64,000 bases of DNA from a virus. How positions within the stretch are numbered: the stretch's first letter is position 1; the number at the start of each line of letters is the position of its first letter. The position numbers and the translations under genes are program-made. The stretch spans positions 1 to 64,000 of the IMG/VR virus record IMGVR_UViG_3300023174_004273; one strand, given 5' to 3'. The notes under the pieces were generated by a model. It searched no databases. It was not told the origin of the DNA and saw only the letters and a list, made by a program, of their open reading frames with translations. This document shows positions 1 to 64,000 of the stretch, piece by piece.

Positions 1-39
1 CGTATTTCTTGTTCTACCAGCTGAGCTAGTTGTTGTGGG

Positions 40-960
40 TCAAGCATGTTCTCTCCATAGATCCAGGGTCACACAGTGGAAACCACCGCCCAGGGTGCGA
101 CTGTGGCTTAGTTTGTGTGGTATCACAGTGATTCCGTATTTTTCTATTTCACGTATCAACAGTCGTTGATCTTGATCCATTATCACAGTATTGGGATCAA
201 CCACTAGCATATTTAACGCAATCCATTTCGAAGCGTAAGGGTATTGATAAAACCCTTGTTCGACCACATGATCTACATACAGCACTTCCCACCCATTGAA
301 TGCTTTAGGCAATGTGTCAGGGGTCACACGTGCCGCATTGACTATGACCAACCCTTCTCGCAAGGGTACTATGGTCGAATCTATGTGTACGCCAGCATAA
401 AAGTTACAGAGTTCTATGGTGATATCTGGAAACTGGGCTTGCAACCACTCATAGGCAGCGCGATTGCCTGATGCACTTTCAAGATACAGCCAGGTATCGC
501 CCAGTCTACACACATTGGCCGCATCCAAGGTCATGCCTTCGTTGCGTGGCATGTGTAGATAGCGTTCTGCGGCATCGACCACATCGTAGTAGGCTGCCAG
601 TTCCATGTCTCTGCAGGGATACATCATGGCAGGATCCACTATGGTCGTACCTGCTACCAACAGACGATCTCGAGGACAGTAGTTGTACATACCTCCCAGG
701 GCCACGAAATCCAGCTCCTGAGGACGATGTACTTCAACTCCTAGATCAGTGAGCTTGCGAGCTAGATCGTCTAGCTCAGCTTCGGCTTCATTGACGATCC
801 AGTCGGGCACGGGTCCTGCGGGCACAGGTGTTTCCTTCCACAGGGTCTTTTCGCTTTCTTGTGCGAATACAGGATCTTGGCTGGGCCAGTTGGCATGTCG
901 AGCACTGCCAACTATGATGCTACGCAATGGATCCCACTCGTTATAGGAATGGATCTTCAA
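40..960 (-). CDS. Amidinotransferase (glycine/inosamine-phosphate amidinotransferase family)
   Basis: N-terminal SYNEWDPL, CPRD, HIDS and C-terminal GGGFHC catalytic Cys motif. Confidence 0.88.
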   Translation of the reverse strand: MKIHSYNEWDPLRSIIVGSARHANWPSQDPVFAQESEKTLWKETPVPAGPVPDWIVNEAEAELDDLARKLTDLGVEVHRPQELDFVALGGMYNYCPRDRLLVAGTTIVDPAMMYPCRDMELAAYYDVVDAAERYLHMPRNEGMTLDAANVCRLGDTWLYLESASGNRAAYEWLQAQFPDITIELCNFYAGVHIDSTIVPLREGLVIVNAARVTPDTLPKAFNGWEVLYVDHVVEQGFYQYPYASKWIALNMLVVDPNTVIMDQDQRLLIREIEKYGITVIPHKLSHSRTLGGGFHCVTLDLWREHA

Positions 961-1477
961 TGGGAACTCCGGTTATTTGTAGTGTGTAACGATCGGTCAT
1001 GCCATTGTTGGCTGCCAGATGCTTGACGTCATTGCGCCAGATATAGATATCTCCAGCGATCCATTTTGTCAAGGGCGTGCCGTCTATTTCAAGATAGTGA
1101 CCGCTTTGCCAATCTTCCATCATGACAATGGCACGATAGATAGAATCGCTGTCTGTGATGTTGTATACTTCTCGGAACCGAGCGTAAGTGTCTGAGTGGT
1201 TAGGCAACACAGTGCCTGGGGGCATGCGATACACAGACCAAGAAAAATGATTCCAGGGAAAATGAAATCGGAAAGGTGCTATCCAAGCAGGTTCTGGATT
1301 ACGCATGTCATACATGTCACCAGTGAATCTAGTCTGTGTATACCCCAGGCTACGCCACAGCGCCAGACTTTCGGGGTCATTGAAAGGCTCGTTGACATAG
1401 GGCAAATCTCTATGACTTACCCACCAGGGTTTGACCCAAGACTTGCTCCAGGTCTTAGACTTTTCTTGTATTACCAT
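941..1477 (-). CDS. Cupin / 2OG-Fe(II) oxygenase-like protein
   Basis: HSD (HxD) plus distal H in KHLAAN and RYTLQITG; double-stranded beta-helix pattern. Confidence 0.65.
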   Translation of the reverse strand: MVIQEKSKTWSKSWVKPWWVSHRDLPYVNEPFNDPESLALWRSLGYTQTRFTGDMYDMRNPEPAWIAPFRFHFPWNHFSWSVYRMPPGTVLPNHSDTYARFREVYNITDSDSIYRAIVMMEDWQSGHYLEIDGTPLTKWIAGDIYIWRNDVKHLAANNGMTDRYTLQITGVPIEDPFL

Positions 1478-2690
1478 AATGGATGATTTCGTAACCTACC
1501 ATGTTTGTCATCTTGCGCCAAGGATCAACTATCACAGATCCTGCTTCAATGGGCGCATAGAAAGTGTCGTCGCGAACATCACCAGTATAGCCATATGTGA
1601 TTTGTCTATTGTGTGCCATCAATAATACACAAGCACCTTTGACTGATTGGATCACATTGGTATCGTCATCAGCCAGAGGATCTAGATAGCTCACAGAAAA
1701 CCCAGCTTCATTGATGTAGTATCCAATCAACGTGGAATATGAGCCAATGCAGTAAGGCACATCAGGTTTGTAGGCTTTGCCATGGATGACGATGGGTAGA
1801 TTTTTTTCTCGGGCTTTGTCTACTAGAAATAGTGCAAGATTTTTGGCTTGGACTTCTCGAGCATGCATGATGGTGTCAAACAAATCATAGCCAATGTCGT
1901 ATTCTTCAGCCAACCACCGCAGGGCGATATTGTCTCTGGGATGGCAAGCACCTGCGTCGCCCATGCCTGCGGTCATGTACTTGGGTCCCATGATACGCAT
2001 GGTGCTTTGTGCTAGAGCATCTGTCACAACATCCACATTGATATTGCCAATCTTGAGTGCAAAGTCTTGTATCATGTTTACCAGACCAACCTTGGCACTG
2101 ATGAATGTGTTATAGAAAATCTTGATCGCTTCACACTCATCCCAGGTTCCTGTGACATAGCGAGGATTGTTTTTCATCAGCGGACGATAAAGATCAATGA
2201 GATCACGCATTTCACTGGGGTCTCCGGTTTCTGTACCAATCATGACCATTTCTGGATTGGCCATGTCCCATTTCACACTACCCATGGCGATGAGATATGG
2301 GTTATACAAAAACTGATGGCGCTTGTCCAACAAGGTAGCAAAATGTCTACGAGTGGTGCCCGGAAGCACAGTGCTGATCAATACAACACGTTTGGGTTCT
2401 TTGGCATAGGTGTTTACATAGCCAATGGCTTCTTTCACAGCATCGTGCCCAAAATCCTTGGGTTCCATGTGACTGCTGGGCACTGACCCATCATAGCCTT
2501 CGGCATGCGGTGTTGGTACCGCAATAAACAGCCAGTCGCTGTGATCAATCACTTCTTCCACGTTGGTGCAAACTTTCACCGAGTCGCTGTAGCGTGGATA
2601 TATATCATAACCGTAAACTGAATAACGCTCTGCAAAAACTTCTGCGCAGTCTAATCCCAGTTTGCCTAAACCAATAAAACCTATATTCAT
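1455..2690 (-). CDS. UDP-glucose/GDP-mannose 6-dehydrogenase family
   Basis: GLGKLG Rossmann motif, IAVPTP, STVLPGT, GACHPRD catalytic Cys region; start at MNIGF follows GGAGGA. Confidence 0.85.
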   Translation of the reverse strand: MNIGFIGLGKLGLDCAEVFAERYSVYGYDIYPRYSDSVKVCTNVEEVIDHSDWLFIAVPTPHAEGYDGSVPSSHMEPKDFGHDAVKEAIGYVNTYAKEPKRVVLISTVLPGTTRRHFATLLDKRHQFLYNPYLIAMGSVKWDMANPEMVMIGTETGDPSEMRDLIDLYRPLMKNNPRYVTGTWDECEAIKIFYNTFISAKVGLVNMIQDFALKIGNINVDVVTDALAQSTMRIMGPKYMTAGMGDAGACHPRDNIALRWLAEEYDIGYDLFDTIMHAREVQAKNLALFLVDKAREKNLPIVIHGKAYKPDVPYCIGSYSTLIGYYINEAGFSVSYLDPLADDDTNVIQSVKGACVLLMAHNRQITYGYTGDVRDDTFYAPIEAGSVIVDPWRKMTNMVGYEIIHYGNTRKV

Positions 2691-2702
2691 CGTATCCTCC
2701 AT

Positions 2703-3953
2703 ATGTCGGTTCCTTCACATAATTTATATGATTTTGTACACCACGCCACAGAAAAGCGGTACTGGTTGCTGAGGTTTTATCCTTGGGGTAACAAGGACCT
2801 AGATGCTCTGAGTGATTATCAGTCCGATCTAGATGGTCCAAATGGCATACCCAAACAACAAAGATTCTTGCATCAGATGGATCCTGAACCACTGACTGAT
2901 CTGGCCTACGACAAGCAAGTGCGTAACTTCCAGCCCATACTGTTGTGTCATGATCAAGAACCACTGGACTTTGATCTTTACCAAGACGGGTCTGACATCA
3001 TGAATAGATACATCCATACCAAGGCTTGGGATTCATCATATCCTCATGTTAACTTTAATCTTAGAAATGCCATAGTATGGAGTTGGCAAAAACAATGGAC
3101 TTTGCTCCACAGTGAGTTAAACTCATCGGAACTAGATCGCTATGAATCCACTGGACAGTACGTAGGTGCTTACTGGTGGAGCCATGCTGTGATAGCACTG
3201 GATTGGTACAGATATGCTCAACAGGACCAATCATTGCAGTATGGCAATGCCAACAAGCTGTTCCTGATCTATGCCCGAGACACCACTGGCACACGACAGT
3301 ATCGAAGCAAGTTCTTGGATCAAATACAGGATTTCAGTGATCACTGCCAGATAGGATCAGTCAAGGACTATTTGGTATCATCAGACAGCAGTGCTACCTA
3401 TGACAGCGAAGATTTCAATCACACAGCATTCAGCGTGGTATTAGAAACACTGTTTGATGATGCTCGCATACATCTGACAGAAAAGATCTTGCGGCCCATT
3501 GCCTGCGGTCATCCATTCTTGCTGGCCGCTGGTGCCGGCAGTTTATCACTGCTACGCAGATACGGGTTTGAAACTTTCAGTCCCTGGATCAATGAAAGTT
3601 ACGATGATATCACAGACAGCAAACAACGTCTATGGGCCATAGTGGCAGAAATGCGCAGGATAGCACAGTTGTCCAGAGATCAGCAACAACACATCATTGA
3701 CTGTTGCCGGCAAGTGGCTACCAGGAATAAAAAAAGATTTTTCCACAGTGATTTTTTCAACGCTGTCACACAAGAACTCAAAGACAATGTCAACCAGGCT
3801 TGGAAAAAACATCAGGGCCGATTAAGCCCTGACTTTTATTGGAAAACTTTTCGCTGGCGTCGGAAAAATAAACCTGAGTATTTTACACCAGCGAAAAGAG
3901 TCGATCATCGAACCATGCTGTCCTTGGTACGTCGATTACGACAATCTACTTGA
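2703..3953 (+). CDS. Hypothetical 'TEK'-family protein (GT-B/GT10-like C-terminal domain)
   Basis: VVLET...TEKILRPI...GFETF..WINESYD motif shared with 27476-28471 and 62181-63245. Confidence 0.55.
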   Translation: MSVPSHNLYDFVHHATEKRYWLLRFYPWGNKDLDALSDYQSDLDGPNGIPKQQRFLHQMDPEPLTDLAYDKQVRNFQPILLCHDQEPLDFDLYQDGSDIMNRYIHTKAWDSSYPHVNFNLRNAIVWSWQKQWTLLHSELNSSELDRYESTGQYVGAYWWSHAVIALDWYRYAQQDQSLQYGNANKLFLIYARDTTGTRQYRSKFLDQIQDFSDHCQIGSVKDYLVSSDSSATYDSEDFNHTAFSVVLETLFDDARIHLTEKILRPIACGHPFLLAAGAGSLSLLRRYGFETFSPWINESYDDITDSKQRLWAIVAEMRRIAQLSRDQQQHIIDCCRQVATRNKKRFFHSDFFNAVTQELKDNVNQAWKKHQGRLSPDFYWKTFRWRRKNKPEYFTPAKRVDHRTMLSLVRRLRQST

Positions 3954-4269
3954 ACAGTATCAGGGCCATGAGCACGGCCTGCACGATAAATCCAGTGCCA
4001 ATGGTGATGATGTTGAGTGAGTCTTTGAGTACCACTGCACGACCAAACAACAGCACCAGTCCTCCCCACATCAGTAGAATGATGTCCACAGATGGTGTGC
4101 GATCACTGAGTCCTGTGAGCAAGGCCAACAGCGTGGGTATGGTAGCACCATGTATCAAGATCACTGCCAACCAGCCCAGAGTTTCTGCTGACACGGTGTG
4201 TAAACTCTGGCTCAGCCACTGGCTAAAGTTAGATCTCACGTTGCCAATAAAGTTAAAAATCCAACTCAT
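3946..4269 (-). CDS. Small 3-TM membrane protein (possibly PQ-loop/SemiSWEET-like)
   Basis: Three hydrophobic segments; ATGA overlap with upstream gene supports start at MSWIF. Confidence 0.5.
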   Translation of the reverse strand: MSWIFNFIGNVRSNFSQWLSQSLHTVSAETLGWLAVILIHGATIPTLLALLTGLSDRTPSVDIILLMWGGLVLLFGRAVVLKDSLNIITIGTGFIVQAVLMALILFK

Positions 4270-4871
4270 GATTTGATTTCCTTTTTCTTGTAGAAAAGAT
4301 GATTGCCAAACTTGGCTAGGTATTGCATGTTCCCCCAACCGGGCGTGACATAGTCAGCATGAAAATAAAGAGCTTCTTTCAAGCTGGGCAAACGGAATCC
4401 TTCTAAAAGGACTTTTTTAGCCACTTCCATGCTTTCTTCGTACAAAGCAGGATGCACTGGTTTTATTTTGTGTGTGGGTTCGCAGTACCAGCTGAACTGG
4501 CACACGACCTTTTCATACACTATATTCTTCTGGTACACAACACCGCAGACGCCTTTGCCAAAACGTCCATCCTCCACGCGATTCATTGTGACTTGGGCCA
4601 CACCCACCTTGCCTTCAAAAGGCTGGTTGGCAGCTTCCCAGTAGATATTGCGAGCCAAGCATTCTAGTTGTTGAGTGCGGTCCGCAGTAGAAACGAAGCC
4701 TTGGCGCCAGGCGGTGGCTTCGTTATTGGATGCAAGAGCATCCAGACGCAAATTTGTGACTGTGATCAGGATCGAAGCAACGATCATTAAACCGATCACA
4801 CGGGGCAGACTTACGAAAAGTTTGACCATGCCAACTTGGTGCGTTTTTGACTTTGATATTGTCGCTGTCAT
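4266..4871 (-). CDS. Cell wall hydrolase, SleB/Hydrolase_2 family
   Basis: CLARNIYWEA, VAQVTMNRV, CQFSW, ALYFHA, GNHLFY motifs; N-terminal TM; AAGGAGG RBS. Confidence 0.9.
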   Translation of the reverse strand: MTATISKSKTHQVGMVKLFVSLPRVIGLMIVASILITVTNLRLDALASNNEATAWRQGFVSTADRTQQLECLARNIYWEAANQPFEGKVGVAQVTMNRVEDGRFGKGVCGVVYQKNIVYEKVVCQFSWYCEPTHKIKPVHPALYEESMEVAKKVLLEGFRLPSLKEALYFHADYVTPGWGNMQYLAKFGNHLFYKKKEIKS

Positions 4872-5004
4872 AACTCCTCCTTGTTTACAGGTTTATTTTT
4901 TACCGTAGTAATATGTACTGGACACAGGACCACAGATAAATGCGTACATTTCCAAAAGAGCTATATTTAATCCAAACACTCCAAAAGAAACAGACACAAG
5001 CTAT

Positions 5005-5033
5005 ATTTTAGCCTATTTTTCGATTGAAGTCAA
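5005..5033 (-). promoter_or_regulatory. Sigma70-type promoter for the sleB-like gene
   Basis: TTGACT-17 nt-TAAAAT on the minus strand. Confidence 0.6.
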
Positions 5034-5081
5034 ATTATTTTTTGCCTGAGGGGAGATATCCCGGGATTCGATGACTAAATA

Positions 5082-5195
5082 TTTGACGGGGAGTAGTTAG
5101 CCCATGGTGGGCTCCATATATCGTCATCTCGGCCAGTAGGCCCGGTATATGGACAAAGAGACGAGACCATTTTAACTTTAAGGAGATTAAAATGG
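5082..5195 (+). ncRNA. yybP-ykoY (Mn2+) riboswitch with translational expression platform
   Basis: GGGGAGTAG (5088-5096); P2 AGCCCA/TGGGCT; P3 TCCATATATCG/CGGTATATGGA with TCATCTC loop and GGCC-AGTA-GGCC cap; CGAGACC (5162-5168); directly upstream of a TerC gene. Confidence 0.85.
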
Positions 5196-5881
5196 AACTA
5201 CTTTCCATACAAGCCCTTTGGGCATTCTTGGCTATCGTATTGATAGACATCGTATTGGCCGGAGATAACGCACTGGTTATCGGAATGGCTGCCAACCGAC
5301 TTCCACCCGAACTACGCAAACGAGCGATCTTTTGGGGCACCTTTGGTGCTATTGGTATCAGGTTTGTATCAGTTGCCGCACTGACCTATCTATTGATGGT
5401 CCCTGGACTAAGAGCTATCGGTGCCGTGGCCTTGTTATGGATTGGCTGGAAGCTGGTGTTTGATAACAAAGATCATGAAGTCAAAGCATCAGACACATTT
5501 TGGGGAGCTATTTGGACTATTTGTGTGGCAGATGCTGTGATGGGCATAGACAACGCACTAGGCATTGCCGCTGCCGCACAGGGCGACTGGACATTGATTA
5601 TCGCTGGATTGCTGATCAGCGTACCAATCATATTGTTCGGTGCAGGCTTGGTTACAAAGATACTACAACGTTGGCCCGATTCAATGTTCCTGGGATCATT
5701 TGTGTTGTTTGCTGTGGCCTTCCTAATGCTGATGAAAGAACCATTGATGGCTACCTGGTGGGCAGGGTTGGATACATGGGTGGCCAAACCACTACCTTGG
5801 TTGGCTGCCGCAGTTATTACTGCTGTGCAATATAACAAAGCTCGCTTGCACTTACACAAACGATATTTGTTTAGAAAATAA
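5192..5881 (+). CDS. TerC-family (YjbE-like) integral membrane metal transporter
   Basis: IDIVLAGDNALVI and ADAVMGIDNAL metal motifs, GLLISVPII; multi-TM. Confidence 0.92.
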   Translation: MELLSIQALWAFLAIVLIDIVLAGDNALVIGMAANRLPPELRKRAIFWGTFGAIGIRFVSVAALTYLLMVPGLRAIGAVALLWIGWKLVFDNKDHEVKASDTFWGAIWTICVADAVMGIDNALGIAAAAQGDWTLIIAGLLISVPIILFGAGLVTKILQRWPDSMFLGSFVLFAVAFLMLMKEPLMATWWAGLDTWVAKPLPWLAAAVITAVQYNKARLHLHKRYLFRK

Positions 5882-5904
5882 AAAAGCCCCGCAAGGGGCT
5901 TTTT
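5881..5904. terminator. Bidirectional intrinsic terminator
   Basis: AAAAAGCCCC-GCAA-GGGGCTTTTT between convergent genes. Confidence 0.85.
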
Positions 5905-6085
5905 ATTGATGCTTGTGGAACAACGATCGAGTTTTTTCCCACCAGGACTTTTTCTTTTCAGTTTGTAAAAACCTTACCAACTGACGGGTCTTTTTCTCTT
6001 CGTCATGCAAGGCCATATTCCTCAATATGTGCTGTCGATTATTGATGATGTAGTCCCAGCGTTCTTCTGTGGTCATAAAGATCAC
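5903..6085 (-). CDS. Hypothetical protein
   Basis: 60-aa ORF coupled (GTGA overlap) to upstream gene. Confidence 0.45.
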   Translation of the reverse strand: MIFMTTEERWDYIINNRQHILRNMALHDEEKKTRQLVRFLQTEKKKSWWEKTRSLFHKHQ

Positions 6086-6558
6086 TTTCCTGACAATGGG
6101 TTATCCATGGCTTTTTGTATCTTAGAATCAACTTCTTTACGCATCTGGCGTAGTTCTTGATCCACTTCGCGATTCAACTGCTTGCCATCACGTTCTACTT
6201 GTTCCACGATCTTTTCCAATCTACGGATATCTTGTTTTAAATCGTTTTTGATATCCTGTGTATACTGCACGGATTTTTCCGAGTTCTGCATGGTAACTTC
6301 CATTTTCTTGTTCAACTCGCTCAAATCCGGAGCCACATATTCGGCAATCTTTTTCTTCATGCCCTGATAGTCCTTGTACACTTCAAAGGCACCGTAAAGC
6401 CCACCCAGCGTAGAGCTGATGATAGTGGCAGCCACCATGAGCTTGGCTGGCGTAAACTCATAACCGCCTATAGAAATCACCGTGTTAGCACTTAGATACT
6501 TCTCCTTGGCTTCTGCTAACTTGTCAACTTGTGAGTTTAAATCTTTTTTCTCTGTCAT
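6082..6558 (-). CDS. Membrane-anchored coiled-coil protein (paralogue B)
   Basis: VISIGGYEFTPAKLMVA-TM-coiled coil-DNPLS; paralogue of 6567-7130. Confidence 0.7.
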   Translation of the reverse strand: MTEKKDLNSQVDKLAEAKEKYLSANTVISIGGYEFTPAKLMVAATIISSTLGGLYGAFEVYKDYQGMKKKIAEYVAPDLSELNKKMEVTMQNSEKSVQYTQDIKNDLKQDIRRLEKIVEQVERDGKQLNREVDQELRQMRKEVDSKIQKAMDNPLSGK

Positions 6559-6566
6559 ATTCCCCC

Positions 6567-7130
6567 TTATCTGGACAGCGGATTGTCCAGTGCTTTCCTT
6601 ATTTTGTCATCTACTTCCGCTCTCAATGCACGTATCTCTGCCTGTGTTTCTTTTTGGTTTTTTACCAACTCTCTGTTGACTTCTTTGAGAGTGGCATCAA
6701 CATCGCGCTTGATTTCTTTCATGCCCGAGTCTGTCAGCCGCTGATCTGTCTTGCTCGAACGTTCTATGCCTTCTACTACACCTTCCAGTCTGCGTACATC
6801 GCTCTTTAGATCTTGTTTGATGCTGTTGGTGTACTCTACCATTTTGCTGGTATTTGCATCTAAAACTTCCATCTTTTTATAGATTTCAGTTAGATCTGGT
6901 GTAACATACTCGGCAATCTTTTTCTTCATGCTCATGTAATCTTTGTAGACTTCAAAACATCCATACAGTCCGCCCAACAAAGAGCTGACCAATGTAAATG
7001 CTACCATGAGCTTGGCTGGAGTGAATTCATAACCGCCGATGGATATCACGGTATCCTTGCTGGCGTACTTTTTCACTGCTTCTTCAGCGGCGTCAATTTT
7101 AGCATTGACGTCTTTGATTTCTTCTCCCAT
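6567..7130 (-). CDS. Membrane-anchored coiled-coil protein (paralogue A)
   Basis: Same motifs as 6082-6558 with a longer coiled coil; AAGGAG RBS. Confidence 0.7.
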   Translation of the reverse strand: MGEEIKDVNAKIDAAEEAVKKYASKDTVISIGGYEFTPAKLMVAFTLVSSLLGGLYGCFEVYKDYMSMKKKIAEYVTPDLTEIYKKMEVLDANTSKMVEYTNSIKQDLKSDVRRLEGVVEGIERSSKTDQRLTDSGMKEIKRDVDATLKEVNRELVKNQKETQAEIRALRAEVDDKIRKALDNPLSR

Positions 7131-7142
7131 TTTGTACTCCTT

Positions 7143-8759
7143 TTACTTCTGATATTGTTGATCTACCATCTCATTGTGTAAACGATCACTGGCTCCACTC
7201 AATCTACGTAGCAAAGTGCGATTGTCTACATTGTCTCGGCTGTATTGTCTGGCCATCTGCAAAGCATTTACGTCAATGATCCTGGCATTGCCATAGGCAT
7301 CAAACCCAGGAACAAATCCCATGAGTCCTACTACTAATCCTTGTGTGGCTGTTTGTGCTTCAAAGGTTTTGGCTTCTGCACCTGCTCGGGCTACTTCTTT
7401 GGCACGGGCTTCAACACGATTTTTCATTTCATCTTTGTTGGATGATCCAGACCCAGCTGATTTTACTTCTCCGTCGGTTTTCTTGGCTTCTTGTGATTGC
7501 GGACTCTGAGTTTGACCGGGGCCTGGCCCTTGTTGAGCTTGATTTTGGCTCTGTGGCTGTTGTGCATTGTTACCAGGTTGTGCATTGTTACCAGGGCCCG
7601 ATGTTTGGTTCACAGGACTCACGGAAGAAGTCACTGATGTCACACCAGTTGAGCTGGTAGTGCTAGGTGTTGATATAGCTGAATCAACCGTGCTGTTACC
7701 AGTGCGACTTACTTCGGTGCTCACGGTACCATCTGATTTTACAGATGTGGTTGGTGATGAGGTACTAGTAGTTGAGGTCGTGGTAGTTGTGGTGGTGCCT
7801 ATGTTGAGAATATTTTTTTTGGCATAGGCTTCAGCATAGTTAGGACAGGTGGTGCTATAAAGTCCATTTGCCAGACATTGTTGATTAAAGTAGGCTTCTT
7901 GATAACCAGGACAATCTGTAGCATACAATGGATTGGCTGTGCATTGTTGGGTCTTGTAGGCTTGTGCGTACCCAGGACAAGCTGGATTGTACAAAGGATT
8001 GGCCGTGCATTGTTGTGTAAAATAGGCCTGTGCGTAACCGGGGCATGAAGGATTGTAAAGAGCGGATATGGTACATTGTTGATTGAAGTAAGCGGTGGCA
8101 TATCCGGGGCAGTTGGGCGAGCTCAAAGGATTTACTGAACATTGATCCACGGTATAGTTCAACGACAGGCTGGGATCACGCACTCGAGGACCATACAGAC
8201 CCATCCAGAATCGATCATCCCGACCAGAGATGGCCATGCTGAGATAACCAGCAGATGCTAGAGAGTAAGGATTCGTAAAGGTTTTGGTGCCCTGTTCTGT
8301 GTTCCACACCGCCTCGGCCTGCTTGGCATGACTCATGCTCTGGCTTTCCAGCGTGTTGCCGGCAGGATCGCTCAAAAGAATAGCAACTCCCAGACTGCCA
8401 CTGCTGTAGCCACCATTCATCCACTGATACTTCCAGTTGAATCCGTTGATCTGTATACCAGTGCCTTGCAGAGCTTGATTGATGGCTATGGTCTGTGCCA
8501 CCGTGCTGGGCAAGTAGCCAAATCGTATGGTGTTGGTGTCGGAGTTGTAGTAGGCCGAACCCGTGGTATAACCCGCACCTTCCACAGAGGCAATGCCGTT
8601 GATATTGAGCACCTGGTTGCTGGGTATGCCCCAGGCTGTACCCGCAGGGTTGATCAGGTTGGGTGTGGTCTGAGTCTGCGCATACACTGGCAAGCTGGCC
8701 CACAAATACAGTAGGCACAGGTATAAGAACACCAGGAAGCGCAGATAGTAAGGCATCAC
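7143..8759 (-). CDS. Secreted protein with Cys-rich 22-aa repeats and S/T/Q-rich linker
   Basis: Signal-peptide-like N-terminus, beta-rich domain, five QQC-x9-CPGY repeats, low-complexity linker. Confidence 0.7.
   Translation of the reverse strand: MMPYYLRFLVFLYLCLLYLWASLPVYAQTQTTPNLINPAGTAWGIPSNQVLNINGIASVEGAGYTTGSAYYNSDTNTIRFGYLPSTVAQTIAINQALQGTGIQINGFNWKYQWMNGGYSSGSLGVAILLSDPAGNTLESQSMSHAKQAEAVWNTEQGTKTFTNPYSLASAGYLSMAISGRDDRFWMGLYGPRVRDPSLSLNYTVDQCSVNPLSSPNCPGYATAYFNQQCTISALYNPSCPGYAQAYFTQQCTANPLYNPACPGYAQAYKTQQCTANPLYATDCPGYQEAYFNQQCLANGLYSTTCPNYAEAYAKKNILNIGTTTTTTTSTTSTSSPTTSVKSDGTVSTEVSRTGNSTVDSAISTPSTTSSTGVTSVTSSVSPVNQTSGPGNNAQPGNNAQQPQSQNQAQQGPGPGQTQSPQSQEAKKTDGEVKSAGSGSSNKDEMKNRVEARAKEVARAGAEAKTFEAQTATQGLVVGLMGFVPGFDAYGNARIIDVNALQMARQYSRDNVDNRTLLRRLSGASDRLHNEMVDQQYQK
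7818..8147 (-). repeat. Five tandem 66-bp (22-aa) repeats, consensus QQCxxNPLYxPxCPGYAxAYxx
   Basis: Read directly in the translation. Confidence 0.9.
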
Positions 8760-9265
8760 TTGGCCTCTGCTGGCTGTGCTGGATCTAGTCTAGGTGGGTT
8801 CACTGCATAGTAACCCACATTGCCTTCCTTGGCTTTGTCTAGGACACCACGACGTGCCCATTCTGCCTTGGCATCAGCACCGATCTTGCCTTCTATAGGG
8901 CAGGGAGTTCCTGCGGCAATCATGGCAGTGAATATACGCTCGTCTTGACACAATGTAGCCACTGCGGCCACTTTCATGCCCATGTCATAGAGGTTTTTTG
9001 AAAGTTTGATGCGTTCGCAGTTGGTGTCTATTTTAGTACCTCCCATGGAAATACCAAGGATTTGTGTCTGCACAGCACCCGAGGCTGCCACAGCACACAC
9101 GTCATTGTTGATGGTCGTGATAGCAGGGGCAATGGCCGTGGGCGGTGGTGATTTGACCGTGGTTTCACTTCTAGTTGTTGAATCCGTGACTATGGTCTCG
9201 GCATGGACCGCGGCGAATGATAAGGATAACAATACACCCGCCCAGAATTTTTTATTATAGTTCAT
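8756..9265 (-). CDS. Secreted Cys-containing hypothetical protein
   Basis: Signal peptide ending AVHA; four Cys; AAGGAG RBS; TAAATA motif upstream. Confidence 0.7.
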   Translation of the reverse strand: MNYNKKFWAGVLLSLSFAAVHAETIVTDSTTRSETTVKSPPPTAIAPAITTINNDVCAVAASGAVQTQILGISMGGTKIDTNCERIKLSKNLYDMGMKVAAVATLCQDERIFTAMIAAGTPCPIEGKIGADAKAEWARRGVLDKAKEGNVGYYAVNPPRLDPAQPAEAK

Positions 9266-9334
9266 ACTTGTCTAGCTCCTTAGGCGACAATGTATTTAAA
9301 GGAAAACAGACAAAAAATATGCTGGTAGTTTAAT

Positions 9335-9577
9335 CTATTTTATAGGCAAACTCTTTAACAACTCAATACATTCATTAAATGCTATCTGTGCGTCCAACTC
9401 GCCGGCACTGAGTTGAATGTTTTCTAATCGTTGTAGATCAACTAGAAGTTCTTGATATTCTGCGTCATCAATGTCACCTCTGGCCAGGGCATCTCGATAG
9501 CTTACAGCCATGCGAACTCTGTTGCCAAGTTCACCTTCTGAATTACAAAAGTTATTTACTACGTCTATTAAACTCAT
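9335..9577 (-). CDS. Hypothetical protein
   Basis: ORF coupled to upstream lipoprotein gene. Confidence 0.55.
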   Translation of the reverse strand: MSLIDVVNNFCNSEGELGNRVRMAVSYRDALARGDIDDAEYQELLVDLQRLENIQLSAGELDAQIAFNECIELLKSLPIK

Positions 9578-9966
9578 GGTCTGGGTCTCCTACCACTGAC
9601 GTCAAGCATGCGAGTCGTGGCTTCATGTATAATTTTTATTTTGGCTCGGCAGTAAAACTGGCTGGGCGGTCGGTCTTTTTGATATGCTGTACGGAAATCT
9701 TGTGTGACTCCGGCAAGGTTTCGTGTCATATCTGTCAGCGCATTGTTGCGAGGTATTGATGCGCTGTAGATTTTCAACCATTGTGCTGAATGATCTATGT
9801 CACGTGCCACGGTGGCCATGTTGGGTTGGGCACAAACAGAATCATCCTGGCTCAGCAGGATGATATCGGTGATGCGAGCTTGTTCATTGTTATCAAAATA
9901 GCTGGGAAACAATGCACAAGCTGAAAGTGTTAGCGCGACACTAACTGCCGCGATTGTATTTTTCAT
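9574..9966 (-). CDS. Putative lipoprotein
   Basis: MK-hydrophobic-LSAC lipobox. Confidence 0.65.
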   Translation of the reverse strand: MKNTIAAVSVALTLSACALFPSYFDNNEQARITDIILLSQDDSVCAQPNMATVARDIDHSAQWLKIYSASIPRNNALTDMTRNLAGVTQDFRTAYQKDRPPSQFYCRAKIKIIHEATTRMLDVSGRRPRP

Positions 9967-10315
9967 AAACGCCGTTCCAATCCGGACCTGGGTCCTGTTC
10001 TTTGTACTTAGCTATTCTCTTGGAAATCTCATCGTAGAAGCTGTTCACTGTACCGCCCCAAGCACCACGCAGATGTTCAAGAGCCTGTTCACAAAAGTTC
10101 CAATCACGCTTGCGATAGTTTTCCATGAGTTTGGTATGCAGGCGCTGTAGGCTTTCCATTTTGCCTATGTCAGCCAAGGGTATCTGTTCTCTTTCCAATA
10201 CACAGTAGCTATCAAGCACAGGACCTTGCGGCTCAATCTGTATGCGATCCAACTCCAGCACTGTGTACTTGGTTTTCATTTCTTCTGCTACGTCGTTGCC
10301 AAATATTATGTGCAT
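9941..10315 (-). CDS. Protein resembling the C-terminal tail of class III adenylate cyclases (no catalytic core)
   Basis: ELDRI...YRKRDW...FY..ISKRI...PGPDWNGVY pattern. Confidence 0.45.
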   Translation of the reverse strand: MHIIFGNDVAEEMKTKYTVLELDRIQIEPQGPVLDSYCVLEREQIPLADIGKMESLQRLHTKLMENYRKRDWNFCEQALEHLRGAWGGTVNSFYDEISKRIAKYKEQDPGPDWNGVYEKYNRGS

Positions 10316-10336
10316 ATTAAATCCTTTTAAATATGT

Positions 10337-11131
10337 ATGATGAAAATTGCATTTGACTTAATTTCAGATCTACATGTAGACACATGGGATCAACCTTTTG
10401 ATTGGACCGGGCAGGCCACCAGTATGCTGTGTATCGTTGCCGGGGATATCTCGCGAGACCGCGCAGTGGTAATAGAAACACTCGCACATCTTGGCGAATG
10501 CTATCGCGCAGTATTTTACATAGATGGCAACGATGAACACAGGTTTACTCTTGATGATTTGGGAGAGAGTTATCGTAGTCTGGTACAAGAAATAGAAAAC
10601 ATACCCAATGTAACATACATGCAAGACAATGTTTGCATAGTAGACGGGGTGGCATTTCTAGGAACCAATGGGTGGTGGACATTTGACATGGATCCAGAAA
10701 TAGATTATGATCAAAGCAGGATGTGGTTCCGTGATCGCTATCAGATCAATGACACCGCGGTAAACAGCGTGGAAGCCATGGCATTCAGTGACTATGCTTA
10801 TCTGGCCAAATCTGTAGAAAGATTACAAACGCATCAAGACGTAAAAAACATAGTGCTGGTCACTCACACTGTTCCTTCTGTGGATCTTATCGCGCACGAT
10901 GCAGACCTAGCTGGAAGTTACAGACTCAACTGCTCAGGCAACAGTCACATACTCAAAGTGTTCCAAGGCGACACTGAACGTAAAATAAGCACCTGGTGTT
11001 TTGGGCACTATCACAATGACATTGACAGCAACGTGGCTGGCATAAGATTTGTCAATAACTGCCGGGGTCGTGGACAGACCCCTTGGGGTAAGTCAGTGTA
11101 CTATCCCAAAAGGATAGAAGTAGAAATCTAA
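10337..11131 (+). CDS. Calcineurin-like metallophosphoesterase
   Basis: SDLH, AGD, GNDE, THT, GHYH motifs. Confidence 0.88.
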   Translation: MMKIAFDLISDLHVDTWDQPFDWTGQATSMLCIVAGDISRDRAVVIETLAHLGECYRAVFYIDGNDEHRFTLDDLGESYRSLVQEIENIPNVTYMQDNVCIVDGVAFLGTNGWWTFDMDPEIDYDQSRMWFRDRYQINDTAVNSVEAMAFSDYAYLAKSVERLQTHQDVKNIVLVTHTVPSVDLIAHDADLAGSYRLNCSGNSHILKVFQGDTERKISTWCFGHYHNDIDSNVAGIRFVNNCRGRGQTPWGKSVYYPKRIEVEI

Positions 11132-11442
11132 GCTGTGTCAGGCTCTAGTTTGACTTGTAGTGGGTAGCCCGCACCTCTGGCGTCCACTGTGACTTCGATA
11201 CCTTTTTGTTCGGCCATTTCATAGGGTAACACAGCTACTACCGCTGAGCCTGCTTCGTGTATGTCCACTGTGAGCTTTTCGGCTGTAGACGGACTGTAAT
11301 CAAAATGTTCTACTAGGCTTCCGATCACAAACTCCATGCTGGTCTGATTATCATTGAGATAAATGACCTTGAACATGGGAGGTTCTTTGACGTCTTCTCT
11401 GGGTTTTATTGTAGTTTTTGTTTCAATAGCAGTATCGGTCAT
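11128..11442 (-). CDS. clpS: ATP-dependent Clp protease adaptor ClpS
   Basis: PPMFKVIYLNDNQTSMEFV, IHEAG, AEQK, YPL motifs; likely start MTDT. Confidence 0.9.
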   Translation of the reverse strand: MTDTAIETKTTIKPREDVKEPPMFKVIYLNDNQTSMEFVIGSLVEHFDYSPSTAEKLTVDIHEAGSAVVAVLPYEMAEQKGIEVTVDARGAGYPLQVKLEPDTA

Positions 11443-11512
11443 CTTTTTCCCTTGGATTGTGTGGGGGCTTTTCAACCCCCACTTGTATTTACGATGTTAC
11501 ACTAGTATTATA

Positions 11513-11953
11513 TCACTTTGTGTAAGTGATTGCAATACGCTTTGGCTTCATTTCTTCAGGCACAATGCGTTGCAGAGTCACTGTCAAAATACCATCTTTC
11601 ATAATGGCTTCTTTGACTTCTACATAATCACTGAGCTGGAAAGTACGGATGAACTTGCGAGCTGAAATACCGCGATGCAAGTATTGTGTTTCGCTGTCAT
11701 CTGTGTTCTTTTCACCTGTGATCACGAGATTACCATCGTGGAAGTTGATTTCTACTTCACCTTCGGCAAACCCTGCTACAGCGATTTGGATTTCGTAGGA
11801 ATCTTCTCCAGTTTTGATGATGTTGTAGGGAGGGTAGTTATTGGCGTTTGAACTGGCCAAATCGATGTTGTGCATGAGGCGATCGAAAAGACCGTCAATG
11901 CCAATGGCTTGACGATAGAATGGTGAGAGATCTAGGGATGTGATTTTAGTCAT
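11513..11953 (-). CDS. Small heat-shock protein Hsp20/IbpA-like
   Basis: NYPPYNI, IAVAGF, YLHRGIS.RKF, GILTV, PEEMKP..I.I; AAGGAG RBS before MTKI. Confidence 0.93.
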   Translation of the reverse strand: MTKITSLDLSPFYRQAIGIDGLFDRLMHNIDLASSNANNYPPYNIIKTGEDSYEIQIAVAGFAEGEVEINFHDGNLVITGEKNTDDSETQYLHRGISARKFIRTFQLSDYVEVKEAIMKDGILTVTLQRIVPEEMKPKRIAITYTK

Positions 11954-12008
11954 AATTTTCTCCTTTTTAAGCAAGTTGACTAACGTAGGCCCGACCATCG
12001 GCACCTAC
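11954..12008 (-). promoter_or_regulatory. ROSE-like RNA thermometer in hsp20 5' UTR
   Basis: mRNA CUUGCUU-AAA-AAGGAG (UUGCU opposite the SD) preceded by a GUAGG..CCGA-UGG-UCGG..CCUAC hairpin. Confidence 0.6.
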
Positions 12009-12013
12009 AAATA

Positions 12014-12044
12014 TATTTATACAGGAAAATCAGGATTCTGTCAA
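12014..12044 (-). promoter_or_regulatory. Overlapping sigma70-like and T4-late-like promoter of hsp20
   Basis: TTGACA-17 nt-TATAAA, the -10 being part of TATAAATA. Confidence 0.65.
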
Positions 12045-12307
12045 TATCTTTCGCCGGCTACATTTACCAGTTCATATTCTAACCAGCTGGGATATTTGTT
12101 CTTGTGCCCAGGGTTCCAAGTCATAGTAAAAAAACTATAAGTTTCATCGTGATCAAACGCCACACGATGATCATATTTTATGGTTTTTTCGGTGTATCTG
12201 ATGTTGTAGCGTTGGGCCCATTGAGCTACTTCATCTTTGATTATGCTCAAAGCATAAGTGGCTGTTTGCCCACCTGCGCCTTTGGGCAAGTGGAATACAA
12301 TATACAT
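12041..12307 (-). CDS. Hypothetical protein
   Basis: ORF coupled to rpsU stop (TGATG). Confidence 0.55.
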   Translation of the reverse strand: MYIVFHLPKGAGGQTATYALSIIKDEVAQWAQRYNIRYTEKTIKYDHRVAFDHDETYSFFTMTWNPGHKNKYPSWLEYELVNVAGERY

Positions 12308-12519
12308 CAGTATAACTTGGGTGGAAGCTGTTGGCTACGTAGATATTTTTGCCAGCGTTTTTTGGCAGCCGACGCTTTGAGCTTGCGTCGTGTGGTTGGT
12401 TTTACAAACTGTTCACGTTCTTTTAACTCAAACAGCAAGCCAGAGTTCTGTATCTTTTTCTTGAACTTGCGCAGGGCTTTTTCGATATTGCCATCTCGTA
12501 CTTCTACACTTTTTCCCAA
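12307..12519 (-). CDS. rpsU: 30S ribosomal protein bS21
   Basis: V.VRDGNIEKALRKFKKK...ELKERE.FVKPT..RK; C-terminal RSQQLPPKLY; TTG start after GGAG. Confidence 0.92.
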   Translation of the reverse strand: MGKSVEVRDGNIEKALRKFKKKIQNSGLLFELKEREQFVKPTTRRKLKASAAKKRWQKYLRSQQLPPKLY

Positions 12520-12520
12520 A

Positions 12521-13720
12521 CTATTCCTCCTTGTAAACGGGTGTAGGATTATTTATTTGAGTCTTGTCAATAACTACGCGGTTTATTCCGCGGTCTTTGT
12601 AGCGTTTGATATTGAACATGTGCGGCATCAGCACACGTTCCATTTCGGAATGTAGCGCACGGGCACCAGTGCCAAAATCAGCAGATCTGCGAGCGATAGT
12701 TTCCAGGGCACCACGATCAAAGTCTAGATCTACTTTGTCCACTGCAAACAGTTGTTGATATTGTTTGACCAAACTGTTCTTGGTGTCTGTGAGAACATGC
12801 ACAAGATCATCCGTGGTCAGTTCATCCAAGTTGACCCAGCTGGGAAAACGCCCCACAAACTCGGGGATCATGCCAAACTTCACAAGATCATCGGGCACCA
12901 CTTGGTCAAGACTGACATCCTTGGTCTGTTTGACTTCGGCATTGAATCCCATGGAACTACCATATAATCTTTTCTGTACCAGGGTTTCAAGACCCACGAA
13001 TGCTCCACCGGCAATGAATAAGATATTACGGGTGTCAATCTCGATCATTTCACCGCCGGGGTGTTTGCGACCTCCCTGTGGCGGTACACGACACACAGTG
13101 CCTTCTACCATCTTGAGCAAGGCCTGTTGCACACCTTCACCGGATACGTCTCTGGTAATGGAGGTAGATTCACTTTTGCGGGCGATCTTGTCGATCTCGT
13201 CTACAAACACAATGCCTCGTTTGCATTTTTCTACGTCACCGCCTGCGGCTGTGAGCAATCTCACTATGAGACTTTCTACGTCATCGCCTACATATCCTGC
13301 TTCGGTTATGCTCGTGGCATCTGCTATGGCAAATGGCACGTCTAAGTATCGTGCCACTGTCTTGGCCAACAGAGTTTTGCCTGATCCTGTGGGCCCAAGC
13401 ATGAGTATATTGGCCTTGTCTATTTCTACATCTTTGTTGGAGTGTTGTATGCGCTTGTAATGATTGGCGATAGCTACACTGAGCACAGTTTTGGCGCGGT
13501 CTTGGCCGATCACATATAGATCGAGATAGGCTTTGAGCTCTTGAGGATCGATGTCAGTGAGGTTTTTTGTACCCGGTTTGATGTCTTCGTCGATCAGCAG
13601 GCTCTGGCAGAGATCCACACACTCATTGCAAATGGCCACTTCGTTGCCCACTATGAGCTTGTTGACTTCGTCTTTGTGTTTGTTACAAAAACTACAGTGT
13701 TCGTAGAGTTTTTCAGACAT
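12521..13720 (-). CDS. clpX: ATP-dependent Clp protease ATPase ClpX
   Basis: CSFC..ICNEC Zn finger, GPTGSGKT, DEIDK, RDVSGEGVQQALLK, GRKHP, MGF loop, TGARAL. Confidence 0.96.
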   Translation of the reverse strand: MSEKLYEHCSFCNKHKDEVNKLIVGNEVAICNECVDLCQSLLIDEDIKPGTKNLTDIDPQELKAYLDLYVIGQDRAKTVLSVAIANHYKRIQHSNKDVEIDKANILMLGPTGSGKTLLAKTVARYLDVPFAIADATSITEAGYVGDDVESLIVRLLTAAGGDVEKCKRGIVFVDEIDKIARKSESTSITRDVSGEGVQQALLKMVEGTVCRVPPQGGRKHPGGEMIEIDTRNILFIAGGAFVGLETLVQKRLYGSSMGFNAEVKQTKDVSLDQVVPDDLVKFGMIPEFVGRFPSWVNLDELTTDDLVHVLTDTKNSLVKQYQQLFAVDKVDLDFDRGALETIARRSADFGTGARALHSEMERVLMPHMFNIKRYKDRGINRVVIDKTQINNPTPVYKEE

Positions 13721-13722
13721 GG

Positions 13723-15159
13723 TTATCCTAGTTTGGTGTCGTTACGAAGTCTTTGTTCTATTTGTTGTTTTTCGTTGTCATTCAGTAGATCAGGATCATA
13801 CTCTCCTGATCCAATCTTGGCGATAAGATGATCGATGTATTCGTCGTTGTAGGCAAATGTGTCGGTGGAGTTCTTATCTATTTCAATCCATTTTTGTCCA
13901 TTCCATTTAAACAGTTTGGTTGGGAGATAGTCTACTCTTATGTAAGCATCGCCCTTGACTGGATCGTCTGGAAACTTTGTACCAAAGTCAACATTGGTAA
14001 AGTTTTCATTGCCATCTGCCTTGGCCGACAACATTTGATCTATTTGATCTTGCCAGGGCAGGCGTGTTATTTTGCCTTGTTCCAGCAACATCTCATGACG
14101 ATGTATGGTATCATCAGGATTGGCTGATTTCCAAGCACGTTTGGCCACCTTGTCTGGTGATTTGTCATCTTCAGTTTCTTCTACAGGAGCGGCTTCTGTT
14201 ACTGCTGTTTCGGTATTGACTCTGGCGGAAAGGTCTTGTCCACCCCATTGTGTTTCTGGTATATGTACAGTCTGAGCAAGGGATTGTAAAACAAGATCAT
14301 CTCCTTGGCCATGTCCATCCATATCCGTGGCATTAGGTTCCACATTATCATCCAGTTCCCGGGCATCATTGACCTCCTTGATTATGGGTGTGTCAGTCGG
14401 CGACTCTCGTTCCCACTTGCGACTTTCTGTAAAGGCCAACAACATCATGATGGCCAAAGGATCAAACACTATGACCAAAATGATTATGACCCAGCGTACT
14501 GCTTTTTCCAGCACGTTGGCATCAGGGTTATCGTCATAGATCAAGGCCGCAATATATTTGATTGGTCCTACTTCTGCTTCGACTTTACGGAGTTCTGATG
14601 CTATAGGGGCACGCTCTTCATTGAGAGCGGCTATGCGTTTTTGTGCGTTGGCAATGTCTGTTTGTAACACACCACGTTCACGCTGTTGACTACGTCTCAG
14701 TGCGGCCGCTTTGTCCGCACCTTTTTCATCGTTGCTACGGCTCATGGTTTGATCCACGGATTCATCCATTTGTCGTAGAGCTTTGCGAGCGGCTTCTATG
14801 TTGTCTTTTTCTGTTTTGATCTTTTCGTCTATGAGCTGTACTTTGGCTGCCACATCACCTGTGGGCACTGCTTGATCCAAGTGCGCTTTGCTCAAGAATC
14901 CAAAGATACCCATGGATGTGATGACCATGAGGAAAAACACAGCCGGCACAAGATACAGTTTCATGGCCAGACGACAACGATCCCAGTATTCGTGCAACCA
15001 CACCGTGACCACTAGCTTGGCGGCTTCCAGTATGGAACCCATGATCACGATGGGGACCACGGCGGCGGCAAATATGGCCGCCAGGCCGGCAATGGAGTAG
15101 AATGCGGCCACTGCGCTCAAACACAATGCCACCGCAAGCATGAGATAACTTAAGAGCAT
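13723..15159 (-). CDS. Multi-TM coiled-coil membrane protein
   Basis: Three N-terminal TMs, long coiled coil, further TM (IVFDPLA), acidic linker. Confidence 0.65.
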   Translation of the reverse strand: MLLSYLMLAVALCLSAVAAFYSIAGLAAIFAAAVVPIVIMGSILEAAKLVVTVWLHEYWDRCRLAMKLYLVPAVFFLMVITSMGIFGFLSKAHLDQAVPTGDVAAKVQLIDEKIKTEKDNIEAARKALRQMDESVDQTMSRSNDEKGADKAAALRRSQQRERGVLQTDIANAQKRIAALNEERAPIASELRKVEAEVGPIKYIAALIYDDNPDANVLEKAVRWVIIILVIVFDPLAIMMLLAFTESRKWERESPTDTPIIKEVNDARELDDNVEPNATDMDGHGQGDDLVLQSLAQTVHIPETQWGGQDLSARVNTETAVTEAAPVEETEDDKSPDKVAKRAWKSANPDDTIHRHEMLLEQGKITRLPWQDQIDQMLSAKADGNENFTNVDFGTKFPDDPVKGDAYIRVDYLPTKLFKWNGQKWIEIDKNSTDTFAYNDEYIDHLIAKIGSGEYDPDLLNDNEKQQIEQRLRNDTKLG

Positions 15160-15163
15160 GGAA

Positions 15164-15448
15164 TTATTTACCGGTTTTATGCTTATCCTCCCCGGCGACC
15201 TGTAGGCTGTATTTCACTGAAATCCAAGTGGCAAACCGCAGATCCGGCACGTCAAACCAAACCAGCACAGATGGTTTGTTGTTTCCATATCTTTGACTTT
15301 CAGATAGTTTTCTCTTGACCCGGCCTTGGGTGCGCCAGTTCTTACCAAACCATGCACGACATTCTCTCATGATATCGTACCATTGTTTTTCGGTAGAAAC
15401 GCTGACGTAAAGACGATGTAATCTTGATTCCATATCATATTGTAACAC
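15164..15448 (-). CDS. Hypothetical protein
   Basis: Packed ORF. Confidence 0.55.
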   Translation of the reverse strand: MLQYDMESRLHRLYVSVSTEKQWYDIMRECRAWFGKNWRTQGRVKRKLSESQRYGNNKPSVLVWFDVPDLRFATWISVKYSLQVAGEDKHKTGK

Positions 15449-15451
15449 ATA

Positions 15452-15952
15452 TCACGACCAAGTACGATGCTTTTCGGCAACCCACTCCATCCCGTCGTAT
15501 TCTTCTATTTGCCATTCTACATCAGCGGGGATTTCAACGATCTTCAATGCCGCAAATCTTCCACCAGCACCAGCACCCATTTCTTTGACCACTTGTACCA
15601 ACACAGGATCATCTCTGTCCAAATCGCGATCGGAAAATATCTGCTGTTCGTATAGTTGGTTGTGTTGTACTCTTTCGGCTATGGTCATGCCATGCCAAGT
15701 TTCGGCATCGGGTTCTTGTAGCCGTTGATCATCGGGTACCAGCCAATGCTTGGGTCCTATGAGTCCACCGTACCGATCATTTTCCTCAACATAATACTCT
15801 ATGCCCTTGATTTCTAAATAGCGTTGGATGGCTTCCGTGCTAAGACCAAAACCGCCATGTTGTTCATTGATCACAACATAGCGGACGCCTTGTATTTCAT
15901 TGAGTAACTGCTTTTGATCAGCAGAAAGATTAGGATCTTCAAGTGCTTTCAT
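15452..15952 (-). CDS. Phage hypothetical protein
   Basis: VVIN..HGGFGLS, RDDPVLVQVV, IEEYDGMEWV pattern familiar from phage hypotheticals; likely start MKALED. Confidence 0.65.
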   Translation of the reverse strand: MKALEDPNLSADQKQLLNEIQGVRYVVINEQHGGFGLSTEAIQRYLEIKGIEYYVEENDRYGGLIGPKHWLVPDDQRLQEPDAETWHGMTIAERVQHNQLYEQQIFSDRDLDRDDPVLVQVVKEMGAGAGGRFAALKIVEIPADVEWQIEEYDGMEWVAEKHRTWS

Positions 15953-16226
15953 ATTTGGCCCAAGTGTTGGTTGCATCATCCCAATGACGGGAATCCACTA
16001 TTCGCAAATCCATGGTCCATCCAAATAAGTTTAGCACGATCCATGGTCCAGCATGATCAGTCTGTCGCCAGTTAAGATCTATGCCGAGTTCAAACCAGTT
16101 GAACGCATAGTGACTAAACTGTAGTTCAAGGAACTTATAGGTCGACAGTTGCCATGCACGATTCCATAGGTTTTGGAATGGTTTGCATTGTAAAGGATTT
16201 CGGAATCTAATACCAATGTCTATCAT
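15939..16226 (-). CDS. Hypothetical protein
   Basis: Likely start MIDIG, coupled by ATGA to upstream small ORF. Confidence 0.55.
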   Translation of the reverse strand: MIDIGIRFRNPLQCKPFQNLWNRAWQLSTYKFLELQFSHYAFNWFELGIDLNWRQTDHAGPWIVLNLFGWTMDLRIVDSRHWDDATNTWAKYEST

Positions 16227-16327
16227 ACGATGAGTCCTATCAATATACCAAGACCAAATGATGCTATGGATATGCCCAGCAAGGCCAACGGGTACCAAAG
16301 ATGATCTTCAAGTATGGTTTCAATCAT
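16223..16327 (-). CDS. 34-aa single-TM microprotein (not in ORF track)
   Basis: MIETILEDHLWYPLALLGISIASFGLGILIGLIV; ATGA overlaps at both ends. Confidence 0.6.
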   Translation of the reverse strand: MIETILEDHLWYPLALLGISIASFGLGILIGLIV

Positions 16328-17697
16328 ATCTTTTCTCCTGGTTCCCATCCACGGAAACGTACAAATCTAGGGAATCTCAATGAGTATGTTCCGTCTTGGT
16401 TTTGTGTGACTGCGTCCGCTTGGACTTCAACCACTCGACCAAGAATGTCATTCCGGGCGATCCAATACTCATCACGATTGCCATCAGACAGACCGCTACC
16501 AACATTAACCCTAATATCACGTCCATTGTCAACCCCTTCACATATTATAGCACCTAAACGACCTTGGTTACGACCGGTACCTTCTTCGAAACCAACTATA
16601 TTAAGATCCACAGTGATCGTGGGTTTCCACTTCATCCAAAATGAACTACGTTTACACTCATATGGTGCGCCTACATCTTTGATCATGATGCCTTCATAGC
16701 CTTCTTTCACAGCGTCCTCGGCAAATCTGCGCATGATGTCATGCCCTTCGCTGGTGTCTAGATCAACATCCATGCCTGGCATCACACGCACACAATCGCT
16801 GGCATCAATGGCCTCACGGCTGTCTTCTAAGATTTTGGTACGTTTGTATTGTTGGGCGTTCCAGAAACCACGTTCAAAATCTTGTATAGGTATGACATCA
16901 AACACATAGTAGGTCATGCCTTCTGTTTTGGCATCGCTCTTGCGATGTGCTTGGCGCATGAGCTGTTGGAAACTTTCGCCCACGATCTCACCATCCAACA
17001 CAAACGGACCCTTGGTCGACAGGCTCATCCTGTTGCGGAATGACTCAATGGCTTCAGCCACTTGCGGAAAGTTGTCAAAGGGTTTGCCATTGCGGCTGTA
17101 GAGGTTGACTGTGGTTTTGCTTACTACCGCCAGCACACGCACACCATCCAGCTTGCATTCGATACGCTTGGTACCTTTCATCTTGCTTTGATGATCATTG
17201 GAATCAGTGGCCAGCTGGCAAGTGAATACAGGAATCTTCCATTCCGAGTTGCCTAGCACTTTGTTCAGCGTTTTTTCTGAGATGCCACAGCGTAGATCCT
17301 TGATCAGCACACGGCGGGCCAACCCATTCCACTCGTCTGAGTCAAACCGACTGGCCAGCTCTTCTATCTTGTCTTTCGCCCTACCGCCAGTGATGCTACG
17401 GGTTCGGAGGCCTTCTGTCAGAGCCCAGAACTCTACCCAGGGATTATCTTTCCCAGTGAGTCCTTGAGTCTCTGGAACCTTCTTCACTCCATAGACGAAA
17501 TAAGGATTGTAGGCCAGGTAACAGTTGTATAAAAAACACTGAGCACCTGCTGAGCCCAAGCGGGCGGCCACTAGAGCCTTTTCGATCACTGCTTCTTTGT
17601 GTAGCCTAGAGTCTGAACTTTCGAGATCTTGTATCCAATCTACTGCCACTTTGAGTCCGTTGTATTTTTCATCATGCCTATTGTGAGCCTGTGTCAT
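16324..17697 (-). CDS. ATP-dependent DNA ligase (T4 gp30-like)
   Basis: KLDGVR, LDGE, YVFD, EGIMIK, W.KWKP, SLRFPRF motifs. Confidence 0.95.
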   Translation of the reverse strand: MTQAHNRHDEKYNGLKVAVDWIQDLESSDSRLHKEAVIEKALVAARLGSAGAQCFLYNCYLAYNPYFVYGVKKVPETQGLTGKDNPWVEFWALTEGLRTRSITGGRAKDKIEELASRFDSDEWNGLARRVLIKDLRCGISEKTLNKVLGNSEWKIPVFTCQLATDSNDHQSKMKGTKRIECKLDGVRVLAVVSKTTVNLYSRNGKPFDNFPQVAEAIESFRNRMSLSTKGPFVLDGEIVGESFQQLMRQAHRKSDAKTEGMTYYVFDVIPIQDFERGFWNAQQYKRTKILEDSREAIDASDCVRVMPGMDVDLDTSEGHDIMRRFAEDAVKEGYEGIMIKDVGAPYECKRSSFWMKWKPTITVDLNIVGFEEGTGRNQGRLGAIICEGVDNGRDIRVNVGSGLSDGNRDEYWIARNDILGRVVEVQADAVTQNQDGTYSLRFPRFVRFRGWEPGEKI

Positions 17698-17747
17698 GCC
17701 TGTTCCTTTGTATTTAGGTCGATATCAAAGACCATTTCACATCAGTT

Positions 17748-17776
17748 ATTATAACGGAAAAGGATTTACCGGTCAA
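17748..17776 (-). promoter_or_regulatory. Sigma70-type promoter of the ligase operon
   Basis: GG-TTGACC-17 nt-TATAAT; a CTAAATA motif also lies at 17711-17717. Confidence 0.75.
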
Positions 17777-17804
17777 CCAGCGATTTTGGCAAAGTTAGTG
17801 TGTA

Positions 17805-20033
17805 CTAACTTCGTATTACCAATGCTTCTGCTTGTTCTTTGGTGTACTGATTGGGCGACAAGGTGCCCGGTTCTTCGATGTTGTTGGTGTTGATTGGGGC
17901 ATCTTGTTCTAGCCCGGCCGCGGCAAGACGTTGTAAGTTTCTTCCTTCGCGCATGGCAGCAATGATACTTTGCCCGCCTAGACCTGACGCTACTGCGACT
18001 CTCTCTAACCACATGGCGGCACCACCAAACGAGGTATCTTTGCCATACTCAGGAAGTTGTTGTGCAAAACTTATGGCAGTATTGTTGCTGGGAGGTATTG
18101 CCGCCGCATCTAGATCAATGCGTTGTCTATTGAGATATTCACGACCTTGTTGCTCTTGCCAGGCATTTTCATTGTTGTAAACAGTCTGCGCTGTTGGATA
18201 GTTGTTGATGATGTCAACGTTGGCCAATGCGGTAAACGGAATGATGCCATTGATCCAAGCATCCTCATAGGCTTCTATTGCCGTAGCAAAGGGACCATAG
18301 ATACCAGCGGCCGCCCAACCTGCAGGAATAGTTACATACCAGTCGCCGGGCATCATTGGATCCTCGGTGGGCGGAAACAGTCCTTGAGCAAAAGCCTGGA
18401 TGGTTTCGTAGATGCCTTGTGTCTGTGTGAACTCAGTGAATGCACCTGCGGAGTCAAGCTCGGCCAACTTGGTAGCATTGTCCTGTAGATAAGAACCGCT
18501 GTTGTAACCCGCGGCAAACCCAATGACATCTGACAGAACCATTTGATCTAACGCACCGGTGCTCAGCTTTATGCCATAGTCATCATTGTATTGATTTTTC
18601 CAAAAATCAATGACACCTTGTGGTACATAATCTGTTTGATTTTGTATGAGCGGTAGATCATTGAGATTCTCTAACTTGGCAGTAGACACTGCGATGGCTT
18701 CTGTTGTTGAATTTTGTATGCCCTTGACCTGTAAAAAACTACGGGCCACAGCATCGTTGGCCACTGCTAGGTCATCGGGTATAATACCTTTGAGATCTTG
18801 TCCGAGATGATTGAGCTGAGGATTGACAGATCCTGAATCGTTTTCATACACAGCACGATACCCCACTGATGCTGTTCTTATTGGGGTTGTCAGTGTGGTA
18901 TAACTCTGGCCAAACAGTTTTTGAGGATTCAACAGATCCTGTCCTTGTTGCACTGTGGTTTGTGTGTTGTTGAGTATGGCCTTGACTTGGGCGACTTCGG
19001 TCGGAGACAATGTTCCAAGTTGCCCAAATATTTCTTTTTGTACTGTGGGTGGTAATGCGGCACCGGTTCTGGCCAAGGCATTGAGATCTACTCCGAGTTC
19101 TTTCAATGAAATACTTCGAGTCAGGTCGGTCAGTCCAATGGAAGATTTACTACCGGTGGCCAGTCCATAGGCCGAAGTCACCAAGTTGTATCCAAGTTCC
19201 TGTGCTGTTTTTTCGCTGACACGGATGTTGCCCAGTTTATCATACATAGGGCCCAAGGTACCATTGTTTTCCATGTTGGCCATGAGCTGACCTGGTGATC
19301 CAAGATTCTTTAGATTCTCCCAACTCACTGTATCACCCAGTTTTGAAATATCGTCGCCAAGACCTTGTACCCAAGTTGATACCCCAGTCATACCGCCAGT
19401 GATGGTATTGTCCATACTGGTAAAGGTCTTGCTTAGATAAGTTTGGGCATTGTCTGCGGCGTTGACAAAACTGTTGGCTGTGTTGACATAACTCTGGGCA
19501 GAACTAAAAATGCTACCCAACACTTTTGGATCACCGGTAATGGCACCAGCAACATACTGCGCAGGACCACCAAGACTGGTGCTGGCCCAGTTTACACCCA
19601 TGTTTATAGCAGTACGGTAAGCATTTTCAGTGACTGTTTGCAGGAACTGTGCTGTCTTGGGACCGTAAGTTCCCACGGTGCTTAAAAATACTTCATTGCC
19701 AGCGGCAGCTGGTGCAGTGGCGATGGTATTCCAGGCATCTCTCATGGGTTGAGTAAACTCTAGAACAGCATTTTTCATTTCGCCCAGGGTGGTGGAAAGT
19801 TGAGAAAACCAACCTTGGCTTGATGTGGCCAATAGCCCTTGTTGAGTGGCTTGGGCCGTGCTCATGATTTGAGTAGTGCCATCAGGAAAGGCCACAAAGA
19901 CTTCATTCAGTGACCCAAGTGCCTCTGCACCTCCAATGGGTGCGGCACCAAATACTTCTGACAGACCGCCATTGGCAATAAAAGACCCTGCCGCGGTCAT
20001 TACAATCGAAGTTAGAGCACCACTGCAACTCAC
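17805..20033 (-). CDS. Probable virion (baseplate/tail) protein
   Basis: 742-aa G/T/N/Q-rich ORF directly downstream of PAAR gene. Confidence 0.5.
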   Translation of the reverse strand: MSCSGALTSIVMTAAGSFIANGGLSEVFGAAPIGGAEALGSLNEVFVAFPDGTTQIMSTAQATQQGLLATSSQGWFSQLSTTLGEMKNAVLEFTQPMRDAWNTIATAPAAAGNEVFLSTVGTYGPKTAQFLQTVTENAYRTAINMGVNWASTSLGGPAQYVAGAITGDPKVLGSIFSSAQSYVNTANSFVNAADNAQTYLSKTFTSMDNTITGGMTGVSTWVQGLGDDISKLGDTVSWENLKNLGSPGQLMANMENNGTLGPMYDKLGNIRVSEKTAQELGYNLVTSAYGLATGSKSSIGLTDLTRSISLKELGVDLNALARTGAALPPTVQKEIFGQLGTLSPTEVAQVKAILNNTQTTVQQGQDLLNPQKLFGQSYTTLTTPIRTASVGYRAVYENDSGSVNPQLNHLGQDLKGIIPDDLAVANDAVARSFLQVKGIQNSTTEAIAVSTAKLENLNDLPLIQNQTDYVPQGVIDFWKNQYNDDYGIKLSTGALDQMVLSDVIGFAAGYNSGSYLQDNATKLAELDSAGAFTEFTQTQGIYETIQAFAQGLFPPTEDPMMPGDWYVTIPAGWAAAGIYGPFATAIEAYEDAWINGIIPFTALANVDIINNYPTAQTVYNNENAWQEQQGREYLNRQRIDLDAAAIPPSNNTAISFAQQLPEYGKDTSFGGAAMWLERVAVASGLGGQSIIAAMREGRNLQRLAAAGLEQDAPINTNNIEEPGTLSPNQYTKEQAEALVIRS

Positions 20034-20035
20034 AG

Positions 20036-20320
20036 TTAGCTTCCTACTATGACATCGAGGCTACCAAATGCTCGGGGATGGAAACAGGTATCTGGTGATC
20101 CTACATACACTATGGGCTTGCCTTCGGCGGTAACTGACAGACTGCCCAAGGTAGTGGCAGCAATACAATGTATTTTACCTTTTGGACAAGGTGGATGAGG
20201 TGTGACGATAGTTCCTGTGGTGCAGGCTGGTCGTCCGTTGATCAACACACTCATAGCTCCGGGAAATATAGCAAGACCCCCTGCTATGTTAGGATCTCCA
20301 ATTCTCACTGCTGGTGGCAT
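20036..20320 (-). CDS. PAAR-domain tail spike tip protein
   Basis: PAVRIGD, VLINGRPA, Cys/His metal ligands. Confidence 0.85.
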   Translation of the reverse strand: MPPAVRIGDPNIAGGLAIFPGAMSVLINGRPACTTGTIVTPHPPCPKGKIHCIAATTLGSLSVTAEGKPIVYVGSPDTCFHPRAFGSLDVIVGS

Positions 20321-20323
20321 ATT

Positions 20324-20629
20324 TTATCCTGTTATGATTTGCTTGGCTGGCTGAGTAAGGATGCCTGTTGTGGCTTCGATGTATTTGGCTCGTACATCTT
20401 CTCGAGTTTCAGCGGCCATAGCAATACTAGCAGTATTTATATGCACATTTTTGTCAGGGTTTGAGCTAAACAAACTGGGCATCATTTGCAAGCCCTGGGG
20501 ACCCAACACCATGCTGATGGGCTGGGCGACTTCTACAGAGTCAGCTGTTTTATGGAAAATCTTAGCGGTTATTTCTTCTCCGCTGACCAGTTTGAAAGTG
20601 TATATTTCGTTGAGTTGTAAATGGTTCAT
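20324..20629 (-). CDS. Sm-like phage hypothetical protein
   Basis: FKLVSGEEI.AK...Y...TTGI pattern of T4-like phage hypotheticals. Confidence 0.55.
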   Translation of the reverse strand: MNHLQLNEIYTFKLVSGEEITAKIFHKTADSVEVAQPISMVLGPQGLQMMPSLFSSNPDKNVHINTASIAMAAETREDVRAKYIEATTGILTQPAKQIITG

Positions 20630-20895
20630 AGGGTTCCTAGGTTTTCAGTAAGGCCCATACGAGTGCGTATCTCGTCTGTGCTCAGCTTACTTAAACCTTG
20701 GAAACCGCCTTCTACAAATAACTTACCATTGTGATAGATCTGAGGAACCGTTCTATGCCCTGCTGCCATGATGAACTCGCGAGCTTGGGTATCCTCATCT
20801 ATTTTGATTTCTTCAAAAGCAATATCTTTGCTTTTTAACAGGGCCTTGGCTTGATCACAAAATGGACAATGCTTTTTTGAATATACTGTCAACAT
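20626..20895 (-). CDS. Glutaredoxin
   Basis: CPFC, RTVPQI, GGF; start MLTVY overlaps nrdB stop. Confidence 0.92.
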   Translation of the reverse strand: MLTVYSKKHCPFCDQAKALLKSKDIAFEEIKIDEDTQAREFIMAAGHRTVPQIYHNGKLFVEGGFQGLSKLSTDEIRTRMGLTENLGTL

Positions 20896-22019
20896 TATAA
20901 ACTCATTCCTGTAAATGTATTTGAATCGACATCCTGCTTGGTACCACCAACCACGTAGCTGGTGATTTCTGTTTCTTGAGGAGCTACCTGTACGTCTCCG
21001 CCGGCAATCCACTTCTGTGTCCATGGCAGTGGGTTTGATCCACCACGATATTTATTAGGCAGACCCAGTGCAGTCATGCGTTTGTGTGCGATCCACTCTA
21101 CATAATCACAGAGCAACTGTTTGTTGAGACCAATCATGCTTCCGTCTTTAAACAAATAATCAGCCCAGGCTTCTTCCTGTGCCACCGCTGATTCAAACAT
21201 GGCAACAACTTCGGCTTCAGTTTCTTGTTTTATCTTGACAAAGTCCTTGTCGTCCTGTGGCAAGATTTTCAACAGGCTCTGGCTAAATCCAAGATGTACG
21301 TTTTCATCTCTGGCAATGAGTTTGATGATCTTGGCATTGCCTTCCATCTTTTTAAGTTCAGCAAACGCCCAAGAGCAAGCAAACGAAACATAGAAGCGGA
21401 TGCCTTCCAACACGTTTACAGAGTTTAGGCACAACCACAGTTTCTTTTTGAGTTCATAGGCAGAAACTTCAAACTTGGTGCCATTGCATTCGTGCCGGCC
21501 TTCGCCCAGCAGTTGGTACCATTGGCTGTAACGGATCAAGTCATCGTAGTATTTGGAGATGTCGTTGCCACACTGGATGATGTCATCTACTTCCAACATC
21601 TCATCAAACACACGACCGGGATCAGAATACACATTACGAATAATGTGAGTGTATGAACGACTGTGGATGGTTTCTGAGAATGCCCAGGTCTCGATCCATG
21701 TCTCTAGTTCAGGTAGTGTGACGATGGGCAAGAATGCTAGGTTAGGTGATCGACCTTGCACTGAATCCAACAAGATTTGACGCTTGAGATTGGCAGTAAA
21801 GATATGTTGTTCAAAGGGAGTAAGGTCTTTGAAATCTTTGGCATCACGAAGCACATCTACTTCTTCGGGGCGCCAAAAGAAACCCAACTGCTTGTCTGTG
21901 AGTTTGTCAAACTGACGATACTTTAGTGTATCATATCTTTGCATACCCAAGCTACCTTGGGGATCAATAAAGGCCAGGCTGGTGGTGTGGTCACGCTTTT
22001 TTAAATTCAATACGCTCAT
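20895..22019 (-). CDS. nrdB: Ribonucleotide reductase class Ia beta subunit
   Basis: FFWRPEE, LDSVQ, ETIHSRSY, EGIRFYVSF, RDENVH, QVAPQETE. Confidence 0.96.
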   Translation of the reverse strand: MSVLNLKKRDHTTSLAFIDPQGSLGMQRYDTLKYRQFDKLTDKQLGFFWRPEEVDVLRDAKDFKDLTPFEQHIFTANLKRQILLDSVQGRSPNLAFLPIVTLPELETWIETWAFSETIHSRSYTHIIRNVYSDPGRVFDEMLEVDDIIQCGNDISKYYDDLIRYSQWYQLLGEGRHECNGTKFEVSAYELKKKLWLCLNSVNVLEGIRFYVSFACSWAFAELKKMEGNAKIIKLIARDENVHLGFSQSLLKILPQDDKDFVKIKQETEAEVVAMFESAVAQEEAWADYLFKDGSMIGLNKQLLCDYVEWIAHKRMTALGLPNKYRGGSNPLPWTQKWIAGGDVQVAPQETEITSYVVGGTKQDVDSNTFTGMSL

Positions 22020-22030
22020 TGTTTTCTCTT

Positions 22031-24346
22031 TTATATTTTGCAACTGTCGCAGTCAGCATCGTCTGCGATTATGGTAGTATCTATCGACTCAATAATTATT
22101 TCTTTGGTGTTCATGCGGTCGACATCGATTTCACCAGACCCATCATAGGTATTAAAGTAATAAAGCTGTTTACCACCGTACTTGTAGAACATGATCATGT
22201 GCTTGAGCATCTCACTCATTGGTATTTTCTCATCTTCAAAGAACTGTGGATTATACGAGGTATTTACAGATATACCCTGGTCAATATACTTCTGGAGAAT
22301 GGCCATGATACGGAGATACCCTTCGGGACTTTTCTGATCCCATAGCAGTTCATACTTGTTCTTGAGCTTGCGATACTCGGGCACCACTTGTCGTAGAACA
22401 CCGTCTTTGCTTTGTTTGATAGTGACATAACTGCGGGGAGGTTCTACTCCGTTGGTTGAGTTTGAAATCTGTGCTGACGTTTCAGCGGGCATCAGGGCCA
22501 TCAAAGTAGAGTTGCGTATTCCAGTTTGTTTTAACTGAGCACGTAGTCCGGCCCAGTCCACACAATCTTGATGGGGTACTAGCTCATCTACTTCTTGTTT
22601 GTATGTGTCTACTGGCAGTATGCCGTCGCCGTACTTGGTTTCGTTTGACTTGGGACAAGCACCAAACTCTCGGGCTAGATCTGCTGATGCTTTGATCAGG
22701 TAATACGACCAATGTTGTGCCCAACGGTCTACCACAGGCAAGGCCTTGGCATCGCTGTAGCTTAAATCATTCTTGGCCAACCAGTAAGCAAAGTTAATAA
22801 TGCCCACGCCCAACGGTCTGCGAGCTTCGGTGGCTAACTGTGCGGCTATGATAGGATAGTTCTGATAGCTCAACAAGGCATCAAGCCCACGTACTGCTAG
22901 AGTACAGGCTTTTTCCATGTCTTCAGGATCACGGAACACACCCCAGTTGATGGCACTTAATGTGCAAAGAGCGATCTCGCCTTTGTCATCATGCACATCA
23001 TTAAGTGGCTTGGTTGGCAGAGTGATCTCACAGCAGAGGTTGCTCATTTTAACAGGGGCCAAGTCTGGCTTGAATGAGCCGTGAGTGTTGGCATGATCAA
23101 CGTTTTGTAGATAGATGCGACCAGTGTCCTTGCGTTCTTGCATGAATGCTGTAAAGAGATCAATGGCTTTGAGTTTCTTCTTACGGAGTTTGGTATTTCG
23201 TTCGGCTGTTTCATACAGTTCACGGAAACGATCTACATCAGTGAAGAATGCTTCATACATCTCAGGTACATCATGTGGGGAGAACAAGGTAATGTCGCCA
23301 CCCGACAACAATCTTTCATACATGACTTTGTTGAACTGCACACCATAGTCCATGTGTCGCACACGATTGTCTTCGGTGCCTTTGTTGTTTTTCAACACCA
23401 ACAAGTCTTCGACTTCATAGTGCCAGATTGGATAATAAAGAGTAGCGGCTCCATTGCGCACACCGCCTTGGCTACACGAGCGGGTAGCCGCTTGAAACAT
23501 TTTATAAAAGGGAATAACACCTGTGTGATAAGCATCGCCATTGCGGATGGGACTACCCAGCGCACGGATACGTCCGGCACCAATGCCAATGCCGGCTTTT
23601 TGACTCACATATTTGACAATGCTGGATGATGTAGCATTGATCGAGTCGAGACTGTCGTCAGTTTCGATCAATACACAACTTGAAAACTGTCGCATGGGTG
23701 TACGTACTCCAGCCATCACTGGTGTTGGTAAACTCACTTGGTGCTGACTGATAGCATCATAGTAATCACGCACCCACATCATGCGGCTGTCTTGAGGATA
23801 GTTCTGGAACAGCGTGGCCGCAATCAGCGCATAGGCCATCTGCGGTGTTTCAAAGATTTCTTTTGTGACGCGATTCTGCACAAGATACTTGCCACGGAAC
23901 TGCTCCATGGCCGCATAGGTCAACTGCTCATCACGGTCGTGGCGTATGAATGAGTTAATACGCTCCCACTCTTCTGTGCTGTAGGCTTCCAACAGTTCAG
24001 CATCATAGAAGCCAGCGGCCACGTTCTTCTTGACCAAGTCGAGAACATGACAAGGTTGGAACTGACCGTACACTTGTTTTCTCAAGTGATATACGACCAA
24101 TCGCCCTGCCACATATTGATAGTTAGGTGTTTCTTCTGTGATAAGATCTGCCGCAGACTTAATCAAGGTTTCCTGAATGTCTGCTGTTTTGATTCCGTTG
24201 TAAAACTGTATGTGTGATTTGATTTCTACTTGACTTGCTGAAACTCCTGTTATTCCTTCTGTGGCCCAAAATACGACCTTGTGGAGTTTTTCTAGATCCA
24301 GCGGCTCTCGACGTCCGTCTCTTTTTGTGATTTGTATCTGTGTCAT
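22031..24346 (-). CDS. nrdA: Ribonucleotide reductase class Ia alpha subunit
   Basis: ATP cone, QFSSC, SNLCCEI, LYY, C-terminal CDSC. Confidence 0.97.
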   Translation of the reverse strand: MTQIQITKRDGRREPLDLEKLHKVVFWATEGITGVSASQVEIKSHIQFYNGIKTADIQETLIKSAADLITEETPNYQYVAGRLVVYHLRKQVYGQFQPCHVLDLVKKNVAAGFYDAELLEAYSTEEWERINSFIRHDRDEQLTYAAMEQFRGKYLVQNRVTKEIFETPQMAYALIAATLFQNYPQDSRMMWVRDYYDAISQHQVSLPTPVMAGVRTPMRQFSSCVLIETDDSLDSINATSSSIVKYVSQKAGIGIGAGRIRALGSPIRNGDAYHTGVIPFYKMFQAATRSCSQGGVRNGAATLYYPIWHYEVEDLLVLKNNKGTEDNRVRHMDYGVQFNKVMYERLLSGGDITLFSPHDVPEMYEAFFTDVDRFRELYETAERNTKLRKKKLKAIDLFTAFMQERKDTGRIYLQNVDHANTHGSFKPDLAPVKMSNLCCEITLPTKPLNDVHDDKGEIALCTLSAINWGVFRDPEDMEKACTLAVRGLDALLSYQNYPIIAAQLATEARRPLGVGIINFAYWLAKNDLSYSDAKALPVVDRWAQHWSYYLIKASADLAREFGACPKSNETKYGDGILPVDTYKQEVDELVPHQDCVDWAGLRAQLKQTGIRNSTLMALMPAETSAQISNSTNGVEPPRSYVTIKQSKDGVLRQVVPEYRKLKNKYELLWDQKSPEGYLRIMAILQKYIDQGISVNTSYNPQFFEDEKIPMSEMLKHMIMFYKYGGKQLYYFNTYDGSGEIDVDRMNTKEIIIESIDTTIIADDADCDSCKI

Positions 24347-24354
24347 TCGCTACC

Positions 24355-24786
24355 TCAGTTAATTTTTTTTGCTACTGCTTGTGAATCTACGCTTCTCTTG
24401 ATGCTTACTTGTTCCGATGTGATATTTAACAACTGCCCCGGGGCCCAATTCAGGATATATTTTCCCTCGTTCACTAGAACTAAATTATCACCAGAACCAC
24501 TGTTCTCAGCTATTTGTACGGCGGTTATGTCTGGTCTTGCGATCATCTGTATAGTATACACTATGCCCAGAGCTTTTGCAAGTCCACAAAAATGATTATC
24601 GGCCAAAAGATCCCAGGGACCTGGCCAAGTATCCAAATCGTCCCAGTGCAAATAATAAGGTGTCCAAGGAGCCGTTTGCCACCAATCATTGATGGCCAAC
24701 AATGCATCTTCAAGCAGGTTGTTTTGGTTGGCTGTGCGTAGCTCGCGCCACTGAGCCAACCGTTCTTCATAACGGTCTGGCCACAC
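24355..24786 (-). CDS. Hypothetical protein
   Basis: Trp-rich ORF with upstream TAAATA motif. Confidence 0.6.
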   Translation of the reverse strand: MWPDRYEERLAQWRELRTANQNNLLEDALLAINDWWQTAPWTPYYLHWDDLDTWPGPWDLLADNHFCGLAKALGIVYTIQMIARPDITAVQIAENSGSGDNLVLVNEGKYILNWAPGQLLNITSEQVSIKRSVDSQAVAKKIN

Positions 24787-24788
24787 AG

Positions 24789-26423
24789 TTATCCTAGATA
24801 GCTGATGGAATATTTAAGTGTGCCACCACTGGCAATGCCACCCAGTGTGTACTGGATGTTGATGTTGGTACCACTTTGTACCACACTCAATACCAAATCA
24901 GTGGCATTGTTTTCAGTGTAGTCGTCTGTGTAGCTCAAGGTTCCTGCTGAATCGTCGCCGTCTTGGCAAACTACTTCCAGTGTTCCCCAACGATTGGTCA
25001 AGTTTAAATCATCTTTGAATCTGTATTGCATGGTAAATGCCTGTGCTTCTGTTGTTTTAATAGTTATGATAGTTGTTGGGGTACCTTCAAGATCTAGATA
25101 GACCTGCTCACCGGCATTTCTGGTGTATGTTCCAAACTTGTAGCGTTCGCCATTGTCGATGGCAAATACTTTTTTGTTATTGATCTTGATGCGAGGTTCG
25201 ATGGCATTAAACACTTCGTCTCGTTCAAACATATCGCCCAGCGATACGTTGTTGTCTGTTTGAAAATCAATGATGGGTGCGGTAGGAGTCTGATTGCCGC
25301 CTTGGAAGTTGGTGGCAACATCTAAAAATATATTGTAACCAGTTTGATTCAAGCCCACAGAGTTGGTCGGCGATCCAACCACGATGCCTTCTTGCGCTAC
25401 GTTATCAAACAAGTTGTGCAATACACGGAATCCCACAGGACCTGTGTCGCTGGGGTCAGTGTTTGTACCAATCAATATGCCTTGATAAAGTGTATTGAGT
25501 TTAGAGTTTTGTACTGTGATACCTTGGATGTTCTCGTCGGCATTGAATGCATAGCTCATGCCAGTGAAATGGCAGGAATCAAATGTCACGGTGTTTGTGA
25601 TATAGCTAACTGTGCTGGCAAAACGCACACAGGCGATGTCAGCTGTGGTCACCAGTCCTGGATTATTTTCGATGTAGCTTTGGCTAAAAGGTCCGTTGAA
25701 GCTGACATCTTGGAAACTGATTTGCTCGGCATCCTCGACCAAGAAGAGATCTACTTCTTCGTCGCTTTGGAAACCCATGTTGTAGATTTCAACGTTCTGA
25801 GGAGGTGATGCACCGTTGTTGCCGATGTTGACACCAGTTTGTTGTAAGCTGTCTGCGGTGCGAGCCACGTAAGGACCAAAAGTTGAGTCTGTGGCTGCAT
25901 TCAAGAATATAATGGAACTATCTCCACCTTCACCGTAGAGCTTGGCATAGGGTGGAATGTTGATAGAGTTTGTTACACGATACACGCCTGCTGGAAAAAA
26001 CAAACTACGACGTACCTGTGGATTGTTTTCTCTGCAGAACATCTGATACAAAGCGCGATTGATAGCGTCTGTGTCATCGGTGTCACCATCACCGGTGGCG
26101 CCAAAGTCTTTGACTGACGCTGTTTCATCCAGCACTGATTGTAAAGTACGTTTGACAGGGTCACCTGTGGTGGGGCCTGTTTGTACTGTGTATCCGCCGG
26201 CTTCACCTTTGTAGGTGTAGAGTCCAGCGATGGCAAATATATCAGAATATTCGGTGAGTATTTCAGTGTTGCCAATGGCAGGAGCACCTTCTTGTATGGT
26301 GCCGTTACCGATAAAGAGCCTGCGCTCGTCAATGACCCATCCAAACTCTGCACCCGCTAGTTGCGGTAAGTTTTCACTGAGTCCTTTGCGCTGGGTAATA
26401 CGTGATATCTGAACTATTGCCAT
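24789..26423 (-). CDS. Probable virion protein with pectate-lyase-like beta-helix
   Basis: LPQLAGAEFGW..D..RLFIG N-terminus; SVKDFGATGDG.TDDTDAIN, FFPAGVY, LYGEG. Confidence 0.7.
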   Translation of the reverse strand: MAIVQISRITQRKGLSENLPQLAGAEFGWVIDERRLFIGNGTIQEGAPAIGNTEILTEYSDIFAIAGLYTYKGEAGGYTVQTGPTTGDPVKRTLQSVLDETASVKDFGATGDGDTDDTDAINRALYQMFCRENNPQVRRSLFFPAGVYRVTNSINIPPYAKLYGEGGDSSIIFLNAATDSTFGPYVARTADSLQQTGVNIGNNGASPPQNVEIYNMGFQSDEEVDLFLVEDAEQISFQDVSFNGPFSQSYIENNPGLVTTADIACVRFASTVSYITNTVTFDSCHFTGMSYAFNADENIQGITVQNSKLNTLYQGILIGTNTDPSDTGPVGFRVLHNLFDNVAQEGIVVGSPTNSVGLNQTGYNIFLDVATNFQGGNQTPTAPIIDFQTDNNVSLGDMFERDEVFNAIEPRIKINNKKVFAIDNGERYKFGTYTRNAGEQVYLDLEGTPTTIITIKTTEAQAFTMQYRFKDDLNLTNRWGTLEVVCQDGDDSAGTLSYTDDYTENNATDLVLSVVQSGTNINIQYTLGGIASGGTLKYSISYLG

Positions 26424-26443
26424 TCTTGTCTCCGATCACGTAT

Positions 26444-27157
26444 TTAGCTGGTCAAGTAATAGAGCTCCAAACGCTTCCACCACTGCTGTTCCCAGTGGTC
26501 AAAATCTTGTTCTTTGAGCACAAATTCTTGGTATTGTGGTTCTGTGAGCACATTACCCTGAGAATCTAGCTCGGGTTTTACACACATCAATACCACGCCC
26601 TTGCGGATTTTAGTTCCGTAGACTTCATTGTGCGCCAAAGCATAGGCCACGAGCTGTAGTTTGTAATCTTCGATCCATTCTTCGCGTTTGGGCTTGTTGG
26701 TTTGCTTGTAATCCAATATGGCTTCATCTGTGAGATGTATGCCCGCGCCGTCTGAGGTACCTGCATAGAGTTTGGGAAAATACAAAGGTATTTCTACACC
26801 CCAGAATTCTTGTACATTTTTCAAGCCCTTGTCTATGACCGTGCCTGCCATGGCGTGGCTGGCCCAACTATAAGGGTTGGATCCACGTTCTTTGAGTTCG
26901 CCTGTTTTGACATAGTGTTCTAAGTAAGTGTGCATCCTGGTGCCGCGATTGGCGGCTTCTGTGGTAATGGCTTGCGCTTGTGCATGGCCAACACGTCGGC
27001 GCCACTCGTTAAGGGCACGTTTCTTTTCTTCGGGTTTGGTATGGTCCAGGATGGTAGTTACGCTGGGTAACTTTTTGCCATCGGGCGTGAGATATAATCG
27101 TTTACCATCTTCGCTGGTACGACTCAGCGGTTGATAATCATATTTTGGATTATACAC
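26444..27157 (-). CDS. PD-(D/E)xK exonuclease (Cas4/MGME1-like)
   Basis: PSVTTIL, RGTRMH, YAGTSD, LDYKQ, QLVAY; GTG start inferred. Confidence 0.85.
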   Translation of the reverse strand: MYNPKYDYQPLSRTSEDGKRLYLTPDGKKLPSVTTILDHTKPEEKKRALNEWRRRVGHAQAQAITTEAANRGTRMHTYLEHYVKTGELKERGSNPYSWASHAMAGTVIDKGLKNVQEFWGVEIPLYFPKLYAGTSDGAGIHLTDEAILDYKQTNKPKREEWIEDYKLQLVAYALAHNEVYGTKIRKGVVLMCVKPELDSQGNVLTEPQYQEFVLKEQDFDHWEQQWWKRLELYYLTS

Positions 27158-27479
27158 GAAAACTTTCTCCGCATCCACAGCGGTCACGTTCATTGGGGTT
27201 GATAAAGTCAAATCCTTCGTTGAGTCCGTTGCGAACCCAGTCCATGGTCATACCTTCAAGATAGGGTTTGTGTTTGGGATCTAAGTAAACACGCACACCA
27301 TTGACATCATAGTGTGCTATACAATGTTCTCGTCCTTGCTCAACATCAACATATTCTAACACATAAGCAAGCCCAGAGCAACCAGTGGTTTTTACACCAA
27401 CTTTGATGCCCAAGCCTCGTCCACGACGTGCTAGATTTTCTTTGATTTTGCAAGCGGCCAGGTCAGTGATATTGATCAT
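27150..27479 (-). CDS. iscA: Fe-S cluster assembly protein IscA
   Basis: TTGCSGLAY, F.NPN, CGCGESF. Confidence 0.93.
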   Translation of the reverse strand: MINITDLAACKIKENLARRGRGLGIKVGVKTTGCSGLAYVLEYVDVEQGREHCIAHYDVNGVRVYLDPKHKPYLEGMTMDWVRNGLNEGFDFINPNERDRCGCGESFRV

Positions 27480-28471
27480 TTTTGTTTAAAATACTCTTCA
27501 ATCAATCTGCGATAGTTGTCTCGATTGTAATCTGCAATGGCATTTATTCCGTCTAGCATTTTGTGTCTAGTATCATTGTCCAAAGATGCCAGGCGTTGCA
27601 TTTCTTCTTTGATCATATCAAAACGTTTTTCTGCGTTTGGCTCGCTGTCATAGCTCTCATTGATCCAAGGATCAAACGTCTTGAATCCCAGGCGCCTAAG
27701 TTCAACCAACTGTCCAGGTGTTCCTAACAAAATAAAAGGTTTGCCTGATATCAGACATTTTGCAGTTTTTTCCGTCCACCAACCACACTCATACACATTG
27801 GTTTCTAGCACCACTTCAATGTGATACAAAGGAAAAACATTGTGGTAGTCTGGTAAACAGTTAAAGCCATCCACTCGCCCGTTGTAGCCACCTTCCAGGG
27901 TGGCATTGATTTCCTGTCTTGAGCGTAACCAATCTAGTTCTTTAACAAACCATTTCTTGACTGATTCAAACTCATACTCGGCCCATTCTAGCTTGGGTTG
28001 GAAAGCCACAACACTGTGTTGTGCCATCTCTGTTTCTAAAAAATACGCCATCAAAAATCTATGCGGAGTGAATCTTCCAAAGAATCCACCAAACAGTCTG
28101 GCGTTGGGATTTCTCACACATTTGTCAACTTCAACATCATACATCACTGCTGTTAAACTTGTGCTGGGTCTAGTGACCACCGTGGCCCAAGGCGTTTCAA
28201 ACCTTGGCACATGATCATAGGTATCCAGTATCAATCTGTGCTGTGGCAATCTCATGGAAGTGGCCAAGTGCTCAAGCACACGGTCAAATGCTACCATCCT
28301 AAAAGGCTCTGTTTCGTGAGACATAAATCTCACTGTGCGAGTGCTGATCACATCACTGAGCTGATAGAGAGTTCTATACAGCTCTGGCAGATGATGCACA
28401 TATCCGTCATGTTTGATATAATCTGTGAGTTGTACGACCACTTCGCTGTCAGTGACGTTTATACAATCCAT
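27476..28471 (-). CDS. Hypothetical 'TEK'-family protein
   Basis: VVLET, TEKTAK, KPFI, GFKTF.PWINESYD. Confidence 0.55.
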   Translation of the reverse strand: MDCINVTDSEVVVQLTDYIKHDGYVHHLPELYRTLYQLSDVISTRTVRFMSHETEPFRMVAFDRVLEHLATSMRLPQHRLILDTYDHVPRFETPWATVVTRPSTSLTAVMYDVEVDKCVRNPNARLFGGFFGRFTPHRFLMAYFLETEMAQHSVVAFQPKLEWAEYEFESVKKWFVKELDWLRSRQEINATLEGGYNGRVDGFNCLPDYHNVFPLYHIEVVLETNVYECGWWTEKTAKCLISGKPFILLGTPGQLVELRRLGFKTFDPWINESYDSEPNAEKRFDMIKEEMQRLASLDNDTRHKMLDGINAIADYNRDNYRRLIEEYFKQK

Positions 28472-28855
28472 TTAGTCCTGATGTTTTTTTCTATAGTCTT
28501 CAATCGCGGCTTTTATTGCGTCTTCCGCAAGAATCGAACAATGGATTTTAACCGGCGGAAGAGAAAGTTCCTCTGCGATCGCAGAATTCTTAATCGATCC
28601 TGCTTCGTCCAGCGTTTTACCCTTGACCCACTCGGTAACGAGTGAACTTGATGCAATCGCTGAACCGCATCCATAAGTTTTGAATTTTGCGTCTTCAATG
28701 ATACCATTGTCGTTGACCTTGATCTGTAGTTTCATGACATCACCGCAAGCAGGAGCACCAACCATACCAGTGCCAACACTATTATCGTCTTTGCCAAAGG
28801 ATCCAACGTTTCTCGGGTTTTCATAATGATCTATGACCTTATCGCTGTATGCCAT
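28472..28855 (-). CDS. iscU: Fe-S scaffold protein IscU
   Basis: DHYENPRNVG, APACGD, YGCGSA, LPPVKIHCS. Confidence 0.96.
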   Translation of the reverse strand: MAYSDKVIDHYENPRNVGSFGKDDNSVGTGMVGAPACGDVMKLQIKVNDNGIIEDAKFKTYGCGSAIASSSLVTEWVKGKTLDEAGSIKNSAIAEELSLPPVKIHCSILAEDAIKAAIEDYRKKHQD

Positions 28856-28890
28856 AAGAACCTCCTTGCTTTATTATACTTGATTATTTA

Positions 28891-29223
28891 CTAGATATCA
28901 ATGGCACGTTTGGCCATTTGGTTCACGGTTTTACGAGCCTGATCCACGCTCATTTTCTGATCTCCGGCCTGTGGAGTCTTTGAGCCTTTCCAAATGATCT
29001 CGCCGTTTTGGATAGAGTCAATGACTCCATTGAGAGGTGGTTGCACACTCAATGTTTCCAGGCGTTCAGCCGTCAAGTTGATGCCATTTTCATGAGCAAG
29101 ATTCACGAAGGCATCAACGTTCATAGGTTTGATGGCATCAGTGTCCTGTGCTCGTTTAAGCAAAAACTGGCCTATGGCGGCCAGTTTGGTTGCATCTGGA
29201 TCCCGGAATTCTCGGATCAACAT
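28891..29223 (-). CDS. Hypothetical (possible head protein)
   Basis: MLIREF N-terminus; in late cluster. Confidence 0.5.
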   Translation of the reverse strand: MLIREFRDPDATKLAAIGQFLLKRAQDTDAIKPMNVDAFVNLAHENGINLTAERLETLSVQPPLNGVIDSIQNGEIIWKGSKTPQAGDQKMSVDQARKTVNQMAKRAIDI

Positions 29224-29224
29224 G

Positions 29225-30262
29225 TTATCTACGCTCGCGGCCTAGAGCTTTGGCTGGTGGAAGTTCTTCATCAGCATCCAAATCTAGATTGGCATCAAGG
29301 CTTAGATCTGCGTCTTCTTCACCAGTGTCAGCACCGGGTACATCGCTTCCAGGAATGGGAGCGGCTCCTGCGGCACCAGCATCTTGTCCGGGTACCACTG
29401 GGGCTTGGCCTGTGAGTACACCTTGTGCGGTTTCCAGTTGGGTCTTGCTACCCTGGAGGCCCTGGATAAGACCTTGTAGTGCGGCTGTGACATCATTGTT
29501 AAACTGTTGTGCTTGATCCATGCCAACATCATTGCGGATTGAATCTACAAGAGCTGGTAGATCTTTGAACTGCATGGCTGACACTTGTTCGATCATTTTC
29601 TGTATCTGATCGACCATGTCTTGTGCGGCCAGTACGACCTGCGCCTGTTGCAAGTCGCTGGCTTCGCGCAGTTTCTTGCGACGACGTGCTTCTTGCATCT
29701 GACCAGGTGTGGTGGCAGCCTTGGCTGAAGCTGTTTTCAACATCTGCTGGAGTTTACCAGCCTGTGTTGGATCTTTCATGACATTGGCCATGCCAGTCAT
29801 TTGCTGGGCCAATGCGGCCTTGCTGCCAGCGTCTAGTGTTTTGCCAGCCACTGTGCTTTGTATGGCCTTGGTCAACTTGGCAGCTTGCCCACCTTGACCT
29901 GTGCCTGTGGCAACTTTGGCCACGCCTTTGGCTAGATTGCCGTCCATTGCGGCTGCCGCGGCTTGTTGTGGATCTTGCTGTGCCATGGCCATGCCTGGAG
30001 CGGCACCAGGTTGTGATTCTTTGACACGTCCCTCGAGAGCACGTTCCATCACGACCAGTTTGATATATGCAGGATTGCGCTCACTACGATGAAAATCAGA
30101 TGTTTCGCGATACTCACGAATCAACCCACGCACACGCTTGAGCATGGTTTGTGCCTGACTGTGTGTGATAGCATCAATGGCCAATGTCTGACCAAAGTGA
30201 CTTTCAAATACTTTCAGACTTTGTTGTGTTTTGGTTTTTGATTCCAATTCTTGCAGTTTCAT
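29225..30262 (-). CDS. Hypothetical (possible head/scaffold-like protein)
   Basis: Helical Q/A-rich with acidic tail, ends LGRERR; TAAATA upstream. Confidence 0.55.
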   Translation of the reverse strand: MKLQELESKTKTQQSLKVFESHFGQTLAIDAITHSQAQTMLKRVRGLIREYRETSDFHRSERNPAYIKLVVMERALEGRVKESQPGAAPGMAMAQQDPQQAAAAAMDGNLAKGVAKVATGTGQGGQAAKLTKAIQSTVAGKTLDAGSKAALAQQMTGMANVMKDPTQAGKLQQMLKTASAKAATTPGQMQEARRRKKLREASDLQQAQVVLAAQDMVDQIQKMIEQVSAMQFKDLPALVDSIRNDVGMDQAQQFNNDVTAALQGLIQGLQGSKTQLETAQGVLTGQAPVVPGQDAGAAGAAPIPGSDVPGADTGEEDADLSLDANLDLDADEELPPAKALGRERR

Positions 30263-30689
30263 CTTTGAATCCTTTTTGTTGCCAGTATTTAGCCAGATTT
30301 ACACATTTATCCAACTGTTCTTGGGCGTATTTTAAACGAGCTAGACTTTCAGCCAGCCGGTCTGCAGTCACGAATTTCAGCAAAGAATCCGTGCTGTTTG
30401 CCAGGGTATTGCGGTAATACATGATTTCATCAGATCTGCGTTCTATTTCATGATCCAGTGTTATCAATTCATTTGCCAAGCTATCTTTGCCGTACTTGTC
30501 TGCCACACACCAGCTCAATGCTACCTTGCTGGAACTGGGTTCTGCTGCCAAAGTGGCACCACGATAGACTTGATAACTGCGTTGATTTTTTGTTATGGTA
30601 TATTTGCCAAACGCTCGGATTTTGTCGTCCAAGCGCATGATAGCGTTGGAGTTGTTTATTAGATGGTCTCGAGCCAATCTTTCCAGCAT
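30204..30689 (-). CDS. Hypothetical protein
   Basis: 3' part of the track ORF 30204-31106; likely start MLERLA. Confidence 0.5.
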   Translation of the reverse strand: MLERLARDHLINNSNAIMRLDDKIRAFGKYTITKNQRSYQVYRGATLAAEPSSSKVALSWCVADKYGKDSLANELITLDHEIERRSDEIMYYRNTLANSTDSLLKFVTADRLAESLARLKYAQEQLDKCVNLAKYWQQKGFKDETARIGIKNQNTTKSESI

Positions 30690-30709
30690 GAGCTGGGCCT
30701 GGCGCTCGC

Positions 30710-30970
30710 TTATTTTAGTACGTAGTGTGTGAGGAACCACCCCACTATGCCGGACAGGAATACTATGATTCCGATTCCCCAGTTGATCAGACGATCGGTG
30801 TTGCGTTGACTCATTACGTGTACCATGTCGTGTACTTCGCGAATCACTGAGTTTAGATTTATCACGGTCTGCTCCACTGCTTCCAGCTTTTCCTCCAGAT
30901 ACTTGTATCTCTGGGCGCACAGTTCCACGTGTGTTTCTAGACTTTTCTTTTCGATGTCCGTTGTTTCCAT
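30710..30970 (-). CDS. Coiled-coil protein with C-terminal TM (holin-like architecture)
   Basis: SLETHVELC.QRY coiled coil plus one TM. Confidence 0.5.
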   Translation of the reverse strand: METTDIEKKSLETHVELCAQRYKYLEEKLEAVEQTVINLNSVIREVHDMVHVMSQRNTDRLINWGIGIIVFLSGIVGWFLTHYVLK

Positions 30971-30993
30971 TGGGGTCTTTCCTGGTTGACTGT

Positions 30994-31455
30994 TTATTTA
31001 TTGTCTTGGGCATGATAAATGATGTTGATGTCTGAACCTTGTGTGACCAACCAAGGTTCCATTTGGGCTGTTTCCTCCAGGCCCACGAGCATGGGAGTGC
31101 GATCACTGTCGTTTTTCAATATCCAAAACTCGTCGTCGTCTACCAACCACTGCGACTGTGGTTCTATTTCAAAGGTAAAGCGCCACACACGCATATCTGT
31201 GCCAGCCCAAGCAAACTCCGCAGGAACATCTGTGACCAGTTCAGGATTGGTGATTTCAAATATCTGTGTGCGCATGCCTATCAACTGTAGTATGGTGTCA
31301 AGATTGCGTTGCTGATTTCGAGCTTGTGCAAGTTCTTTGGAATCATTTATTTGTATACCGTTTTTAGTGGTATAAGGATATTGTATGTTGCGTTGAGTTC
31401 CATTTACAGCCGTAGCAGTGATGTCAAACAAGCACAAACATTCAACTTTCCGCAT
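30994..31455 (-). CDS. Hypothetical protein
   Basis: LFDIT.T...RNQQRN pattern; likely start MRKVE. Confidence 0.55.
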   Translation of the reverse strand: MRKVECLCLFDITATAVNGTQRNIQYPYTTKNGIQINDSKELAQARNQQRNLDTILQLIGMRTQIFEITNPELVTDVPAEFAWAGTDMRVWRFTFEIEPQSQWLVDDDEFWILKNDSDRTPMLVGLEETAQMEPWLVTQGSDINIIYHAQDNK

Positions 31456-31684
31456 TGTGCTTGAGTTCATAATATACCCGGACCTGATCTAACATTTCTT
31501 TGAGCGCAGGATCTGTCTTGGCAGCACGTCGGATACCTCCCCAGAGTTTGTCTTCTCTGATCATTTCCATAGTGCTTTGCTTTTCCGGACTGACTTTAAC
31601 CAGTTCTCTGTCTTGCTTGCCCACATGCCGACGGTATACTGTGTGTCCACCGTCGGGGCTTTCAAAAACGTATTCTCCGCTCAT
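31442..31684 (-). CDS. Hypothetical protein
   Basis: FESPDGG.TVYRR motif; TAAATA upstream. Confidence 0.6.
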   Translation of the reverse strand: MSGEYVFESPDGGHTVYRRHVGKQDRELVKVSPEKQSTMEMIREDKLWGGIRRAAKTDPALKEMLDQVRVYYELKHNAES

Positions 31685-31701
31685 GCAGGTATTTAAGCCG
31701 T

Positions 31702-31734
31702 AAAAAAACCCTAGTTAAAGAACTAGGGCTTTTT
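31702..31734 (-). terminator. Intrinsic terminator
   Basis: CCCTAGTT-AAAG-AACTAGGG with A/T tracts on both sides. Confidence 0.8.
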
Positions 31735-31753
31735 AGGTTCGAGCTAAACGCGA

Positions 31754-32137
31754 TTAAGCAGACAGTTTGAAACCGTTGGCTGTTGCGCTGTTGAGTTGGA
31801 AACCAGTGTAGGTGATGTTAGCGGCTGCTAAGAAAGCGGATGCATCAGCAAAAGCACCTGTTGGGTAAACAGCAACAGAAAGTGCTGTGCCGTCAACTTG
31901 GTACATAGCAACTGTGGATGTTTGCTGGATCGCTGTGATCACGTTAGCAACATACTCTGCTACACCGCCTTCGCCGTTGATGCTGTTGTTAGCAACTGCA
32001 CGGAAGAAGTCGAGTTTTGGACCTTGTGGCTGGACGGGAACGCCTGCCAACGAAGTTGAAGGTGCAACTGGACCATTTTGTGTGTCTAGTGCGAATACTG
32101 GTTGTGAATCACCATTGACTCTTGTAAAACCTGCCAT
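31754..32137 (-). CDS. Probable abundant virion protein
   Basis: Own TATAAATA (32178-32185), AAGGAG RBS and terminator; A/G/T/V-rich. Confidence 0.55.
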   Translation of the reverse strand: MAGFTRVNGDSQPVFALDTQNGPVAPSTSLAGVPVQPQGPKLDFFRAVANNSINGEGGVAEYVANVITAIQQTSTVAMYQVDGTALSVAVYPTGAFADASAFLAAANITYTGFQLNSATANGFKLSA

Positions 32138-32209
32138 GATATATCTCCTTATATTTGTGGGCCTTTTGCCCTACACTTATTTATACCAGAACGGAGAAAT
32201 CGGGCAGTA

Positions 32210-34063
32210 TCAAGCCAAATCGGGATTGTTGCGGGCAAAGTTTGCCGCACTAAACCGCATGCGATCCACGAACTTCATGCCTTGGCCCACATAGCCTTCA
32301 TGCCCGGGTTCGTTGTTGATGGATGCCTGCACGTCATGGGCTTGTGCATCTAGCTGGCGTACCAGTTCATTTTTAAGACTGCTCAAGTCTAAGAACGCTT
32401 GGAATACAGCGGCCACGGCCGCTTTGTTTTCTGTGGCCCATTCAAAGATGCGTGGTGCTTTGGCAGGTTCCTTGGCCTGGATCCAGGGTCCAAACCCACC
32501 TATGAGATTGTTGAAGTTACCTTCTCTCACCCGAGCATTGATATAGGTTTTCATCAGCTGTGGAAGGTTGGTTATTTTGCGGGCCCGCAGTTCCTGAGGA
32601 TCAAATAGCTGATCGATACCAGCGCCTTGTGTGGCAGCTATGGTCTTTAAATCTTTGACTGTGCTGGCATTGAGCTTGATGTCTCTGGGTTCTTTGAGGC
32701 TAGGGTCAAGTATCAACAAGCCTGGCACGGGTTTGAGTTCGGCAGCACGTATGGGCTGTGGTTGGGCGCCTGGTGCATCAAGAGCGGTATGTATGACCAC
32801 GGCCACTTCGCTGGCGCCAACCTGTTTGCCCAGTTCTGAATCCACAGGCACTGAATAAGTCACTGTGTTGGGCTGGAACACATAGGCTCCGTTGTTTACA
32901 GGCGGAGTGTTGCTGTACAACAAGTCACCTTGTATGTAGCCACGGAAGTCTGGTGGCACTGCGGCTCTCAACAATGGAAACAGTTTTTGGTACAGAGCTA
33001 TGAGTTCACCTCGCTCACCGCCACGTTGACCCATGATCTGTGCGATCTGTTGTGGACTGGTGGCCAAGCCATCATAGCCTTTGGCCAGGAACCCAGCCTT
33101 GTCTGTGAGTACAAAATCTCCATTGGGTTTGCGACCAAATATGATGGCAGGACGACCGTCCCATTTCACTGTGGCTGTGCTGGGCTGACGTGCTGTGGCC
33201 ACTATACCATCCAGTGCGCTGGTGATACCGCGACTGCCCATGTCAAACACCATGTCCTCGGGGTGCTCGATTCGCACTCCTTCCATGATCATGACCATGC
33301 CTTGGTTTACTATGCGATCACGCAGTCGACTCAAAAACGATACTTCATTTTCAGAAACTGGAGCTTCTGGGTCAGGCAATCCTTGCTGAGCTAGATATTC
33401 GCGAAAGTCTTTGAGCTTGTTTTCTTTTTCAGGATCTCGGCTCAGGGCCGCATAGATTGATTCCACAGTGCTCAAGTCTTTGCGTGTGGCTTTTTTATTG
33501 AGTATGGCCTTGGCCACTACATCTGGATCCTGGCTCAACAACTTGTTGGTAGCACGGTCAAACATGCCGTTGACTCCAACTTTGAGATTCTTGGTCTTGG
33601 CTATGGAACTCATCAGCACAGCACGAACCAACCCTTTGTAGGCTGAGTTTTCGCCTTGATTGTAAAAAAATGTGCCCCAATCCAGGTTGGGCAAGAACAT
33701 GAAATCTGTTTGCACGAATCCACGTTTGGGGTCACCGCCTATGGGTGTGCGGAGATGAACTTCGCCAGCTTTCTTGACCCACAGTTTGGGATCTTCTCCA
33801 TGGCTCTGTGCCCACTGGGTGAGACGGGCTGCCAACTGTTCTTTGGACATTTGGCTGGCATCCACTGCCAGGTCCATGTCGCCGGAAGTCACGGCTTTGC
33901 CTGTAGAACCCAGCCAACGTTCGCGGGGAAACTCCAAGCCAGTGAGTTGCTCGATCCACATGATCGTGGCCGCAACATCGCTTTGATTGATTCGTTGTGT
34001 GAGTGGATTGCCGTCTTTGTCTTTGAAGACGTTGCCACCTTCAGACAGTAGCCGCACCGCCAC
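32210..34063 (-). CDS. Fusion: Pol-beta-type nucleotidyltransferase + RNA/DNA-ligase-like nucleotidyltransferase domain
   Basis: LGSTG..SGDMDL...QTDF; then TVKWDG, IQGDLLY, EGYV, MKFV. Confidence 0.6.
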   Translation of the reverse strand: MAVRLLSEGGNVFKDKDGNPLTQRINQSDVAATIMWIEQLTGLEFPRERWLGSTGKAVTSGDMDLAVDASQMSKEQLAARLTQWAQSHGEDPKLWVKKAGEVHLRTPIGGDPKRGFVQTDFMFLPNLDWGTFFYNQGENSAYKGLVRAVLMSSIAKTKNLKVGVNGMFDRATNKLLSQDPDVVAKAILNKKATRKDLSTVESIYAALSRDPEKENKLKDFREYLAQQGLPDPEAPVSENEVSFLSRLRDRIVNQGMVMIMEGVRIEHPEDMVFDMGSRGITSALDGIVATARQPSTATVKWDGRPAIIFGRKPNGDFVLTDKAGFLAKGYDGLATSPQQIAQIMGQRGGERGELIALYQKLFPLLRAAVPPDFRGYIQGDLLYSNTPPVNNGAYVFQPNTVTYSVPVDSELGKQVGASEVAVVIHTALDAPGAQPQPIRAAELKPVPGLLILDPSLKEPRDIKLNASTVKDLKTIAATQGAGIDQLFDPQELRARKITNLPQLMKTYINARVREGNFNNLIGGFGPWIQAKEPAKAPRIFEWATENKAAVAAVFQAFLDLSSLKNELVRQLDAQAHDVQASINNEPGHEGYVGQGMKFVDRMRFSAANFARNNPDLA

Positions 34064-34712
34064 CTCCTATGGTTGTTACACCCGTGGATGCTGCCGATGC
34101 TTGATCCATGGCCTGTTGTACTAAATCTGCATGCAGTTGAGTATAGGTAGGTACTTCGGCTCCTTTTGGATCAACAAAACGACCTTTGGTAGAATCCCAG
34201 GTATATTTGACTTGACTGCTTTTTTTGCCCACGGTAGTTTGTGTATTGACCACGGTACCATTGGGTATCACATACATGGGATTGCTCTGTGCTTTGAGGT
34301 ACTGAGGAATAAAATGCTGATTCAAATAGTTTTTTACTGCTTGAGTGCTTTGTACATTGATATAGGTTTTCAAAGGAGCATCGTTGACATTGACTTTGGC
34401 GGCTTTTTCTAACCAACCACGGAATAATCCACGATACTCGTCGTCTGAAAATGGCTTACCGGCCGCGGTTTCCATTCTTTCAAACTCCTTGGCCCAGGCT
34501 GCCGTCCAGGCATTGGCCAGTTGATCAGTTTGTTGTATGCCTTTTTGTTTGGAAACTTTGTCAGCTAAGTTTTTATACCACTCAGGGGTAACAGAACCTT
34601 TGAATCCACTGAAGGCCTGTTGTATATCATTTTTGGTCTGTGCGTTATTTGCTTTGCCCAGGGCTTTCAAATCACTCCAGATACCTTCATTGACAATGTC
34701 ATTGACCTTCAT
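34041..34712 (-). CDS. Hypothetical (possible head-internal protein)
   Basis: MKVNDIVNEG N-terminus. Confidence 0.5.
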   Translation of the reverse strand: MKVNDIVNEGIWSDLKALGKANNAQTKNDIQQAFSGFKGSVTPEWYKNLADKVSKQKGIQQTDQLANAWTAAWAKEFERMETAAGKPFSDDEYRGLFRGWLEKAAKVNVNDAPLKTYINVQSTQAVKNYLNQHFIPQYLKAQSNPMYVIPNGTVVNTQTTVGKKSSQVKYTWDSTKGRFVDPKGAEVPTYTQLHADLVQQAMDQASAASTGVTTIGGGGAATV

Positions 34713-34953
34713 CGGTGCGCCTTACAGAACGAGTAAACTTTGATGCATCGCGCATCCGTATGGCATTTATCAGCTTGCGCTGTAGATTTTCTGCTTGATC
34801 GGCATCGTAGGTTTGTTCGATCTGCTCCAGGAGACGAATGGCGCTGGCAATCACGTTGCTGGCACGATTTTCAATGACATGGCGGCGATCGCGCTCGATG
34901 TACATGGCATCAAGTTCTTCTAGTATACTACGGGTCTTTTTTTGCATAATCAC
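34699..34953 (-). CDS. Hypothetical protein
   Basis: TRSILEELD helical protein; TAAATA upstream. Confidence 0.55.
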   Translation of the reverse strand: MIMQKKTRSILEELDAMYIERDRRHVIENRASNVIASAIRLLEQIEQTYDADQAENLQRKLINAIRMRDASKFTRSVRRTDEGQ

Positions 34954-34971
34954 AAAGCCTTTGTATTATAT

Positions 34972-35976
34972 TTATTGGCTTTGTCCGCAAACGTCATTGC
35001 AAATGATCTGGCGACCTTGCTCAAACTCAGGTATTTTCCAGGATTTTTCCACGTCTGCAAACCAGGAAATGCAGGATTCCAAATCATTTTGAACTGCGTT
35101 ATTGGGTTTTAATATCTTTTTTATCTGTGCATTGGCCGCTTGATGATAGGCGCCATGTCCATACTCTCTGGGATTGAATCCTAAAAAACAACAAGGATAC
35201 ACATCACCGGTACTGGATATGTACACGGATTTGCTTTTTTGTACCTGGCATTTTATAGGTCTTGGACTGCGCCCAGGCACGATGTCCTCCAACAGGACTT
35301 CATCGGTTTTTCTGCTGTCAAACAATATTTTAAAATCTGTTTGCGTAGGAGTTCCTATCACATGTGTGAGCTGGCCTTGATTATTAAAAACAGGGGCTTG
35401 ATCTCGACCATGATTGACCAATCGAAACTCTTGGAAACCCATTGCCATTGATAACTTACGAGCTTGGTCCCATTGGTGTTGATTATGATCAAACTCAATC
35501 ATTTTCCATACAGCATGCCCACCTGCGGCAATAAAGATTCCAGCGTTACGGATCACAGTGGAATACAGAGTGTTTTGCCTATAAAGACTGTGCGTGTCTT
35601 CGAGTCCGTCAATGCAAAATAGCACTACGATATTTAAATGGGCCAGAGATTCCCAGTAGTCTCTATCTCTGGCCCCACCATTGGTGCTGATCGATATTTT
35701 CAACAACGGATTTGTTTCTCGAAAATATGATAAAATGGGCACAGTTTCGGCGTTCATTACTGCATCGCCGAAGTTTCCGTTGACATAGATTTCATTGATC
35801 TGGGTTAAAAAATCTTTGGTGAATATCTTTTGTGCTTCGTCTAGGGTCATGTCATGTTCGACATAGCCATCATTGTAGGGATACCCATAGAAGTTCCTAG
35901 GGCACAGCGGGCAGGCCGCATTACACCTGCTGGATATTTCTAAATGCACATGCCTGATATCTTTCAGCTGATACAT
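34972..35976 (-). CDS. Radical SAM protein with SPASM/twitch-like tail
   Basis: CNAACPLC, STNGG, IDG, GDVYPCC. Confidence 0.88.
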   Translation of the reverse strand: MYQLKDIRHVHLEISSRCNAACPLCPRNFYGYPYNDGYVEHDMTLDEAQKIFTKDFLTQINEIYVNGNFGDAVMNAETVPILSYFRETNPLLKISISTNGGARDRDYWESLAHLNIVVLFCIDGLEDTHSLYRQNTLYSTVIRNAGIFIAAGGHAVWKMIEFDHNQHQWDQARKLSMAMGFQEFRLVNHGRDQAPVFNNQGQLTHVIGTPTQTDFKILFDSRKTDEVLLEDIVPGRSPRPIKCQVQKSKSVYISSTGDVYPCCFLGFNPREYGHGAYHQAANAQIKKILKPNNAVQNDLESCISWFADVEKSWKIPEFEQGRQIICNDVCGQSQ

Positions 35977-36002
35977 GGCTCACCATTTTTAATCATCAGA
36001 AC

Positions 36003-36018
36003 TATTTAAGATTAAATA
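36003..36018. promoter_or_regulatory. Back-to-back TAAATA promoters (radical SAM / dnaE)
   Basis: TATTTA-AGAT-TAAATA between divergent genes. Confidence 0.6.
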
Positions 36019-36046
36019 TGCCACAGGCACATTAAAGGCATATAAA

Positions 36047-37750
36047 ATGAAAACAGACTTAGAAAATATACAGGCACTGATGGCAGAGTTCCGTAGGCCC
36101 TGCCCTGACATTGTAGAATACCAAGAACGTCTAGTAGAAGAATTTGGTATCATTGTAGATCAACGATTCACAGATTACTTTCTCAAGATCCGACGAGTAT
36201 TGGATTTAAACCAAGACATACCACACATGACTCGAGGATCAGCAGGGTCAAGTCTTGTTTGTTATCTCATGGGTATCACTGACGTTGATCCTATAGAATG
36301 GAACATACCGCTGGCGCGATTCCTCAATCCGTTTCGAGACGATTTACCCGACGTTGACATTGATGTGCCGCACCACAAACAAGAGTTGGCCATGCAAAGA
36401 ATATTTGATGCATGGCCCGGCCGTACAGCAAGAATATCAAACTACGTGATGTACAAAGAAAAATCTGCACGTCGTGAAGCAGCCAAACGGTTGGGGGTCA
36501 AAGGCCGACTGCCCAAAGAAATAGATTATGCCAAACTTGGTGTTGATGTTGAAGAAGCCAAAAGAATAGAAAAGAAACTCATGGGCAAAAAACGCTGTCT
36601 GAGCAAGCACTGTGGCGGAATCATAGTGTTCGATCGACAGCTACCAAAAAGTTTATTTCGAGAAGACAATCTCATCTTGTTAGATAAAAATGAAGTAGAG
36701 GATCTCGAGCATCTCAAAGTAGACATTCTTGCCAATCGGGGATTGAGCCAACTCATGGAAATAGATTCCACTAGGATGATCCACGAATATCCCAAAACCG
36801 ATGACCTCACAGCAGACCTACTACAGCGAGGCGATGTGTTGGGTGTTACACAGGGAGAAAGTCCGGCTATGAGACGTTTGTTTCGTGCTATCAAACCTAC
36901 ATCAGTGGAAGACTGTGTGTTTGCTACTGCTCTAGTTCGTCCGGTGGCAGTAGAGGGTCGAAAAAAAGCCAGCTTCTTCCACGACTGGACCAAAAAAACT
37001 GTGCAAGATTCTGCCATAGTCTGCGAGGATGATGCCATAGAAAAAATAATGAAACTGATATCTGTCAACGCTTATGAAGCTGACATGTATCGTCGAGCAT
37101 TTGCTAAACGCAATGAAGAAAAAGTAATGGAGTTTATGTCACGACTGGGTGATCATCCACGACGTCATGAAATCTATCAGGAAATGCAAAGTCTGTCAGG
37201 CTTTGGTTTGTGTCGCGCACATGCTGTGAATCTTGGCAGGCTAATCTGGGCACTGGCTTATCAGAAAGCCCATAATCCTCGCGAGTTCTGGCGGGCGGCA
37301 TTGCTACATTGCCAAGGATCCTATGCTCGTTGGGTCTATCGAAATGAAGCCAAACGAGCAGGATGGGATTTGCGTGAACTAGGCTTTGAAAACTGGCTTA
37401 CAGAAGATCCTGTAGAAAGTTTTCTTGAACATGGATGCTGGAACTCGCCAGGATTCTTGCCCAACATGGGAGTAAAGAATCTCTATCTAGACAGATTTGA
37501 GTTTGCTGGCATCGTAGCTAACTCTAGAGTATTTCGCAGAGACAAACAACAGTACATACATTTTATCACGTTGGGTGTAGGCGAAGGTGAGTATGTCGAT
37601 CTCATAGTTGACCGCCCAGTAAAATACACCGCAGGATCAGTGATACTGGGCAATGGAGAAATGTGTAGTAGAGACGGTAGTCAGTTCTTACACTGCCACA
37701 GAAAAGACGTCAAATCTATGAGTATAGATCAATATCTCAGTTTGCCTTGA
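36047..37750 (+). CDS. DNA polymerase III alpha (DnaE)-like protein lacking the PHP domain
   Basis: RGSAGSSLV, DP, RFLN..R..LPDVDID, HCGGII, KVDIL, GVTQ.ES, RAHA; OB-like C-terminus. Confidence 0.85.
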   Translation: MKTDLENIQALMAEFRRPCPDIVEYQERLVEEFGIIVDQRFTDYFLKIRRVLDLNQDIPHMTRGSAGSSLVCYLMGITDVDPIEWNIPLARFLNPFRDDLPDVDIDVPHHKQELAMQRIFDAWPGRTARISNYVMYKEKSARREAAKRLGVKGRLPKEIDYAKLGVDVEEAKRIEKKLMGKKRCLSKHCGGIIVFDRQLPKSLFREDNLILLDKNEVEDLEHLKVDILANRGLSQLMEIDSTRMIHEYPKTDDLTADLLQRGDVLGVTQGESPAMRRLFRAIKPTSVEDCVFATALVRPVAVEGRKKASFFHDWTKKTVQDSAIVCEDDAIEKIMKLISVNAYEADMYRRAFAKRNEEKVMEFMSRLGDHPRRHEIYQEMQSLSGFGLCRAHAVNLGRLIWALAYQKAHNPREFWRAALLHCQGSYARWVYRNEAKRAGWDLRELGFENWLTEDPVESFLEHGCWNSPGFLPNMGVKNLYLDRFEFAGIVANSRVFRRDKQQYIHFITLGVGEGEYVDLIVDRPVKYTAGSVILGNGEMCSRDGSQFLHCHRKDVKSMSIDQYLSLP

Positions 37751-39140
37751 TCTGTCCCAATAGCTGTTTGAGCTTGCTACTTTGTACGTCGGCTGTGATC
37801 TTGCCTGGCTGATCAGGTGTGGTTGCATTGGCTTCTTCTTCCGAAAGTTTGCTCTTGGCCTTGATGCTTTCGTAGATACTAGGAGCTCGTTTCTTGAACT
37901 CTTGATATCCTTCGTCTTCGGCCAAGTCTCTGATTCTCAGGCTCTCAATATCAAACTCTAAGTCTACCTTTTGCCCCACGCCCGAACTACTACGAGTTTT
38001 CATCAACTGTATCTGATAACGTCCACGCTCACGCATAGCCCGGCTGGTAAAGATACCGAACACATTGTCTGCTGTGTTGATCTTTGAAATACCACCCGAA
38101 ATATGGCTGTGATCGAACTCAATCTCTTCCACAGCCGCACGATTCAACTGACTTGCTGTGACAAACAACACATTGAGTTCTTTGGCCAAGTTACGCAGTT
38201 CTTCCGAAACATATTTGTCTTTGACAAACAAGTCGTTGGGGCTGACCTTGGCACTCACAGGCATGATTAGATCCAAATAGTCCACACACAAAAAATCCAC
38301 ACGCTTGCCTGTTTTGACTTGCAGTTCTTTTAAGTATGCACGGATGTCGTTCACTGTGCTTTGTGCCGGCATGTACTTGATTTGTAGTGCGCCAGACTTC
38401 TTCTGCATCATCTTGACTTTCATTTCTACTGTGTCAATGTCTCGGAAAATCTCTTTGGCCGAAGTATTGGTCATCATTGAATCAATACGCATTGAACATA
38501 AACCTTCACTGAGTTCCAGTGTGATATAACAACCATTGAGTCCGGCCTGTGCCCAGTTCACTGCCAAGTTCTGCATGAACAAACTCTTGCCCGAGCCTGA
38601 TCCGCCAGCAAAGATCTGTAGTTCTCCTCGATTGAATCCACCGTACAGCAATCTATCCAGGGCGGGCCAACCTGTGCTGTTTTGTCCGTTGTTGTTTTTC
38701 AATGCCAACAAACGAGCACGTGGATCGTCAAAGTAATCTGTGCCTAAGTCTTTGGTCAGTGATATTTGTACGGCATCTTTGATCAGCTTTTCTACCGGAT
38801 CAAAGTTACCTTTTTCCAGCAAGTCTGCTGATTTCAAGATAGCACGTTCCAGTTCTTGGCGGCGAGTAAAGCCTTCAAACTCTTCCATGAACCAGTCAAG
38901 ATGCCCTTCGTTGATGTCCGGGATCTCTTCTAAGCCTATGTTAGTCACTGCTCGCACTTGTTTGCGGTCTGGCAATGTCTTGTGTTTGTCTGCATGTTCT
39001 TGTATAAACTTGGCTGCCGAACGCAAACTACGATCAAAGTTTTCAGGATTGTAGATGTTTTGCACACGCACAAAGCTCTGTGCATCCTGCATCATGATCT
39101 CAAGAAACAGTCGTTGTACTTCTACTGGATAATCTTTCAT
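37737..39140 (-). CDS. Replicative DnaB-family helicase (T4 gp41-like)
   Basis: GGSGSGKS, ITLE, VDYLDL, TASQLNR, MKTR. Confidence 0.93.
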   Translation of the reverse strand: MKDYPVEVQRLFLEIMMQDAQSFVRVQNIYNPENFDRSLRSAAKFIQEHADKHKTLPDRKQVRAVTNIGLEEIPDINEGHLDWFMEEFEGFTRRQELERAILKSADLLEKGNFDPVEKLIKDAVQISLTKDLGTDYFDDPRARLLALKNNNGQNSTGWPALDRLLYGGFNRGELQIFAGGSGSGKSLFMQNLAVNWAQAGLNGCYITLELSEGLCSMRIDSMMTNTSAKEIFRDIDTVEMKVKMMQKKSGALQIKYMPAQSTVNDIRAYLKELQVKTGKRVDFLCVDYLDLIMPVSAKVSPNDLFVKDKYVSEELRNLAKELNVLFVTASQLNRAAVEEIEFDHSHISGGISKINTADNVFGIFTSRAMRERGRYQIQLMKTRSSSGVGQKVDLEFDIESLRIRDLAEDEGYQEFKKRAPSIYESIKAKSKLSEEEANATTPDQPGKITADVQSSKLKQLLGQIKAN

Positions 39141-39154
39141 ATTGGCTTCTCGTT

Positions 39155-39853
39155 TTATGTATCTATTTCGTCGATCACATCTAAAATCATATCAGCGACC
39201 AAAGCATGTGTGTCTGGGCCTGGATGTGTGTCTAGAGGTGCGTTGTCCTTTTGCATGTCATTGATGCTGACCCAAGGGTTGATCCATTGTGTCCAATCAA
39301 CCAACTCAAGATTGTTTCTTAACCGTTCGCTATAATCTTCAATCTCTGCCACGGCCAGACCTTGATACAAGCTCTGTGCATACACGCTGTGATCTGCACC
39401 TATGAGCATGTCTTCGGTCCACGGAATCATGCCGTTTACAAACCAAATATCACTGCTGGCATCATCGGCCATTTGTTGTAGTATTCTAGTGTAATCTATC
39501 AAGTTCATTATATTACTATAATCGTGATTGAGCAACTGATACTGGGCAACAAATGTTCTATCCACTATGTTATTGTCACTGTGGCTGCCAATATAGAATC
39601 CTTGTTTGGGACTTGGGTATACCCAATGTCTATGCAAAGCACTCCATTGAACAATGTAGGCGTCATGATTTCTATCCAGCAATGCCTTGGCGGCACGGAT
39701 AAAGATCTTGTGATTGCTGGATCCGCCTTCGGCCTGATTGTCTGCGTGAGATCTCATTGCTGTTGCAACTAGATTAGGATATATCCTATGATCTTGTTGC
39801 TGTGCTGGATAACCGGCACCCATTGTGATACTACATCCGCCAAAGTAAATCAT
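39155..39853 (-). CDS. SGNH-hydrolase-like protein
   Basis: GCSIT, GGSSN, D.HPG..TH. Confidence 0.55.
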   Translation of the reverse strand: MIYFGGCSITMGAGYPAQQQDHRIYPNLVATAMRSHADNQAEGGSSNHKIFIRAAKALLDRNHDAYIVQWSALHRHWVYPSPKQGFYIGSHSDNNIVDRTFVAQYQLLNHDYSNIMNLIDYTRILQQMADDASSDIWFVNGMIPWTEDMLIGADHSVYAQSLYQGLAVAEIEDYSERLRNNLELVDWTQWINPWVSINDMQKDNAPLDTHPGPDTHALVADMILDVIDEIDT

Positions 39854-40557
39854 AACCACCCCAACTGTTGGATCCTAGGTTGCAGAACTTGTTCCCACCA
39901 ATGTTGATTGCCATCAGCACCATAGTGCCCATGCCAACCAAACTGTTCATAGTCTACAGGACGATGAACGCCTTTGTTGATGCTATAATAGGTATCATTG
40001 AATATGATGCTGTGTGGATCAGCCAGGAACCTTCTTTGTATGTTACCCAGCACTGGCCAATCAGTTTCGGGTTGGAAAGGTTCTGCTAGATTAACAATCA
40101 GATAACGCTGTGTCCATCCCAGGATATACCTAGACAGTAAAAATAGCTCACGCAAGGTCTGTGCTTCTTGCCAACTGCGATTCCAACTCATCACGTATCC
40201 TTTGCCCAGTTGATGAGTGGTCACTTGGCGCAAGCCATCGTGTTCGCGTAGTTCAGGCTGGTCCATGAGCTTGAGATTACCAAAGAATCTATGGTATCTT
40301 GGAGGCTGGCCTTCAGTGTCATACACTGTAAAACGTTCAATGGGTGGCACACCTATCACGACATAGTCATTGGGTGTGAACCCTGCACCGGCTACGATGA
40401 GATGCGATATACTGTCTATGTTATTTCCGGGCCAGCTGTAGTTTTCCACCGAGTCAACTTGCAAGGCCTGCGCCATCAGACCCCACCATGATTCCTGCGG
40501 ATCAACACAAAATCCCGGAGTGCTATAGCTGTCGCCGTATACGATCAATCTAGACAT
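39850..40557 (-). CDS. SGNH-hydrolase-like protein
   Basis: GDSYS, PGNN, C-terminal GH. Confidence 0.55.
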   Translation of the reverse strand: MSRLIVYGDSYSTPGFCVDPQESWWGLMAQALQVDSVENYSWPGNNIDSISHLIVAGAGFTPNDYVVIGVPPIERFTVYDTEGQPPRYHRFFGNLKLMDQPELREHDGLRQVTTHQLGKGYVMSWNRSWQEAQTLRELFLLSRYILGWTQRYLIVNLAEPFQPETDWPVLGNIQRRFLADPHSIIFNDTYYSINKGVHRPVDYEQFGWHGHYGADGNQHWWEQVLQPRIQQLGWL

Positions 40558-41509
40558 GGAGTTTCCTTACAAGATTTTTCTTGGACATCTCTATGCGTAT
40601 GCGATTTGTATTTCTAGCTTCAAATATACTCAACAACGTGGCTGTTCGACCATAACGGCGCACAGCATCATTGACGTCTTTGACATCTGCAGGCCAGTTA
40701 GGTATGCTCACGGCCCAACCCAGTTCAAGAGCACGATCTACCAACTTCATTCCTGCTTCATCTTGATCAGGAACCACTGTGATTTCACGTCCTAGACTGC
40801 GTATCAACTTTACTTGTGCATCATTGATTTCGGCATGTAGCACAGCTAGGCCGCTGACACTGAGTGCGTCAAACACACCTTCCATGACTAACACATGTTG
40901 CCAAGTGTCACGTTGCAGATCTGTACCAAACACATAACCATGCTGTATGTCTTGTATGTATTTGGGTGTACGATCATCTAAGAATCTAGTGGTGTGACCA
41001 ACCACTTGATTGTCGTGTGTAAACGGTATGACGATACCTGGCCTTGGCATGGTTTTATACAGGAAAGGATAGTCTGTGGGCATGCAACGATCATTGAGAT
41101 ATTGTTGCGCGATGTCGTTCAAAGGTTGTGTGTCTGCTGGCAAGTCTCGATCTTCAAACTCTATGCCCTGTAACTTTTGTGATATCTGTTGTCTCTCATT
41201 GAGTATGCCTTCGATATTGCGATGACGTAGACTTTCAAGATTGATACGTTCGATCTCATTGCGATCTACATTGAGCCAGCTCAATAGTTTGCGTGCCTTG
41301 AATGACAAGTTGCGTCCCAACACAAAGCTGGCAGTGAATCCACAGTTAAAGCAGTGGTAACTCCATCCTTGATCTGTGGTCTTGATGCCACCACGCTGGC
41401 GCCGGTCAGCACTTTCACCGTTGTGTACACAACAGGGAGCATTGAAGCTTATCCAGCCAGAGCTAGTGCTTTTGCGTTTGTTGGGAAGATAAGAAAGGAC
41501 ATCGATCAC
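40550..41509 (-). CDS. DNA primase (T4 gp61-like)
   Basis: Zn finger (PCC..HCFNC), EGVFDA, PDQD, KDVND TOPRIM motifs. Confidence 0.9.
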   Translation of the reverse strand: MIDVLSYLPNKRKSTSSGWISFNAPCCVHNGESADRRQRGGIKTTDQGWSYHCFNCGFTASFVLGRNLSFKARKLLSWLNVDRNEIERINLESLRHRNIEGILNERQQISQKLQGIEFEDRDLPADTQPLNDIAQQYLNDRCMPTDYPFLYKTMPRPGIVIPFTHDNQVVGHTTRFLDDRTPKYIQDIQHGYVFGTDLQRDTWQHVLVMEGVFDALSVSGLAVLHAEINDAQVKLIRSLGREITVVPDQDEAGMKLVDRALELGWAVSIPNWPADVKDVNDAVRRYGRTATLLSIFEARNTNRIRIEMSKKNLVRKLHV

Positions 41510-42246
41510 TCTAACATTTTAGCATATTTTATGTGTTCAATCAAGTGATCTGCTATGAGTTGATGGCCTTTTTCATTGGGATGACCACCTCGAGCAAATG
41601 GTTCTACTCCAAGATCGGTTTTCTTTTGGTGTAGTATTTCTCGGAAACTCAGTCCTGGATAGATCAGACTGGGAACCGTGACACCATAGCGATTGGGCAA
41701 CACCGAGAACTGTACCACTGGTATGCCGTAACGGCTAGTGGATTGATCAAACAAGTTGATTGACGTTTGGAAGTTGTATTCCGCCCAGTCGGTATGGAAG
41801 CTCATCCCCAACCAAAGTTTCTGTAGTTTAAACCAGTTGTCATCAATGTCAGGATTGGGTTGAGTGAGCCAGGTGCCGTGCATGTGTCTGTTCCATTGTG
41901 GATCTCTGCGACTGATTTCGTGCAAGGGATTGAACCAGCTCTGACGAGTGGCATCTGTGTGACCTACTAGGAATAACACATCATCTGTGCTTTGTCCGTT
42001 GCGTAGGTACCACATAAAGTTCCAGCGCATGCTTTCCAGGCTGGACCCAGGAAAGGCCATGTTGTCTAGTTCTAGATCAAAATGTTTGGCCACTAGTCCA
42101 GCATAACAATGGTCTAATCTATAAGGTCTGTTTTGATCATAATGGTCTCTGAAATCTGCGTCAGACAGATCTCGAAACTCTGGTGCGACCAGTTCATCGC
42201 CATAGCTCCAACTATCGCCAAAAACTACCAGTTTACGTATCTTCAT
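41506..42246 (-). CDS. SGNH-hydrolase-like protein
   Basis: GDSWS, PGSS, GHPNEKGH. Confidence 0.6.
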   Translation of the reverse strand: MKIRKLVVFGDSWSYGDELVAPEFRDLSDADFRDHYDQNRPYRLDHCYAGLVAKHFDLELDNMAFPGSSLESMRWNFMWYLRNGQSTDDVLFLVGHTDATRQSWFNPLHEISRRDPQWNRHMHGTWLTQPNPDIDDNWFKLQKLWLGMSFHTDWAEYNFQTSINLFDQSTSRYGIPVVQFSVLPNRYGVTVPSLIYPGLSFREILHQKKTDLGVEPFARGGHPNEKGHQLIADHLIEHIKYAKMLE

Positions 42247-43238
42247 CTAAATGCGATGCTGGTTATAAATCCATTGTTGATGGCAGCGTTGGGGTTGTTG
42301 ACATAGCCTTCGCCGCCGGTGATGACAAAAGCACCAGTGACATTACCACCCGATGCTTCTGCATAGGCCGTGGCTCCGGTACCTTCGCCGTGGATATCAA
42401 TGTTGGGCAGTGGTGTAGACAACCACTGGCTACCTTGGTTGTTCATGGTGATATTTGTAACTGTGCCGCCGCTGACTATGACATTGCCAACCTTGGCTTT
42501 GTATCCATATTGATTGATCTCAAAACGCACATAGTTGTGATAGCCTTCTATGTTCCAATGATCACGTTCTTCTCTATTGATATACTGACGCTGGCTACCA
42601 ATGTCATACCATGGGCCCAGTTGTGTGTTAGAGCCTTGTGGTTTCACGTTGCCTGAAAAGTTGTCAAAAGTCATCTGGAATGTGACCAGGGGCCGTCCTT
42701 GTACATACACAGCCGAAGTGTGATTACGATTGGGATTATCCAAACTGATTTCTGGGTTGGTAGGCACAGTCATTATTTCGCTGGGCACAAAAGCAGGGTA
42801 CACGCTGTCTACTACATCAGCTTTGCCTCGGCCGCCTGAGTATGCATCAGAAAACACAGGCTCATAAAGGTCACTGGTCACTGTGTTGCGCTCAAGGCTC
42901 CAGCCCACAGGTTGTGCATCTATTTCATCTAAGTCAGTTGACAGTAGTGTTACTTTGGCTCGTCCATAGGTGGCGTTTAGGATTTCCAAATCTTTGGTCA
43001 ACAACAGTATGTCTCCGTTGGTACTGATCAATCTAAATGTAATGGTACTGCCCGTGATATTCACAGGCTTTTCGTCTTGGTTGACGAACTGAAATAGTAT
43101 GACGTTGTCCACGCCACGATGTATCTTTAAGTTTTTTGTGTACACAGGTTGCCACCTCCGGTCAAAGTAAGCACCACTGGTATCAATCAATAATACCTGT
43201 TGTTTTTGCTGATATAAATAGGCAGTGGTAGAATACAT
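42243..43238 (-). CDS. Probable virion protein (Ig/BppU-like N-terminus)
   Basis: RGVDN.I.F...NQD.KPVNITG; C-terminal G.GATA..A/GGEGY beta repeat. Confidence 0.5.
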   Translation of the reverse strand: MYSTTAYLYQQKQQVLLIDTSGAYFDRRWQPVYTKNLKIHRGVDNVILFQFVNQDEKPVNITGSTITFRLISTNGDILLLTKDLEILNATYGRAKVTLLSTDLDEIDAQPVGWSLERNTVTSDLYEPVFSDAYSGGRGKADVVDSVYPAFVPSEIMTVPTNPEISLDNPNRNHTSAVYVQGRPLVTFQMTFDNFSGNVKPQGSNTQLGPWYDIGSQRQYINREERDHWNIEGYHNYVRFEINQYGYKAKVGNVIVSGGTVTNITMNNQGSQWLSTPLPNIDIHGEGTGATAYAEASGGNVTGAFVITGGEGYVNNPNAAINNGFITSIAFR

Positions 43239-43261
43239 TATAATAATTCCTTAAGATATTT

Positions 43262-43639
43262 ATGGGCACAGAGATCTTCGCCAAAATAGCAGAACGATAT
43301 CCTTTCATAACCTTTTGCACCTACGCCGGTAACGAATACATTGGCGTGGTGCAAAATCGCGATGACGCTGTCACGACCATATACGACTTTGGAAATATAC
43401 AGCATGCTGAGCTTAAAAAGCTGTTTTTAGAACTGGCCAATCAGTGGTGGTGGGAGTCAAATCGTAGCATACCCATCAATATATTCCTCAAGCAGGACTG
43501 GGAAGTATTCCGCCCTTATCTACGAACTTTTGTCAACAAAGATCTGGAAATATTGCACGGTCCATGCACCAGTCTCATTGACATCGCCCGCAAAAAAAGC
43601 AAACGTAAATCAATCACCCTGGTCCGCAAAATGGATTAG
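43262..43639 (+). CDS. Hypothetical protein
   Basis: WWWESNRSIPINIFL; TATAAATA at 43213-43220. Confidence 0.65.
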   Translation: MGTEIFAKIAERYPFITFCTYAGNEYIGVVQNRDDAVTTIYDFGNIQHAELKKLFLELANQWWWESNRSIPINIFLKQDWEVFRPYLRTFVNKDLEILHGPCTSLIDIARKKSKRKSITLVRKMD

Positions 43640-44185
43640 ATTCATGTGCAAGGCTACCAGCTGTGCGTAGCCCACTGCATGACTTTTCTTGAAAAAATAA
43701 CTGTCATCTGCAGGACGTGTCCAAATGTCTTGCGAGATCGCGGGCCAGCCGCCCTGTGCTAGATGTCGCTTGGCCGGGCGTATCACAGCAAGGAACATGG
43801 CCATCCTGGGTATACTATCGGGCTGTAACTGTTGAACGAGATCATAATGATTGCCAATGTGTACTATCTTTTCGCAAAACTCGCGTTCTTGTAACCTATG
43901 CCAAGGCACAGGAGCAGCCAGCATTTCATCATAGTGTGCTTGATCTCGTATCAGCTGATACACAGTCATGTTTAACAAGTCAATCTTGAAGTAGCCACGT
44001 TGTTCAGCTTCTTGATAGTCTATGGCCGCACATCCATTTACAGGATCTCGAGGTATGTCTGTGATGTACACACCCGAGTTATGCCGCCGCACCCGCCCAT
44101 CAGTTGTTTGTCGAGCTGGAGTGTGCTGTATTAACTTCAGTACTTGTTCTCTGTCAGCTAGGTCTATGTCGATGTCTGCGCTCAT
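43610..44185 (-). CDS. Miniature DnaE-like protein (palm fragment)
   Basis: ADIDID, HNSGVY, GYFKIDLL, AVIRP, FKKSHAVGYA. Confidence 0.75.
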   Translation of the reverse strand: MSADIDIDLADREQVLKLIQHTPARQTTDGRVRRHNSGVYITDIPRDPVNGCAAIDYQEAEQRGYFKIDLLNMTVYQLIRDQAHYDEMLAAPVPWHRLQEREFCEKIVHIGNHYDLVQQLQPDSIPRMAMFLAVIRPAKRHLAQGGWPAISQDIWTRPADDSYFFKKSHAVGYAQLVALHMNLIHFADQGD

Positions 44186-44868
44186 TACCAACCTGCTTTC
44201 TTTAACATTTCTTTGGCATACTCTTGATCCGCTGGGTAGTCACCAAACTTCTTTTGCCAAAACTCTGGGTCAATCCAAGGCCAAACGATTTTGGTCTGAT
44301 CAGGGTCCATGTTTTCTAACCAAGCCTGTCCACTTTCGCAGTTGTACAGCACCCAGGCACTGATACGACCTGTGCTTACTGCATAGGCCACAGCATTGTC
44401 GTTGCCGTATCTTAGGAAATCATGCGCAGGGTGATCGTGGGTTTCATTCCACTTGATAGAATATTCTATGGCACGAGCCAGCGCATCTGTCACTGATTCT
44501 CGACGTAGGTAATCGGTGAGATATTCTGTATAGATAGAATCTTTGCACCAGTGATCAATCTTTTTATTTTTTTCAACTACCCAGTCAATGAAACGTGCAG
44601 TATTCACAGCGTTGATGGCCACACAATGACGACCAAACTTGACAAAGGCTCGATAGTACGGACTAGTAGCAAAGTCATCAAACGTTTTTAGTTTGGCCGA
44701 GCCTTGTGTCATTTCATAGAATCTGAGATATGCTTGCAGTCCCAATCGCACTCCAGATTCGTCTTTGCTTTGATAACGTTGTTTTTGTTCGCAGAGATGG
44801 ACAGAGAGGCTGGTCTCTCTCTGGAAATCTTTTTTACAATACTGACATGTATACTTTACCGCTTGCAC
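44185..44868 (-). CDS. Hypothetical protein with N-terminal zinc finger
   Basis: CQYC...HLC. Confidence 0.6.
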   Translation of the reverse strand: MQAVKYTCQYCKKDFQRETSLSVHLCEQKQRYQSKDESGVRLGLQAYLRFYEMTQGSAKLKTFDDFATSPYYRAFVKFGRHCVAINAVNTARFIDWVVEKNKKIDHWCKDSIYTEYLTDYLRRESVTDALARAIEYSIKWNETHDHPAHDFLRYGNDNAVAYAVSTGRISAWVLYNCESGQAWLENMDPDQTKIVWPWIDPEFWQKKFGDYPADQEYAKEMLKKAGW

Positions 44869-44881
44869 AATTTATTATAGC

Positions 44882-46042
44882 TTATTTGAACCAGTTTTGT
44901 ACAGTGCCTTGTCTCGAAATATCATTGGTCACACAGTGGATACCACAGTCCCAAAAATACTTGTGTCGGAACGGCACCACATGAACTTCGATGCCATGCC
45001 GAGCGCAGGCTTGTTCCACACGATCATTATGTGTGCTGACTACAATGTTTTTTGGATCCACGATCAAGATATTGACATCAAACACAGTTTCACTGACTTG
45101 CCCTACCCATTCATCAAAGTAGTGATCTACCATGTGTATGAGGTTGTTGTCCTGTTCAAATCCTGGCATGAACCAGCGTCCTTTGTTGCGCTTCATTGAA
45201 AACTCAAACTCACGCATGTGAGCATAGTTAGAAGGTGGCAAATAGACCACTTCCCAGCCTGGGAATGTGTCTGCGTAAGTGGGCACATCGTTGAGACTGA
45301 TAATCAACCCAGGTGTGACAGGACAATACACAGCATCGCCGTGGCCGCCTGAGTTTACTACGCGATTGACTGTGCGAGGGAACAGTTGATTGACTTGATC
45401 AAGTATGGCCTGTTTGTCATCGTGATAGGTCTGTGTGGCAAAAAATAAGTTTTCACCGATGCGGCTTACAAAACAGCCATTGATAAAATCAAGATCTGTG
45501 TAAACTATTTCATTGCCTTGTTCGCGGATTTCATCAAACACATGGTTATAAAAACCAAGTTTGCCATCAAGATGCTTTTGATCTATGGCACAAAATCTCG
45601 CAAACTTTTCTTTGATCTCGGCAGCATGATTGGGCCAAGCCTCATAGAAATCGCTGGGACGAACATAGTCAGGACAATGTGCCGGTTTGTTTTGTCTATA
45701 AAACACACTCCATGCATGGCTGGCATTGGGCACTTGCGGAACCCAAAAACGATCTTCGATCATTAAAAAATAGTCTCTAGGAGCCGTGGGTGGTTGTACC
45801 CACTTTCCATCGATGTAGAGTTCATCTAGATTGTGTGGAAACTTTGGACGATGTACTTTAACACCAAACTTCTCCGTTAGTAGTTTGATAAGACCTTGAT
45901 AGTCTTCTTCTGTTTCTTCGGCCAGCTTTTCAAAACGATTCCTTGTGTTGGTATCTTTGATCCAGGAATAAAACTCTGGCGGATATGTTTGCCCAACCAA
46001 GCAGACCTTGAGCGGATCCCAATGTTGATATACTGAATACAT
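44882..46042 (-). CDS. Second, divergent amidinotransferase
   Basis: HWDPL, APRD, GHGD, FDVN, CGIHC. Confidence 0.78.
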   Translation of the reverse strand: MYSVYQHWDPLKVCLVGQTYPPEFYSWIKDTNTRNRFEKLAEETEEDYQGLIKLLTEKFGVKVHRPKFPHNLDELYIDGKWVQPPTAPRDYFLMIEDRFWVPQVPNASHAWSVFYRQNKPAHCPDYVRPSDFYEAWPNHAAEIKEKFARFCAIDQKHLDGKLGFYNHVFDEIREQGNEIVYTDLDFINGCFVSRIGENLFFATQTYHDDKQAILDQVNQLFPRTVNRVVNSGGHGDAVYCPVTPGLIISLNDVPTYADTFPGWEVVYLPPSNYAHMREFEFSMKRNKGRWFMPGFEQDNNLIHMVDHYFDEWVGQVSETVFDVNILIVDPKNIVVSTHNDRVEQACARHGIEVHVVPFRHKYFWDCGIHCVTNDISRQGTVQNWFK

Positions 46043-46482
46043 TAGTCTGTTTTTCCTCTATTCTTCATTAGTTCTTTGATGTCAGCTTTGGTCGTTATTG
46101 CAGTCAACGCATCAATGTCACTCATCTTCATTGCAGGATATAACTCTATCAATGCTTTTTTTACTTCACTGTTGCCTGAATCTTTTTTCTTGGGAGCTAT
46201 CCACTGATGCCTGTGTGTGCCCATACCTGGACTCACTGACGTAGCCATGAGCCATTGCAGTTTGGGATGTTTGTTCACGGCAAAGAAATGTTTGTTCAGT
46301 CTTTCGTTGGTTGCTATGACATAGAACTCTTGCAGTTCCCTTGAACCTTGCACACTGGATCCCCAGCGTATCATGAGATAGTTGGAGAACTTTTTCTTTT
46401 CTTCGTCTGTGAGCTCGTTGTAAAAGTCTCGGTTCTTACGATCGAACTGTGTCATCTCATTCTGTATTGACAGTTTGTCCAT
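46042..46482 (-). CDS. Clamp-loader small subunit-like (T4 gp62-like)
   Basis: FSNYLMIRWGS, N..LN, HPKLQW, WI pattern; replication context. Confidence 0.55.
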   Translation of the reverse strand: MDKLSIQNEMTQFDRKNRDFYNELTDEEKKKFSNYLMIRWGSSVQGSRELQEFYVIATNERLNKHFFAVNKHPKLQWLMATSVSPGMGTHRHQWIAPKKKDSGNSEVKKALIELYPAMKMSDIDALTAITTKADIKELMKNRGKTD

Positions 46483-46991
46483 TACCAAGCCTTGTTGTAG
46501 TCAACTATTTCGCAGTTCCTGCTGATGTCCTTGACAAAGTAAACACAGTCAGGTTCAGGATCATTGTTAAGAGGTATACACAGCATCTGCCCGTTCTTGA
46601 GTTTGGGAGCATACCAGGCCACATCATGATACACATCAACTATTTCAATGTCAAGGAAGCTAGGACGGAAACTGGTCAATGGGTTGAACTGGAATGCTTT
46701 GAACCCACGATCGTTGATTGATGTCAATGGTAGCATTTCCAAGTCACCAAGGTCGGGTTCTCCAATCAAGATTTGCCAATCAATGGGCATCTTCACACGG
46801 TGTTCTCCGATTTGTAAGACCAGTGCCGGTGAGTTAAAGCTCTCTAAAAATATTAGTGGTATGTAGTGATAGTCAGGATCTGATGGATCGGAGTTATCCA
46901 GGATCGCAAACCTCATGTCATCCACTTCTTCAGGTAGCGTATCTAAATCATAGGCTGTGTTGTCTAGTGTCAATATTTTCATGTCATTCAT
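46482..46991 (-). CDS. Hypothetical beta-rich protein (possible degenerate Hint fold)
   Basis: Spacing of hydrophobic blocks resembles Hint domains; catalytic residues absent. Confidence 0.45.
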   Translation of the reverse strand: MNDMKILTLDNTAYDLDTLPEEVDDMRFAILDNSDPSDPDYHYIPLIFLESFNSPALVLQIGEHRVKMPIDWQILIGEPDLGDLEMLPLTSINDRGFKAFQFNPLTSFRPSFLDIEIVDVYHDVAWYAPKLKNGQMLCIPLNNDPEPDCVYFVKDISRNCEIVDYNKAW

Positions 46992-47599
46992 TATACAATA
47001 TTATTACGTGTTCCGCGACCAAGGATCACTCCATAATCTCCAGATTTAAGTAGTTGATAACCATTGGCCATCAGATAAGGCACTACCGAACCTCCTTTGC
47101 CTATGTATACACCCTTGTATTCATAGGTATCATCAATACACACAATGCTCTTTGATGCCATACAAGGCAGTAGATACATCATCTGACTTTGGTGATTGAT
47201 TTGGCAGTTAAGATTGGTCATTTCCAGCCCTTTGGTCCGATACCAGTCTTGTTGTTTACGGATTTCGTTGGTGGAACGATCGGGCTCCCAATCCCAATCA
47301 AAGTTATCTAAATACAATACCTTGATTCTTAAAGACAGTAGGTCAAAGGATTTGCACCAAAGGCTGGCATCTGCACAAACAAAATCAACTCTATTGAGGT
47401 AATCCTTATTTACAGTTTTTGTCACCCGGTGGTAAGCTTCTGGATCAAGATCTACCGTGATCAGCCTGGTGTTATGTGTGTTGGCTAGATCAGCAAAGTA
47501 GGCTGTGCTACCCTCCCAACGATCACTGCCCAGTTCAACTATGATATCATCAAACGTACCATGAAGATATCGCCCAACCTGTTGATAAAGTTTACCCAT
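46991..47599 (-). CDS. Class I SAM-dependent methyltransferase-like
   Basis: IVELGS, TVDLD, LYLD, IDDT..GKG. Confidence 0.7.
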   Translation of the reverse strand: MGKLYQQVGRYLHGTFDDIIVELGSDRWEGSTAYFADLANTHNTRLITVDLDPEAYHRVTKTVNKDYLNRVDFVCADASLWCKSFDLLSLRIKVLYLDNFDWDWEPDRSTNEIRKQQDWYRTKGLEMTNLNCQINHQSQMMYLLPCMASKSIVCIDDTYEYKGVYIGKGGSVVPYLMANGYQLLKSGDYGVILGRGTRNNIV

Positions 47600-47600
47600 G

Positions 47601-48848
47601 TTAAATTTTAAAATCTGTATCTAGTTTGCAAATCAATTGATAGAACTCAGGAAATGTTTCTGCAAAACTTTCTTTTCTGTACTGATCTGTTATTGATGTC
47701 CACTGCTGAAACTCTTTCCACAGTTTTGGATCATGTGGTTGCTTGAGTAAATTAACCACGGGCTGTAGATCATGCAATTCAAAATTTTGTAATCGATCTG
47801 CCACACGATCCGCTATGACATCAGGTATGTTCTTAACGGAGAAATAATAAGGATGATAGGACAGTATTAAGTGTACGTCTAATCCAAAATGAATCTTTAG
47901 CCGGGCAATCAAGTCCGGCAGATAGAATACATTCATTGAGGTTACAGTAATTACTGACAGTATTGACATTGGAATCCGGCCAGAATCTCTGAGCCTGATA
48001 AACCAACGAATGTTGTCGTACACATCTTCCCAGCTGGCAGGGTGTCTCAGATACGCAAACTGCGAGCCCCACCCGTCGATACTCAAGTTGAGATTGAAGT
48101 GTGCAAACTGACTCAGCGTATCTATTAACTCGTCATCCATCTTGTTGGTGACGTTGGTACTGACGTTGATATTGATGTTGCGCGACACGCCTTTGTCTAC
48201 TAGTTTTTTTAACAAGCGAGGAAGTTGTTTGTCTATCAATGGCTCGCCGCCGTAGAATTCTATGCGTGAACAGTTGGAACAAAAGTCAGCAATCTCATCA
48301 ATTTGTTCATCAGTGAATGTTCTGCTCTTGGTGTCTTTGAGCCAAAAGTTATCTTTCAGCCCGTAAGTCTTTTCAAAATACTTTCCTTCCACAGACAAGG
48401 TAACGCTGTCTGCTGAGTTACAACTACGACACCTTAGATTACATACGTTACTGATTTTGATGGCTGCCTGCATTGGGCCTTTCTTCCACTCACCAGTTGT
48501 CATAATCTGTGAAGGTGTTTTAGAAGTTTCCAGCAGAGTAGTATTTGTTCCTTGTGGATCTTTTGCAGGATCCCACAGCATGGTTCGCTCACTGGCAAGT
48601 CCCACTGCTTCTTCACCCCAGCAACGATGGCAAGCATTTTGTTTTTTGTTCTCTAGCATGCCTTGTCTAAACGCTTCAAATTCTTGATTCTTCCAAATTT
48701 CACTCAGTGACTGGTCAGGAAAGTTCCATAAACTTCCTCCCAGTGCTGGGCACGGACTTACATTATGATTAGAGTCAAACGTAATGTATGTAAACGGCGC
48801 CATACAGAGATTGTTGGGCAAAGATTCTATGGGTATTACTTTTGCCAT
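47601..48848 (-). CDS. Radical SAM protein with N-terminal SPASM-like domain
   Basis: C.APF..PC..CHRC then CNLRCRSC, GGEP, STN, SIDG. Confidence 0.88.
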   Translation of the reverse strand: MAKVIPIESLPNNLCMAPFTYITFDSNHNVSPCPALGGSLWNFPDQSLSEIWKNQEFEAFRQGMLENKKQNACHRCWGEEAVGLASERTMLWDPAKDPQGTNTTLLETSKTPSQIMTTGEWKKGPMQAAIKISNVCNLRCRSCNSADSVTLSVEGKYFEKTYGLKDNFWLKDTKSRTFTDEQIDEIADFCSNCSRIEFYGGEPLIDKQLPRLLKKLVDKGVSRNININVSTNVTNKMDDELIDTLSQFAHFNLNLSIDGWGSQFAYLRHPASWEDVYDNIRWFIRLRDSGRIPMSILSVITVTSMNVFYLPDLIARLKIHFGLDVHLILSYHPYYFSVKNIPDVIADRVADRLQNFELHDLQPVVNLLKQPHDPKLWKEFQQWTSITDQYRKESFAETFPEFYQLICKLDTDFKI

Positions 48849-50299
48849 TCTAGTTTCTCTTGTGTAAAAGGATAGCGAGCTTCTTTGTAAAACTGCTTAC
48901 GCTTGGTAAGGTGTCGTTTGGCAAACTTACAGGTGCTTGTTATGTCCCAGATTTGGACGAAGTCCTTGTCTTCTGCTTTTCTAATACCTCGCCCGATACT
49001 CTGTATAACGCGGACAAAGCTCTTTCCGGGTTCCACAAGAACCAGATTGAAAATGCGAGGAATGTTAATACCAACAGCGGCCACGCCGTAAGTAGCAACA
49101 ATAATTTTATCGGTAGCTTCAGCCACTTCGTCATACTCATCTTGTCTATCCTTTGCTTTGGTAGCTCCTGACACAAACACAGCACGTTCTCCCAATCGCT
49201 TGACTAACTCCTGGCCAGCAGTGATGCGATCTACTAGCACCAAGGTGTTGCCTGTTTCATTGACTTGCCGTATCAGGCTGGCCATGGTATCCAACCGTCC
49301 TGATTCTTCTAGTAGGTACTTGAGTTCTGATTGATAGTTGTTGTACTCCACGTGATCTACCAGCTGTACTACGTTGACATGGCATTGTGCCAGCACACCT
49401 TTGTCTTGTAACTCGGCGGCAGCCAAGCGACTCACAACAGGGCCAATGCTAACATGTATGGCCTGGAACTCAAAATCTTCTTTGGGTATGGTACCAGTCA
49501 ATCCCCAGCGGATTGGCACTTCCGCCATGACCCCTGTGAGCAGGGTTTTCAACGCATCAGCCTTGGCCATGTGTACTTCATCAACTATGACGCAAACTAC
49601 GCCTTCGAGAAACTCACCTATGGTGATCTCTGCTGATTGATTCTTGGTATTCTTTAACAGTACATTTAGACTTTGCCAGGTACAAATGGTGTGTTGCCGG
49701 CCGAACTCTTTGCGGTCACCAAAGAACACACCCACATCTAGTTCCATGTTGATGTAGTCCTTTTCTGTCTGCGTCACAAGGCTCTTGTTGGGCACTATGA
49801 CGATGCTACGACCATAGGGCGTGACAGCATGGCTCAGTGCGGCTGTCATGATTGTTTTACCTGCACCTGTGGCCACTTCTTGTAGGCACTGCGGGTTGGC
49901 CAGGAAGTTGTTGACGATGTCTACTTGATAGTCACGCAACATGATGGGTTCGCCGGCATTGGGATGTCCTTTGGGCCACAGGATATCTTGGAACGAGTCT
50001 TCCTGTACTTGCTCGAACTCGAATGTGGTAGAGTATTCTCTACGATCGTCTAGCTCAATGTCGTAGTTGTATTCTTCCAAGATAGGAATGATCTCGGGTA
50101 GTAGGTTCACATAAGTGCTACCACCCAGTTGGAAAAAGCTGACTTTGCCATCCCAACGACCTAACCTTACTGCGGGTAGGTATCGGGCATAAGGAACATC
50201 ATACTTGAACTTGTTGACTAGTGCTCGTCTGGCATCTAGTTCTAGCCCTTCGATTTTGACATTGACTTCGTCGCTTATGATAAGTCGTGCAGTTCTCAT
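48836..50299 (-). CDS. uvsW: UvsW-like SF2 DNA helicase
   Basis: LRDYQ, ATGAGKT, DEVH, GLTGT, QSIGRG.R; likely start MRTA. Confidence 0.88.
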   Translation of the reverse strand: MRTARLIISDEVNVKIEGLELDARRALVNKFKYDVPYARYLPAVRLGRWDGKVSFFQLGGSTYVNLLPEIIPILEEYNYDIELDDRREYSTTFEFEQVQEDSFQDILWPKGHPNAGEPIMLRDYQVDIVNNFLANPQCLQEVATGAGKTIMTAALSHAVTPYGRSIVIVPNKSLVTQTEKDYINMELDVGVFFGDRKEFGRQHTICTWQSLNVLLKNTKNQSAEITIGEFLEGVVCVIVDEVHMAKADALKTLLTGVMAEVPIRWGLTGTIPKEDFEFQAIHVSIGPVVSRLAAAELQDKGVLAQCHVNVVQLVDHVEYNNYQSELKYLLEESGRLDTMASLIRQVNETGNTLVLVDRITAGQELVKRLGERAVFVSGATKAKDRQDEYDEVAEATDKIIVATYGVAAVGINIPRIFNLVLVEPGKSFVRVIQSIGRGIRKAEDKDFVQIWDITSTCKFAKRHLTKRKQFYKEARYPFTQEKLEWQK

Positions 50300-50331
50300 T
50301 CTATTATTATACAGCACTTATTTAAGAAGTC

Positions 50332-50363
50332 AAAAAAACAGGCACCTTTTTAGGGTTGCCTGT
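50332..50363 (-). terminator. Intrinsic terminator after AAA ATPase
   Basis: mRNA ACAGGCA.CC..GG.UGCCUGU followed by U-tract. Confidence 0.75.
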
Positions 50364-50369
50364 GTAAAG

Positions 50370-50407
50370 TTGGAACGCCTAGGAGCTAGACTATAATGAC
50401 GTTCCAA
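50370..50407 (-). ncRNA. Candidate anti-RBS hairpin in ATPase 3' UTR
   Basis: 8-bp stem TTGGAACG/CGTTCCAA; loop UCAUUAUAGUCUAGCUCCUAGG complementary to RBS regions at 9270-9286 and 51435-51452. Confidence 0.55.
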
Positions 50408-50415
50408 AGATACTG

Positions 50416-51438
50416 TTAGTGTTTCATAACAGTATTTTCTGCCAGTGCTCGCCAGTTGGCGCTCACTTTGGTAAGATCCGCAATCTTCAGCGCCATACGC
50501 AGGCTCATTTCGCGGAGTTTGTCTTTGTTCTCGTCCATGAATGCCAAGATCTCATCACCTTGCTCGGGCGTAAAATCATAGTCATTGAATAACTGACCTT
50601 GGCGGAAGATCTGTTTGATGCGCAAGAACTTGTCACGCATGGTATCCAAAGTCAAGTCCAGGAAGTGGCAACGACTTTGCAGGGCTTCTAAGTGGTCTTG
50701 CAGTTTCTTTGACTTGAGGTGATCAAACTTCAAGTTGGTAATAAAAATCGCACTGCCTTTGAAGTCGAACTGATCTGGTACACCTTCACGACGGAGCATG
50801 GCACTGTCTGAGTTCCAGCAGATACGACGCTTCTTGCCTGAGTCCAGGGCGGCCTTGAGGATGTTCAACGATACATCATCTTGGAATACGCTGTCACAGT
50901 CGTCAAACACAAGGACATTGTTGGGATCTGAGTGACGATACAGAGTGCAGTACAAACCAATGGCAGTCATTGCACCTTTGACCACTTCATATTTGATCTT
51001 GCGACCTGACAGTTGATCAAACAATCCAGCCTTTTCTAGCTGGAACTCAACACCGTAGCTCTTGCCCACACCAGGAGGGCCAACTACGATCATAGCACGG
51101 ATGTCGCCAGCAATAGCGGCCTTGGTCATGTCATCAAGGATGTTGAAACGCTGTTCAATACGAGCCATGACTTCTTCGTCAGTTTCCACTTTCACGGGTT
51201 TCTTGAACTCTACTACTTTGTCTGCTTTGCCCATGGGCCCTCCATCTACAAACTCAATGTCATTGATACTGTCAACTTTGACGCGGATTTCACTGGGGAA
51301 ACCCGGAAAATAATCACCATTGGCAACGGTAACAAAGTTACCTTTGGCACTGGTTGTGAAATCTTTCACCAACGCAAAAGTGGCGTTGACGATGGGTTGG
51401 TTGCGATATACACCGCGGATGATACGAACTGTGCTCAT
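50416..51438 (-). CDS. AAA+/P-loop ATPase
   Basis: GPPGVGKS, VLVFDDCD, ITN, ALQSRC. Confidence 0.85.
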   Translation of the reverse strand: MSTVRIIRGVYRNQPIVNATFALVKDFTTSAKGNFVTVANGDYFPGFPSEIRVKVDSINDIEFVDGGPMGKADKVVEFKKPVKVETDEEVMARIEQRFNILDDMTKAAIAGDIRAMIVVGPPGVGKSYGVEFQLEKAGLFDQLSGRKIKYEVVKGAMTAIGLYCTLYRHSDPNNVLVFDDCDSVFQDDVSLNILKAALDSGKKRRICWNSDSAMLRREGVPDQFDFKGSAIFITNLKFDHLKSKKLQDHLEALQSRCHFLDLTLDTMRDKFLRIKQIFRQGQLFNDYDFTPEQGDEILAFMDENKDKLREMSLRMALKIADLTKVSANWRALAENTVMKH

Positions 51439-51472
51439 TTAGTCTGCTCCTAAAATGACGTTACAAAACAAT

Positions 51473-51724
51473 ATTGTATGCGGATTCTCTTTTGATGTCA
51501 ATACGGAATCTATGCTATACAAGACCAATAAACAACAACATACATAATCCAAATCATGTGCCGTCCTTGTTTACTTACTATACCATTATTATAGCAAAAT
51601 GGGCATTTCTGGTCAACCCCGTATTTTTCCTGGGTTTTTTGGTGTTGTTTTTATGCAACATCTGGGTTTTGCCCGTTTTGCTAGTGAACAGGGTTAGTAT
51701 AGCATTTATTGGATTTTGTGTCAA
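51473..51724 (-). promoter_or_regulatory. Three tandem sigma70 promoters
   Basis: TTGACA-17-TATACT (51724-51696), TTGACC-17-TATAAT (51616-51588), TTGACA-17-TACAAT (51501-51473). Confidence 0.85.
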
Positions 51725-51728
51725 CCAT

Positions 51729-51756
51729 AAAAAAAGGGCTAAAAATAGCCCTTTTT
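51729..51756. terminator. Intrinsic terminator
   Basis: AAAAAGGGCTA-AAAA-TAGCCCTTTTT. Confidence 0.85.
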
Positions 51757-51774
51757 ATCTGACTGGAAGTCTTG

Positions 51775-52173
51775 TTAAACTATGGTTCCAACCTTGTAGT
51801 TAAACAGATTGAATGTTATAGTTTCTCCGGCGCTGATTTCAAAAAACCAGCCGGCCCAGTCTTGAGTAAGAACAAAACCAACATCCGAGCTAGGTTGTTC
51901 GGGTGGTTGTCCATTGATTAGGATGTTTTTACGCATGTCTATGCCTGCATCACCAAGACATGATCCAACCGAAATCACGCCAGACGTCACTGTGATGGTC
52001 ATTGATGCCGTGGCTTCGTCCGTGGCATTTTTCCAATCAAATAACAAAATATCTGTTTCTGTGTCAAGTGGAACCCCTTGTCCGACTTGCCCACTGAACA
52101 CTTCTTCACCGTTGAACAATGCTGTTACCGCTGCCGGTGTTGAAAATATCCTGCCAAGTATGTTTGCGTTCAT
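51775..52173 (-). CDS. Hypothetical beta-sandwich-like protein
   Basis: ORF with TATAAATA (52208-52215), AAGGA RBS and terminator. Confidence 0.55.
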   Translation of the reverse strand: MNANILGRIFSTPAAVTALFNGEEVFSGQVGQGVPLDTETDILLFDWKNATDEATASMTITVTSGVISVGSCLGDAGIDMRKNILINGQPPEQPSSDVGFVLTQDWAGWFFEISAGETITFNLFNYKVGTIV

Positions 52174-52218
52174 AATAAATCCTTTTAGTCAATAAAGTTT
52201 GGTGTAGTATTTATACGT

Positions 52219-52971
52219 CTATTTCCAGTGCTGTAAAACAGTTGGGTCCGAGATTTCGTGTGGTTTTGGACTGCCATGGAATATCAAAACACTGGTCTGC
52301 GGGGGCAACGATGTGCCAGCACCGGGATTTTTGTGTTTACGGAATCTAAAATCGTAGCCGCCGTCTTGTAGTTCCCAGCGCCAGCTTTTCACAAACTCTG
52401 TGTCAAAATAACCAACTTGCCCTGGGGGCATTTTTTCCTGTATGTAATCTTGATCGCCGTGCCAGCGATTCCTTTTTTGTACAACATCACTGGGATCAAA
52501 CTCTCTGTAGACGTGATCCCAACGAGCAGGATCAAACCACATGACCGATGAGTTTATGGTAGATCTGCTGGGGCGGAATAGATACTTGAAATCTTGCACG
52601 GCCCAAAATCGATCAGTGGGCAACTGCCAGATCCAATCTATGTTGCCCACGATCACCGTGTCTAGATCAAAGTACAACAGGGGCCCTGCATGCTGTCTAC
52701 GATCAAACAACTGTATCTTGTACCACCAACTGCGTTTGGGACCTCGTATGTTTTCCCACTCTTGCAAAGGATGGTGTATCATGTGCCCGGGCACTATCCT
52801 ATGCTTTTCGGTGTAAACGTGCATCCTTACCGTGGGCGTGAGGTTGCGGCAAAGACTGTTGTAAAGTTTGTCTACATAATCCCATTGATACTGCACATCG
52901 TGTATGAGACATGCGCAGTCAATGACTTCTATGGGTTCTGGCGCAACCTGCTGCCTATTCTTTTTAACCAT
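52219..52971 (-). CDS. GT-A glycosyltransferase (GT8-like)
   Basis: WWYK, YFDLD, NSSVM, GDQD, FHG.PKP. Confidence 0.78.
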   Translation of the reverse strand: MVKKNRQQVAPEPIEVIDCACLIHDVQYQWDYVDKLYNSLCRNLTPTVRMHVYTEKHRIVPGHMIHHPLQEWENIRGPKRSWWYKIQLFDRRQHAGPLLYFDLDTVIVGNIDWIWQLPTDRFWAVQDFKYLFRPSRSTINSSVMWFDPARWDHVYREFDPSDVVQKRNRWHGDQDYIQEKMPPGQVGYFDTEFVKSWRWELQDGGYDFRFRKHKNPGAGTSLPPQTSVLIFHGSPKPHEISDPTVLQHWK

Positions 52972-53783
52972 TGTGCTTGTTTTATTTCTTCTACTGTGTA
53001 CTCAGTGTGACATATTTCGGCCAACCATTGAGATCTGTCACACACGGGCCTCTGCTCTATCTGTTGTGTAGTTATCGAGATTGGATAGGCCAGGCTTGAT
53101 GAATCTACTATCACCGGACAGCCTTCGATACCTGCTTGTATACCTGGTCCGGAGTTATAGTTGACCAAGGCTTGATAATCAAACCTTAGATCAAAACTGT
53201 CATAGGTTTGTTTTAGTTTTTGCGGTGTTTCGATGGAAACACCTTTGGGCAGATTATTCAATGCGATCTTGTATCTTGGATGAGGGCGTACCAATATAGG
53301 TCTGTCAGTGGCTGATCGGATTTGGTTGATCTGCTGATATAACCAGGATTCGTGATTGATTCCTTGCATTTGCAAACTGGTCTGGTGCTGTAGACAGATC
53401 AGCACAGCAGGATTTCCTGGCAGCGTGTGTCCAAGACTTATGCCCAACTTCTTGGGTCTATCCCAATCTAGATTTTCTTGATGTCCATAATAACCAAGAG
53501 CATTGATATTGTTGATCGCTATCTTCCAGGTGCGTCCTCTATAAAGAGCACCGACATCTATCACTATCACAGGTTTGTTTTGTGCTCGATAGTGTTCGTA
53601 GACCTGTTGGTTAGCCATCATGCGCCCGTGCCACAGCACTGACCAGATCACTGCGGCATCTGCGGTCCAGGAGTTTTCTAGTGCAACAATCTTGCCAATG
53701 TTACAACTGTCAAGAAAGGCATCCATCACTGGCCTGCTGTTGAGAGCGCATTGGGAAGGAAAATAGGCTATATTTTTAATCAC
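52929..53783 (-). CDS. Capsule-biosynthesis-like GT-B protein (KpsC/KpsS-like)
   Basis: CLQ, VRPHP, YNSGPG..A.IEG.P. Confidence 0.6.
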   Translation of the reverse strand: MIKNIAYFPSQCALNSRPVMDAFLDSCNIGKIVALENSWTADAAVIWSVLWHGRMMANQQVYEHYRAQNKPVIVIDVGALYRGRTWKIAINNINALGYYGHQENLDWDRPKKLGISLGHTLPGNPAVLICLQHQTSLQMQGINHESWLYQQINQIRSATDRPILVRPHPRYKIALNNLPKGVSIETPQKLKQTYDSFDLRFDYQALVNYNSGPGIQAGIEGCPVIVDSSSLAYPISITTQQIEQRPVCDRSQWLAEICHTEYTVEEIKQAQWLKRIGSRLRQNP

Positions 53784-53796
53784 TAAATATCCAACA

Positions 53797-54633
53797 ATGA
53801 GTTACAGTATAGTTACCACATTCAATCAGTCGGGCTTGGATCTTTATGGAAGAACCATGATCCAAAGTTTTGATCAACATTGGCCGCATGATATTAATCT
53901 TTATGTTTATACCGAAAACTGCGTGGTGCCAGCAACAAATCGCATATTGGTAAGAGACCTGCTGGTATCATCACCTGATCTAGTGGAGTTCAAACAGCGC
54001 CATGCCAACAACCCTGTGGCCAATGGAATGGTTGCCAAGGACACAGGTGTGCCATTCAAAGATAATGCGTTCAAATGGGACGCTGTGCGTTTCAGCCACA
54101 AGGTCTTTGCAGTGATACATGCAGTAGAGCACTGTGACACAGACTGGGTGATATGGTTAGACGCAGATACCAAAACCTTTGCTACAGTGCCTGATTCTTT
54201 CTTGTCAGAGATTTGCAACAGTCGGGCCATGTGTTGTTATTTGGGTCGCAGAGAAAAATATCACAGCGAATGTGGCTGGGTGGCTTACAATCGTCGGCAC
54301 TTGGATTTGCAGGATTTTATGATCCAGTGGCGAGATCTTTACATGAGTGATAACATATTTGATTTAAAAGAGTTCCACGACAGTTTTGTTTTTGATGTTC
54401 TTAGAAAAAAGTTCCAACAAGAACGTGGCACTGTTTTCCATAATCTCAGTCCTGAACTGCCCGGCAAAGGACCTGGACATCCTTTTATAGCCAGCAGGCT
54501 GGGACAGTACATGGATCACATGAAAGGTAGCAAACGCAAGGCACTGGGGCACAGCATGCCTGACGACTACGAAAGAAATCACGGGCTTAACAGCTCGATT
54601 CCGTATTGGAGTCAAGTGTTTGGCAAACGATGA
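53797..54633 (+). CDS. GT-A nucleotide-diphospho-sugar transferase
   Basis: WDAVRFSHKVF, WLDAD, HDSFVFD, HMKG. Confidence 0.75.
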   Translation: MSYSIVTTFNQSGLDLYGRTMIQSFDQHWPHDINLYVYTENCVVPATNRILVRDLLVSSPDLVEFKQRHANNPVANGMVAKDTGVPFKDNAFKWDAVRFSHKVFAVIHAVEHCDTDWVIWLDADTKTFATVPDSFLSEICNSRAMCCYLGRREKYHSECGWVAYNRRHLDLQDFMIQWRDLYMSDNIFDLKEFHDSFVFDVLRKKFQQERGTVFHNLSPELPGKGPGHPFIASRLGQYMDHMKGSKRKALGHSMPDDYERNHGLNSSIPYWSQVFGKR

Positions 54634-55532
54634 CGCATGAATCTCCAAGCATCGCCAGAGTCTAGCTCATCAGCATTCCAATGGCACTGTGCCAGTTTAT
54701 GATAAAACTCTTCTCGGTCAGGTCGCAAGGGGTTTTCTATCTGCCCAAGGTCTGAGCAGGCATAGGGCCAGGCTTGACTCCGTGTCGGAGTTGGATCGGT
54801 GACCCATACAGGTACTCCCCACAACAGACTGGCCACTCCTGGACTAGAGTTATAGGTCACAGTGGCCCAGGCATTGTTTAAATCTTCCCTTAGGTCTGCG
54901 TGAGTACTCCAGGAGATGTTTTTCAAGTTAGGAAATCGTATAGTTGGCACTATGGCAATGTTGCCTGGGTGTGGTCTTACGACTATACGCCTATCAGATA
55001 CGGCTCGTATTTTAGGCAATATATCGTCTAACCATTGTTGCACGGGCATGTCTCCCATGCTCCATCCTCCATTGCGTTGCAGAGTGACCAGTATGTGTTG
55101 ACCATTGACGTTCCAGTTTCGTTCAACGAATCCGTAGTTAGATTTTATTGAGAACCAACGTATGGGATCTACTTCGCGATCAAAATAATATCCACGATCA
55201 GGAAAAACATCCCCGACGCTGTATCTAAGATATTTGTTGAAATCATTGGGTTCGAGGAAACCATAAAGATTGCTGTCAATGGCTATCACATGGTTTTTAT
55301 TTTTTCGTTGATGTTTGATCACCGCACTGCGCAAAGCAAGATGTGGTGATTGTTTACTGTTGACCCATCCTTGTATCACTGCCACGTCGCAGTCTATGGG
55401 TGCCAGTTGGTCAACCAAGAACACTTCATCGCCTGCTTTCTTGGCACCGTAGGCAAACCGAGTCAATATCGATCTTTTAAACTCGTTTTTGGCTTTAGCA
55501 GGTACCCCTGAAAGATATACCGCGAGTTTCAT
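54612..55532 (-). CDS. Capsule-biosynthesis-like GT-B protein
   Basis: TLQ, VRPHP, YNSSPGV..L..GVP; likely start MKLAV. Confidence 0.6.
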   Translation of the reverse strand: MKLAVYLSGVPAKAKNEFKRSILTRFAYGAKKAGDEVFLVDQLAPIDCDVAVIQGWVNSKQSPHLALRSAVIKHQRKNKNHVIAIDSNLYGFLEPNDFNKYLRYSVGDVFPDRGYYFDREVDPIRWFSIKSNYGFVERNWNVNGQHILVTLQRNGGWSMGDMPVQQWLDDILPKIRAVSDRRIVVRPHPGNIAIVPTIRFPNLKNISWSTHADLREDLNNAWATVTYNSSPGVASLLWGVPVWVTDPTPTRSQAWPYACSDLGQIENPLRPDREEFYHKLAQCHWNADELDSGDAWRFMRHRLPNT

Positions 55533-56536
55533 CAGGTATTTCCGTTGATCACTGACCAAGCATACCCTGTGCGCATTTCTTCAAGAGTAAACTGATGATA
55601 GGCCAAGCAAGCCATTAGCTGGTGTACTTGGTCTCGGTCAGGGCAGAAAGGAGTCTCGATCTTGGACAAGTCAGTGTTGGCCAAGGGCTGTGCGGCGTTG
55701 GGACCCATGGTAAAAACAGGTTTACCGTAGATCAAGGCCTCCACAGCGGCAATGGAGTTGAATGTGACCAAGCAATGGACGTCCTGACTCAGTGCGTTTT
55801 CCATGGTGTCCACTGTGGCTCTTACATTTCGGGGCTGTTTGGTGCGTATCACGATTTCTCGATCAGTGTGTTCTCTGATGGTTTGTACTGTAGAGTCTAG
55901 CCATTGATCAAGATCTAGATTCCAATACTTCATGGCCTTTTCACTGGGAGGGCAAATCAATACCTTTGATCCGGATTTCATTCTTCCAATCTTGACTCCG
56001 CATCTTTCTAATCTATCTGTGGGTCGATCTTCTGTGGGTCCTAGCCATTGCATGGCATTTTTAGTGACGCGATGATAATCTTTGACCTTGCCATTGCCAA
56101 AATAACCTGTGTCAATGTAATAGTAATCTCTACCTTGCTGTTCACAGGCCATCATGATTTTTTTCTTTGTTATGCTCCTGAGAGCTATGGGCAACTTGGT
56201 GTGTTCAATGTCTACCCAAGGGCTCATGCGCCCGGCGCAACCTTGCACAAATGCATGTACCACTCCATCCCATTTCGCACCTTTTTGTTTCATCTTGTCT
56301 GTTATATCCTCTTTTTCACTGAGCCCGACCAACTGATTGACGCGGATGTCGTCGAGCCAGGACAGCATTTCTTTGCGCTTTACCGTTGAGCCAAAATGTC
56401 CGTTGGGGTCTTCTACCCACGAAACAACTTTTTTAAAATAGTCTCGATATTGAGGACATAAATGTAACTCGTCAATGCCTATCGCTCTATGATCTACCGG
56501 TTGCTTGATTGGCTCTTGTGGATCTTCTTCGCTCAT
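55532..56536 (-). CDS. Capsule-biosynthesis-like GT-B protein
   Basis: IDTGY, TFNSIAAVEALIYGKP. Confidence 0.6.
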   Translation of the reverse strand: MSEEDPQEPIKQPVDHRAIGIDELHLCPQYRDYFKKVVSWVEDPNGHFGSTVKRKEMLSWLDDIRVNQLVGLSEKEDITDKMKQKGAKWDGVVHAFVQGCAGRMSPWVDIEHTKLPIALRSITKKKIMMACEQQGRDYYYIDTGYFGNGKVKDYHRVTKNAMQWLGPTEDRPTDRLERCGVKIGRMKSGSKVLICPPSEKAMKYWNLDLDQWLDSTVQTIREHTDREIVIRTKQPRNVRATVDTMENALSQDVHCLVTFNSIAAVEALIYGKPVFTMGPNAAQPLANTDLSKIETPFCPDRDQVHQLMACLAYHQFTLEEMRTGYAWSVINGNT

Positions 56537-57216
56537 GTTGTTTGTTGACAGTGGTCAGTTAGTTGATGTTCTTGATGCCACACTTCGGCCATGGGTGTGT
56601 CTTTAAACTCGTTAAAACAAGGTGTGCCCAATGTGTAGTGCAACAGCTTGGCGTTTTCGTTTGGACCAAACTCGTCGGGCAACCAGTTCCATTCAACGGG
56701 CAAAGATCCTATGCGGTCGTCATCTAACCACGTGAAACGGTGGAGTAAACTGCCGGTGGCGTTTTGAATGAACTCAGGGGTAAGTTTTCTGTTAGGAAAG
56801 CTACTACAGTTCCACAAAATAACACTAGACCAATTTTTCCTAGGATAGTCTTCATTTTTTGCTCCCATGTATTTGACTGGCATGCGTGTCTTGTAATCAT
56901 GTTTGACTACCATGACATCTTTGTTTGATTGTCTAAGATTCCAGAGCTTGGCGATATCATCTCGAACGATCATATCTCCGTCAATGAATATTGCCCACCC
57001 TGACCAGTGCATGAGCCAAGGTACAAGAAATCTTGTATAAACAAAATGATTGCTGTTATCGCCGTGCGTTTCTTTGTATTCAGCAAACAAGTTCAGTGCC
57101 ACAGGATGTATGGCCACTGGTTGCGTGGCATGACGGATGATAGAGTTTACACAGGTATGATAGGCCACGGCTTCTCGAGGATCGTAGCCTATAAAGATAG
57201 GTATGATGTCTTTCAT
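56533..57216 (-). CDS. GT-A glycosyltransferase (GT8-like)
   Basis: FIGYDPRE, TRFLVP, FIDGD, PRKNWSS, EWN, HYT.G.P. Confidence 0.85.
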   Translation of the reverse strand: MKDIIPIFIGYDPREAVAYHTCVNSIIRHATQPVAIHPVALNLFAEYKETHGDNSNHFVYTRFLVPWLMHWSGWAIFIDGDMIVRDDIAKLWNLRQSNKDVMVVKHDYKTRMPVKYMGAKNEDYPRKNWSSVILWNCSSFPNRKLTPEFIQNATGSLLHRFTWLDDDRIGSLPVEWNWLPDEFGPNENAKLLHYTLGTPCFNEFKDTPMAEVWHQEHQLTDHCQQTT

Positions 57217-57974
57217 TGTCGTTCTATGTCACTTTCCTCGCATCGATCTCCGTACTGTATTTCTATTACTTTCAAAGGCACAGTGCTTTCATTGGCCAGT
57301 TGATGCCACTCTCGACGGTTGATCACGATCATTTGATTCTGCGTATAGCGACCATGCAGTTCTGCGTCTGATTTTCTATTGATAGTGTATAACGTAGCTT
57401 CGCCTTCGCTGACGAACCATAGTTCTCCTCTATCCTCGTGGCGTTGCATGCTCAGAGTTTTACCAGGATCCACTGTGAGTTCTTTGAGTTTGACTTTTGA
57501 GTTTGGTTCATATAGCACTCGATAGTATCCCCATGGTCTTTCTGTTTTTGGTGCTCGCCATTCTTCTAATATCCAAGAACTAGAATTTTTCTTATCCTCA
57601 CCACCCACGCCAAACACAAACTCACAGCGTGGATCGTCTACATCCATCTCAGGAATGTTTTTGGCGGTTCTGTCACCACCGTTGGCAAAGATCAGTTCGG
57701 CATCGGGGTAGTGTGCTCGGACCTGACGTATAAAGGCCTTGGCTGATCCATCTGAATCATCAAAAGTATACACTTCATCTACCATGATCAGGTTATTGAT
57801 CACTGCCAAACGTTCGTTCCAGGGCATGAAGGCTCGACCTTTTTTATGAGTCAACCATTCATCACTGTTGAGCCCCACAATCAACATGTCTCCCAAGGTT
57901 CGGGCGGCTTTAAAATAAGCAATATGCCCAGAGTGTACAGGGTCGAACCCCCCAGTTACCATAACTATTTTCAT
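57213..57974 (-). CDS. Cytidylyltransferase fused to mannose-6-phosphate-isomerase-type cupin
   Basis: GGFDPVHSGH, ANGGDR, SSS; then RPWG.Y, SMQRH, IEIQ.G....E.DIER. Confidence 0.85.
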   Translation of the reverse strand: MKIVMVTGGFDPVHSGHIAYFKAARTLGDMLIVGLNSDEWLTHKKGRAFMPWNERLAVINNLIMVDEVYTFDDSDGSAKAFIRQVRAHYPDAELIFANGGDRTAKNIPEMDVDDPRCEFVFGVGGEDKKNSSSWILEEWRAPKTERPWGYYRVLYEPNSKVKLKELTVDPGKTLSMQRHEDRGELWFVSEGEATLYTINRKSDAELHGRYTQNQMIVINRREWHQLANESTVPLKVIEIQYGDRCEESDIERQ

Positions 57975-57981
57975 ATAAATC

Positions 57982-58578
57982 TCACAAATCTAAAGGTGTC
58001 AGTTTTTCTTTTGTAATACGACCGTCCTCTGCCCACTTCCAATAAATTTTTTTAGAAGTCCAATCGGCACTAGATTGTAAAGTTTCTAACCACCATTGTC
58101 TAGATTTAATAGTTACCTGTTTAGGACTGCCGTCAGGATACTTTTTGTTTGAACGTTCAATGTCACTTTGAACTACAAAAAAAACTGCCTGTCCGCATCT
58201 TTTATGAATTTGTTGAAATACCAATGGTAAATCCAGCGAAGGGATCAAACTCAGTACATCAGTACAGATTACAAGATCAAATGGCTGCTCAGGTGGTAAC
58301 TCACTGAATTCGGCTACTGCAGGATCATAACAAGTCACATTTGACACTCCTAAGTAATCTTTCAACATTGGAGTTTCTTTAAGTGCCATAATTGGAACCC
58401 TCCATTGATGTGCTCTACCACAGCCATAGTCTAATACAGAAGATATGCAACAAGTTTCAGTAATTTGCTTTAGGTATTCATAATAACGTATGGTTCGACC
58501 TCGATGAGATTTACCACCTTGATGCAATAAACGATTTTGAGATATCTTGTCCCAATACTCAGCACTGAAATCCGACAT
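57982..58578 (-). CDS. SAM-dependent methyltransferase
   Basis: LDYGCG, FDLVICTDV; paralogue of 59377-59940. Confidence 0.78.
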   Translation of the reverse strand: MSDFSAEYWDKISQNRLLHQGGKSHRGRTIRYYEYLKQITETCCISSVLDYGCGRAHQWRVPIMALKETPMLKDYLGVSNVTCYDPAVAEFSELPPEQPFDLVICTDVLSLIPSLDLPLVFQQIHKRCGQAVFFVVQSDIERSNKKYPDGSPKQVTIKSRQWWLETLQSSADWTSKKIYWKWAEDGRITKEKLTPLDL

Positions 58579-58582
58579 TATG

Positions 58583-58616
58583 TTTTCACCATTATGACAT
58601 CGTAGTTATGACCATA
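58583..58616. repeat. 34-bp direct repeat, copy 1
   Basis: TTTTCACCATTATGACATCGTAGTTATGACCATA, identical to 59385-59418. Confidence 0.95.
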
Positions 58617-58639
58617 TTCATAGTGTGATATTTATGTAC

Positions 58640-59380
58640 CTATATTATAACCTGTGTGTCTATTAGAAAATCAAATAGTTTTTTATGTGCATTTCTGTTG
58701 GCATGCTTTCCGTCAGGAAAAAAGTAATCTGGGTTGGCATCCCAAAGTTCCTGTCTCCTAAGAGTGTTATCAATCAGGCACTCAATCAATGCAATCACTG
58801 AGTGATCTTGAGTATGAGATTTTAAAAAATCGGCAGCCTTGGAACTGATAGAAAAGTTTTCTTTTTCTACTCTATGGCAATCATTGATGCATAAGTTTGT
58901 AAAACTTTGACAAGCTATAGAAACTCCTGGGTATTCATCACTAAAACGATCTAACCATACTGTGTCTGACGCCCCACCAATCAGATTGATTGTTACTCCA
59001 TGTTTTTTTGCAATGTCTCGAAGCCCATAATAAAATTGACTCATGAATCTCTGATATATTTTGTCATCGATTGGATCTATTAGACTGGTATCAAAATCTA
59101 TGTGATAGGTCGCAGGAGAAAAATCTCTGTACCATTCAGTCTGAAAAACCAAAATATTTTTTACCGGAGAAACAAGGTATCTAGAAATGCCTGAGTCAAA
59201 AAATCTATGTACAGTTTCAAGTGTGTCTTTGTTGCTAGATCCGGCACGACTGAGATTTATCACATCTCGCCCGGATTCTTTGATATACCTTGACAATCCA
59301 GTGTGCAAAACATCATTGGGGCCTGTATACCGTTGGGGCCATTCGCCACAACCCCAACTGTCACCAACTATCAATATCAT
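58640..59380 (-). CDS. SGNH-hydrolase-like protein (inserted cassette)
   Basis: GDSWG, AGSSN, DGKHAN..AH; bracketed by the 34-bp repeats. Confidence 0.6.
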   Translation of the reverse strand: MILIVGDSWGCGEWPQRYTGPNDVLHTGLSRYIKESGRDVINLSRAGSSNKDTLETVHRFFDSGISRYLVSPVKNILVFQTEWYRDFSPATYHIDFDTSLIDPIDDKIYQRFMSQFYYGLRDIAKKHGVTINLIGGASDTVWLDRFSDEYPGVSIACQSFTNLCINDCHRVEKENFSISSKAADFLKSHTQDHSVIALIECLIDNTLRRQELWDANPDYFFPDGKHANRNAHKKLFDFLIDTQVII

Positions 59381-59940
59381 GCTTTTTTCACCATTATGAC
59401 ATCGTAGTTATGACCATACAAGTTAGGGTGCTTGTATCTTTTGTCTACCACTGTTATGTTTTCCCATACAATGTTCACAGACATGTGTGCTAGTATTTGT
59501 TCTCGCCACCATGCAGGTTCTTTAACTATGAGATGACAGTTTCTGCCGTCGGGCAAACTTTTTTTGGCCAAATAACAAGCTATCCTAAAAAACCCACAGC
59601 GTTCCATTCGATCGCTCATTACTTTTAAACTGGATGTCAAGTGTTCAGGTTCTATGTGTTCGATGGCATCAGTGGATATGATAGCATCAAACGCACGGTC
59701 GGGCAAGGTAGAAAAAGCAGGATTTCCAGGATCGTATCCGAACACGTCTATGTTGGGATGGTGTTCTTTGATGGTGGTTATCAATGCACCTTTGCCACAA
59801 CCAAAATCAATGAGGTTCTTTGGCGAGTATTGTTGTATAAAAGGGTCAACTAACTTAAACTGCTTGGCACCATTGTTAAACTTACCACGCTCGTGCATGG
59901 CCTGTATTTGATTTTGATAATCTTGATTGATTATGCTCAT
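59377..59940 (-). CDS. SAM-dependent methyltransferase
   Basis: IDFGCGKG, FDAIISTDAIEH. Confidence 0.82.
   Translation of the reverse strand: MSIINQDYQNQIQAMHERGKFNNGAKQFKLVDPFIQQYSPKNLIDFGCGKGALITTIKEHHPNIDVFGYDPGNPAFSTLPDRAFDAIISTDAIEHIEPEHLTSSLKVMSDRMERCGFFRIACYLAKKSLPDGRNCHLIVKEPAWWREQILAHMSVNIVWENITVVDKRYKHPNLYGHNYDVIMVKKA
59385..59418. repeat. 34-bp direct repeat, copy 2
   Basis: Encodes the C-terminus (YGHNYDVIMVK) of methyltransferase 59377-59940. Confidence 0.95.
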
Positions 59941-60671
59941 AGTCTAAATAGCTTTCGGTCTTGGTGCGCATCAATGTTAACGTATCTGCGAACACAGTTA
60001 GCACCAATGCGCGGTGTGACTCCGTGTAATGTGTCAGCAGTATTCAAAAACAATATCATCGTATTGGCTTGATAAGGCACTGTGCCAGCCAAGGTCACAT
60101 GATCAGGATTCACTTCTCGTATGCCTGTAAACTCAGGTGCGGCAACTATTTTGCGAAACACCTGTATGTCACCTCCAGTGCTGATATCTTCTGACCGACG
60201 CATGTATAAGAGTCCAGCAAACAGTTCTCTGCTGTTGTCAATGTGTATGGTGCGTACCGTGGTTTCTTGTTGGCCGTTCAACACAAACTGCACTTCCATT
60301 TGTACTGTGCCCGGTAGTCCTGCATGTCTTTCAGACACAGCAGAGGTCGCAAGACTGTTTTTTAATTCTGGGTAATATTTGTCTATGGCTGGTTCAAAAA
60401 GATCTAATACTCGATTTTTGTATCCTTGGCTATTGTGGTAGGTCACAAACTCTTGCCATAGCGGTGATATAGTGCCAGGTACAAACTCGTGTTGCCGGTA
60501 TCGGCGAGCTTGGAAATGTGTTTTACCATCTTGCATCATGTGTGATTCAGGATACTCTGCTACCAGCTGATCGTACAAGTTCCAAGGTAAAGCATCTTTG
60601 ATATAAAAATAAGGACAAGGATCTAATATAAGATCATCCTTGGTCACTGATTGTGTTACATCAAGATTCAT
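59937..60671 (-). CDS. 2OG-Fe(II) oxygenase
   Basis: HID, LLY, GGD, LHGV, RRYVN. Confidence 0.78.
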   Translation of the reverse strand: MNLDVTQSVTKDDLILDPCPYFYIKDALPWNLYDQLVAEYPESHMMQDGKTHFQARRYRQHEFVPGTISPLWQEFVTYHNSQGYKNRVLDLFEPAIDKYYPELKNSLATSAVSERHAGLPGTVQMEVQFVLNGQQETTVRTIHIDNSRELFAGLLYMRRSEDISTGGDIQVFRKIVAAPEFTGIREVNPDHVTLAGTVPYQANTMILFLNTADTLHGVTPRIGANCVRRYVNIDAHQDRKLFRL

Positions 60672-61396
60672 TTGTATTTGCCAGCGATTTCATCTGATGA
60701 GATATTCTCTCCGCCATAAAGATGCTGTATAGGAATCTCAAACTTAGCATCACTTATCTTGCGAAACACAGCGGCAACCATTGGATCACTTTCCCAAGAA
60801 TCAAGATCAAGTTTGCTTCGCCATCCTTTGTTGCGACCCAGAGCCGAGACATCTAGTTTGTGGAGATAAACTGCGTCACTGCTTGCTATCCAAAGCTCAC
60901 GAAGCTCATAGCCATTCTGATTGGCCAGGCAAGGAAACAAGTTAGGATTGTAGTTGAAGAATCCGTGATCTACCCAACGATAAAAAGGCAATACATGTAT
61001 CATATACCCACCTGTTTTACAAAGGTCGTGTGCATTTTTAAACACCATGTACTGATTAAAAACATGTTCACCAGTGCCATTGTTTGTAACAAGGTCAAAC
61101 TGTTCGTGAAAGTTGTAGGTCTTGGGAATATCTACGTTGAGATCCATGGCTATGGCATCACGTTCAGTGTTGACATCTATGGCTAGATATCTACTGAATC
61201 CTAGACTACGATAAAAATCTGCGGTACTTGATAGCTCTGCTGGCGGAGCTATACCTAGCTCGGCATAGACTTGATTTCTAGCTTTGGTATTTTTAAGTGT
61301 CTGATTGCCTAGTTCTAATACCGTAGGCTTTGTTCGTTTGACAAAGTCTGGCATCACTGTAGCCACTGCCCGTGTGATTAGATTGCTGTAACCCAT
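60668..61396 (-). CDS. SAM-dependent methyltransferase-like
   Basis: LELG, IDVN, FDLV.N.GTGEH, GG. Confidence 0.72.
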   Translation of the reverse strand: MGYSNLITRAVATVMPDFVKRTKPTVLELGNQTLKNTKARNQVYAELGIAPPAELSSTADFYRSLGFSRYLAIDVNTERDAIAMDLNVDIPKTYNFHEQFDLVTNNGTGEHVFNQYMVFKNAHDLCKTGGYMIHVLPFYRWVDHGFFNYNPNLFPCLANQNGYELRELWIASSDAVYLHKLDVSALGRNKGWRSKLDLDSWESDPMVAAVFRKISDAKFEIPIQHLYGGENISSDEIAGKYK

Positions 61397-61438
61397 GCTT
61401 CCTCCTGTGGGTTATTTATCTGGGTATATTATTGCCAA

Positions 61439-62194
61439 CTATTGTTGACCAAACCAGGTAAGACTTTTATCAAGCCAAGGTAACAATAAATCTTGTTGGC
61501 GCACACGACCAAAACGATTGATACTTTCTACGGCACTGGAAGGTAATACTCCAGCTTCGGCCAATGTATACCAAGAAGTCTGTTTGGGATCTCGTGGCGG
61601 TTGGCTGCCACGGTACACTATGGCCCGTAACCAAGGGTCATTGGGGCGTTTTGAAAAAAATCCCGAACTGCAATCCCACCCATTGACAGCCAGCATGTGT
61701 ATGAGGCTGACTAAAGTATGATTGTAGTAACAACCCGATGGTTGGTCAAATGCCAACCGATTGAATTCAACATTGGTAGTCTGTGGCACGATCAGAACCA
61801 ACATACCACCGTCGGCCGCCAGGTGCCACCAGTTGCCCAGTGTTTTCAGTGGATTGATCATGTATTGGAAGGTATCATGACACCACAAAACATCATAGGA
61901 TTTTTTGACCTGGGCGATCGTTTCAAGATCAACCTGTTGGTATGATGCTACTTCTTTGGCTTCTCTTGACAAGCTGTCAACGAGATCCATGCCCGTGCAT
62001 TGTATCTTCAACGGCAACGGTTCGTCGTCTCTGGTGGTGCGTGTGGCCCACCATTGTAGATCCAGTGCTTCAGATCCACAGCCAAGGTCCACTACACGAC
62101 CTATGCTTTCCATAAAATCGTCGTGCTCGTATAACTCATTCAGCGTTTCAAGACTGTGCTGATGACTTTCTTGTGCGTTTTTAAAATATGCCAT
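61439..62194 (-). CDS. SAM-dependent methyltransferase
   Basis: VDLGCG, YDVLW, GGML. Confidence 0.75.
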   Translation of the reverse strand: MAYFKNAQESHQHSLETLNELYEHDDFMESIGRVVDLGCGSEALDLQWWATRTTRDDEPLPLKIQCTGMDLVDSLSREAKEVASYQQVDLETIAQVKKSYDVLWCHDTFQYMINPLKTLGNWWHLAADGGMLVLIVPQTTNVEFNRLAFDQPSGCYYNHTLVSLIHMLAVNGWDCSSGFFSKRPNDPWLRAIVYRGSQPPRDPKQTSWYTLAEAGVLPSSAVESINRFGRVRQQDLLLPWLDKSLTWFGQQ

Positions 62195-63245
62195 TGATTA
62201 GTCCGTCTAGAGCTTGTGTGTGTTTTTCAAGTGCAGTGGTATGTATGTGTTTGACCAGGTCAGCATTTTTTTCAAGTCTTGCCCAGTGTTGTTTTCGCAA
62301 TGACAACAAGTTGTCTTGTTTGCAAACACGAGCCACCAGCTGGACTACTTGAGTCATTCTCACCCAAGGATCCTGTGTTTGATCATAGGCATGATCGTCA
62401 AACACATCGTCAAACACATCAAACCCCATGTTTCTGACTTCAGTGACCAGACCAGGAACAGCGTACCAGACAGGAAACTGATGCCAAGCAAAGGCCTTGA
62501 ACGTTTTTTCTGTGATAAAAATACTGCGCCAGGTGTTGGAATCAATCTGGCTGGAACTTTCAGGAATGAGATTTACCGGGGCTCGATAAAACAAATCATG
62601 ATCTATGCGATGTTGGAATACATGATCGGCCATGGGGCGATCCACGATCATTGGATAAGGATGTGGATAAATCAGTTGTTTGATTTCATCTCTGGGATCC
62701 ACGCCATTGGTCCCAAATGTCATTATGATGTCGTTTGGGTTGATTTTTGAAAACAATCTTTTGGCAAGATTTCCTCTGCTGACACTGGGCCTCCTCATGA
62801 GACACACCAGTCGATGTGTCATGGGCACAGTTGTCCAGTCTATGTGATAGTGCTCTAGATGCATGTACCAGTTGCCGTTGTAGATTAATCTGTCAGGCAA
62901 ACAAATCGCTGGATATGGCAAAGTGTCTACATTTTCCACACAACTAAACACCACGCGGATGTTCTTAGGAGGCACATCACACTTGTATACCAAATATTTG
63001 TAAAAGTTATAAAAATCTTCTGCAGAGATTCCTTCGGGTTTGAGATCAAATACCCAGATAAAATTTTTTAAATCTGCCCAAGAAATATTATTGGCTCTTA
63101 AATCATGCTCGAATGTATTCGCTACACTACCATCTCTAAGGCTGTCTGCTGGTATCTCTTTCCAGATGGCATATCGAACTATGCCACCTTCTCGTGATAG
63201 CCTGTCAAGAAACTGGACTCCGGGCAACAAAACTTCTGCGGTCAT
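62181..63245 (-). CDS. Hypothetical 'TEK'-family protein
   Basis: PESS..FITEKTFK..FP..GFDVFDD; start MTAE overlaps uvsY stop. Confidence 0.55.
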   Translation of the reverse strand: MTAEVLLPGVQFLDRLSREGGIVRYAIWKEIPADSLRDGSVANTFEHDLRANNISWADLKNFIWVFDLKPEGISAEDFYNFYKYLVYKCDVPPKNIRVVFSCVENVDTLPYPAICLPDRLIYNGNWYMHLEHYHIDWTTVPMTHRLVCLMRRPSVSRGNLAKRLFSKINPNDIIMTFGTNGVDPRDEIKQLIYPHPYPMIVDRPMADHVFQHRIDHDLFYRAPVNLIPESSSQIDSNTWRSIFITEKTFKAFAWHQFPVWYAVPGLVTEVRNMGFDVFDDVFDDHAYDQTQDPWVRMTQVVQLVARVCKQDNLLSLRKQHWARLEKNADLVKHIHTTALEKHTQALDGLINGIF

Positions 63246-63694
63246 ACTTGTATATCTTCCATGCCTGCTGTACGCAATCGAACGATATGACCCATTTGCC
63301 ATTGTTTGGTGTCTAGGCCTTTCATGATGCCTAGCCAACGATTGCGCAACAGTGCTACTTCGTTGATGATAGTTTCAAAATCTATGACTTCATCTTCGCC
63401 ATCTACATACTTCTCAGCATCTCTACTGGTCAACGCACGGGCATAGGCTTCTAAATACTTTTGGAAATGTCTACGGCGGATCTTGCGAAGTTGTATGTTG
63501 AGATAGTTTAACACGGCTTCTATCTCTTGTAGTTGATTGAACCGATGTTCTGTGATACCCGGTAGTTCTTTGATGTTTCGTTCAATCATTCCGCCCACCC
63601 GACATTCCTTTTTGGCCTCCTCAAGCTCTCGCTCATAGTGCTGTATAAAGTCAGGTATGTTGGCAAGGCTAGCTGTTACTTTACTATACCACAT
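63242..63694 (-). CDS. uvsY: Recombination mediator UvsY-like
   Basis: Helical protein ending KQWQMGHIVRLRTAG; D..KYVDG. Confidence 0.72.
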   Translation of the reverse strand: MWYSKVTASLANIPDFIQHYERELEEAKKECRVGGMIERNIKELPGITEHRFNQLQEIEAVLNYLNIQLRKIRRRHFQKYLEAYARALTSRDAEKYVDGEDEVIDFETIINEVALLRNRWLGIMKGLDTKQWQMGHIVRLRTAGMEDIQV

Positions 63695-64000
63695 TGCCCA
63701 ACTCTTTTTCTATCCAAGAAAAACTTTGTCTCCAATCAGTGCCTCGTCGTTGATCAACTTGATCAAGGTATTCAATCAACTCCATTTGTTTTGCTTTGTT
63801 GTCACACTTAACTGATTTAACTTTTTTTATGATCCCTAAAAGAACAGATTGTGTTTGTTTTTGGTCCCAAGAATCACCTGATAGTTGATTATACAATATG
63901 CCTAACTGTTTCACAAGAAGATCTGATCCAAAAATTGAAGGACTAAAAATACTATCTTCAGGCAAGACCAAGTGCATATACCAAAAAATCTCTTGTTTGG
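63684..64000 (-). CDS. C-terminal part of a probable radical SAM protein (truncated by window)
   Basis: Frame open to window edge; YLDQVDQRRGTDW..F tail like that of 47601-48848. Confidence 0.45.
   Translation of the reverse strand, partial: KQEIFWYMHLVLPEDSIFSPSIFGSDLLVKQLGILYNQLSGDSWDQKQTQSVLLGIIKKVKSVKCDNKAKQMELIEYLDQVDQRRGTDWRQSFSWIEKELGNVV

Follow-up and report, generated by a model that had tools for sequence, protein, structure and literature searches.

Introduction

The mgtA riboswitch of S. pneumoniae, which has been shown experimentally to respond to Mn (PMC6649816), folds as a three-way junction in which the P4 helix found elsewhere in the yybP-ykoY (Mn2+) family gives way to a short, conserved, A-rich linker while the L1 and L3 elements are kept. 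The viral terC leader analyzed here shares this layout, its linker reading ACNAAG where that of mgtA reads UNAAA. In contrast to the viral leader, mgtA resides on a bacterial chromosome, has a P1.1 helix of normal length, precedes a P-type ATPase gene and acts through a transcription-terminator platform. P4 is not universal in the family, since mgtA lacks it (PMC6649816), nor is P2, which is missing from alx (PMC12153347); a P4-less form is thus not new to the family.

The mntP and alx riboswitches of E. coli (PMC12153347, PMC11647493, PMC9603457) act as translational ON switches, the 3′ half of P1.1 belonging in turn to the aptamer and to the expression platform, which is the design that we propose for the phage RNA, and the switching of both has been reported to be co-transcriptional (PMC12153347). 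Like the phage leader, that of alx precedes a TerC-family gene and forms a three-way junction, and it shares the GUAAC / GUGAGACC P1.2-L1 sequence with most of the phage relatives described below; alx, however, is devoid of P2 whereas the phage RNA is devoid of P4, and mntP forms a four-way junction. Both E. coli leaders further differ from the phage one in being long and in being transcribed from sigma-70 promoters. The closest sequences of all are chromosomal terC leaders of Polynucleobacter (L082-L098 and L103 in our collection), which display the same L1, L3 and P2 layout but harbor a P4 hairpin and a P1.1 of 3-4 bp, have no TAAATA in front of them and use another expression platform.

Riboswitches have been called ‘a rare feature in phages’ (PMC9004378). 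The glutamine (glnA-type) riboswitches of phages, exemplified by the OM43 phage Melnitz (PMC9004378), are likewise found in large aquatic phages that are T4-like and infect streamlined hosts, but they belong to another class, have glutamine as their ligand, control other genes and do not sense metals. A full-text search of the literature found no published phage-encoded Mn2+ riboswitch. What Weinberg 2017 (PMC5737381) named the ‘terC motif’ is another RNA, and our Rfam scans gave no match to it.

As to transcription, the T4 late promoter (TATAAATA, gp55) and the box described below have in common an A/T-rich sequence with no -35 element, placed immediately upstream of many genes; members of the gp55 family also occur in genomes related to ours. 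The core used here is TAAATA (CTAAATA at terC), however, and it is also found before replication genes (ligase, polymerase).

The viral window and its terC gene

The window, by which we mean the whole 64-kb stretch of DNA under study, is part of a 75-kb IMG/VR record that is 22% complete. It is 97% coding and encodes a phage ligase, NrdAB, an exonuclease, a polymerase, helicases, a primase, an endolysin and structural proteins. By this gene content, the window is viral DNA; its carrier is a giant freshwater phage. A search of sequencing runs retrieved window DNA again from freshwater and lake metagenomes of several studies. Two true RNA libraries yielded one contig each, both restricted to the endolysin side (4700-4947 and 4707-4857) with terC lying outside, and contigs of this kind cannot show a start site. 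A nucleotide search with positions 4000-7000 of the window returned no match among GenBank phages. The replicative helicase is 59-64% identical to its counterparts in larger related contigs, the value for the complete 357-kb genome being 64%, and the DnaE-type polymerase had no match in the larger contigs G001-G004.

The terC gene (5192-5881, + strand, as are all features below unless otherwise indicated) codes for a 229-residue, YjbE-type membrane protein of the TerC family (phrog_7180). The product scored 136.4 bits against Pfam PF03741 (E 1.1e-39; cut-off 27.8 bits) and 190 bits against TIGR03717, ‘R_switched_YjbE’ (cut-off 134.8 bits), so that the candidate riboswitch occupies the 5′ leader of a gene of the Mn-homeostasis type (TerC/YjbE). 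Immediately downstream, at 5882-5904, a GC hairpin with flanking A and T runs forms a predicted bidirectional intrinsic terminator; the hairpin was read from the sequence and the terminator scan scored the - strand. Both the gene and the terminator had been assigned in an initial, sequence-only reading of this DNA.

Anatomy of the aptamer

That sequence-only reading had proposed a yybP-ykoY riboswitch in front of terC, and each of the elements it listed was found where it had placed them. Judging from conserved sequence and pairing, positions 5088-5168 are a genuine but reduced yybP-ykoY aptamer in the form of a three-way junction, with Mn2+ as its predicted ligand by homology. L1, L3, P1.2, P2 and P3 are retained and P4 is absent, a loss that the sequence-only reading had not mentioned.

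The conserved GGGGAGTAG spans 5088-5096 and begins with the 5′ strand of P1.1, GG (5088-5089), which pairs with C5168 and C5167. These two invariant pairs, G5088:C5168 and G5089:C5167, are the only ones of P1.1 that the alignments support. An extension of the helix by four pairs was paired in 47% of the alignment cells, which is no better than shuffled sequences, and displayed no covariation, and was thus not supported; the basal helix had been suspected of weakness from the outset, and the alignments bear this out. The same two G:C pairs are reported to initiate formation of the switch helix P1.1 in L. lactis (PMC11087558). Next to them, the 5′ strand of L1, GGAGUA (5090-5095), is invariant in the phage alignments and in an alignment of 44 bacterial sequences. 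The same holds for the complete L1 signature, consisting of GGGGAGUA at 5088-5095 on the 5′ side and, on the 3′ side, of AGAC running into the CC of P1.1 at 5164-5168, which is invariant in the 44 bacterial and 36 phage sequences.

The 5′ strand of P1.2, GUU (5096-5098), pairs with GAC (5160-5162), and compensatory change is clear here, the window, L023 and L028 having GU/AC where the remaining 33 sequences have AC/GU. The P2 hairpin (5099-5113) is paired in 99% of the cells, with changes on both sides in five of its seven pairs. P3 (5114-5152) consists of P3.1 (5114-5123 with 5143-5152), the L3 internal loop (5124-5130) and the P3.2 hairpin (5131-5142), and compensatory pairs were counted in P3.1 (7 of 10) and in P3.2 (3 of 4). 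L3, an asymmetric loop of 7 nt, reads UCAUCUC (TCATCTC in the DNA) in the window vs UCAACAC in the clade consensus; at one L3 position that is nearly invariant in bacteria, the window has U instead of A, and the same L3 recurs in one leader from the Negativicutes. The pentamer CGUCA (5122-5126), situated opposite CCGG (5142-5145), is invariant, and we take it, by reference to the L. lactis structure, to hold the Mn-coordinating adenosine.

Where P4 would be expected lies the purine-rich linker ACAAAGA (5153-5159), which aligns opposite the P4 hairpin of the Polynucleobacter leaders and of which A-C-N-A-A-G is kept in relatives; no hairpin, and hence no P4 helix or four-way junction, was found within 5153-5159. 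The aptamer closes with the 3′ strands of P1.2 (GAC), L1 (GAGA) and P1.1 (CC) at 5160-5168. The GAGAC contained therein is invariant in the phage alignments, and in CGAGACC (5162-5168) the AGAC part is also invariant in the 44-sequence bacterial alignment.

Class assignment by covariance models

The sequence-only reading had named a search with the Rfam yybP-ykoY model as a check of the class assignment and the lack of a significant match as evidence against it. At the gathering threshold, Rfam yielded no match anywhere in the window, and RF00080 was likewise absent from a scan of 401 bases at E values up to 10. When 141 bases were searched, P3 alone matched RF00080; the match covered positions 46-86 of the 177 in the model and scored 13.5 bits, the gathering threshold being 45 bits (Rfam 15). 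On this point the outcome went against the initial reading. The same model, however, also misses established members of the class. In E. coli K-12 (loci L161:13375-13501 and L162:10462-10573), the validated mntP scored 41.6 bits, which is below 45, and the validated alx was not reported at E values up to 0.05. Leaders from Desulfosporosinus, Polynucleobacter and Paenibacillus received 30.7-32.1 bits, and an Rfam scan of 20 bacterial terC loci with plain yybP-ykoY leaders and terminators produced no match; a scan of 20 phage relatives detected a tRNA alone. As a built-in control of our genome search, RF00080 passed its cut-off in two of 14 reference genomes. Since RF00080 misses validated members, a score below its threshold does not exclude membership. 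Surveys of this class that rest on the current Rfam model and threshold are thus expected to under-count it.

We therefore relied on covariance models of our own. For the first, R1, 44 distinct terC leaders were taken from bacteria (Polynucleobacter, Rhodanobacteraceae, Paenibacillus, Brevibacillus, Negativicutes and others). On 45 kb of E. coli DNA it recovered alx (41.4 bits, E 4e-9) and mntP (24.3 bits, E 1e-4) together with one weak spurious match (E 1.7). Applied to both strands of the entire 64-kb window, R1 gave a single, full-length match at 5083-5173 (30.9 bits, E 3.2e-6), in which the window preserves all 19 positions that are invariant in the bacterial alignment and four of the five that are nearly so. 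Each related phage genome, including the complete one of 357 kb, similarly yielded one match, located in the terC leader. The reciprocal model, R2, built exclusively from phage three-way-junction aptamers, retrieved 25 bacterial terC leaders at E values up to 0.01, those of Polynucleobacter scoring 45-54 bits; it did not reach alx or mntP of E. coli. The proposal of a yybP-ykoY aptamer before terC thus stands on a model validated on alx and mntP, on its reciprocal, on TIGR03717 and on the covariation described below. Together, these comparisons support the assignment of the element, by sequence and structure homology, to the yybP-ykoY class as a P4-less three-way form that a virus carries downstream of a putative promoter of its own.

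Covariation among phage relatives

A search with the TerC protein identified 80 loci in IMG/VR, in 60 of which GGGGAGTA occurred upstream of terC. These yielded 43 distinct leaders, that of the window included, across which the element is conserved, as the initial reading had asked to confirm. Thirty-six of the leaders are short, as in the window, and seven are longer and retain P4 as a small hairpin that precedes the 3′ strand of L1. R1 assigned 52-60 bits to the long type and 26-50 bits to the short type, and found nothing else in the 357-kb genome.

When the three-way junction was applied to the 36 short aptamers, 97.1% of the cells contained standard pairs, and in 17 of the 26 pairs both partners had changed. 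This result was equaled in none of 500 shuffles, and controls in which the pairing was slid along the alignment were paired in 27-44% of the cells. RNAalifold, run unguided, returned the same fold as the junction derived by homology. Helices P1.2, P2, P3.1 and P3.2 are thus present in the order typical of the family and supported by covariation. That the unpaired L1 and L3 remain invariant while the stems around them drift is, as read from these alignments, the signature of a selected binding pocket.

What such a pocket would bind is a separate matter, in that the fold might have been conserved while the signal shifted to Ca2+, Fe2+ or another divalent ion, or to a pH-dependent form of Mn sensing, the phage then reading another cue. 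Members of the family differ in selectivity: in vitro, the P4-less mgtA aptamer of S. pneumoniae has a higher affinity for Ca2+ than for Mn2+ (PMC6649816), variation in L3 tunes the response of alx and mntP (PMC12153347), and the UCAUCUC of the window departs from the UCAACAC of its clade. Nevertheless, we regard a changed ligand as unlikely: the family-invariant positions are kept without exception (19 of 19), an identical L3 exists in a bacterial terC leader, and the gene under control is of the standard Mn-linked TerC/YjbE type. Mn2+ is therefore retained below as the predicted ligand.

Several relatives depart from the common layout. In one lineage (L033, L035 and L036; about positions 2900-3006), a deletion that begins with GGGG has removed the aptamer up to and including most of P3, and what is left are TAAATA, a 3′ remnant, the start-codon hairpin and terC, i.e. 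a natural riboswitch-less derivative. In L004 (158-346), as well as in L049, L050 and L057, a long leader with P4 has a 9-bp hairpin, CCAUAAUAU/AUAUUAUGG, over an upstream AUG, with 60-90 additional nt after it. The upstream AUG of L004 opens a frame of 19 codons, the UAA of which lies 2 nt before the AUG of terC; this short frame may encode a leader peptide, or the platform may have been duplicated. With its P4-containing, P4-less and aptamer-deleted leaders, the clade offers a set of natural experiments that may help define the minimal Mn2+-sensing core.

The TAAATA box

A TAAATA box at 5076-5081, similar to the core of the T4 late promoter, precedes the aptamer of the window and was read from the start as a phage promoter. 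All 43 distinct leaders have TAAATA 4-8 nt (most often 5 nt) before GGGG. There are 38 copies of this hexamer in the window, 28 of which lie within 120 nt upstream of a start codon on the same strand, vs 7.6% for the background. Within 60 nt upstream of starts, TAAATA was the most enriched hexamer (24 of 38 copies, p 6e-25), ahead of Shine-Dalgarno words, and it is found before ligase, polymerase and structural genes. The full TATAAATA occurs five times in the window vs 1.45 expected. Sigma factors of the gp55 family (phrog_234; E 6e-23 to 3e-27) are encoded by three of the four larger contigs bearing the cassette, namely G001 (complete, 357 kb), G002 and G004; no gp55 homologue was found in the 75-kb record of the window itself, which is 22% complete, and no promoter of the sigma-70 type on the + strand upstream of terC. 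These findings support the identification of TAAATA as a candidate phage promoter box of the T4-late type, which may act late in infection.

Promoters of the T4 late class have their box centered near position -10. With this geometry, transcription of terC would be initiated on the first G of the aptamer or beside it, and such a start would explain why a longer 5′ strand of P1.1 is missing.

Upstream of the cassette, within 4872-5075, the 320-nt intergenic region carries a divergent TAAATA (4964-4969, - strand) directed toward a SleB-type endolysin gene (4266-4871). On the same strand, from 5033 to 5005, lies a sigma-70-like promoter, TTGACT and TAAAAT separated by 17 nt, also oriented toward the endolysin. 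The terC cassette and the SleB-type lysis gene are thus arranged back to back.

The start-codon hairpin and the proposed switch

Downstream of the aptamer, a perfect 9-bp stem formed by CCATTTTAA (5167-5175) and TTAAAATGG (5187-5195) places the Shine-Dalgarno sequence AAGGAG (5180-5185) in the loop and the ATG of terC (5192-5194) in the 3′ arm of a hairpin extending over 5167-5195. As the sequence-only reading had pointed out, the hairpin uses the CC of P1.1, C5167 and C5168 being common to both structures. Its folding energy is -7.8 kcal/mol, and -1.9 kcal/mol once the two C:G pairs are taken away. Most relatives have such a stem, 4-9 bp long and variously extended, generally as CCAUAA/UUAUGG, with such variants as CCAUUUU/GAAAUGG in L067 and CUGUAAU/AUUAUGG in L011; in three relatives the stem is limited to a forced CCAU/AUGG of 4 bp. 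The hairpin is not followed by a T run, which argues for control at the level of translation.

The window displays an additional pairing, in that codons 2-5 (5196-5206) are complementary to 5088-5098 over 11 bp, as part of the minimum-energy fold. With -14.9 kcal/mol, this duplex ranked second among 200 windows along the open reading frame. The pairing is common to the window and L023, and weaker and in another register in most relatives; based on these computed energies, codons 2-5 are a possible second anti-aptamer element, and hence a lead.

A translational ON switch is the mechanism that we most likely expect from this arrangement. In the absence of Mn2+, C5167 and C5168 would pair with G5195 and G5194, and the 9-bp hairpin would bury the AUG; in this window, the 5′ strand of L1 would additionally pair with codons 2-5, and translation would be low. 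In its presence, L1 would dock on L3 and hold GG5088-5089 on CC5167-5168, the hairpin would lose its only G:C pairs, the start site would open and TerC would be made. The OFF fold was computed to be 16.5 kcal/mol more stable than the fold constrained to ON. With a P1.1 as weak as two pairs, control would, according to this model, have to draw on kinetics or on tertiary and ligand energy, and by analogy with alx and mntP the switch, if working, would most likely act co-transcriptionally.

The same two features, a P1.1 of two pairs and an OFF fold computed to be far more stable, would also be expected of a constitutive riboswitch derivative, kept for a role independent of any ligand, be it to stabilize the mRNA, to throttle translation at a fixed level or to pause transcription; the three relatives devoid of the aptamer further indicate that sensing is dispensable for some phages at least. 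Yet a generic hairpin would not account for metal-pocket nucleotides of L1 and L3 that are invariant although the stems have changed often, a pattern that fits a binding site, and a ligand-independent leader accordingly strikes us as improbable.

Returning to the Mn2+-responsive reading, the phage probably tunes TerC to metal conditions inside the cell it infects, as far as can be judged from homology. We are fairly confident, on the strength of the comparisons above, that the locus constitutes a self-contained cassette in which a promoter box, a Mn2+ riboswitch with a derived aptamer that would operate as the proposed ON switch, terC and a terminator follow one another, while we infer which ligand is bound, that it turns the switch on, and where and when transcription starts. 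Such a switch, if working, would allow a virus to read the metal status of its host through RNA and to dose an auxiliary membrane protein accordingly. The suggestion that the switch exists to protect Fe enzymes, made in the sequence-only reading, is speculation.

Origin and mobility of the cassette

The nearest cellular TerC proteins are those of Polynucleobacter, with 63-67% identity, and a FastTree phylogeny groups them with phage TerC in a single clade (support 99), separate from other bacteria. The Polynucleobacter leaders are four-way junctions, near-identical to the long type of the phages. Most likely, terC and its riboswitch were captured together from a Polynucleobacter-like (Burkholderiaceae) host, after which P4 would have been lost and P1.1 shortened to the two G:C pairs at its top. 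That Polynucleobacter TerC is the sister of phage TerC also points to a possible host of these uncultured phages of 190-357 kb.

Across the relatives, phage TerC identity is about 65-89%, with values of 79-89% in many. Proteins flanking terC in the window (2703-8759, compared with the flanks of L001-L080) were found near terC in L061 and L062 only, and the same terminator hairpin after terC is common to many relatives. With the flanks unshared and the terminator shared, the unit behaves as a self-contained exchangeable cassette, which appears to move between phage genomes.

That the element is instead a recently acquired host riboswitch decaying without function in the phage, as its probable horizontal acquisition with terC and its escape from recognition by Rfam might suggest, is very improbable, because 17 compensatory pairs out of 26 and 43 distinct leaders, conserved despite TerC proteins that have diverged to about 65-89% identity, point to purifying selection on the RNA.

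We tentatively advance a broader scenario, possible though short of what we would call probable, in which giant freshwater phages, probably infecting Polynucleobacter, circulate a mobile cassette composed of a late promoter, a minimal Mn2+ riboswitch, terC and a terminator. The aptamer would begin with the first nucleotide of the transcript, the switch helix would consist of two pairs, and TerC production would depend both on late infection and on free Mn2+ in the cell. Were this to hold, a virus would for the first time be shown to use a riboswitch that senses a metal, and the element would be a near-minimal Mn2+ sensor of natural origin.

In isolated phages with a terC gene (Otagovirus, a Rhizobium phage and an Acinetobacter phage), the approximately 65-80 nt upstream of the gene matched neither R1 nor R2. 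A 2.7-kb contig binned as ‘uncultured Chitinophagaceae’ (L081, CAZUUI010000291.1) harbors a cassette of the phage type, with a TerC 85% identical and a short leader including TAAATA; this contig is probably misbinned phage DNA. Finally, about 2.4 kb downstream of the terC cassette, the phage relative L023 has a tRNA gene (6056-6128, - strand, 60 bits).

Follow-up and report, generated by a model that had tools for sequence, protein, structure and literature searches.

A 3' UTR anti-Shine-Dalgarno element co-evolves with the ribosome-binding site of its own ATPase gene in T4-like phages

Regulation of bacterial genes by way of untranslated 3' regions (3' UTRs) is still represented by a short list of cases. 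Enterobacterial small RNAs of the CpxQ and SdhX type derive from 3' UTRs, share the terminator of the parental transcript and repress other mRNAs at their ribosome-binding sites (RBSs). In the hok system, the 3' end of the mRNA (fbi) pairs with the 5' tac element, and not directly with the Shine-Dalgarno sequence (SD); the full-length message is inert and is activated by 3' trimming. A described analogue of the element analysed here is found in the icaR mRNA of Staphylococcus aureus: its 3' UTR contains an anti-SD motif that base-pairs to the SD of that message, blocks the formation of the initiation complex and creates a substrate for RNase III (PMC3868564). In Bacillus subtilis, according to a preprint of 2025, pyrimidine-rich anti-SD-like 8-mers placed hundreds of nucleotides downstream base-pair to the RBS in vivo, hinder initiation and favour decay; these 8-mers were synthetic substitutions, and such sequences are depleted from natural genes, being normally selected against (PMC12697547). 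For the hbs mRNA of the same bacterium, an interaction between the 5' and 3' UTRs that governs the access of ribonucleases is documented (PMC5737220).

The element described in this study lies in a window of 64,000 nucleotides (the whole stretch of DNA analysed, positions 1 to 64,000 of the IMG/VR virus record IMGVR_UViG_3300023174_004273), which belongs to a 75-kb fragment and, judged by its sequence, originates from an uncultured freshwater T4-like phage. T4-type functions, including a UvsW-type helicase, were matched by PHROG and Pfam, and relatives sit in IMG/VR records of up to 525 kb; the DNA runs carry freshwater or lake labels. The gene concerned (50416-51438, minus strand) encodes an AAA/P-loop ATPase of 340 aa (phrog_1250, function unknown), a homologue of T4 NrdC.10; homologues in Vibrio phage nt-1 and Acinetobacter phage Ac42 are annotated NrdC.10 as well.

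The ATPase gene appears to form a monocistronic early unit. Downstream of a terminator (51756-51731) stand three tandem sigma70-type promoter-like sites (51724-51696, 51616-51588 and 51501-51473, minus strand), each matching 11 of the 12 consensus positions with a 17-bp spacer, in agreement with the three sigma70 promoters that the first-pass annotation had assigned to this unit. The proximal site leaves a leader (5' UTR) of about 28 nt, and relatives carry TTGAC(A/C)-N17-TATAAT about 30 nt upstream of the ATPase AUG. From the stop codon TAA (50418-50416, minus strand) to the end of the intrinsic terminator (GC hairpin plus U7, approximately 50363-50332, minus strand), which is conserved in relatives, the transcript would have a tail of about 85 nt. 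In four metatranscriptome runs, low-depth contigs covered only parts of the ATPase ORF and the leader, with none on the tail and none spanning the gene. One contig (run X15, record 2) maps to the minus strand at 51208-51476 and to the plus strand at 51452-51498; this is a fold-back join in the leader/promoter region, most likely an assembly or library artefact.

Several observations concern the neighbourhood of this unit. The next gene, for the UvsW-like helicase, has its own promoter, and the U-run of the ATPase terminator merges directly into the -35 sequence TTGACT of the next promoter. The helicase gene looks leaderless: TATAAT (50311-50306) is followed by 6 nt and the ATG (50299), and there is no SD (window positions 50297-50338, minus strand). 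The same spacing (-10, N6-8, ATG) is found in the relatives L006, L007, L009, L011, L015, L020 and L022. In one of these relatives, L009, a tRNA gene (2830-2900; Rfam tRNA, 49 bits) is located just 5' of the ATPase promoter.

Between the ATPase stop codon and the terminator lies a hairpin (50370-50407, minus strand) with a stem of 8-10 bp, whose arms are TTGGAACG (50407-50400) and CGTTCCAA (50377-50370), and a loop of 22 nt, UCAUUAUAGUCUAGCUCCUAGG (50399-50378). The loop holds GCUCCU, with the anti-SD core GCUCC at 50386-50382. The 8-bp stem, the 22-nt loop and the CUCCU core reported at first pass are all present in the sequence. The 101-nt tail folds at -27.7 kcal/mol (z = -3.65 against shuffles). 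Among 16 relatives with this loop-type architecture, 8 of the 10 stem pairs have changed on both sides and 91% of the cells remain paired; this covariation was matched by none of 500 shuffles, and slid registers came nowhere near it. Twelve columns of the loop are invariant in the same relatives, and conservation reaches at least 90% over a block of 15 nt, AGUCUAGCUCCUAGG. Other clades present the anti-SD as a single strand flanked by two hairpins or place it 2-10 nt past the stop codon, within reach of the terminating ribosome. Whether in a loop, between hairpins or near the stop codon, the element is therefore always unpaired near the 3' end of the message.

No Rfam family fits the tail element. 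The sole Rfam hit, IMES-2 (RF02035), scored 23.1 bits against a gathering threshold of 54.7 and was taken as chance, since the score is weak and the hit did not recur at the ATPase loci of 30 relatives. A promoter-like hit on the plus strand inside the hairpin, which might have been an antisense promoter, was rejected, as it is not conserved in relatives.

The stretch of the hairpin that is complementary to other sites (50393-50374, minus strand) takes in bases of the loop and of the stem. Its target segment in the ATPase 5' UTR (51435-51462, minus strand) contains AACGUC (51462-51457), the SD UAGGAGC (51452-51446), AGACUA (51445-51440) and the AUG (51438-51436). The ATPase's own site, UAGGAGCAGACUAAAUGA (51452-51435), pairs with the loop by 7 + 6 + 5 bp with two bulges, and the site of a late gene starting at 9265, CGCCUAAGGAGCUAGAC (9286-9270), pairs with it by 10 + 6 bp with one bulged A. 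Both pairings, 18 nt with two bulges at the ATPase's own SD and AUG and 16 nt with one bulge at the RBS located 41 kb away, had been proposed at first pass. When the loop was scanned against both strands of the whole 75-kb record (approximately 50,000 windows, the loop's own antisense set aside; 0.1 percentile -19.1), the RBS of gene 9265 emerged as its best partner (-26.4 kcal/mol) and the ATPase's own RBS as the second best (-23.9). The third-best partner (-23.1 kcal/mol), CAGGAGCUGGAUUUCGUG, is found at window positions 696-725 (minus strand), inside ORF 40-960.

Because the loop holds an anti-SD core, only its non-core bases were shuffled (GCUCCU was kept). Against 863 candidate starts, such loops reached the best and the second-best energies in 0.7% and 0.3% of 300 trials, respectively. 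This comparison with translation starts and shuffled controls, which the first-pass annotation had suggested, rejects chance: the complementarity of the loop is more than random. A third helix, between AACGUC (51462-51457) and GGCGUU (50379-50374), requires the stem to open; with the stem opened, leader and tail can form about 19 bp in three helices, at -29.6 kcal/mol. When the 5' UTR was paired with the 3' UTR, this energy was reached by none of 2000 shuffles (mean -11.7, sd 2.7, z = -6.7).

The leader AACGTCATTTTAG (51462-51450) and the 5' arm of the hairpin with the start of the loop, AACGTCATTATAG (50403-50391), both on the minus strand, constitute a direct repeat identical at 12 of 13 positions, which is present in the window and in L003 and partly in L001 and L004. 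The leader can therefore take the place of the 5' arm in pairing with the 3' arm, which offers a strand-exchange route to the 19-bp duplex.

The comparative part of this study covered approximately 590 relatives in a first contig scan, 80 of which (ATPases of 63-96% aa identity) were read at both gene ends, together with loci from larger records and a second set around a distant member. In most clades a GGAGC SD is accompanied by a GCUCC element that follows the unit's last stop codon and precedes the terminator, and the bases that follow GGAGC in the SD and precede GCUCC in the tail switch together (TAGAC, TAA, TA, AA, CAAC). Thus, in this phage and the nearest clades, the SD GGAGC(N)UAGAC faces the tail GUCUAGCUCC, with one bulged base that varies. 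The SD GGAGCUAA is matched by UUAGCUCC in L015, GGAGCUA by UAGCUCC in the large "TA" clade, and GGAGCAA by UUGCUCC in L020, L021 and L062. In clade E, where small ORFs lie in between, the partners are GGAGCCAAC and GUUGGCUCC, and in L021 and L209 CGGAGC is met by GCUCCG.

These correspondences were evaluated in several ways. GCUCC is present in the tails of 21 of the 24 clusters with a GGAGC SD, as compared with 0 of the 7 with other SDs (Fisher 4.6e-5). When each of 21 protein clusters (88% aa identity) was represented by a single member, the energies of the cognate duplexes summed to -351.5 kcal/mol, against a permuted mean of -301 (sd 10.6), and none of 100,000 permutations reached this sum; the test was anchored on the element and used instead of an earlier energy matrix, which had been calculated on whole 3' regions of unequal length and was too noisy. 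With one representative per state, the cognate sum was reached by 3 of 5040 permutations. The permutation and Fisher tests are only partly corrected for shared ancestry, a concern which is answered by the number of concerted switches on the tree: on the maximum-likelihood tree of the ATPase, the shared SD/tail states need at least 7-10 concerted changes, each on both sides. The AA state arises inside the CAAC clade, and AA, TAA and TA all occur within one strongly supported clade. For an RNA-RNA contact over so long a range (1.1 kb), comparative support from so many independent compensatory changes is unusually strong. Of the covariation that the first-pass annotation had named as a check, the part concerning the loop and the ATPase SD was borne out (about 20 clusters), whereas the late-gene site proved to be conserved, without compensatory change.

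The extended SD is private to the ATPase gene. The sequence GGAGCCAAC was present in 4 of the 5 clade-E records searched; in three of them its only copies are one at the ATPase RBS and an inverted one in the tail, 1.15-1.4 kb downstream, and the fourth has two extra forward copies. The length of the potential duplex differs among the clades: about 19 bp, interrupted by two bulges, are possible in this phage and only 8-13 bp in the others. In the "TA" clade the pairing amounts to AGGAGCUA only (8 bp, about -13.5 kcal/mol), which is no better than that of non-cognate partners sharing the core. ATPase homologues of about 35% identity are located inside operons and are devoid of the element, as is that of Citrobacter phage Ci1.

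Some more distant or divergent loci deserve mention. The 3' UTR of clade D (L020, L036) has UUGCUCC right past the stop codon and a second hairpin with the loop GAUUCGCUCCGG, for which no matching RBS was found in the available fragments; a GGAGCGAA tag has been reported on early genes of a related phage. In L238-L271, whose ATPases are about 63% identical to that of the window, a different conserved tail start, CCCCUGCAGUGUGCG, stands directly past the stop codon, and the leaders, ACACACACAGGAG or GACACUG...AAAGGAAAC, are both partly complementary to it, which, judged from the sequences, resembles another form of the 5'-3' contact. The cultured jumbo phage PA5oct of Pseudomonas (L170; MK797984.1, 248735-249889 and flanks) encodes an ATPase homologue of 41% identity, and a hairpin approximately 10 nt past the stop codon has a 3' arm, UGCUACUUU, complementary to the SD region, GGAGUAGCA. 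This duplex (-16.3 kcal/mol) is reached by 1.9% of shuffles (p ~0.02), and PA5oct might serve as an experimental model, although at this stage it is a lead only.

Partition-function folds of the full mRNAs (1.1-1.5 kb) count as supporting evidence only, since equilibrium folding ignores ribosomes and kinetics. In these folds, 11 of 13 diverged representatives show pairing between SD and 3' UTR with P >= 0.8; the probability of 5'-3' pairing is low in the other two (L011 and L161). Complementing the loop in silico reduces the probability of the contact between the SD and the 3' UTR to 0.00. Five representatives were compared with and without the tail; on its removal four of them leave the SD 40-65% unpaired, and in the fifth, L080, the SD pairs elsewhere in the ORF. 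For a hairpin loop to pair with a distant site, a pseudoknot must form or the stem must open.

The second complementary site belongs to a late gene (8756-9265, minus strand), the first of a late operon, which encodes a protein of 169 aa (phrog_20531, function unknown) with an N-terminal signal-peptide-like segment. Its upstream region (9268-9298, minus strand) consists of a T4-type late-promoter-like TAAATA (9298-9293) and a 5' UTR in which the site (9286-9270) begins 6 nt past TAAATA and ends 4 nt upstream of the AUG at 9265. A block of 16 nt in this 5' UTR, GCCUAAGGAGCUAGAC, is invariant in four lineages and is flanked by bases that differ, and the edges of the block coincide with those of the stretch complementary to the loop. 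The proteins themselves are 55-73% identical in the three lineages compared in full, and the fourth is represented by a tblastn match of 70% over part of the protein. In one relative, covered by three overlapping records (G001-G003, one of them of 315 kb and 91% complete), the late gene and the ATPase gene share a record, and loop and site are both present and complementary; in the 315-kb record, the late RBS and, in inverted form, the loop are the only places with the 10-mer GGAGCTAGAC.

The co-occurrence of loop and late-gene site was seen in only two lineages, that of the window and that of G001-3. Five fragments bearing the ATPase contain no homologue of the late gene, and the fragments bearing the third and fourth late-gene lineages contain no ATPase. 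In a clade-C genome (G004) the loop is present, and the late gene has an unrelated leader and an RBS that does not match. As none of the lineages compared has changed in both the loop and the late site, and as clade C is unmatched, the late gene is probably a trans target in the TAGAC clade only.

Taken together, we consider it likely that the anti-RBS element in the tail represses the ATPase mRNA to which it belongs and that, in this clade, it probably acts also on the late gene. Given how often loop and ribosome site have changed in concert among relatives, the tail very probably brakes translation through RNA pairing. According to this model, the ATPase would be made from a short monocistronic early mRNA (promoter or promoters, 28-nt leader, ORF, tail of about 85 nt, terminator), the tail hairpin of which would expose the loop as an extended anti-SD sequence. 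Once the tail has been transcribed, the loop could pair with the SD-to-AUG region of the same molecule or of a sister copy, and in this phage the pairing might grow to about 19 bp through invasion of the stem, which would hide the RBS. Translation of the ATPase would take place mainly on nascent transcripts and be shut off afterwards, and the leader-tail duplex might possibly be cleaved by a nuclease. In the TAGAC clade, which includes this phage, the same loop matches the entire 5' UTR of late gene 9265, so that the tail or a fragment of it probably damps or delays this gene in trans. The first-pass annotation had offered either an anti-RBS RNA or a 5'-3' fold-back of the message; both pairings have comparative support, whereas the repression and a processed small RNA are what we infer from them. 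The idea that the pairing shields GGAG from a RegB-type nuclease was rejected, no RegB (PF10715) being found in four near-complete relatives.

A more tentative extension, possible but short of probable, regards the tail as a two-target timer, which would shut off the strongly transcribed ATPase after a co-transcriptional burst and hold back the operon of the late secreted protein until late transcripts outnumber the tail. If this is true, early and late expression are coupled via a single loop of 15 nt, a form of RNA-based temporal control that is undescribed for T4-like phages.

The main role of the element could instead be exerted in trans, by a stable small RNA of about 80 nt (hairpin and terminator) processed from the ATPase mRNA, which would repress late gene 9265, possibly along with other genes; its complementarity to the own RBS would then be secondary. 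The architecture is that of a small RNA, with the seed in a hairpin loop followed by a terminator with a U-tail, and the best partner of the loop in the genome is indeed the late-gene site, which has stayed invariant while the proteins of its four lineages diverged. In addition, 15 nt of the loop have stayed fixed in the TAGAC clade, whereas the ATPase leader accepts a bulged A, C, G or none; this suggests a second constraint on the loop, and one imposed by the late gene would explain it. However, the pairing with the own SD is conserved and co-varies in all clades, and only one clade has the late-gene match. The anti-SD of many clades is found 2-10 nt past the stop codon and lacks a 5' hairpin, so that a small RNA would require excision from the end of the ORF, and the second loop of clade D is without a target in the available fragments. 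We regard a primary role in trans as rather doubtful; it overlaps with the repression of the ATPase mRNA by its own tail, and both can hold. It is also conceivable that the pairing shields the mRNA ends from ribonucleases and stabilises the message, as in B. subtilis hbs, with no translational repression, and the short leader, which brings the pairing close to the 5' end, counts for this view. Yet in every clade the pairing is centred on GGAGC and reaches the AUG, where it must compete with the 30S subunit, and in B. subtilis a systematic test of downstream anti-SD sequences found both lower expression and lower stability (PMC12697547). Protection of the ends without repression is, in our opinion, improbable.

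Inverted copies of a motif of 8-13 bp flank the ATPase gene in all clades, and they might be thought to act at the DNA level, as sites for a DNA-binding protein or for an invertase flipping the gene. The upstream copy, however, is the SD and always lies 5-9 nt from the AUG; the two copies differ by single-base bulges and some of the predicted pairs are G-U, which are tolerated by RNA only; and the downstream copy resides in the loop of a hairpin with a co-varying stem, which indicates a constraint at the RNA level. Moreover, known recombinase sites are far longer than these copies, and we consider a DNA-level function very improbable. As the loop contains an anti-SD core, RBSs are its favoured partners a priori, and any loop with CUCC might find SD-like partners by chance. 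This explanation is rejected by the core-preserving shuffles, the cognate permutations, the concerted changes on the tree and the association between the presence of element and SD, and its probability is negligible.

Repression of the ATPase mRNA by its own tail, if it occurs as proposed, would mean that translation is where large freshwater T4-like phages restrict the NrdC.10-type ATPase, an abundant early protein, and that they may link early and late expression via RNA. The pairs of extended SD and loop are short, orthogonal and naturally diversified, and they could be used as parts for translational control.

With regard to the known systems, the likeness to hok is topological only, consisting in 3'-to-5' pairing and predicted translational silencing. 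The label "hok-like" given at first pass is imprecise, since this locus has no toxin ORF (the product is a 340-aa ATPase), no mok-type leader frame, no Sok-type antisense RNA and no pairing of the extreme 3' end. With the CpxQ and SdhX type of small RNA the element shares a seed located upstream of the intrinsic terminator, with its U-tail, of the parental mRNA; in contrast to the pairing observed here, those RNAs seldom target the SD of the parental mRNA itself. The B. subtilis 8-mers differ in another respect: they represent sequences that are selected against, whereas the anti-SD of the phage tail is positively conserved and co-evolves with its SD.

The closest resemblance is to icaR, as both units are monocistronic and both have a 3' UTR motif complementary to the SD of the same gene, which at this locus co-varies with it in relatives. 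The ATPase gene is bracketed by consensus promoters and terminators, and with these predicted ends both partners may lie on one transcript. There is no sequence homology between the phage unit and icaR. They differ further in that the gene is an early phage gene here and that of a bacterial repressor there; the tail is of about 85 nt as opposed to 390 nt; the motif is an extended GCUCC, displayed in a co-varying hairpin loop or between hairpins by the stop codon, as opposed to UCCCCUG; and, in one clade, a probable second target, also conserved, lies in another transcription unit. The first-pass annotation had not recognised the element as a described system. In the literature searched, regulation through a 3' UTR was described for no phage mRNA, but the system is not without precedent, because the 5'-3' UTR interaction of icaR has been described (PMC3868564). 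What is known, therefore, is regulation by an anti-SD sequence of the 3' UTR, and what appears to be new is its probable occurrence in a phage, the display of the element in a loop, its co-evolution with the SD and, possibly, the presence of two targets.
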